Positions 1-39,289 of a DNA stretch of 39,289 bases are shown one piece after another; the first letter of the stretch is position 1, and every line of letters starts with the position of its first letter. Under the pieces are notes generated by a model. That model was not told the origin of the DNA. It saw only the letters and a program-made list of their open reading frames with translations, and did no database searches. This DNA is from Vicugna vicugna (lineage: Eukaryota): NCBI GenBank assembly GCA_013265495.1, contig MU057990.1, forward strand, positions 62,001 to 101,289, given 5' to 3'. Position numbers and translations under genes: made by a program.

Positions 1-207
1 TGAATGATGGCCATTCTGACTGGTGTGAAGTGATACCCAGTTGTAGTTTTGATCTGCATTTCTCTGACAATTAGCAATGCTGAGCATATTTTCATGTGCC
101 TATTGTCCATTTGTATGTCTTCCTTGGAGAATTGCTTGTTTAGGTCTTCTACCCATTTTTGGATTGGTTTGTTTGTTTTTTATTATTGAGTCATATGAGC
201 TGTTTGG
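1..207 (-). mobile_element. LINE-1 ORF2 3'-region fragment
   Basis: gatggccattctgactggtgtgaagtgatac...gttttgatctgcatttctctg...gagcatattttcatgtgcc is antisense L1 ORF2 sequence. Confidence 0.85.
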
Positions 208-314
208 ACTATACACATTTAAACCAGGACTGAATGAACATACTTTACTAAGACAGGAGGCATTTTCTTTCTGTAAGTCAGACTTATATAAAGGATGGAT
301 ACAAGGTATGGAAT

Positions 315-490
315 TATAGGATATGAAAACTAAAAGGGAACTTAGAGTTGGTTTTCAGCTTTTTCATTGCTTAGATGAGGAAACAGCCCCAGTATGGAGT
401 AAACGACTTACTCTGGACCACTTGTTTTGCTAGTTACAGCCACAGGATTAGACCAGGGTCTTCCAAGTTCTAGTTCACTGCTCCCCACAC
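315..490 (-). mobile_element. MIR SINE fragment (degenerate)
   Basis: agatgaggaaacag...acgacttac...gctagtt resembles the antisense MIR core. Confidence 0.5.
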
Positions 491-624
491 CCAACTGGTC
501 TGCATTTTGACATCAGGGAAAGTAAGCTTAAATTAATTGAAATTTGGAAATTCCATTTAACTTATGAACCTTTAAGCTAATATAACATGTCTATGAGGTG
601 AGGATGTGGAATAGGTAGAGGGAT

Positions 625-895
625 CTAGTACAGTGAGTGCTTTACATTGGTGGGTTCTAAAGTTAGGCTACCTGGATTCAAATCCTGGCTGTGTCACTTA
701 CTAGTTGTTTGACCGGGACAAGCTGCTTACCCTCTCTGAGCCTCAGTGTGATCATCTATAAAATGGAAATAATAATAGCACCTACTTCATGGGGTGATTA
801 TGAGGCACAGATGAGAAGGATACATATACAATGCTTAGCCTAAGTGAGTTTCTGACACATAGGCACACTGATTGATATTACCTCTGACTATTATT
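625..895 (+). mobile_element. MIR SINE
   Basis: ctggattcaaatcctggctgtgtcacttactagttgtttgacc...ctctgagcctcagt...catctataaaatggaaataataatagcacctac matches the MIR core. Confidence 0.85.
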
Positions 896-897
896 TA

Positions 898-920
898 TCA
901 TCATCATCATTATCATCATT
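898..920. repeat. (ATC)n short microsatellite
   Basis: tcatcatcatcattatcatcatt. Confidence 0.6.
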
Positions 921-1130
921 TTACTTCTGGGAGACTTTAAAAACTTGAACTGTGAGAACAATAGATTCTTAGTTTAAGATTTCACCCACCCCAGGTTACT
1001 CCTTTGTCCTAAGCCTCTACTCTTTAGTTCTCTCAGGTTAGAAGTTTTGTAATCATCTTTTACTCTCTTTCCTTTAGGCATATGGTCTGTCACTGAGTCC
1101 TATCTTAGTGATGTTCAATGGTTCTCATTT

Positions 1131-1260
1131 GGGGAGAAGGTACAGCTCAGTGGTAGAGCATGTACTTAGCATGCACAGGATCCTGGGTTCATTCCCCAGT
1201 ATCTCCATTAATACATACATATATACAAATAAACTTAATTACCCCACCTTAAAAAAGCTT
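1131..1260 (+). mobile_element. tRNA-derived SINE, Vic-1-like (camelid)
   Basis: ggggagaaggtacagctcagtggtagagc (A box)...gggttcattcc (B box), tail aaataaacttaattacccc; same family as the copy at 19246. Confidence 0.8.
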
Positions 1261-1295
1261 TAAGAAGGTTCAATTTTATTTAAAAGTTAACAAAA

Positions 1296-1398
1296 ATTTG
1301 TATATGTATGACTGAAACATTATGCTATACACCAGAAATTGATACAACACTGTAAACTGACTATACTTTAGTAAAAAGAATGCAAATTTAAAAAATTA
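1296..1398 (+). mobile_element. LINE-1 extreme 3' end fragment
   Basis: gtatatgtatgactgaaacattatgctatacaccagaaattgatacaacactgtaaactgactatact is similar to the reverse complement of the L1 3' end at 3900-3975. Confidence 0.8.
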
Positions 1399-1671
1399 AA
1401 TGGTTCTCTATTAACCCCTTCCTCTTCATTTCTATCCTAATTCAGGCCCTGATTCCCTCTGACCTGGATGACTAGTCAGACCTCCTAGCTTCTTTTTCCT
1501 GACTACAGCTTCTCCTTCCCTAGTCTATCCTATAGTTCACTGCCAGACTGACCTTCCTGAGATGCTGCTTTGATCCTGTTTCCCTCTGCCTTGGAATCTG
1601 TAATGAGTCTATTTTCTGCTGAAGCAAGGCCAAGCTCTCCTGCCTGACCTTCAGCTCCCTCTAAATCATCT

Positions 1672-1975
1672 CTGTCCAATAATGCCAGCCACACACAACA
1701 TTTACAGTTTTCTAGTAGCCACATGAAAAAGTAAAAATAAACAGGTGAAACTTTTAATAGGATATTTCATTTAGCTGAAAAATTTCAAAACATTATCATT
1801 TCAACAGGTAGTCAATACAAAAATAATGAGATATTTTCATTCCTTTTTGTTGTTCTAAGTCCTCAAAGGCCCCTGTGAATTTTACACTTACATCACGTCA
1901 CAAGTCAGCCTAGCCATGTTTCAAGTGCTTGGTACCCACATGTGCCTGAGGGCTAATGTATCAGGTAGTGTAACT
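1672..1975 (+). mobile_element. MER33-like hAT-Charlie non-autonomous DNA transposon
   Basis: ctgtccaat...ttttctagtagccacatgaaaaagtaaaaataaacaggtgaaa...tagccatgtttcaagtgct...cacatgtg follows the recalled MER33 consensus. Confidence 0.8.
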
Positions 1976-2947
1976 GTGCCCCTATAACTGTCCATTGTCA
2001 CCCCCACAAACAGGGTGGACCCAACTATTACTTCTTCCTGGTTTGTTAACACAAAATAAGTATGGTAACACCATGCCTATTTTATAGAGCTATCTTAAGC
2101 AAATGTGAAGTATGAAAGTGCTTTATAAGCTATAAGGCTCCATAAAAATGTATGCACGTTATTATCAGGAGTAAAGGTTTTACTGACATGAGATAGAATA
2201 TCTTTGGGGTAATTTGAAAGAAAAGAGTATGAAGAAGGTCAATGGGCTGTCCTGAATTCACTGATGAAAAAAATCAACTCCAAGCAATGAATGAATAATA
2301 TCAACATACACTTTCCCCCACTGGCTCTAAATAATGAACTTTTGGGAAGAATTTTTCACATTAATGAGGTTTTCTAGGTAGCTACATTACTCTGTAGGCC
2401 ATTTTCCCACTTCAGCCTTCTGAGGACTGGATTTAGGGGCATTTAGTTCCTCTCTTGAAGAGGTTAGACTGCTACCAAAAAGTTGATTGCTTTGGGTAGT
2501 AAATGAAGCCCACATACTTTCTAGCACTGAGGTCAGAGTAGCATTCAAATTTCTTGTATTGTCTAATTCATTGCAAAGGATTGAAATTGACCTAAAAACA
2601 GAATCCCAGTGATTCGGGTGCAGAAACAATTTGTAAAATGGTTTCAATTCATATTATAAAGGAAATTTTAAAGAGCAATTATGCCATCAGATTGATTAGT
2701 AAGACTACTATTAGGACACATTATTTTAAATATCATTGAGTTACAGGGTGTTTGCTTAAGTGGTACCCAAATCTTATCCCAACCCTTTACCAGATCAAGT
2801 AGTTCACTCATTTTTCTTTGGTCATGTCTTGAACTATCTTGTGGCTCTCAGGAGTTCAACACTGGCTGTGGATATAACTCAGATTGCTAAATGAAGTCAT
2901 TCTGAAATAAAAAAGCCAACTTTGTAAAGTGGCTTCTGGGCGAAGGA

Positions 2948-3705
2948 CCCCACCATTCACAGGTTTGCCCAAGCCAGAAAACTCAACCTAATGTATGACC
3001 CTTTCTCCCTCACCCATCCCCCTAATTAGCTACTAAATTTTTCTGACTCCACCTCTGAAATATTTCTTTAATCTGCAACCTCCTCTCCATCCCCACTGTC
3101 CTTGCTCAGGCTTTCATCACTTTTCTCATAAGCTATTGCAACATTCTCCAAACCAGTTTCCCTGCCTCCAGCTTCAGCTTCCCCTCCACCCCACAATTTA
3201 TTCTCCACCCCCCCAGCAGAATGTTCTTGCTAAAACACAGATTGGATCATGCCACTCCCCTAATTAAAAACCTCAAGTTATTTCCAGGGCCAGTAGATAA
3301 AATCCAGACTACTGAGCACAATGTACAAAGCACTTTACAATCAGAGCCCAACTAATTAGCTTTGCCTCCTGCCATGTACCCAGAGCAATGATCATCAAAT
3401 TACTTGCGGTTTTCCAGGATGCCCTATCCTTTCGTAAATCCCCTGCTCTCTTCCTTTGGCCTGCCCTCTCCACTCCTCACATCAGTGTGGGGATCCCATG
3501 ATCTCCTCATGCCATTAGACTTCCTCAAGTGCCCCATCTTCTGTGACAAGCCTTCCCTAACGCTTGGACATTTGTTCTTCAGTCTCTGTAACTGCATTCC
3601 TTATTCCTTTGTGGCAGGAACTCCTCAACGGCTAATTCCTCTCTATGTCTCCAGCCTGTAGCATTCCACTCAGCACAGCAGAGTTGGTCCATAAAATAAA
3701 GAATT
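2948..3705 (+). mobile_element. L2 LINE 3' fragment
   Basis: ccaccattcacaggtttgcccaagccagaaaact...tctccatccccactg...ttgcaacattctcc...ggatcatgccactcccc, typical pyrimidine-rich L2 3' region. Confidence 0.75.
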
Positions 3706-3844
3706 GGTGCTAATCCTCCCAGCTGTATGCCTTTCTCTTCTACTCTAAAGAAGAAAACTAAGTTTTGAATTCTGTGTGATTTATAATCATCTCCTGATAT
3801 TTCTAGGTATTTGATGAGGAAAATTTAAATCATAATCCTTCCTT

Positions 3845-4471
3845 TAAAAAAAATCTTTATCCTAGAATATTTATTTATCCATGTGAATTCTTTTTTTTTA
3901 AGTTGAAGTATAGTCCGTTCACAATGTTGTGTCAATTTCTGTGGTACAGTATAATAGTTCAGTCATACATATAGATACATATATTCATTTTCATTACAAG
4001 ATATTGAATATATTTCCCTGTGCTATACAGAAGAAACTTGTTTATCTATTTTATATATAGTCATTAGTGTCTGCAAATCTCTAACTCCTAATTTATCTCT
4101 TCCCACCGTCTTCCCCCTCACCAGTAACCATAAGTTTGTTTTCTATGTCTGTGAGTCTGTTTCTGTTTTGTAAATAAGTTCCTTTTTTTAGGTTCCACAT
4201 ATAAATGATACCATATGGTATTTTTCTTTCTCTTTCTAGCTTACTTCACTTAGAATGACAATCTCCAGGTCCATCCACGTTGCTTCAAATGTCATTGTTT
4301 TATTCCTTTTTATGGCTAAGTATTATTCTGTTGTATAAATATACCACAACTTCTTTATCCAGTCATCTGTCGATGGACATTTAGGTTATTTCCATGTCTT
4401 GGCTATTGTAAATAATGCTGCTATGAACACTGAGGTACATGTATCTTTTTGAATTAGAGTTCCCTCTAACG
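3845..4471 (-). mobile_element. 5'-truncated LINE-1 with target-site duplication
   Basis: Antisense L1 3' UTR/ORF2 end, T-run at 3891-3899; direct repeat taatccttcctt at 3833-3844 and 4472-4483. Confidence 0.88.
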
Positions 4472-4844
4472 TAATCCTTCCTTCTAACTAAAGTTTAGTT
4501 TGTCTAATTCAATAAGATTTTTCTTGGGCCACAAGCAATTATTCTCATGTCCTACTTTCCCCAGTGACTAAAAGTCATACATATAGTCTGGCCAAAGGAA
4601 TAATACATGGAAAGGTTTTACCTTTGGATTCCTTGATTTATAGGATGTGTTAGGAAAAACAAAGCACAGTTTTAATTTCACAGAAGGCCAGACTACTGGA
4701 CTGGAGTGGATCTTCACCAGGATCACCTTCACCTCGTATGGTTATGGAGGTTGTGTACTAGTCAAGCCTAGGGAGCACCATTCTCATGGGACACAATGTG
4801 AACAGCTCTCCAGGGTGGTATCATGCACAGTCTTATGCAGTTTC

Positions 4845-4945
4845 CCTGTTTATCTAATCCTCTTCATTTTCAGACAATGAAACTTAAGTCCTAAGAGCCA
4901 ACAGATTTGCTCAAGGTCACACAGATACTTCATAGCGGGGTACAG
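4845..4945 (-). mobile_element. MIR fragment
   Basis: cattttcagacaatgaaacttaag...atttgctcaaggtcacacag. Confidence 0.6.
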
Positions 4946-6067
4946 GCAATCAGCTCCTTTGCTGCCTCTCAGTCATTCTGACCCAGATTGCTTTAGGAGA
5001 CTGTGAAGGTAGAAAAGATAGTGTTTGCTATATTTGTATGGATAACAGTCTTTAGCTAAACAGGAAATTTAAATCATTTAGTTAACTCTGCATTATTTGA
5101 GCTGGATTCCCACCTCCATCTGTACTGGTCTGGTTGGCATGACTTTGACCTTCAGCATATTACACTGCTGCCCTTCAGGGCTACCAAGACTCAGATGGTG
5201 GTTTGTCTCACCAAGTTGCCAAACTGTATTGTCCACTCTCTCCCTTGCTGGCCTAGCCCTCTGTGTCCTACTGTTAGCTGCCATCTTCTTTTGGCATCTC
5301 TTCTTGGCATTTGGTGCTGCTTTGTTTTTATAGCCATCGCTGACCATCAAAGTGATCCTTTCCTTCTATTTTACAAACCATGCAATCTGTTGGCTGTTGA
5401 CCTTGGGTCTTTGGTTCTCCGCTGCTGTTCATAGCTGCTGGGGGTGCCTAGGCGTTGCTGCTTTTATGCCAAAACTTTTTGGTTTGTTTTCTTTCCCCTC
5501 TATTCTAGATTTAGGGCTTTCTGAATGCTTGAAGATGCCAGAAGGGTTGTCTCCAAATAGTCTGGCTCCATTCCTATAATTCCCCTTTTACTCTTGTTTA
5601 AAGTGAAAATATTGTTTGGGAGGAAGAATCTTGGTTAGAAAACTTCATGTAGATCAGACACTCAATAGCTAGTTGTCTATATCAAGGACAATACATTAAA
5701 AAATTACTCCTTCCTCTTCCCCTTTCTCCGTGCTCATGATCAGTGTCAAACTAAAGTAAATACTGAGGTGTTTTGGTAGGTTCGATTGAGCCTGAATAGA
5801 AAACTAGACTTCTTGAGCCAAAGCCCTCTAGCCATAATGGACTGAATGCATTGTTTGCGTATTTGCTTTTGATCATTGATGCTGGCAGATCTTTCTGAAA
5901 CCAATTGCTTGCTTTAGTTCCACTTGATCAGTGAAGATATAGAATAGAATTAGATTAAGGAACTATAATTCATTAGAGGTTTGATACTTGCTATTTAGTG
6001 GTTGTTTGTACTTCATATATTGTTCATTGTATAATTGGGAATTTCTTTGTAAATGTTTGATTTTCAG

Positions 6068-6217
6068 GCTGGTTGGAAGGAAAATCACGCAACATTCATG
6101 AGTGAACTAAAAAATCTTCAGGCTTCTGGACTGACTACTCTTGGTCAGGCTCTAAGATCCTCATTTGATTTGTTAAATCTCAATAGATTAATATCTGGAA
6201 TAGACAATTATGGACAG
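6068..6217 (+). CDS. INTS6L: INTS6L coding exon (likely exon 3), vWA region
   Basis: ttttcag|GCT...CAG|gtaaaa; [50 protein letters not shown]. Confidence 0.95.
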
Positions 6218-9200
6218 GTAAAAAAAATTTTGAGTGAGTACAGCTAATTTATTTTGGTGACTTGGGGTAAGAATTGGAAATTGGGCATGGTTACCAAGTT
6301 TTCTGCTACTTTTCATAAGTTCCAAAATGAGGGCCATGTATCTTTTAAATACATACTTTATCAAAAATCCTTTTGGGGGGGTGTCTTTTATGTGGCTTGA
6401 CCATAAAATAGTTAAAATTGCCTAACCCACCAGAACATCAGGTATAATGGGATGAATAAATTGCTGAGAAATATTAGAACAAGACAATTGAAGAGAAACT
6501 TTCAGATCCCTTGACTCCCTCATCCCTCCCAATTCAATGAAAATGGGCTAGAGTAAGAGGAAGGCAGAATAGCAGTTGCTGCTGCTACCATTGCACTTTT
6601 CTAACCGTAAAAACTCTGCTCACAATAGCCAGAGTCACTGTCCAGGTCGCAGAGCATTAGTCACTAATGTCCCTCTCTCTGTGCCAGGGTTTTGACTCAG
6701 GTGAATGGATTCACAGGTGTGGGTGATGCTGTCATTATAATCTCTTTATATCTTTCTTTTATGATTATTTGGAAAGCAGAGGTAGAGAGGGACTTGGACG
6801 TTATAGTTTGGGGAGTTCCTGAATTATAAGACTTCCTCAGTTTATTCTGAATGTTACCTCTTCAGGGATTGTTATTTTGATTCCCACCCACTTCAGTCCC
6901 TAATCTTTTCCTTCTTATTTATCCAGGCAAATTTTCTCACACACTTGAGAGATCACTGGCAAGGCAAATGTAAAAGCTGAAGTTCAATTTTATTACTTGA
7001 CATGGCTCTAATACTTTCTAAATGTATTTTAGGGGAGAAATCCATTTTTTTTAGAACCGTCTATTTTAATTACCATCACAGATGGAAACAAGTTAACAAG
7101 TACTGCTGGTGTGCAAGAAGAGGTGAGATTTCATTTTTTTAAATTTCGTTTAAATGGCAGAGAACATGTAGTTATTTCTGTGGGAGGCATAAATTTCCAG
7201 TTAAGAATAAGTTTGATCAGATCTTCCATCTTGATAATCCTTGAAAGATGGCCTCATTTTTATTGAGTATGTCAAAGAAAAGCGAACCCTTTAACTTTAA
7301 CCTTCTTCATTTCTGTATGGGTGGTTATGATGAAACTTTTCTAATTTTGCTTTATCAGCTTCACCTTCCTTTGAATTCTCCTCTGCCTGGAAGTGAACTA
7401 ACCAAAGAACCTTTTCGTTGGGATCAAAGGTTATTTGCCCTGGTGTTGCGTTTGCCTGGATTGGCTTCTACTGAACCAGAGCAGCTAGGGAGTGTACCAA
7501 CTGATGAATCTGCCATCACACAGATGTGCGAAGTCACAGGAGGTATTGGCCATATTTACTACTTCTAAAGGGAGAATTCCAAGCAGCAGAGTATCGTTTT
7601 CCTTAAATGCCATATCCAGTGTCATTTTCCTTCAGAATCTTAAAGCTCTGCAGCTGAAGCTCATCATTAGTGTGATGTTTGCTGCCCATGTAGTTTTGAT
7701 TATTTCAGGTTATAGTTTAGGATTTCAAATGCTTGTATTGTTAAGTAGTATTTTATTTGATCAAACTTGGACTATTTGTTGTTGTTGTTGTTTTTTGTTT
7801 TTTTTGTTCTGGTACAGGTCGCTCCTACTGTGTTAGAACACAAAGAATGTTGAATCAATGTTTAGAATCTTTAGTTCAAAAAGTTCAGAGTGGTGTAGTT
7901 ATTAACTTTGAAAAAACAGGACCAGATCCGCTTCCTATTGGAGAAGGTACAGTAGACAACTTTTTATTTTAACCTTAAAGTGTTATATAGGAGAGTGATC
8001 TGAGAGTGGGAAGACATTAAACTCATCACAATGGATACCATCTTCACTCTCCACATGCATTCAAGTGCTTACAGATATCTATCCAAACAACTGCCATTTG
8101 GTCATTGCCTGTGTATATGTTTCAGGTGGCCAATTTCTAACTTTAATTCAATGTCAAGTCTTCCTAAGAAAATTCTTCCTTTTCCCTACTCACTTCGTAT
8201 TTCTGGTCCCAGTCTTGGGATGACACTGAATTCTTCACCTCTCTATTCATGAAATATATGGAGATTCACTATATGGAGTGCCGCTTAACGAGCCATCTGG
8301 TTTTGGTCTTGTGAGCGCCAAATGTGCCAAGCTATCTTTAGGAAATCTGCGTTTGTTACCATACATCAGCAAGAGATTGTGAATGTTTATCCGGGAACTG
8401 CTCATATTCTAAAAGATCCTACACCAGTATTTTCCTGGCCACTTTTAAATTTTAAATTTTCTCTTCAAATGAAATTTTCCAGAAAGTGCAACATCTCAAA
8501 ATCTGACAGCAGAGCTACTTTTGTATCCGGAAAGGAAATCCTACCCGCATTGCAGGGCTTCCTCAGAGCAGCATTCTAGGCCATCACTTCTCCGCTTTCC
8601 TGTCAGTTCACACACATACACACACATGTGTGCCTAGCCTCCATCGTTACCATGCTGCTTGTCTGATCTAATCCATGCATTTTACTCACTGTGACTACAA
8701 TTAGTGGTAGCTGCCTGGAGAAGCAAAGGGGGTAAGTGTAAAAGGGTAGAAAGACACACATTTCTTGCTGAAGCGGTGGAGCCTGTGGTTCCTGACCTTT
8801 TTAGTTCCCAGAATCCTTTGAGAAGCTATTGGGAAAATAGAGACCCTTCTCCCTAGAAAAATGGCAACACATACACACAACGTAATTTTGTATTTAATTT
8901 CAGGGGTTCTTGGACTCCAATTTAAAAACACCTGCCATAGAAGACTGAGGCCTCACAGCCTATTTTAAAGTAAATTAATTGTAAAGGAAGGACATATTAT
9001 ATTGCTAATGACTGACTGCTTAATCCATAATTTTGTGTTTATTACCTTCACATGACCTGGGAACTTTCACACTGAAAACCAATTAGATGGAGTCACATAA
9101 CTAGCTCAGATAGTCTTTCTAGCTTCACTTCTCCGTTGTCCAAGAGTTCTTAACCTTCGAGATTCTGATCAAAGCTAAGAACGGGCTCCTCAGAAAAATG

Positions 9201-12200
9201 CACATCCCCAGAATTGTGTGCTCAGCTTCAGAGGGAGGGGTCTCTTAATCCCCTGAAGCCATTACATGTATTCTCTAGAGCCCCATGGACCTCAGTAAAT
9301 CTGGTCTAAGGTAATTACTAGTTTAAAGTAATGCTTAAATAAGTAAATCGAATGATATGTAATTTAAGAAAAAACATGAGACAATTCATTAACACACATC
9401 TTTTACAAATATAATTTAGACTAATGAATCATCACATTGAAAGTTAGGTAACTTTGCCTTACCCTGTTCTGGGGGGCAAATGAAATATGCTAATTTAAAT
9501 AATTAAATTGCATTCAGGATATATTATTCAGCATTATACAAAGCCCAGTATCCATGGAATTTTAATGGTGAATGGGGAACTATAATGAATTGGTCCACTC
9601 AAACTTGATGCATTTGCTGTGTTCCATCCCCAGCTACCTACATAGATTGTATTGTCAGCATTCCTCTACCTTTGAGTGAATTTGTCTTTGTGGTTATTGG
9701 GTCTGTTTAGTAAAGAATACTTTTTTTTTCCATCTAATTGGAAATAGAAAATCGAAATGGAATTTATGACCTATTTTGTCAAATTCCAAAAATGTAGAAC
9801 TATACCAGGGGATGAACAATTTCATTTGCCTAATTTGGAAAAATAACTATAGTGGTTTAGTGTGTTTAATTTATGTGGCCAAATCTCAGAAAATTGGAAA
9901 CTAACTTTATATCAGTTTTCCACATATTTTGGTTGTAGTTAAGGATGAGGGGGCTGGGATGTTGGATTAGATGGGATGGATTAGATGATGAAAAGAGTTG
10001 CTGGAAAGAACATTCAGAAATCCTACTAGAGTCACTGTTTTTTTCCTTCCATTTTTCATGAGTCACTGCTTTGGTTTTGTTTTGTATTTTGCTTTTAGCT
10101 AAAAATTTTGTACAAGAAGATCAACAGCTGTAAAAAGAAATTCATGCCTTAGTCTGTCTTTTGTTTAACTTCTAGATGGACTTATGGATTCATCCAGGCC
10201 AAGCAATTCATTTGCTGCTCAACCATGGCATAGTTGTCATAAGCTCATTTATGTACGACCCAACTCTAAGACTGGTGTTCCTGTTGGACATTGGCCGATT
10301 CCAGAATCTTTTTGGCCAGATCAGAATTTACCTTCACTAGTAAGTGTCATAAAACAAAAAAGGTAAATGTCATTCTGGATTTTCAATTTACTGATTACAG
10401 AGAACTTTTAAAATAGCTTGGAGGTTTTTAAGCCATGCCTTCTGAATCTTACTGGAAAGTCTAGCTTGTACTTAAAAGCAACAGAGGACTTCCTTTCTGT
10501 TCTACCATTCTTTCTTTCAGTTGCTTCTGCAACTTGAACTGCCCTCTTTGGATGTTAAAGCATTGTTATTTTTGATGCTGTTGCAATCTGTGACTTGGTT
10601 TTTATTCCAGAGCAGCTGACTTGATTTACATGGTAAATACAATGTCTAAAGAGCACTGACATTGATTTTCATGTCCATCTTCAGGAAATTAGAACTTCAT
10701 TTGCACCTTGTATACATTCTAGAAACATATTCAAAGCAGAGGTCATTCTCCTTCCTCTCAGGGAGTCATTAGACACCAAGTGGAACTTCGTGGGCCTCCT
10801 TTTCATCTTTTTACAATCAGTGGACTTGTGCTCCTTGGCAATGCACCTTTCAATACTGGGTCATTTAGCAATATTTTTAAAATGATTTCTAAGCCAGGAT
10901 TTGTCTTTTTGTTTACTGCATTTGGTAGAAGAGGGTTTGATTTTGTAGTTGCTCCTAGCACCAGATGAATTGGCCTGGGGGGGGCGGAGTCTAGCAATAA
11001 GAGAAACCATATGAAACCTGCTCTCCCTTTCATCTTCCTCCCTTGCCCCAGCCAATATAAAAGGGCCAGAGTAATCCTTGTGGGGAGGATGGGGCACGAA
11101 AAGATTACTGCTGTGCCAGTTTGGCGTTTTTCTGGTTCAGTTAATCTCTAGTTTAAGTTTTAGGCATTTTTGACATGAACTGTGTTTTCTCCTGGATTAC
11201 TATTTTTAGGCTCCTGCACTATATTCAGGAGTGGCCATGAAAGTCCAGAATGTATGACTGAAGAGCCATCCTCAGCCCCTGCTGGGGGTGAGGGTCCATC
11301 TCCTCCTCTGTCCCTCCAGGCACCAAGGTGTCACACTTGTCGAACCTCAGGGCTCAGTTACTCTCAGCCCCTTCAAACCCGAGTGAATGTTTTAGTTCTA
11401 AGTTTACTTCATTATTGTTAGTGATGGGTTTCACACATGTCTTTTTATAGATTTCAGTATAATAAGCCAGAAAGAGTTCACCAGTTTAATTAGAATTAAA
11501 ATCAGGGAAAGCTGGAATGGAAGATATTCCAGGTAAGTCACGCATAGCTCGTGTTACCTTTCCTGCAGCTTTAAAAGCATGTTGGAGAGCTAGTTCTCTC
11601 AGCTCCCGAAACATCTTGTAGGTTTGTAAATCATGAAGGTGAATAAGCACGTTTTTCCCTTTCATAAAGGAAACAGAGATGTTTTGTCATAGTCACATTA
11701 GCCATACAGATCTCTCAGCAGAGGTAGGTAGGGCCATGTCTCGCTCTTGACTCAGGGACCTGTCCTGTCTCCTCTCTCTCTGGCGCTCTCCATTACCACA
11801 GGCTAAACCTGTTAATAAAATGGCTGCTCCATCAATCTGCTCCAGTACCCTAGATGCATAGGCCTTTCAGCCCAGCCAAAAGCATCCCAAGCTCTAGCTG
11901 TTCAAGGAAGCGTGTGGGTGTGAGAAATGCTGTAAAAATTCATCTGCAAAGAAAATTTTAGCCGGGCCCGGGAGTTCTGACAGGCTCACTGTCAGTCGCT
12001 ATCTTGCCTTTTCCACACCCTTACAGTTTTTCATCTTGCTTGTTAGTGGCTCTAGCTCTGTCATGACCTCATGAGAAATCTTCACGGATTTCTTCTTCCC
12101 AAGCAGTGTCTGGAATGTCTGTAACCTCATGATACAAAGGAGTAAGGGGCACATAGTCCTTGGACATCACAAAGTGGATCTGAATTTCAGGGTTTATAAT

Positions 12201-15200
12201 GACTTCTTAAGCATATTCAAAGCAGTTTTATTTTTCACTTTGCTGAAACTGTAGTTATGCATGTTATAATTTATCTTTCGTCTCCCCAGCGCCAAGTAGA
12301 TGGTGAAGAGAAAAAAGCTGAGTCCCCTCCCTGCATGGTAGCCATTGGTGATGTGCAGAGATCAGCAGCTCTCTTTCTCAAAACAGTAGTCTGTATTTCA
12401 GCGATGGTGTAACAAAACAAAAGGATTGCAGAATTGTCATAAATGTAAGCTGTCTTGATAACAGGCCATATTTTCCCCTCTTGTTTTTTAGCCTCCACGA
12501 ACATCTCATCCTGTTGTGAGGTTCTCCTGTGTAGATTGTGAGCCAATGGTAATAGACAAACTTCCCTTTGACAAATATGAGCTTGAACCATCACCCTTAA
12601 CTCAGTACATCCTGGAACGAAAGTCTCCCCATACCTGCTGGCAGGTACTTATTCTTTCTTGTGAGCCGAATGTCTGTAACCACTCTGAGATCTGGGAATT
12701 GTTTTAAGTTTCAAAGGTTAATCTGGGAATAGTTGGGCTGAGTCTGTTAATATTGTTTCTCGCAAGTGCTATCAAATAAGCAACAAGGCCAAAAAAATAA
12801 TTTCAGACTGATATGAATCACTAGCCTACTGTACGTTGCCAGTATAATATGATGAAACCTATGTATCTGAGGATTTGGAGGACTCCCCTGAAGCCTATCC
12901 AAGGACGCCAGATTAAGAATCCCTAACCTCTAAAGGATGTAATTCTTCTATTCAGCTGTGGCTTCTACAGCTGAAACAATGTTCTCAGCCCTTATTATGA
13001 ACTTGACAGATTGGAAGTACAAGATATTTTTTTCTTTCTTTTCTTTTTCTGTTTTTCCTTTTTCAGTTTTATTAGGTATAATTATTTCAGTTTGACTGCA
13101 TATATACATTATATTGCATGTAAATACATATATACAGTATATTGCACATTTTTAAAGTTTACATATATGTACTGATCATTGTTTGTAAGAACAGATTAGA
13201 GCTTTAGCTTTTTAAACTTACATGGTTATCAAAGGAATAAAGCCAACCACAAAATAAGAATCAACAGAATGTGGTAATCCAATCATAAAGGACAGTCAAA
13301 TGGAAGTATAAGATATTTTTGACAAAAAACCATAAGCCTGAAACTACTTTCTGTATTAGTGTAATGTAGTCAGACTCTCCTTTCTGTAGTACAAACCACA
13401 TTGGTGTGTGTAGTGTGGATTTTACTTGGATGAGGCAAATACCCAGGCAAATGCAGACACACTGGCTTTCTGAGTGTTATCCTTCAGCCAGAAGGGCTCG
13501 CTGATTTTTTAATAGACTCACCTTTGGATTTTAATTCATAAAAATCCAGACGTGGCAGTGGCAGTCACGGCATTTTTATTTGGATATAATAAGGAAGTCC
13601 TACACTGTAAGGATGTTTGTTCTGTTTCTAAACTACAGCACCATATAGCAATCAGTAATTATTAGGTTCTACTTATGCAATGAACACTTTCAGACTGCTG
13701 ACTGTTTCATCTGAAAATGGGAAATCATTGCTACTAGTTGTCTTTAAGCTACTTGAATTCTCAAAAAAATTGAGTAGAGAAAAAAAGGAACAAGCATAAA
13801 GCAAGGATGTAAAAATGCAAGAAACAGAATTATCTCATAAATATAATATGGAGCAAAATAAGCCAGGTATAACAGATTACATATCATATGATTTGACTTT
13901 ATATACATTCACAAAGAATTAAAACTGCCTTACTCTGTTAGGGGTCAGGATAACGGTTTCTCTTGGGGGTGCAGCATCCTGACCAGAAAAAGACAAGAGG
14001 GGGTTTCTGGTTAGGTTCTATTTCTTGATCTGGGTGCTGATGACATCTGTGCATTCATTTTTTGAACATTCTTTGAGCTGAATACTTATAATTCATGCAC
14101 TTTTTTGAATGTATGTTTATATTTCAATGAAATACACCAAAAATGTACTAGAAATGTAGAGATATGGATAATAGAATGCTAACTTAAAATCAAGACAGGA
14201 GGCTTGAATTTTTGAATTGAAAAACATTTTGCAATAAAAGCATATCAAATTACAAATTATGCTTTTTCCCTAAAATAAGCCCTCTTTTCTATATAGCACA
14301 TTCCTTGTAAATCTTCTCCAAAGGAACTTAAGAAATCCTGTCCTCACTCCCTATACCACTCCTCAAATATGCCATATGCCTTTCTCCTGCACCTTATGTT
14401 ACTATGGTTTAGAGTAGTTTAATGCGATGAATTAGTGGGAGTGAAAAAGAGTAAGATGAACCAGGAGCCAGGAAATTTGGCAAAATCATAATAGAGACTG
14501 GATTCTAACCCTAGCTCTGCCACCCACTATGTGGTCTTGGACCAGACACTTTCTCTGGATTAGATGTTCTCTAATGATCCCTTAGAACCCCCAAATTCTA
14601 TGACACTGCAGATGAAAAGGAATTTGGAAAAGTTCAATGGGTTTATAGAAGGAAGGAAGGAAGGCATGAAGGTAGGAACAGAGGGAAGAAAGAGAAAGGG
14701 AGTGAGAGAGGAACAAAAAAACAGTACCTTTCCTTTCATGGGAATTACAGCTCTGATCCTTGCCAGCTGTAACTTTTTTATCCTTTATGATCATTTTTTC
14801 TCCTTTTCTATTATACACGCATAGGAAATAGGGGGAAATCCAGCATGTTTTACTACGATTATCTGTTTCCACTAAGGTTCCAATTAAGGCATGAAATCGA
14901 GTAGATGAGTCATGTTTTAGCACAACTCGTTTTGTGGAGTCATAGATTACATAGGAAAGATTTAGTCTTAGCTATAGCTAAGTAGAGCAAGAATTTAATG
15001 AACTGGTAAGTTACATTGCTGGTACTAAGAATTAGCAAAATAAGTGGATTCTGTTCACCACCAAGGTTTGACTTTTGTCTTAAATGATCCTGCTGAAAGA
15101 CTTTGGAAAAGGTAAAGGTCTGGGTCCCTAAAGACACAGGCTGGTGTCCTGACTTGGGCCAAAGAGTGAACATGGGACACAGAGAAAACATGGTAGCTAA

Positions 15201-18200
15201 AGGACTCCAGAATAGCATATCAAGTGTATGAGACCATATAATATAATATAATATAATATAATATAATATAATATAATATATATGTATATATATATATAAA
15301 AATCAGAAATATCAATAAGGAATAAGATGTTTTTATTTTTTATTGAATGTTTCCTCTACCAGGGTCATTTACAAGAGAAAATGCCTTCCAGATGGAAGCA
15401 AAGCATCTCCTTGCTCAGTATAATTGCCTCAAAATAATTAGCACCAGTGCCTGGCTTATAATAGGCTCCTCAATAAATATTTATTGGATGAAAAATGAAT
15501 AAATGGATAGAGAAATGGGGCATCAAAGGGAAGTAGAGCAAGACTTAATAGTAGTGCACATGAGGAATGTTAGCATAACCCTTTAAATGGGCTTTGTTTT
15601 TATAATTGCATGCTTTAGGCGTGGAGCCATGTTCCATTTTCCTAAAAGTCTCCTCTCTGGTCACCACTTGTTCTTTTGAGAATTCATTTTGTTTTAATGG
15701 CTGGTATCACTTAGTGGTATTTCAGCCTTATTTTCCATTGTGCTAACAAAGTAAATATTTGGGTACTGTCGATGCAGCCTGTGGTCTCTGAATGTTTACT
15801 TCACAATACAGCTTCATTACTTAACACAATTTATGAACATTCTTATTTAGTATGATACATTTTGACATAACCATAGTGAAAGCACTATTCCCATTTTTAA
15901 ATTATAATCAAATTGTGCCATTGATGTGCGTATGGAATGTTGCTGTGTTTGGTTTTACATAAAATCCTTATTGTCACAACTGTGCATTACTTCATGGTCT
16001 TCTCAGGTATTTGTTACTAGCAGTGGAAAATACAATGAACTTGGATATCCATTTGGTTATTTAAAAGCCAGTACGACTTTAACTTGTGTAAACCTCTTTG
16101 TGATGCCGTACAACTACCCAGTTTTACTTCCTCTTTTAGGTAAGTAAAGCATGCGCCATTTAATCATCTTAAAAATAGAACAAAAAAGAAAAATAAACGA
16201 CGAATGACGCATTTTCAGTACAAAGAGTAACGGATATCGGGATATATAAAAGTCTAAAAGCTGAATGGGGAGGATAGAATTTGCATACTGTTTTCTGTTT
16301 TGTTCATTTTCCTTTTGTTGTTTTTACATCAAACAGAAGAGACTCTTAACCTCTGGGGCGTGATTCTTAGGCTGCCATCACCCCTCTTCTACCTAGTTTT
16401 AAGCACACTTGGCTTTTGGTAGAGGAGTTTGGGCCAAAAAAAAAAAAATACCGTTGATTGGGGTTAACCCTTAAAGAATCTGATGATTTCCTTCAGAAAA
16501 TAGGGTTTCTGTGGGGCTATTGTCTTGCACTATGTTCTTCCACAAAAGAATGTTAAATGCTCTTGAAGCATCTGTTTTAGGCAGGGTAGCAAGAAGAGCA
16601 AATAGGTACAAGAGTGAATTCTGCAGTAACTGCAGTTGTAGAAGCTGTGGTTTCCATGGCAAAATTCTAAAAGAAACAACTCCAGAAGCTGTAACTCAGA
16701 CATCACTGAAAATGTGTGTAGAGATTTTTTTTTCTCATTTAAAGAGCCACATCTGTTTAGAGTAATATATTGCCACATGGTCTCCTTCTAGTTGTAAAGT
16801 TGTGAACATTTTTCGTTGGTGGGATTTCTTAATTTTTGATAAAATGATCAAATCTTTGCTAAGTTTTAACATAGACATTAAAAGCATAAGATTTTTAGTG
16901 CTATAAATACTATATGTATTAAATGTACTGAAAAAGCAATTCTTTTAAATGTTGTAAGTTAGAAAGTGTAAAAGTGGGTCATCATAAATATATTAGCATG
17001 ATTGTTTTGCATAGCCTATCTAATTTATTTCTTAGTCCAATCTAAAAATATAGTCACTGATACAGAATATAGGTTATGTCTTTGAGATTAATAAGACTAC
17101 CAATAAAAAATTATTTTGTGGATTTATTTACCCCATTTTCTTAAATATACCTTTATAACCTAAAGTTTTCACTATAAAGTGAAGGTTTATACTTCACTTA
17201 GACTGTTAATAGTATTATTTTTCAACTACACTTTTTATTTTGAGATAATTATAGATTCACATGCTGTTATAAGGAATAATAAGAGAGAGGTGGTACCAAA
17301 AGCACAGACAACAGAAGTGAAAATAAACACACGGGACTACATCAAACTTAAAGATTTTTGTGCATCAAAGGATACAATGCAGAGTGAAAGGCATCCTATG
17401 GAATGGGGAAAATTTTGCAGATCATATTATCTGGTCATTTTGGGGGGGTCTATTTTCTGTTGTTCAGATTGGGTGATTTCTATGGTTCTGTTTTCCAGTT
17501 CACTGATGATTTCCTCTGGCCCTTCCCTCCATTCTGCTTTTGAGCTATTTATTTTGGTTACTGTATTTTTCAGTTTTAAGATTTCCATTTGCTCCTTCTT
17601 TGTATCTTCTGCTTCTTAATTTCTCTTTCTTTGCTGAGGCTTTCTCTTTTTTCATTTGTTTCAAGCCTGTTTATAATTGTTTGTTGAAATATTTTTTATG
17701 ATGGCTCCTTTTAAACCTTTATTGGATATTTTTAACATTGCTATCATTTCAGTGTTGGCATCTCTTGATTGTCTTTTTGAATTTGTTTTGAGGGCTTCCT
17801 GGTTCTTGGAATGCTGAGAGATTTTCAATTGAAACATGTACATTTTCAGTATTATGTTATGAGTCTCTGGATCTTATTTAAACCTTCTGTTTTAGCTTGC
17901 TTCCTTTCACACTCCTCTGGCTGACTCCCCAGTACTATGTAAGGTCAAATCCTGGCACTGTCTTTCTGGTCACCTCTTAGTCTGTATTACTCTAGTCCCC
18001 AAATGCCAAGTTCCTTTCTCTCTGAAATGTCTTCTGTCGCCAGAGAAACATGTGTGGCATTTGTTCCTGGTCCTCCTTAACCTACAACACTGAGAATGCA
18101 ACCCAGCCTAGAGCATCACTAGCCCTTTGCAAACATCCTGAACCAGAAACCCCAGAGATATCCTTTATTCCTCCCCCTTTTCTAACCCCATACATCCACT

Positions 18201-21200
18201 TGAGGACCATCCCATACTTGACCCAGTTCACCTTCTACTCTTTGGCTTCAAATATCCATGTCTAGGCTTTTCTATAACCCATGTCTTCCAAGGACCATAG
18301 GGTTTCACACCCTTTGAGACCAGAGGTCCTTGGGCCCCTGAATCCTGTGAATCGAAATGAAATCGACATAAATTGGCATGAAACTCTCAATATTTCCACC
18401 ATTGCCTCACTTTCTGGATTGTGTAGCCTCATAGTGAGTAGGAGTATGGACTATAGGGCCTAGCTGCCCTGATAGAAATCCTAGTTCTGCTGTTTGCTAG
18501 CTTTGTGACCTTGGAAAAAATACTTAACCTCGCTGTGCCTCAGCTCTTTCATCTGTAAAGTGGGGATAATGGTAGTACCTACCTCAAAAGGATTTAGTTG
18601 GGATTAAATTAATTAATACAGTTAAATTGCATAGGAATCTCCTAGCAAACAGTAAGTGCTCAATAATGCTCTCAGTATTATTATTATTATTACTATTGTC
18701 ATTATTAATATCTATGTTATCTTAATAGGTCTTGAAGGCACTGCAATTTCATACTAAGGATATAATATAAAGATATAGGACAGTTTTGCAGTTTTAACAG
18801 GCAGGGCATTTAGTAAAAAGTCAAGTTAAATAACATATACTTTATAATCTCTGGAACATCACTATAGTACTGCATTGTACAATAACTGTCCATAAAGGTG
18901 AGCCCTGTTTCTTCTTTATTAATTCAAAATTTCCGTCAAAAGTAGTTAACAGATTTCTATTTCCTAAAAGTCTGGGTCAGCTTGTGAAAAGTTGTTAGAC
19001 AATATGCTAAGTGTGAAATGTCAACCATCACTCTAAACTTTCCCTGTTCAGAGCATCACATGAAGACTTCATTGGGTTTTATAGTGGCTTTCTGATTTTG
19101 ATAGTCTATTGAAAAAGGAAGTTTGTTAAAAATTGTCTGCTCATGGCCTGCCTGAAATACCATGACTGTTTATGAAGTGTCTTTAATAAAGCCAGATACA
19201 GTTTGGTTTGAAAAAAATTATTTAATTTTAATTATTTAAGCACTAGAGGGGGAGGGTATAGTTCAGTGGTAGAGAGCATGCCTAGCATGCATGAGGCTGT
19301 GGGTTCGATCCCTGGTACCTCCACCAAAAGTAATAAATAAATAGATAAACCTAATTACCTACACCCCCCAAAATTAATTATTTAAGCACTAAAATTTACC
19401 TGGGGTGGATAAGTGACATTTAATTGCATCAATGAGCTACCATAACAATCATGTCACTAGGGTGGTAACCAGATTATTGCAGTTAGCAGGATTATCTCTC
19501 AAGCAGGAAATTAGGAAATTATTATTTTTTTCTATCAAGGGTCAATAACTACACAAATTAAGGCATTTGAAGCAACTTTTCTTTTTTTAAAAACATGCCA
19601 CCTTCAATCACCTTTTTTTAAAATTAGGAACTAGGGATTTGTGTAAGGAATAAAGTTCAGCTCCATATTAAGACCAGTTATTATCAAGAGGAGGAAAAGA
19701 GAATAATCAAAAGAGAATAATTTGATGTGTATTAATCGCTGTATATCTGGTACTTCACAATTTACACCATTTATAAATTTTATATAATGTTTTCATTGCA
19801 TGATCTAGTTCCTCAGAACAATCCTGCGTGGTAAGGCAATTATCATTAAACTCATTTTATAGATGAAGGCACAGAAAAGGTGAAGTAATTTCTCAAAGCT
19901 CACTGAGCTAAGTACATAGCATGTGGCTGAGCTTAGATTCAAACCCCTGCCGTCCTCCTTTTTGAAGCAGGAAGTGGGCAGAAAGGAACCAGAAGAGAAA
20001 ATACCTGTAGTTTTTGAGGTGTTGGCAGTGTTATTTTACCCTCATTCCACACTCTCATCTCCTTGTCTTTCAGATGTGGATGAGCTAATTATTTATGATG
20101 TCTTTACTGTACCATCCTAGAAACTCCATGTGAATGGAAATCTAATATCATAGAAATCATTCTCTGAGCTACAGAGATAGTGGCTAAAGCAGTGTCACCC
20201 TAACTGCTCTCTACCCTTAATCTAGACTGTGGAAGGTTTTCTTTCTTCCTCTCACCCCCGTTAAAAAAATAAATCTGAGAAGAAATTAATTAGACTAAAT
20301 TGGCTCCTGGGTGGAATCATTGCAATTGGTATTGTTAGAAATATTACGACTATTATTAACTCTCATTAGATAACCTATTTATATCTAAATGTCTCTTCAG
20401 TCTTGTGGTATTTAAATTTGTCAGTTAGTTTCCAAAATCTGCCTAATTCCTCACAGACTTCACGCAAAGACACGGTATAACAGGATATTTCCACGGTCTC
20501 TCATTCCTTTCTGTCAAGATATGAATGGTCTTTAAAGGACCTGCAGGCTATAATGAGCCAGAAATCTCTTCAGATCTTTTTCTCTTTGTTCCTTCTACTC
20601 TGTAATAAAAGAACAAAAGACCTACATTTTATGACTTTGTAAATTCATTTAAATTAGTTTCAGTAGGAGTGAATAATTTATTATAGCTGTAAAAGGAAGA
20701 AAATATGTGGTTGTCTTTCTTAAGTAATTCAGAATTTCAAAGAATAGCCCTATTTCTAGAGAAATTATGCATATGGCATAGGAATGGTTTTGTCCCTGGA
20801 AGTACAGCATTTGTTTTTTGGATAATAGCCAATGAAACCTGAAGAAACAATATAGAGGATGAATTTATAATATCTTTGATATTTATAGTAAGTGTGACAG
20901 GTTCATGTTGATGTCTGGGGACCACCAACCTGTTCTCTGTATCTATGAGTTAGTTTTGTTGTTGTTTTAACATTCTCTATTTAGATAAAAGAAATATTCC
21001 ATCAACCAGGGGCCATGGATTCCGCCTCAGGTGAAAATTACTACACTAAAGTTACCAGTATGTAGGAGGTCAGAAAAATATTTCACATAGATCAGAGTTA
21101 GTATTTTAATATTATATTTTATGTAGCTTCACAAATGGAAGGTGAATGTGTTCCTTGAGAATTTATTTCATTTTATAGAAAACTACTGTATACAATTTTG

Positions 21201-24200
21201 GTACATAGTACGAGAAAAGATAATCAAATAAACTCTGATGAAAGGTTCATCTAATGTAATAGAAACTAGAAATTTCTAGGAATTTATAAAATAGATGTGG
21301 GTTGCTTGATTTAAAGCTTGGAATTTAGGACTGGAATAATGTAATATTTTATTGGATTTTCTCTTGCAGATGACTTGTTTAAAGTTCACAAGCTTAAGCC
21401 AAATCTGAAGTGGCGACAGGCTTTTGACAGCTACTTAAAAACTCTGCCTCCATACTACTTATTAGTATGTATTTATGTGTATATATTATTAACTGTATCA
21501 GTGATGATTCTTATCACAAGAAATTTCAATGAACCAAGACTTTTACCCCTGAAATAAGATAGTTTTTTTAAAATTTATAAATCTGGGTCGCCATTGTCTT
21601 CTCAAATTATGTGTAATAGCTTGGAGATGTCATGGCGGCACAAAAGAGCTGTTTATTTTCTTTAACTGCCATGGTTATTGTTATAAAACACATCTATGTT
21701 TCTCTTATAAAAACTAACCTTATGAAATTGTAATTTTGGAATTTAAGAAAAATAGGTCTGGATTCATGTATTTTATCAACTTCCCTTTTTAACTCTAGAA
21801 ATTCTCAATATGGGTTTTTTCTCTGGGGGAAAAAAATCTGAAGACATTATATTTATTTATTGCCTGTTAAATGTGTCCTAGACACAGCATGACACAGGAG
21901 CATTGGTTGGGGGGATCCAAAAAGAGTAAAAAATTACTTGGCATCATTTGGATGTTTACAATTTGAGAAAAATATTCATGATTATTTTGAACTGGTCATA
22001 TAATCTAAATCAAGATTATCAAAATCATTTCAGAGGTGGATGTGGCAAACTTTAAGCCAAGTTTCTAGAGGTGAAAAGGCAGAATTTTAAGTAGTACCAT
22101 TGGTGTCACTGGGAGGAGAAATTGGGGTGTGTTACTATTTACCATGGCAGGAATGGGGTGCACGATAAAATGCAATGTGAAATGATTGTATAACTTGGGA
22201 ATTAAGCTGAAAGCAATTTACCTGTTTGAATTTGCTGTTACTTGCTCTTCTTATCCCACTCTCTTCTGATTTTTTTACTTTCTGCTCCTTACTTCTCTGC
22301 TATTTTCATTGCCACTTTTTAATGTTCCATGTTTGGTTTTATGTGCAGCACCTTGACTTCTAAGAAATGAATCATGTCCCTTTGCCCCTTATAACTGAAC
22401 TTTGAGTATTTTAAGATTTATTCTATTCTTACTGTTGTGTATTTTGTTTCCTTATAGCCATTAAAGAAAGCACTAAGGATGATGGGAGCTCCAAATCTGA
22501 TATCAGATAATTTAGATTGTGGACTTAGTTACAGTGTTATCTCTTACCTTAAAAAACTCAGCCAACAGGTAGTATTGGTAAAAACAAACAAACAAAAATC
22601 CTTTGCCCTCAGAAGTGCATTTCCTTATTCTTTAGTGTAATTGTAATTTTCAAATTAAATGTGTATATATTTCTACACTTTATGGATTAGTAATAATGTG
22701 ATTCTCTATGGCTTCTAGCTTCACCATTTAACTGCAGTTAAGGGTCTGTCAGTATCATTTGATGCTGTGCCATTTCTCCTTTTGCTTGCCAGTTTGTTCT
22801 ACCCAACAAGCTGGTTGATATTTTGTGGCCTAAGAGGGGCAGAGGCTTAATAGAATTATCTCATGGGTCACATTTTGTCTATCCTCAACCTAGTTTCTCC
22901 TCAGATCACATTGGGCTAGAGCATCCCCCTTTTTTAGGTCAGCACCCTGAGGCGTGCTGTGATTAAATGACTTGCCTGAAATTAGTTTTTAGGCAATAAA
23001 TACCAGTCTGCTTTTTCTTGGAGTGGAGGCGGTGAGACCAGTGTTCCTCACACAGGAGGGTGACAAGCCCTCCGTCTGTTCCTTTGCACCCCCACCTCAT
23101 TTACCATTATTCACCTTGTCCCTTGCCTGCCCCTCTCTATTAGTACCTCATCCTCCACTCACCCCTACTTATCATACTTCTCACCTCTACCAAGCCCATT
23201 CTTGCAGGGTGAAAATGTTTGAGAACTACTGAGTTAGAGTTTTACCGCCATACAAATGTGTTATGTTATATGACAAATGAATGCAGCACTCTCAGTTTCT
23301 TCTTATGCACAAATGTATTCCCAGGTAGGGAATAGTAGTAGCATGTGCAGTGACAATAATGCTTCAAGTTGGAGATGTTTCAAAGTTGGGCCTTTAGAAA
23401 ACAGAGAGTAGTAAGCAAAAAAGTCTCAGATTTCTGACACTAAAGAACCAAAGTGACTCCACAATTTGGGATGCTGACATACCTGGCTAGGAACTGCAAC
23501 AACTTAAGTATGGTCTGGAGTTTACCAGCTCCTACTAGTCCAGTGTGCTCATAAATGCAAAAGAATGTAAAGGCAAACCCAGATTTTCTAATCTACCAAG
23601 TGTCCCCTTAATCCCTTTTCCTCTCTGCTAATAGATTTTTGTTGTTGTTGGTAATGTTTTGTTTTGGTTATTTATTTATTGATCTATTGATTTATATTTT
23701 TTATTTGATGTTTACCTTAGGCCTTTAAGGCTGTGTCAGCAGGGTATGGCCAGAAGGAAGAATAGTGAACAGAGTTGAAACTCATGCAAGTTTTGGGACC
23801 TTCTGAGACATATTGTTTGTACAGTTTCATAAATGAGCTTTCAAGACCATTTATGGAAATAGACCCTTCATTTGGTCTTATCCCTTATTTCATGACTTAT
23901 TTTTAAAAAAAGATAATACACATACTTAATTCCAATAATTAGGGAAAATTAATGAATATCTCTGACCAAACCACAAGAAATCCAAAATTATTTTGTGCTT
24001 ACTGAACCATTGGTGGAATTCCATCTTTTAGAGAAAAAGATCATTACTAATTTATACTAGCTCTAATTACTAATTTAATTACTAATTTAATAACTCTATG
24101 TCACCAGTGTTCTTTGAACATCTCAGATGTATGTAAATCACAATATATGCCCAATATATTGCTACCATACACTCTCCAGCAATATTTATCAATATGGTAT

Positions 24201-27200
24201 AATAGTGTCTATTAAGAGGATTTTTTTTGGTTCTAAGTAAGAAACTTATTGAGTACATACTACAAATTATTTACTTGATAATATTTGTTAAATTAAGCAT
24301 TACCTTTTTTTGGGTGGTCTGATATTAGAAATAAACAGTATAAGTTTTTTTCAGATATATAATGCCAATCTATGTAATCTGAATTTTAGTACTAGTGTAC
24401 TTTTATAAACACAGAGTTTTACCCTTTATGTCTGGGTCTAAAATGAATATGTTGACTTAGACTAGACTTTATAGTAACAAAATGTGATCTTAAATGTCTA
24501 TGAATGTAATTCTTACCCATGGTTTCCATCTTCTCCATGAGTCAATCATAATTTTGACACTAGACAAGAGAAAAAACTATATTAAGTTATTTGTCTTCCT
24601 AGTCCCCTCTCTCTGTTTGCTGTGGTAGTACAGAGAAGCACAGGAAAATGTTTAATTATCCATTTTTCTGTGATCTGCAATTGCAGTTTGTTCAAAGGGG
24701 TTCTTAAAGTGTTATCTTTCTTAAGTAGTAAGAAAGGACAGTGGCAATATAGATCTTTTCATAACATACTATGTACTTTCATTTTAGACCAAACTAGAGT
24801 CAGAACGAATACTAGCATCAGTGGGGAAGAAACCTCCCCAGGAAATTGGAATCAAAGTGAAAAATCATCCTGGAGGTGGTGTGTCCTTGACTTACAGTAA
24901 AAATTTTAGAAAACTATTGAAAGAAATCATAGGAGAAACTGCACCGAGACTGACAGAATTGAATACCAAAGAATTTGCTGGCTTCCAAGTAGGACTCTTA
25001 AACAAGGTAAATTGTGACATAAATAGCTTATATGTTTGAACTTGTCTGATACATTTATGTCTTTCATATTAATTTAGTTTTGAAATAATTACAATCGTGT
25101 TTTGGACTTCATAGCTATTAATGGACCAGTTTAGGAATTATCCGGCCAGCAGATGCCAATGGATTTAAATGATGTATTTGCGGGGTAAAATCTGTGAAAG
25201 ATGAAGGGGAGAAGGAACAGGAGTGAGCAGGGAGAGCCTTCAGATCCCTTGATCCTGTCCAAAATGTCCATAAAACATTTGGTGCACACCAAAAGGTCCT
25301 TGAAATGTGGCCCGATCCAAAACATATCCATGAGCATATTTGGTTCATGCCAAATGATTTTGGACAAGACCAAATATCAAGGACCTTTTGGTGTGGACCA
25401 AATGTCTCCATGGACATTTTGGACAGGACCAAATGTCTGCTTAACCTTCAGATCACACTGCTGAACTAGCACCTGTGAGAGGATGGGGGAAGGAAGGAAG
25501 AATGGGTATGAAGCACCTCAGACATTAGTATAGCTTCTAGAAAGTCTTGGCCAGCTCAACAGGAACCTCTGGCACCATGATTTCCCAATAGAGGAGGTCC
25601 ATGTTGGGCAGAACTGGCTAGCCCTAACATCCCCCTGACCATTCTCAGTCACTGGCTGGGGGCATCCTGGGAAGAGCATGGCCCCGGCTCAAATGCTGCA
25701 GCAGATCCCTAAGGTACTGCAGCTGGAGGTGCTCGGCTAACTGTCCTCCTTGTAGGATTTAGCCATTGCTTCCTGGGTGGACGTCCCAGCAGGTCACCTC
25801 CATGGCTGCCCAAGGAATACATCTAGATTATGAACAGTGGACCTGCAAGGCTGTCACAGGCATAAATCTCAGGATTTCATGTTTTAGTTGACATTCAAAA
25901 AAGGATATCCCCAGTGGCTTTAATGCTACATGGGTGTATTAGAATTCAGAATAGGGCCAGCAAAGGCAAATTTTCCACTGGGAAAATTCTACTGTATTTA
26001 GCTTTAATGAATATCCCTCTCTTCACAAAGATTTTAAGAGGATTAAGAATTACATTTCTATATTAAGAGCCTCAGGAATAACAGAAATTGTTTCATTTCA
26101 AATAGGATTTGAAACCTCAGACATATAGAAATGCTTATGATATTCCACGTAGAGGTCTTTTAGACCAGTTAACCAGAATGAGATCCAATCTGCTGAAAAC
26201 GCACAAGTTTATTGTCGGACAAGATGAAGGTAAGTGAATGTAGAAGTATTTTTTGGTGATAGGAAAATGTCAAACCTGACTTACACGAAGATGTTTATTG
26301 CATAACGAGTAAGTTATTTTGTAATCCTTTAATATTTATAATGCCTCTTTTCCCTGAATCCCTTCATCTACCAGGGCACAATTTATTGTTCTCGGGTTTA
26401 AGAGAAAGTGTACGTTCATCAGCACATATATTACACCACGCATGCTTTAGCTCTTGTAAGTCTCAAAACAGCCCCATGAGATAGACACTGTTTTATGCCC
26501 ATTTTATGGACATTGGAACTGAGAGTGAGCACTTTAGTAGTTTGCTCAGGTTTAGAGAGTGGGAAAGTGGCAAAACCTAGGTCTATCAGATTTAGGAAAT
26601 TGCCCACCCCAACACTATACCACCCAGCCTACTTGTCATGATTTCAATCTGAATTCCTCATTTACATGAAGAAAATGAACCTGATATTGTCCAAGATAAT
26701 TGGTGATGGTGTGCAATTCTCCTTTATTCCATTCTGTTCACTTTAAACAAGGTCATTTGTCCATTAAAATGAGCAACTCTTAGCCTGGCCAAACTCCTGA
26801 AATTATACACAAAGTTTTTTGGAGGGGAGGGAAGGAACTTTTCTAGAAAGAGAGTCCATCAATTTAATCAAATTTTCCAAGAGGGTAAGGCCCACTAACC
26901 AAGGTTCTCTGGATGATAAGAGAAACCATGGAGCCCAGACTCTTCAAAACACAGAAAATATGGTGGTTTGAGTTGGGATGGTGGTATAAAGAATGGCAGC
27001 CCATTCTCAAACCTGGTATGATAAGTAAGGGAGTTGTTATTAGCCTAGTGGTTTGAGCTTGTAGGCGGTAGTGATGGTAGACTGAGTAATGAGTAGGATG
27101 AAGAGAGAAGATTTTAGATCCTAGAATACTAGATTTGAGATTTTAGACTATCAGTTTCCAAGATACACAGTGCTAACCCAGACTATGATCATGTCCTCTG

Positions 27201-30200
27201 AAAAGGACCATACCCTTCAACTGTATACCATCTGTTTCTTTTCCGGTGATTTTGCAGATTCCCTTCATAGTGTTCCAGTTGCACAAATGGGTAACTATCA
27301 GGAATATCTTAAGACATTGGCTTCTCCACTTCGAGAGATTGATCCTGATCAACCAAAAAGGCTACATACTTTTGGCAATCCATTTAAACAAGATAAGAAG
27401 GTAGGATACTTGTTTCTATGTCTGCCTGAATAGTGATATTCTTGCTATAGTTCCTTTCTTCTTGGCAAAATATGTATAAATCAGAGGTTCTCCTTCTGTT
27501 TGTGTAAAAGATAAAATATGACGCCAGGGTTCTTTGTGAATGGAAAGTGGGAGCCTCCTGATGCAAGAGTGTGTTGGTTAAAAAAATGATAGCTGACATT
27601 TATTGAGCACCTAGTAGCAGCAAATGTTTTAAATGACCACAATTAATGCTCACAACCATTCTGCAGATGAGTGTTACTATCTGCCCTCTAATATGAAGAA
27701 ATCAAGGCTCACGTGGTCAGTGGCTTACCTTGAGTGACACAGCTGAGAAGAGCCAGGATTTGAACCCACATCTTTCCAGCTCCAGAGTCTGTATTTGTTC
27801 CCACCTCTACACTCCAATTCCTTTAATATTGAGGTCACCATTTATTTCCTCTGTTTACATTATTCAGATTTCTAGTGCTCTATCTAGACAGTGATGAAGT
27901 ATTCCTCTTGAAATTTAAAGACTAGGTAATGTTGCTTTATCAGATTGTCCTACCAGAGATATAAATGTGAGGGGTGTGTGTGTGTGTGCGTGTGTGCGTG
28001 CGTGTATGTGTGTGTGTCTCTGTGTGTATATATGAGAGATATACTGATTGAGCATATAAGCATGGAGACAAATGAGGATTATATCTGCATTCATGGAGGA
28101 GACCATTGTTATTAAGGTGCAGACCATGCAGTAATGTCTTCTGTAACAAAACTAGAAGGAAAGATATTCCACTTCACTCAAATCCTCAGTTAACTGGAGT
28201 CTTTCTTAATCTTTCTGTGTCTTGGTTTCCTCATTTGTTGCACTGGAGATAATTATTACACCTAACTAACAGAACTCGGTGGAATATTAAGTTAGTACAT
28301 GTATACCATTTAGAACATTACCTGACATGTAGTACATACTCAGTGAATATGTTTTCCCCTTTCTGTACTGTTTTGCTTTGGGCAATGCTTTGGAAAAGTA
28401 ATTTGTCATGATTTTATTCAACTAATGGGTTAGCCTTGGATGAGAACAGCTTTTAGTTAACCTATACTGCTGGCTCTCATCTTTTATATACCCGCCAGGA
28501 GTAAAAAGCCCTCTCCTTCCTTGTTGAACATCCCCGAGGTGGACATACTTGAATCTCTGTGAGGTTGCTGTTGGGAGAATGACGTTTTCTATCTATCTGC
28601 CCTTCACCATTGACATGCAGCATTCTGTACAGTGATTATCAATATTTCCTAATGATGAATATAAAGCACAAAAGCACACAAAAGGGAATTAGTTCCCTTA
28701 CCAAGGGTTGATGCAAAATGACTGATACCTCTTCAGAAAGCTAGCTGTAGGTTTATTCCCATTTTGGTTTATGAGAGTTGCTCATTCCCCCAAGCTTTCT
28801 GATTAATCATGATTGATTTATGTTTGACCTTGGACAACACCTTCCATCTTAGTTTCCTCCTTGTTCCACTTAGATTGAATTAAAATTGAGTAGCATTTTC
28901 TGTGTGGGGCATGGCACATCTTTGGCCCATGATTAAGGTCGGTATTGCTGATGTAAAGCATGATTGTATATGCATATGGAGAGTGCTTGCAGTGTTGTCT
29001 TCAATGGAATATGTTCATTGATGTTTTTTAGGGAATGATGATTGATGAAGCAGATGAGTTTGTAGCAGGGCCACAAAACAAAGGGAAACGTCCTGGAGAA
29101 CCCAGCAGTCCTCTGTCATCTAAGAGAAGGCGGAGTATGTCCCTGCTGTTGAGAAAACCACAAATACCACCTACTGTAACTAACCATGTGGGCGGAAAGG
29201 GACCACCCTCAGCCTCGTGGTTCCCATCTTATCCAAACCTCATAAAACCCACCCTTGTACATACAGGTATAGAGTAGTGGTTGTGATTTCCTTATGGCTC
29301 CTAGAGGATTAAGACACTAAACAATTTTCTTTTCATTTGTATTCATTTCTTTTGTATTTGGTTTTTGTTCACTAAGTAAGCCATTATTAAATCATCGATG
29401 TGGTAGGTACCAAGGGCCCTGTGGGGAGCAGAGACCCTGTTTCAAGGATCTCAATCTATATGAGGGGAAGATCTCTACTTACATAGTAATTAGTGCAAGA
29501 TGGAGAAATGGAGAGAAATGTGCGTGTTTGCTTTGTCAGGGCATGGCATAAGGAGGTGCAGCCATTTGGAGTGGCTGCATGAGTCAGAATGATGAAGCAG
29601 GTTCCCGAGGCTGTAGGAGCAAATGGGCTCAATAAGAGGCTGGGTCTACATATGATTTCTGTGCCCTCATCTCCCTTCCATGCTCTAACTCTGTACAGTC
29701 TAGCCCAGCCTTCTCCATGCCTCTGAAACAGGTCTCATCAAGGTCCCCAGGGTCAGCCACGAGTTGCCATTACTTCCTAGCATCTTTGGACACAGTTGTT
29801 CACTCTCTCCTACATGGAACCTTTCTTGGGTTCCCAGACACAACAAACTCCTGGTTCTCTTTTGCCTTTAATAGTGACCCCTTTTCATCCTCCTTTTCTG
29901 GTTTCTTGCCTTCTTTCCCACCTCTAAATAGCATAGGGACTGAAAGCTTGATTCTGGACCCTCTCCTCATCACTGTACCCCCTCCCTAGATGATCTCATG
30001 CAGTCCCAGGGTTTTAAATAAGATTTACATTTCAACAACTCAGATATTTATATTTATACTAAACTACAACTGGCTCCAAACTCCAGACTCAAATTTAGCT
30101 ATGGACATGGTAACATGTCCAACATGGACATGGACAACAGAGAGAGCCTTCAGATCTAATGGCCACCACCTCTGTTTCCTCAGAACTTTTGAGGTAGAGA

Positions 30201-32336
30201 GGAGGGAGTTTGAGGGGGGCACATGTAGGCTGGTGTCAAGCTCAGTAGAGCATGGCATTTTATAGATAAATTACAGAAATCATGAGATCAAGTGAGACTT
30301 TCTGCTTTTCAGCTGATAAAGCACAAGCTGCAGCTAAACCCTCCACTCCAGGGAGCTGAGAATGTTTATTAGCTGTATTGTCTTACTTGGTTCCGTATGT
30401 ATTCATGGTGCCATGATGAGAAGAAAGTAGTTTTTCTCCTATTGGCTTCCTGAGCTCAATTTGAGGGGTCTCAGACTCCACCTGGTACATCCCCTTGCTT
30501 TATAAAATAATTTCCTCAAACCTGAGGAACACTGGAATCTACCTATGGGTTGCTATAATGCACCTGCCTCATATCTCAACTTCTTAATTTGGTTTCCAGA
30601 TGTTACTGTCACTCACGATGTCCATGAGGAGAAGATGGAAAATGGTCAGATCTCACCTGATGTCTTCTTGTCAAAATCTGCTGCACCAGAGCTTATGAAT
30701 ATGGCAGGAGATAGTATTCTACCCAACCAGTTGGATCCTGTGTCTGATGACTTCACTAGTCTCAGGAAAGATGCCCTTATCCACAAACCTGGTAGTAATG
30801 CACTTATAGGAGGAACCAAAAACTGCAGCGTCTCTGTAGATGATCAGAAAGTCTTAATAACATCTGCTTTGGAAACTGTGCCAAATACGTTGCAAATAAC
30901 TCCTGCTATGGCGCAAGGAATCAATGCTGATATAAAACATCAGTTAATGAAGGAAGTTCGAAAATTTGGACGAAGTAAGTAGTGAAAGAACGTCAATCAA
31001 TAATAGAATGGGAGGTCCATCTCATTTTATGATTCAGAGGAGATTCAGGCTATCTCTTAAGGTGCATTTTGGGGAAGTATTGGGTTTTCACATAATTTAA
31101 AACGATTCCTCTTGCTTCAGCTAAAAATATGCAATACCCCTTTTTCTCTTTTTTTTCCCTCTTTCTTATTGTAATAGTTTCCTTTTGCTGCTGTAACAAG
31201 GTAACCACAAACTTTGTGGCTCGAAACTGTATTATCTTATAGCTGTGGAAGTCAGATCTGAATTATTTTCAGCGAGCTAAAATGAATGTGTTGGCAGGCC
31301 AACATTCCTTCTGGAGGCTGTAGGAAGAATCTGTTTCCTTCACTTGTCCAGCTTCTACAGGCCACCCGCATTCCGTAGCTCATGGTCCCTTCCTTCATCT
31401 TCAAGCCTGCAATGTTAACACTTTCTCTTTTCTCTATCTTCCCATCCCAAGATCCATAATTTAATAACATCTGCAGAGTAAAGTCTCTCTTGCCACACAA
31501 GGTAACATGTTTACAGGTTCCTAGAATTAGAACATGGACAACTTGGGGGGCATTATTCAGCCAACCACATTTGGGTAGTGTTTACGGAGTTTCCCTAGCA
31601 GATATGTACAGGTGTTTTGATTTGAGTGTTTCGAATACGAACTAGTACCAACTTTCCACACACAAAGAATGATTACTGAGGATGCCTAATGACTGAATGT
31701 TATTTTTCGTGCATATTTTAATACTAATTTTTTAAAATATCTTCAGAGTATGAAAGAATTTTCATTTTGCTTGAAGGAGTGCAAGGACCTCTTGCAGTCA
31801 AGAAACAATTTGTTGAATTTACCATCAAGGAAGCCGCAAGGTAGGTGTAAAGAGGAACTCTTCGTTTTTCTCTTTCTTTGTTTAAGCAGTAGGGCCCAGT
31901 GCAAGACAGGTGGAGGAATTCATGCTGACTTGCTTTCCTAAGCCCTGGTCCTCATTCAAGGTTATGGCTGTCTCTGGAGGCATTTAGATATCATCTGTGT
32001 CCAACTCATTCACCCAAGTCTGTGGAGCCTTCTAGGCGTTTCACAGTCTGAGGTGGGCTTGGGCTCTCAGTTGGCACTGTTGGTTTTTGCTAAGCCCTAT
32101 CTTTACATGAAGATCCATTTTCTATTTCCCATGTAGATTGTCAGTTCCACTTTGTGGAACTGCACTTTGCCCATTATAAGTGCTTCAAGGACCTTTTGGT
32201 TAATAAAATTTCTCTTCATATTTTTAGGTTCAAAAGACGGGTCTTAATTCAGTACCTCGAGAAGGTTCTAGAAAAAATAGATTCCCACCACCTCATCAAC
32301 AGCGTTAACCACATAGACAGCAGATCATCATGTTAA
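6068..32336 (+). CDS. INTS6L: INTS6L (DDX26B) multi-exon coding region, 5'-incomplete: 16 exons, 835 aa in window
   Basis: Exons join in phase with GT-AG boundaries and no internal stop; lengths 150+90+184+129+164+153+133+95+111+219+124+143+235+375+94+109=2508 nt. N-terminal vWA-region peptides ([48 protein letters not shown]) and the C-terminal INTS6/SAGE1/DDX26B/CT45 domain match the INTS6 family. Paralog-type residues ([19 protein letters not shown]1-like segment) indicate INTS6L rather than INTS6. Confidence 0.95.
7033..7122 (+). CDS. INTS6L: INTS6L coding exon (likely exon 4)
   Basis: ttttag|GGG...GAG|gtgaga; [30 protein letters not shown] (not in ORF track). Confidence 0.95.
7359..7542 (+). 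CDS. INTS6L: INTS6L coding exon (likely exon 5)
   Basis: tttatcag|CTT...GGAG|gtattg; [34 protein letters not shown]...MCEVTG. Confidence 0.95.
7818..7946 (+). CDS. INTS6L: INTS6L coding exon (likely exon 6)
   Basis: tacag|GTCGC...GAAG|gtacag; [42 protein letters not shown]. Confidence 0.95.
8783..8935. mobile_element. hAT-Charlie MITE (Charlie4z-like)
   Basis: ctgtggttcctgacc...cctttgagaagct...gacccttctccctagaaaaatg...aatttcaggggttc...tttaaaaacacctg. Confidence 0.65.
9141..9300. mobile_element. Second Charlie4-like MITE
   Basis: caagagttcttaacc...gagattctgatcaaagcta...cagaaaaatgcacat...cccctgaagcc...catggacctcag; similar to the copy at 8783. Confidence 0.6.
10176..10339 (+). CDS. INTS6L: INTS6L coding exon (likely exon 7)
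   Basis: ttctag|ATGGA...CTA|gtaagt; [54 protein letters not shown]. Confidence 0.95.
12492..12644 (+). CDS. INTS6L: INTS6L coding exon (likely exon 8)
   Basis: tttttag|CCT...CAG|gtactt; [51 protein letters not shown]. Confidence 0.95.
13032..13300 (-). mobile_element. Short retroposed insert with 20-bp TSD, AATAAA and degenerate poly(A)
   Basis: tggaagta(c/t)aagatattttt at 13012-13031 and 13301-13320; T-rich tract 13027-13063; tttatt 13068-13073. Confidence 0.85.
13825..14145 (+). mobile_element. Ancient L1M (L1MC/L1ME-type) 3' end
   Basis: gttctatttcttgatctgggtgctgatgacat...ctttgagctgaatacttataattcatgcacttttttgaatgtatgtttatatttcaatgaaa. Confidence 0.75.
14490..14606 (+). mobile_element. 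MIR/MIR3 fragment
   Basis: ctggattctaaccctagctctgccacccactatgtggtcttgg...ttagatgttctctaa...aaattctatgac. Confidence 0.6.
15236..15298. repeat. (ATATA)n then (TA)n microsatellite
   Basis: atataatata repeated, then tatgtatatatatata. Confidence 0.95.
15400..15510 (+). mobile_element. L2 3' terminus
   Basis: gcaccagtgcctggcttataataggctcctcaataaatatttattggatgaaaaatgaataaatg. Confidence 0.7.
16007..16139 (+). CDS. INTS6L: INTS6L coding exon (likely exon 9)
   Basis: tctcag|GTA...TTAG|gtaagt; [44 protein letters not shown]. Confidence 0.95.
17213..17930. mobile_element. Mosaic of old L1 fragments: minus 3' end (about 17213-17290), plus ORF2 piece (about 17291-17432), minus ORF1/5' piece (about 17440-17930)
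   Basis: ttttattttgagataattatagattcacatgc (L1M 3' end, antisense); [25 protein letters not shown] (ORF2, sense); minus-strand ORF1-like ...[23 protein letters not shown]. Confidence 0.7.
18421..18680 (+). mobile_element. MIR SINE, near full length
   Basis: gtgtagcctcatagtg...ctttgtgaccttgg...ctgtgcctcagctctttcatctgtaaagtggggataatggtagtacctacctc...agtaagtgctcaataa. Confidence 0.88.
18980..19217 (+). pseudogene. 5'-truncated processed pseudogene (3' UTR end only), resembling HNRNPA3 mRNA
   Basis: AATAAA 19185-19190 then A7 at 19211-19217; ctctaaactttccctgttcagagcatcacatgaagacttcattgggttttatagtggctttctg matches my recollection of the HNRNPA3 3' UTR (needs BLAST). Confidence 0.7.
19246..19373 (+). 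mobile_element. tRNA-derived SINE, Vic-1-like, with 18-bp TSD
   Basis: A box tagttcagtggtagag, B box ggttcgatccc; exact TSD ttaattatttaagcacta at 19228-19245 and 19374-19391. Confidence 0.9.
19740..19950 (-). mobile_element. MIR SINE
   Basis: cctcagaacaatcctgcgtggtaagg...cattttatagatgaaggcacagaaaaggtgaagtaatt...agattcaaaccc. Confidence 0.7.
21370..21464 (+). CDS. INTS6L: INTS6L coding exon (likely exon 10)
   Basis: cttgcag|ATGAC...TTA|gtatgt; [31 protein letters not shown]. Confidence 0.95.
22458..22568 (+). CDS. INTS6L: INTS6L 111-nt symmetric (phase 0-0) exon (likely exon 11), probable cassette exon
   Basis: cttatag|CCA...CAG|gtagta; [37 protein letters not shown]; weak donor. Confidence 0.92.
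24788..25006 (+). CDS. INTS6L: INTS6L coding exon (likely exon 12)
   Basis: ttttag|ACC...AAG|gtaaat; [27 protein letters not shown]...[12 protein letters not shown]. Confidence 0.95.
25125..25812 (-). mobile_element. ERVL solo LTR (LTR40-like), interrupted by a palindromic insert
   Basis: agggagagccttcaga...acctgtgagaggatgggggaaggaagg...cagtcactggctgggggc...gcagctggagg...cacctccatggctgccca follows the recalled LTR40 consensus in antisense. Confidence 0.7.
25247..25446. mobile_element. Palindromic foldback/MITE-like element with 8-10 bp TSD
   Basis: Inverted arms 25251-25322 and 25358-25430 (about 62/73 matches by hand alignment); direct repeat ccttcagatc at 25237-25246 and 25445-25454. Confidence 0.8.
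26106..26229 (+). CDS. INTS6L: INTS6L coding exon (likely exon 13)
   Basis: aatag|GAT...GAAG|gtaagt; [41 protein letters not shown]. Confidence 0.95.
26420..26630 (-). mobile_element. MIR SINE
   Basis: tctcaaaacagccccatgagatagacactgttttatgcccattttatggacattggaactgag. Confidence 0.7.
27258..27400 (+). CDS. INTS6L: INTS6L coding exon (likely exon 14)
   Basis: tttgcag|ATTCC...AAG|gtagga; [47 protein letters not shown]. Confidence 0.95.
27590..27815 (-). mobile_element. MIR SINE
   Basis: agctgacatttattgagcaccta...gaagaaatcaaggctc...gtgacacagctg...gagccaggatttgaaccca. Confidence 0.8.
27974..28032. repeat. (TG)n/(CG) alternating purine-pyrimidine microsatellite
   Basis: gtgtgtgtgtgtgtgcgtgtgtgcgtgcgtgtatgtgtgtgtgt. 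Confidence 0.9.
28180..28352 (+). mobile_element. MIR SINE
   Basis: cttaatctttctgtgtcttggtttcctcatttg...ggagataattatta...cctgacatgtagtacatactcagtgaatatg. Confidence 0.7.
29032..29266 (+). CDS. INTS6L: INTS6L coding exon (likely exon 15)
   Basis: tttttag|GGA...ACAG|gtatag; [43 protein letters not shown]...LVHT; basic NLS-like KRRR. Confidence 0.93.
29650..30110 (+). mobile_element. L2 fragment
   Basis: gcatctttggacacagttgttcactctctcc...ttgggttcccagacacaacaaactcctggttctc...ccctagatgatctcatgcagtcccagggttttaaata. Confidence 0.7.
30600..30974 (+). CDS. INTS6L: INTS6L coding exon (likely exon 16)
   Basis: tttccag|ATGTT...CGAA|gtaagt; [16 protein letters not shown]...[18 protein letters not shown]. 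Confidence 0.93.
31170..31569 (-). mobile_element. MaLR solo LTR (MLT1C/D-like)
   Basis: TG...CA termini; tgctgctgtaacaa...ccacaaactttgtggct...ttccttctggaggctgtaggaagaatctgtttcc...ggggggcattattcagccaaccaca. Confidence 0.85.
31747..31840 (+). CDS. INTS6L: INTS6L coding exon (likely exon 17), C-terminal INTS6/SAGE1/DDX26B/CT45 domain
   Basis: cttcag|AGTAT...GCAAG|gtaggt; [30 protein letters not shown]. Confidence 0.95.
32228..32336 (+). CDS. INTS6L: INTS6L last coding exon to stop codon
   Basis: tttttag|[39 protein letters not shown] (TAA 32334-32336). Confidence 0.95.
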
Positions 32337-33210
32337 TGCAAAGACCAAGGAGACAAAAGAACAAGTTTTCTCTGCCGTAGGATGCAATGGGATATTGTTG
32401 AATATCCTATAATGTTTTAGTCAAGGGAATTAATTGCCTTCCAGAGGCTAAGAAAAGGCAGTGAAGCTTTTTGTTTTATGATTCCCTAGCAGTAAAACCT
32501 GACTTTTGCCTTACAAGTTTTCTTTGAAAGTATTAATTTGTTGTTTTGGTGTTACATTTCCCAGTTGAGAAAGGTGATGTTATTAGTCCAGCAGGTTAAA
32601 TTCAGTAAACACTGTCGCCCCGACCACAAATGATAAGGGTTCACTCTTGAACTTGGCTGTCCTGGGCATTTCCAGAGTGACCAGGGGCCACCTGTAGGTA
32701 GAGCACTACTTGGTGCTCCTCCTATGTCCTTTAGAAAGAATAGGTGCTCAGATTCTAACTGGTTATCTTGTGTGTGCTGAACAAAGTTTTTGACAATTCC
32801 TAGTTGTGCCTTTTAAACCATGAAATATTCAGGACAATTTGAATCAAAGAGCAAGAAAGCTGCTATTTGGGTAACTTATTTCTCCATGGGAGTGGGAAGG
32901 GAGAGTCACCAAACAGTCTACCTCCAACTCTTTTCTATTTTGTCTAGAGACATTACAAGTGCACCTGAGGCTACCCCAACCCCTGACATCTGTTCTCATG
33001 TGTGACCACAGAAAGTCTTCAGGTGGACTTGTGCATTCTGTGCTTCAGAAGCACTAAAAGGAAAAAAATGTATATATTTCCTTTAATGTTTATACAAAGG
33101 TTTATATGGAGCAATATTGTTGTTTGTATTAATTTGCAAAAATTTAAGTGTACAAAGAGATTTTGACTTTGCATATATAAAATAAATCATTTTATTGAAT
33201 TTTCACAAGT
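32337..33210 (+). other. INTS6L: INTS6L 3' UTR (end approximate)
   Basis: AT-rich sequence with no repeat I recognise, from the stop codon to the poly(A) signal. Confidence 0.75.
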
Positions 33211-33255
33211 TCATTAATGCTAGAGAATGTCTTTGTCTTTCTTGTGATGTGTTAT
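33181..33255 (+). terminator. Polyadenylation signal AATAAA with downstream GU/U-rich element
   Basis: AATAAA 33181-33186, upstream TGTA motifs (33069, about 33125, 33149), downstream tgtctttgtctttcttgtgatgtgtt at about 33228-33254. Confidence 0.8.
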
Positions 33256-33299
33256 TTCAGAAAAAAGTGCACAATGTTAAATCAAAATATTAATATGAG

Positions 33300-34100
33300 G
33301 ATTTAAACTTCAAGATGGTACTCACAGAACTGAGTGATATTGCTGAAAGTGGTGTAGGGTACTCTGGGGGTTAACCCCTCTCCAGAAACACTGAAAACAC
33401 AGGGGAAAAATGATTGGGGTCAAATTTATTGGAACGCTGGAAGACAGTCAAAAGTTTACATCAGCCAAGCGAATGTTGAATCAGGAGAAAAGCCATTGAA
33501 ATGTGATAGAATTTTGTGGCATTTTAACTTATTCTTGCCCCTGCCCCACTTCCACCCACCCCTCAGTGTAGCAGTGGCCTTGAGGATATCGGCCTGCATT
33601 TCAAGTGTGAGTTCCTGGCTCTGGAGGGAGGAGAGTAGACCTTATTCCCAAGGATTGTGTTTGTTTAAACCTGTCTAGAGGCCTCCCTGAAGGACTGACC
33701 AAGGGGGCTGATTGCTTTTCTTTTGCTGAACTCCAAACTCTCTTAGGGTGGAGAAGCAGCTACATGAAGGATGTTCCTCAAAGACATTGAAAGGCAGTTG
33801 AGCAAGCTGCTGATGCCTATGGCAAACAACAGACATGCCAAAATTCTGGAAAGAGAAACTGGGGAGTGAATATTTTGGAGAATGAGGGCTTTGAAATGTT
33901 CCCTTGTATACCAGGGGATCTAGAAAACCATGTGTGCCCAGGGCAGAACTCAATCAGAAAAGACTGGAGAAGACCATAAGATTTCACCTCTAGCTAATCT
34001 TTAGGTTGAGCATAATAATGGCTACAACTAGTCAGAAGATGAATAGGGAAAAAGAGGACTTGAACAACACTGTTTTTTAGACACCTATGAAAAACCCACA
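33300..34100 (+). mobile_element. Ancient L1M 5'-end fragment with a short ORF2-like piece
   Basis: ggaacgctggaagacagtcaaaagtttaca...gttgaatcaggagaaaag...ttttgtggcattttaactt resembles old L1 5' UTR; agaggacttgaacaacact is ORF2-like. Confidence 0.55.
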
Positions 34101-34102
34101 CC

Positions 34103-35215
34103 GAGGAGGAGGCCAAGATGGCAGAGTAGTAGGACACACGTAGCTCACCCTCTCCCACAGATACACCAAGACTCACATCTACAGACCCACTCAGCCAACC
34201 AGAGCACCTGCAGAACTCCGACAGAACATTGTCCTCTTCAAAAGACAAAGACACCAAAAATCTGGTAGGAGAAAGGAAAAAGAAAGGAAGACGAAAAGGC
34301 AAAACAGTGCGGGACTGGTCCCGGGGGAGAGAGCGGCAAAGGAGGACTGGCGCTCGTTTGCTGGGTCTCCCCCTCTCCAACGGAGAGGCCAGCGGGACAG
34401 AGGGGGAGCCTCTGAGGCTCGGATCTGTACGGAGCAGCCCTTGACTGATAGAACTGGGTTGAATGGGCACAGAGGGTCCCTGCGACACCCAGCCCGAGAC
34501 CTGCTGGGAGCTGGGGGCTGGGACAGGCTCCTGAGCCGGGCGGAGGACGGAGATGGCTGCGCTGAGGCAGCCCTGGGGGACTGCAGGGTGCTGCACAACG
34601 TAGATGAATGGGTGCACAGGGACGAACCACCTGGGCCCTCCATGAAACAGCACAGCTGATGTGCCGGGGCGGGAGAGGGGGGAGGGTGCATACCCCCATC
34701 TCTGAAAACCCAGGGAAGGTTTTCGGTGAGGAGAGGCGGGACTCAAGCACAGCCGCCATGTCCTCCAGCGCATGGCACCCAGGTGGGGGCGGGGGCGAAA
34801 CCTGAGTCCGCGCCTGGGGGCTCGGCAGCCTCGGAGGCCAGACAGTGACTTGTTTGCAGCCCAAGTCAGATAGGATCCTTCCGCCCTAGCGCCTCGCAAA
34901 GTTCACACCGCCAGAACAAACAAGGTGCTGAGTTTGGACACGGAGCAGGGACGGGGCTGATCCGCGGTCTTCCCGGGGCCTCCTGCAGAGCGCCGACCTG
35001 GGGCGGAGCGCGTGGCGGTGCGGAGCTGCGGAGCGACCTGCGCCTGGAGACCGCGGGTGGCCCCCCGCCGGTCTGGCAGGAACGCTGTGCTGGGAGGGGG
35101 CGCGATCTGCTTGCCAACAGGCACTGGGAGCAGCAGAGAGGAGGGCTCCAACAGAGGGCCTCGGAAACAACATGCCGAGCTAGCGAAACGGGTCGAAGAC
35201 AGAAAGACTTCTCAT
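34103..35215 (+). promoter_or_regulatory. L1 internal promoter: YY1 motif and CpG island
   Basis: CAAGATGGC at 34114-34122 (YY1 site typical of L1 5' ends); dense CpG and GC boxes (ggggcggg, ggggcggag) at about 34300-35200. Confidence 0.8.
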
Positions 35216-35259
35216 TAAGAGCACACAGTCTCCAGGAGAACACCCCCTGCTCCCCTCCC

Positions 35260-36370
35260 CCTTTTTTTGATCTGTTTTTGCCTGTTGTATTTTCTGTTAC
35301 TTTCTTGATTTTTGCTTTTTAAACAGTTGTATATCCTCCCAGTTTTGGTCCCTTTTGAATTTTTTTTAAATGGTATTGTTATTTTGAAATATCCACGTCG
35401 TGTCATTATTCTCTCTCAGTTTTGATCGCCTGTTGTTGATTGTACACAGGTTTCAAATGTGTTTTTTTCTTCTTTTCTCCTATTTTGGAGCTTTTTGGGA
35501 GACATCTCAACCCGACTGCTGTTCTGCTTCAACTTACTCTTCAGTTGTTCATTGTACACTGTTTTCAGGCCGTTTTTCCCCTCCCCTTCTTCAGAATTCT
35601 CTCTTTATCATATTTTTTTTATCTGTTCTATTTTTTATTACCTTTTTGATTTCTACCTTCTGGATGGTTGTGTATGCTTCTAGTTTTGGTCCCCTTTTTG
35701 AATTTTTCTTTCTAGACAATTGTGTGTGCTTCTAGTTTTGATTCCTTTCGGGTTTTTCTCTTAAAGTAGTTATATTGTTTTTTAAAGAGAATCCACTTGA
35801 TAGAATTTTCACTTCTTTTGGGTTTGATCTCCTGTTGTTGATTGTAAATGGGTTTCAGGTGTCATTTTTGATCTTTTTTCTTTTTGGAGGGTTTTAAACA
35901 ATATGTCATCTCGAATGCTACTCTAATTCAAATTGCTCTTCTATAATTGACTATACACTATTTTCAGGCCTTTTTTTCCTCCCTTCTCTTAATATTATCT
36001 CTTTATCTTTTTTTATCTGTTCTATTTTCTATTACCTTTTTAATTTCTACTTTCTAAACAATTGTATATGCTTCTAGTTTTAATTCCTGTTTAAATTTTT
36101 CTTTTAAAGCAGTTATATTATTTTTTTAAAAAAATCCACCTGATTTCATTTTCATTTCTTTTGTTTTTGATCTCCTGTTATTGATTATAAATAGGTTTTA
36201 AATATCGTTTTTGGATCATTTTTCCTTTTTTTTTAAGGGTTAAAAAAAAAAGACGTCCCAACTCGAAAGCTAGTCCGATTCAAATTGCGCTTCTATAATT
36301 GATTATACACTGTTTTCAAACCTTTTTTTCTCCCTTCTTTTAAATTTCTCTTTCTCTCTCTCTCCTTTTT
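35260..36370 (+). repeat. About 3.3 diverged T-rich tandem monomers (about 340-400 bp) in the L1 5' UTR
   Basis: tttgatc(g/t)cctgtt(g/a)ttgatt recurs at about 35421, 35823 and 36166; tacact(g/a)ttttca at about 35555, 35954 and 36305. Confidence 0.85.
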
Positions 36371-36489
36371 TTATTTTTTAAATTGTATTGCTACATAGGT
36401 ATTAAATAGATAAATAAATAAACTCCTTTAAGGACCACAATAAATAACTGATACTCCATAAGCCACAGTGCCAGAGACATAGGAGCAAG

Positions 36490-37383
36490 ATGAAGAAGCA
36501 GAGGAACCACTCCCAATTAAAAGTACAAGAGAAATCCCCTGAAATAGCGATCAATGAAATAGACACTGATAGCCTACTAGATAAAGATTTCAAAAAAGGA
36601 GTTATCAAAGTACTGAAGGAACAAAAAGAGATAGTGTTTAGAGATATAAAATATGTCAAAAATGAAATTGAAGCTAGAAAGAATAGCCAAGTAGTATTGA
36701 TAAACTCATTGGCTGAGATGAGAACAGATCTAAAGGCTGTGCAAAGCAGGCTAGATAATGCAGAGGAACGAATTAGTGACCTAGAAGACAGGGCAATAGA
36801 AAGCACCCAATCAGAACAGCTACAAGACAAACAAATAAAAAACAAATGAAAGCAACATAAGGGACCTATGGGATAATAGAGAGCGTGCCAGTCTTCGCAT
36901 AATAGGGGTCCCAGAAGGGGAAGAAAGATCAAAGGGGATTGAAAATGTTTTTGAAGAAATCATGACTGAAAACTTCCCAAACTTACAGAAGGAATCAAAT
37001 ATTCAAGTACAGGAAGCTCAGAGGGTCCCAAACAGAAAGAACCCAAATACACCCACACCAAGACATATCATAATCAAGATGGCCAGAGTCAAGGATAAAG
37101 AAATGATCCTAAAGGAAGCAAGAGAAAAGCAAAGAGTGAGTTACAAGGGAACCCTTATAAGGCTCTCAGCTGATTTCTCTACACAAACACTACAGGCCAG
37201 AAGGGAGTGGCAAGACATATTCAAAGTCCTGAATGAAAAAAAGATGCAGCCTAGGATACTTTATCCAGCAAGGCTATCCTTTAGGATAGAAGGAAACATA
37301 AAGAATTTCACAGACAAGAAAAACTACAAGAGTTTAGCAACACTAAACCCATGCTAAAAGAAATACTGAAAGGTCTACTCTAA
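36490..37383 (+). pseudogene. L1 ORF1p with two compensating frameshifts
   Basis: MKKQRNHSQLK..., coiled coil, ENFPNL, TPRHIIIKM, RREWQDIF, YPARLSF; +1 shift at about 36845 and -1 at about 37320 (both in A-rich runs); restored stop TAA 37381-37383. Confidence 0.92.
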
Positions 37384-37790
37384 ATAGAAAAGCAGCAGGA
37401 TGCTACAGAAATGAGAAACTCATAACTGGAAAGGTGATAACTCATGAATTACAAATAAAATAAATACAAAATTATAAAAGAAGACATACAAATCATTGAG
37501 AGTGGGAGAGGGAGGCAGGAAAATACAGATTTTTTTTCTTTCTTTCTTTTTAAAATTTTTTGTTCTCGGTAGGATAGGTTTGAGATCATGTTACTATCAG
37601 TTTAATAAAAACAGTTACAGTAATGGGCTAATAGACTTACAAAAAAGGGTAACCACAAGCCAAAAACTTACAAGGGAGTCACAAAACTAAATAAAATCCA
37701 TGATAATACAAAGGAAGATTACCAAACCACAAAATGAAGAAGAAAGGAACAAGGAGGAAATACCAAATCAACTGCAAAGATAAGTTCAAA

Positions 37791-39289
37791 ATGGCAATAA
37801 ACACACATCTATCATTAACTACTGTAAATGTTAATAGACTAAATGCTCCAGTCAAAAGACATAGAGTGGCAGACTGGATAATAAAGCAAGAACCTTCAAT
37901 ATGCTGCATACAAGAGACCCACTTTGGGGAGAAGGACATACATAGATTGAGAGTGAAAGGATGGAAAAGGATATTCCATGCAAATGGAAAAGCCAAAAAA
38001 GCAGGTGTTGCAGTACTGATTTCAGACAAAATAGACTTTAAAACAAAGGCCATAAAGAAAGATAAAGAAGGACATTTTATAATGATTAAAGGAGTGATAC
38101 AAGATGAGGATATTACACTCATTAATATATACGCACCCAACATAGGAGTACCTAAGTCCATAAAACAATTACTAACAGAGATAAAGGGGGATATTGATGG
38201 CAATACAATCATAGTTGGAGATTTTAACACCGTATTAACATCACTAGACAGATCTTCCAGACAGAAAATAAACAAGGCAACAGAGAAATTAAATAATACA
38301 ATAGAAATTAGATTTGGTGGATATTTTCAGGGCATTACACCCCAAAAAAATCGGATATACATTCTTTTCAAATGCACATGGAACATTTTCCAGGACTGAA
38401 CATGTACTTGGGCACAAAAGAAACCTCAGCAATTTTAAGAAGATAGAAATTATCTCAAGCATCTTTACTGACCACAATGCCATGAAACTAGAAATCAACA
38501 ATAGAGAAACAAAGAAGAACAAAAGGAAAGCATGGAGATTAAACAATATGTTATTGAAAAAACAATGGATCAATGAGGAAATCAAAGCTGAAATTAAANN
38601 NNNNNNNNNNNNNNNNNNNNNNNNNNNNNNNNNNNNNNNNNNNNNNNNNNNNNNNNNNNNNNNNNNNNNNNNNNNNNNNNNNNNNNNNNNNNNNNNNNNN
38701 NNNNNNNNNNNNNNNNNNNNNNNNNNNNNNNNNNNNNNNNNNNNNNNNNNNNNNNNNNNNNNNNNNNNNNNNNNNNNNNNNNNNNNNNNNNNNNNNNNNN
38801 NNNNNNNNNNNNNNNNNNNNNNNNNNNNNNNNNNNNNNNNNNNNNNNNNNNNNNNNNNNNNNNNNNNNNNNNNNNNNNNNNNNNNNNNNNNNNNNNNNNN
38901 NNNNNNNNNNNNNNNNNNNNNNNNNNNNNNNNNNNNNNNNNNNNNNNNNNNNNNNNNNNNNNNNNNNNNNNNNNNNNNNNNNNNNNNNNNNNNNNNNNNN
39001 NNNAAATAACATAGAAATACAGAATATCATATGAGAATATTATGAAAAACTATATGGAACCAAACTGGATAACCTAGAGGAGATGGACAAGTTTCTGGAA
39101 ACATACTGTCCACCAAGACTGAACCAAGAAGAAACTGACAACTTGAACAAACCGATCACTAGAAATGAAAGTGAAATAGCAATAAAAACCTCCCTACAAA
39201 TAAAAGTCCAGGACTGGACAGCTTCACCGGGGAATTCTACTAAACATACAAAGAACTCATACCAGCCCTTCTCAAACTCTTCCAGAAGA
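37791..39289 (+). pseudogene. L1 ORF2p N-terminal part (APE endonuclease to Z region), disrupted
   Basis: NVN, QETH, NIYAPN, GDFN and TDH motifs; frameshift at about 38305, TGA 39032-39034, frameshift at about 39188, TAA 39241-39243. Confidence 0.93.
38599..39003. other. Assembly gap (405 N)
   Basis: Run of N within L1 ORF2. Confidence 1.

Follow-up and report, generated by a model that had tools for sequence, protein, structure and literature searches.

A palindromic insert of 200 bp (25247..25446) lies in the window, the whole 39,289-nt stretch of vicugna DNA analysed here, and it is one copy of a multi-copy dispersed family with varied flanks. With a probability of roughly two in three, it represents an old, now dead, miniature non-autonomous Mutator transposon of the Phantom/Tm1 foldback type with subterminal inverted repeats, a placement made by comparison of its build with known systems. 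The preliminary description of this DNA had already suggested a non-autonomous Mutator/foldback transposon. The suggestion is supported by the multi-copy nature of the family, the varied flanks, the target duplications of 8-9 bp and the modular arms.

The insert is situated in an old repeat at approximately 25140..25812, a putative LTR40-like solo LTR. The motif CCTTCAGATC, described earlier as duplicated on both sides, was found at both places (25237-25246 and 25445-25454). The duplication is thus real, and of the proposed length of 8-10 bp the simplest value is 8 and not 10, with TTCAGATC at 25239..25246 and again at 25447..25454 on the plus strand; 9 bp is a less simple alternative. The element was taken to end at 25446, since other copies also have the CC of 25445-25446. 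By chance, 8 matching bases would stand at two fixed borders with a probability of about 2e-5. The left arm (25251..25322, plus strand), a subterminal inverted repeat of 28-31 nt modules, and the right arm (25358..25438, minus strand), with 2.8 copies of a 31-nt unit, enclose a central part (25323..25357) with a small inner hairpin, where longer members have more modules or an AT-rich interior. The hand count of the arms was reproduced, as 62 of 73 columns are identical between 25251-25322 and 25358-25430, and so were the two perfect 19-mers (25253-25271 with 25410-25428, and 25285-25303 with 25377-25395) and the tandem units, with a measured spacing of 28-31 nt. Terminus L (25247..25251, plus strand) reads CCTTG (family form CCTTGCAG), and the first module after it is short of about 11 nt. 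Terminus R (25438..25446, minus strand) reads inward GGTTAAGCA (family form GGTTAGCA), with one extra base here. The left end was earlier thought to lack about 10 terminal bases; instead it has a different terminus, and the loss is internal. The long hairpin was borne out by an RNA fold of -107.2 kcal/mol (z -13.25), which none of 200 shuffles equalled in stability, and by a DNA fold of -65.7 (z -12.49). Judging by the duplication, the element plausibly postdates the LTR, although an empty site was not seen.

A search of sequencing runs with 25040-25860 as query gave 24 runs under five coded organism labels, and 86-96% of the query words are present in 14 of these runs. Contigs of four of the 24 runs (DNA runs X2, X3 and X9 and RNA run X15) were aligned to 25130-25570 at 80% likeness. 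The insert region was covered by 183, 196 and 186 contigs in X2, X3 and X9 respectively, and by 20 in X15. In the three DNA runs, the depth was 8.6-13.4 in the right flank, corresponding to about one copy of the host repeat, against peaks of 967-1622 within the insert. The rise and fall of the depth (25250-25444) match the insert borders. The resulting ratio of 94-127 is not a copy number, because both ends and several modules pile up on one arm; the family is estimated at dozens to a few hundred copies. Joints which skip or go back 37-129 bases represent members with other module numbers. The right junction of the window copy is present in X2, X3 and X9 and both junctions in X15. Among the best 15 of 19 joints listed, all from close relatives, no empty site was found. 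In X3 and X9, the loose ends before 25394 included 7-8 contigs with a common AT-rich sequence on the inner side of the arm (agreement 0.68-0.80), which we read as the interior of a longer subfamily and as the most promising lead towards an autonomous member.

No second copy was found within the window, and BLAST against phage and plasmid sequences gave no match. Collections of metagenome, viral and prokaryote sequences were scanned for the motifs, which returned 41 loci. None of these aligned over more than 28 bases and the single metagenome match has no module structure, so they were rejected as chance matches. An unrelated metagenome contig (L001:3734-3939) contains a pair of 92-nt inverted repeats which are 92% complementary, likely another MITE. 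Within the window, 32184-32200, just before an exon, matches the module 25288-25304 exactly over 17 bases on the opposite strand, an isolated and probably chance match. Another intron of the same gene shows an exact 15-base match (30142-30156) to the target site and its preceding bases (25232-25246), perhaps also by chance.

The contigs distinguished two different ends of the family. At the R end, AACC follows position 25441 in 19, 19 and 21 contigs, after which the sequences disagree (agreement 0.46 among the loose ends listed, with 252 more existing). At the L end, CTGCAAGG follows position 25437 in 13, 12 and 12 contigs, again followed by disagreement (0.52-0.53 among the loose ends listed). 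Read inward, R is GGTTAGCA-GACATTTGG and L is CCTTGCAG-GACATTTGG; the inverted repeat begins about 8 bases inside, and the outer 7-8 bases differ between the ends. A second set of copies came from peptides produced by gene-caller read-through, 10 + 1 of them recovered with the translated insert, 7 by cluster look-up and 77 by a profile search of 1.84 billion representatives, which gave 87 distinct peptides overall. The insert was matched by 86 of the 87 in tblastn. L and R were placed on these peptides by degenerate back-translation and not on DNA. Under a strict rule, the two ends are of opposite type, one L and one R, in all nine two-ended copies (p 0.002). They measure 209-699 nt, the 699-nt member being spanned by peptide P0057. 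Under a relaxed rule, which lets internal modules in and for which 20 of the 87 peptides were removed as same-locus, opposite ends were seen in 20 of 27 copies. A C outside the GG is compatible with 16 of 23 R ends, but C or T also stands at 17 of 26 L ends. If this C belongs to the element, the duplications would become 7-8 bp and the R end, CGGTTAG, would be like the A1 motif of Tm1 at 6 of 7 positions.

The flanks of the strict copies point to a duplication of similar length in the other members. A 9-bp duplication left 19 forced mismatches between the flanks vs 29.2 in shuffled flanks (9/5000), an 8-bp duplication 22 vs 29.3 (84/5000) and a 7-bp duplication 24 vs 30.1 (60/5000), and lengths of 2-6 and 10-12 bp gave no signal in 5000 shuffles of the same copies. 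For five of the nine, 9 bp is a better fit than 8 bp. When each copy was allowed whichever of 8 and 9 bp suited it better, at most one forced mismatch was left in seven of the nine, compared with a null mean of 0.9 (0/5000); this pair of lengths was one of seven tested and was chosen after the single-length results. In the relaxed set, 8-9 bp fits 11 of 25 copies (null 3.9, 2/5000).

Among the known systems compared, Tm1 of root-knot nematodes has the build closest to that of the window element. As given in the text of Gross and Williamson 2011 (PMC3169594), Tm1 has the end motifs CGGTTAA and CCTACCC, then GGA, a variable number of 14-nt modules, duplications of 8-10 bp which are mostly 9, and MITE-like copies, while its autonomous copy encodes a Phantom MULE transposase. 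The features of a Tm1-type MULE recur in the family here. It has asymmetric 7-nt ends outside the inverted repeat, one GGTTA-like and one starting with CCT (GGTTAGC-AGA and CCTTGCA-GGA), as observed in 9/9 strict and 20/27 relaxed copies. It also has foldback inverted repeats with variable tandem modules, a duplication within 8-10 bp (8 bp at the window locus, 8 or 9 in 7/9 strict copies) and MITE-sized copies below 0.5 kb. Its copies are dispersed with unrelated flanks, as expected of any DNA transposon. It differs in the length (about 30 nt vs 14 nt) and sequence of the modules, in its mammalian rather than nematode host, in duplications of 8 and 9 bp vs mostly 9, and in the autonomous partner, which is seen in Tm1 only. 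Muta1 of Aedes aegypti is a foldback MULE in which subterminal repeats bind the transposase, more repeats give more excision, and insertions leave 8 or 9 bp duplications (text of Liu and Wessler 2017, PMC5499845). The window family shares with it the subterminal repeats, the 8/9 bp duplications and non-autonomous derivatives with unequal repeat numbers; Muta1 differs in its symmetric ends, a palindromic 10-bp motif, 12-bp repeats and its activity. Points against Mutator include the module length of about 30 nt vs 12-14 nt in Muta1 and Tm1, the occurrence of foldback arms in several superfamilies, as the text of PMC3169594 describes, and the report of Dupeyron et al. (PMC6446971) of no convincing vertebrate MULE transposase. 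Neither a transposase nor an autonomous copy came to light (weak evidence; 5715 longer candidates, none scored). Since a transposase was not found, we infer Mutator membership indirectly and treat the element as Tm1-like in its working.

By analogy with Muta1 and Tm1, a longer autonomous partner would supply transposase in trans, which would bind the arm modules. After cutting at the end motifs, the enzyme would link the element to a target site opened with a stagger of 8-9 bp, and repair of the gaps would create the target duplication. Short deletion derivatives of about 200-700 nt would then have spread, and the window copy would have inserted into the older repeat in an intron of an INTS6-family gene and later decayed.

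It is considered unlikely that the element is a foldback derivative from some other superfamily, named (P/Galileo-like, hAT or Merlin) or unnamed, with a convergent likeness to Tm1. In hAT and P elements the terminal inverted repeats reach both ends, and Merlin has symmetric terminal inverted repeats with a GG start at both ends and an 8-9 bp duplication. The two ends here are not inverted repeats of each other, as P, hAT and Merlin need, and the first 7-8 bases differ between them, a feature not expected of hAT or P. The Merlin option raised in the preliminary description therefore falls, since the termini are different motifs, one starting with GG and the other with CC, and the inverted repeats are subterminal. 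Merlin1_HS is alike in the GG at one end and in the duplication of 8-9 bp, and differs by its symmetric terminal inverted repeats vs the second end starting with CC here. On the other side, foldback arms occur with both P and MULE transposases (in the text of PMC3169594), hAT duplications are given as 8 bp (in the text of PMC5499845), and 7-8 bp would be possible if the element were one base longer.

The main rival to the Mutator placement is Zisupton (KDZ), with a non-autonomous element mobilised by a KDZ transposase that leaves 8-bp duplications; it appears improbable. Zisupton is similar in its subterminal inverted repeats, which Bohne et al. reportedly described in the founding paper. Its 8-bp duplications, as stated in the text of PMC12730594, have the same length as the one at the window locus. 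This length is fixed, whereas 8-9 bp is seen here and five of the nine strict copies are better with 9 bp, the boundary being uncertain by one base. The variable module number and the Tm1-like end motifs favour a MULE. An established mammalian presence of Zisupton is not given in the texts consulted. In the table of PMC5753468, available without its bold marks, Repbase lists no human trace, and the sole mammalian report found is a RepeatModeler label in a bat, overlapping EEF1A1 exons (text of PMC9446614). Chapaev, with its 3-bp TWA duplication, was excluded. A local rearrangement by template switching or foldback can practically be dismissed, and so can an artefact of assembly: the unseen empty site and the imperfect ends of the window copy would agree with such an origin, but a local origin is refuted by the dispersed copies (roughly 190 contigs in each genome, their flanks varied, with junctions in X2, X3, X9 and X15), and the recurrence of the junctions across DNA runs and the RNA run rules against an artefact.

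Several lines of evidence bear on the host range and age of the family. Two tRNA-derived SINEs of the window (1136-1260 and 19249-19370, Rfam tRNA matches) are presumably of camelid type. About 11 distinct peptide loci carry what we take to be translated ruminant-type Bov-A, BovB or CHR retroposons, within the element in the case of P0007. In P0007 and P0011-P0013, the element is presumably interrupted by a ruminant Bov-A SINE and would thus be older than the SINE there. The reverse transcriptase of P0059 was confirmed, the one such case among 16 peptides scanned. Matches in the ESM Atlas fell into unnamed clusters with no usable taxa, and the cluster look-up likewise returned no host names. 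Several peptide pairs have common flanks with 66-78% peptide identity, and each such pair may represent one insertion in two species. The 27 listed pieces from other loci diverge from the window copy by 13.1%, which corrects to 0.072 per lineage. From the 32 pieces listed, with 711 more existing, 5 of the window locus itself had been removed, and the same loci recur across runs. At the camelid rate of 1.3e-9 in the supplement of PMC10162687, this corresponds to about 55 million years, close to the 64 million years given there for the camel-pig split. We infer that the family spread at about that time or earlier, when the even-toed ungulates radiated or nearly so. The 80% likeness filter makes this age too young and CpG decay makes it too old. 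A more specific history, in which the camel-ruminant ancestor acquired an undescribed Phantom/Tm1-type Mutator family horizontally at about 55-65 million years before present and longer members keep a fossil transposase, is put forward as a tentative possibility, somewhat doubtful. The horizontal-transfer survey of PMC10162687, in its available text, gives Tc-Mariner, hAT, piggyBac and Helitron events for bats and few events in other mammals. In sheet ST2 of its supplement, the four camelid rows show DNA transposons of at most 50 My at 0.9-1.0% of the genome vs 0.04-0.07% in the 7 other cetartiodactyl rows listed. The family described here is too small for this camelid excess, which may reflect a slow rate, mislabelling or another camelid burst.

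This kind of element is already known in worms and mosquitoes; what surprises is to meet it in a mammal, where it is hardly documented. Ricksha, a mammalian element filed under MuDR, has symmetric ends with another motif. Ricksha provides the only human MuDR entries of Repbase in the texts of PMC5753468 and PMC6446971, and its status as a MULE is doubted in the latter. There, in the text available, Dupeyron et al. 2019 report no convincing vertebrate MULE transposase, ask for re-examination of the mammalian MuDR entries, count three placental MuDR entries in Repbase with Ricksha cited, and call a reported horse Phantom unconfirmed. A published description of the family was not found in the searched literature, mostly non-subscription texts, and four 14-letter motifs of the element were absent from all searched paper texts. 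In the dromedary RepeatMasker table, the names MuDR, MULE, Ricksha and Merlin do not appear among the rows listed, and at least 15 INTS6L rows were not placeable on the intron of the insert, so that the table speaks neither for nor against a catalogued copy. For each camelid species, an automated survey gives 1-3 'Mud' families and 1-4 Merlin families of MITEs (text of PMC8605555), and its libraries may contain the window element. The Zoonomia curation covers 248 mammals, and a consensus for the family may well exist there. The chance that some catalogued consensus already covers the family is about even. If a Dfam or Zoonomia consensus exists, the gain is reduced to classification. A mammalian family with Tm1-type ends makes the question of vertebrate MULEs testable, its end motifs being a probe for the autonomous partner. 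If the reading with a fossil transposase is true, this would be the first clear spread of a MULE in a mammal, contrary to the published doubt. If the copies are common to even-toed ungulates, they would serve as insertion markers for the radiation and also form a reservoir of long RNA hairpins in introns.

The exon upstream of the insert (24790..25006, plus strand) belongs to an INTS6-family host gene, the family being assigned from other exons, and INTS6-family Pfam domains were identified in two of the three exon pieces scanned; the paralogue named earlier, INTS6L, is a candidate for it. The insert was described earlier as lying about 240 nt downstream of an exon, and the distance measured from the GT donor at 25007 to its start is 240 nt. 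Regarding the double-stranded stem proposed for the pre-mRNA, it forms in silico and persists in a 571-nt fold which includes the splice donor; a clear excess of editing was not seen, as the RNA run X15 has 19 A>G places vs 14-17 in the DNA runs (all copies pooled, contigs). No Rfam family matched the hairpin at the gathering threshold (best 57 bits vs 144). The RNA stem gave no sign of a function and is most probably a by-product. Elsewhere in the window, about 34090-39289 is occupied by a decayed L1. Its 5' end is GC-rich, both ORF1 and ORF2 carry stops, and a gap of 405 Ns lies at 38599-39003. Before its ORF1, it shows three tandem units of about 340-400 bp (35270-36380) which are 70-80% alike.
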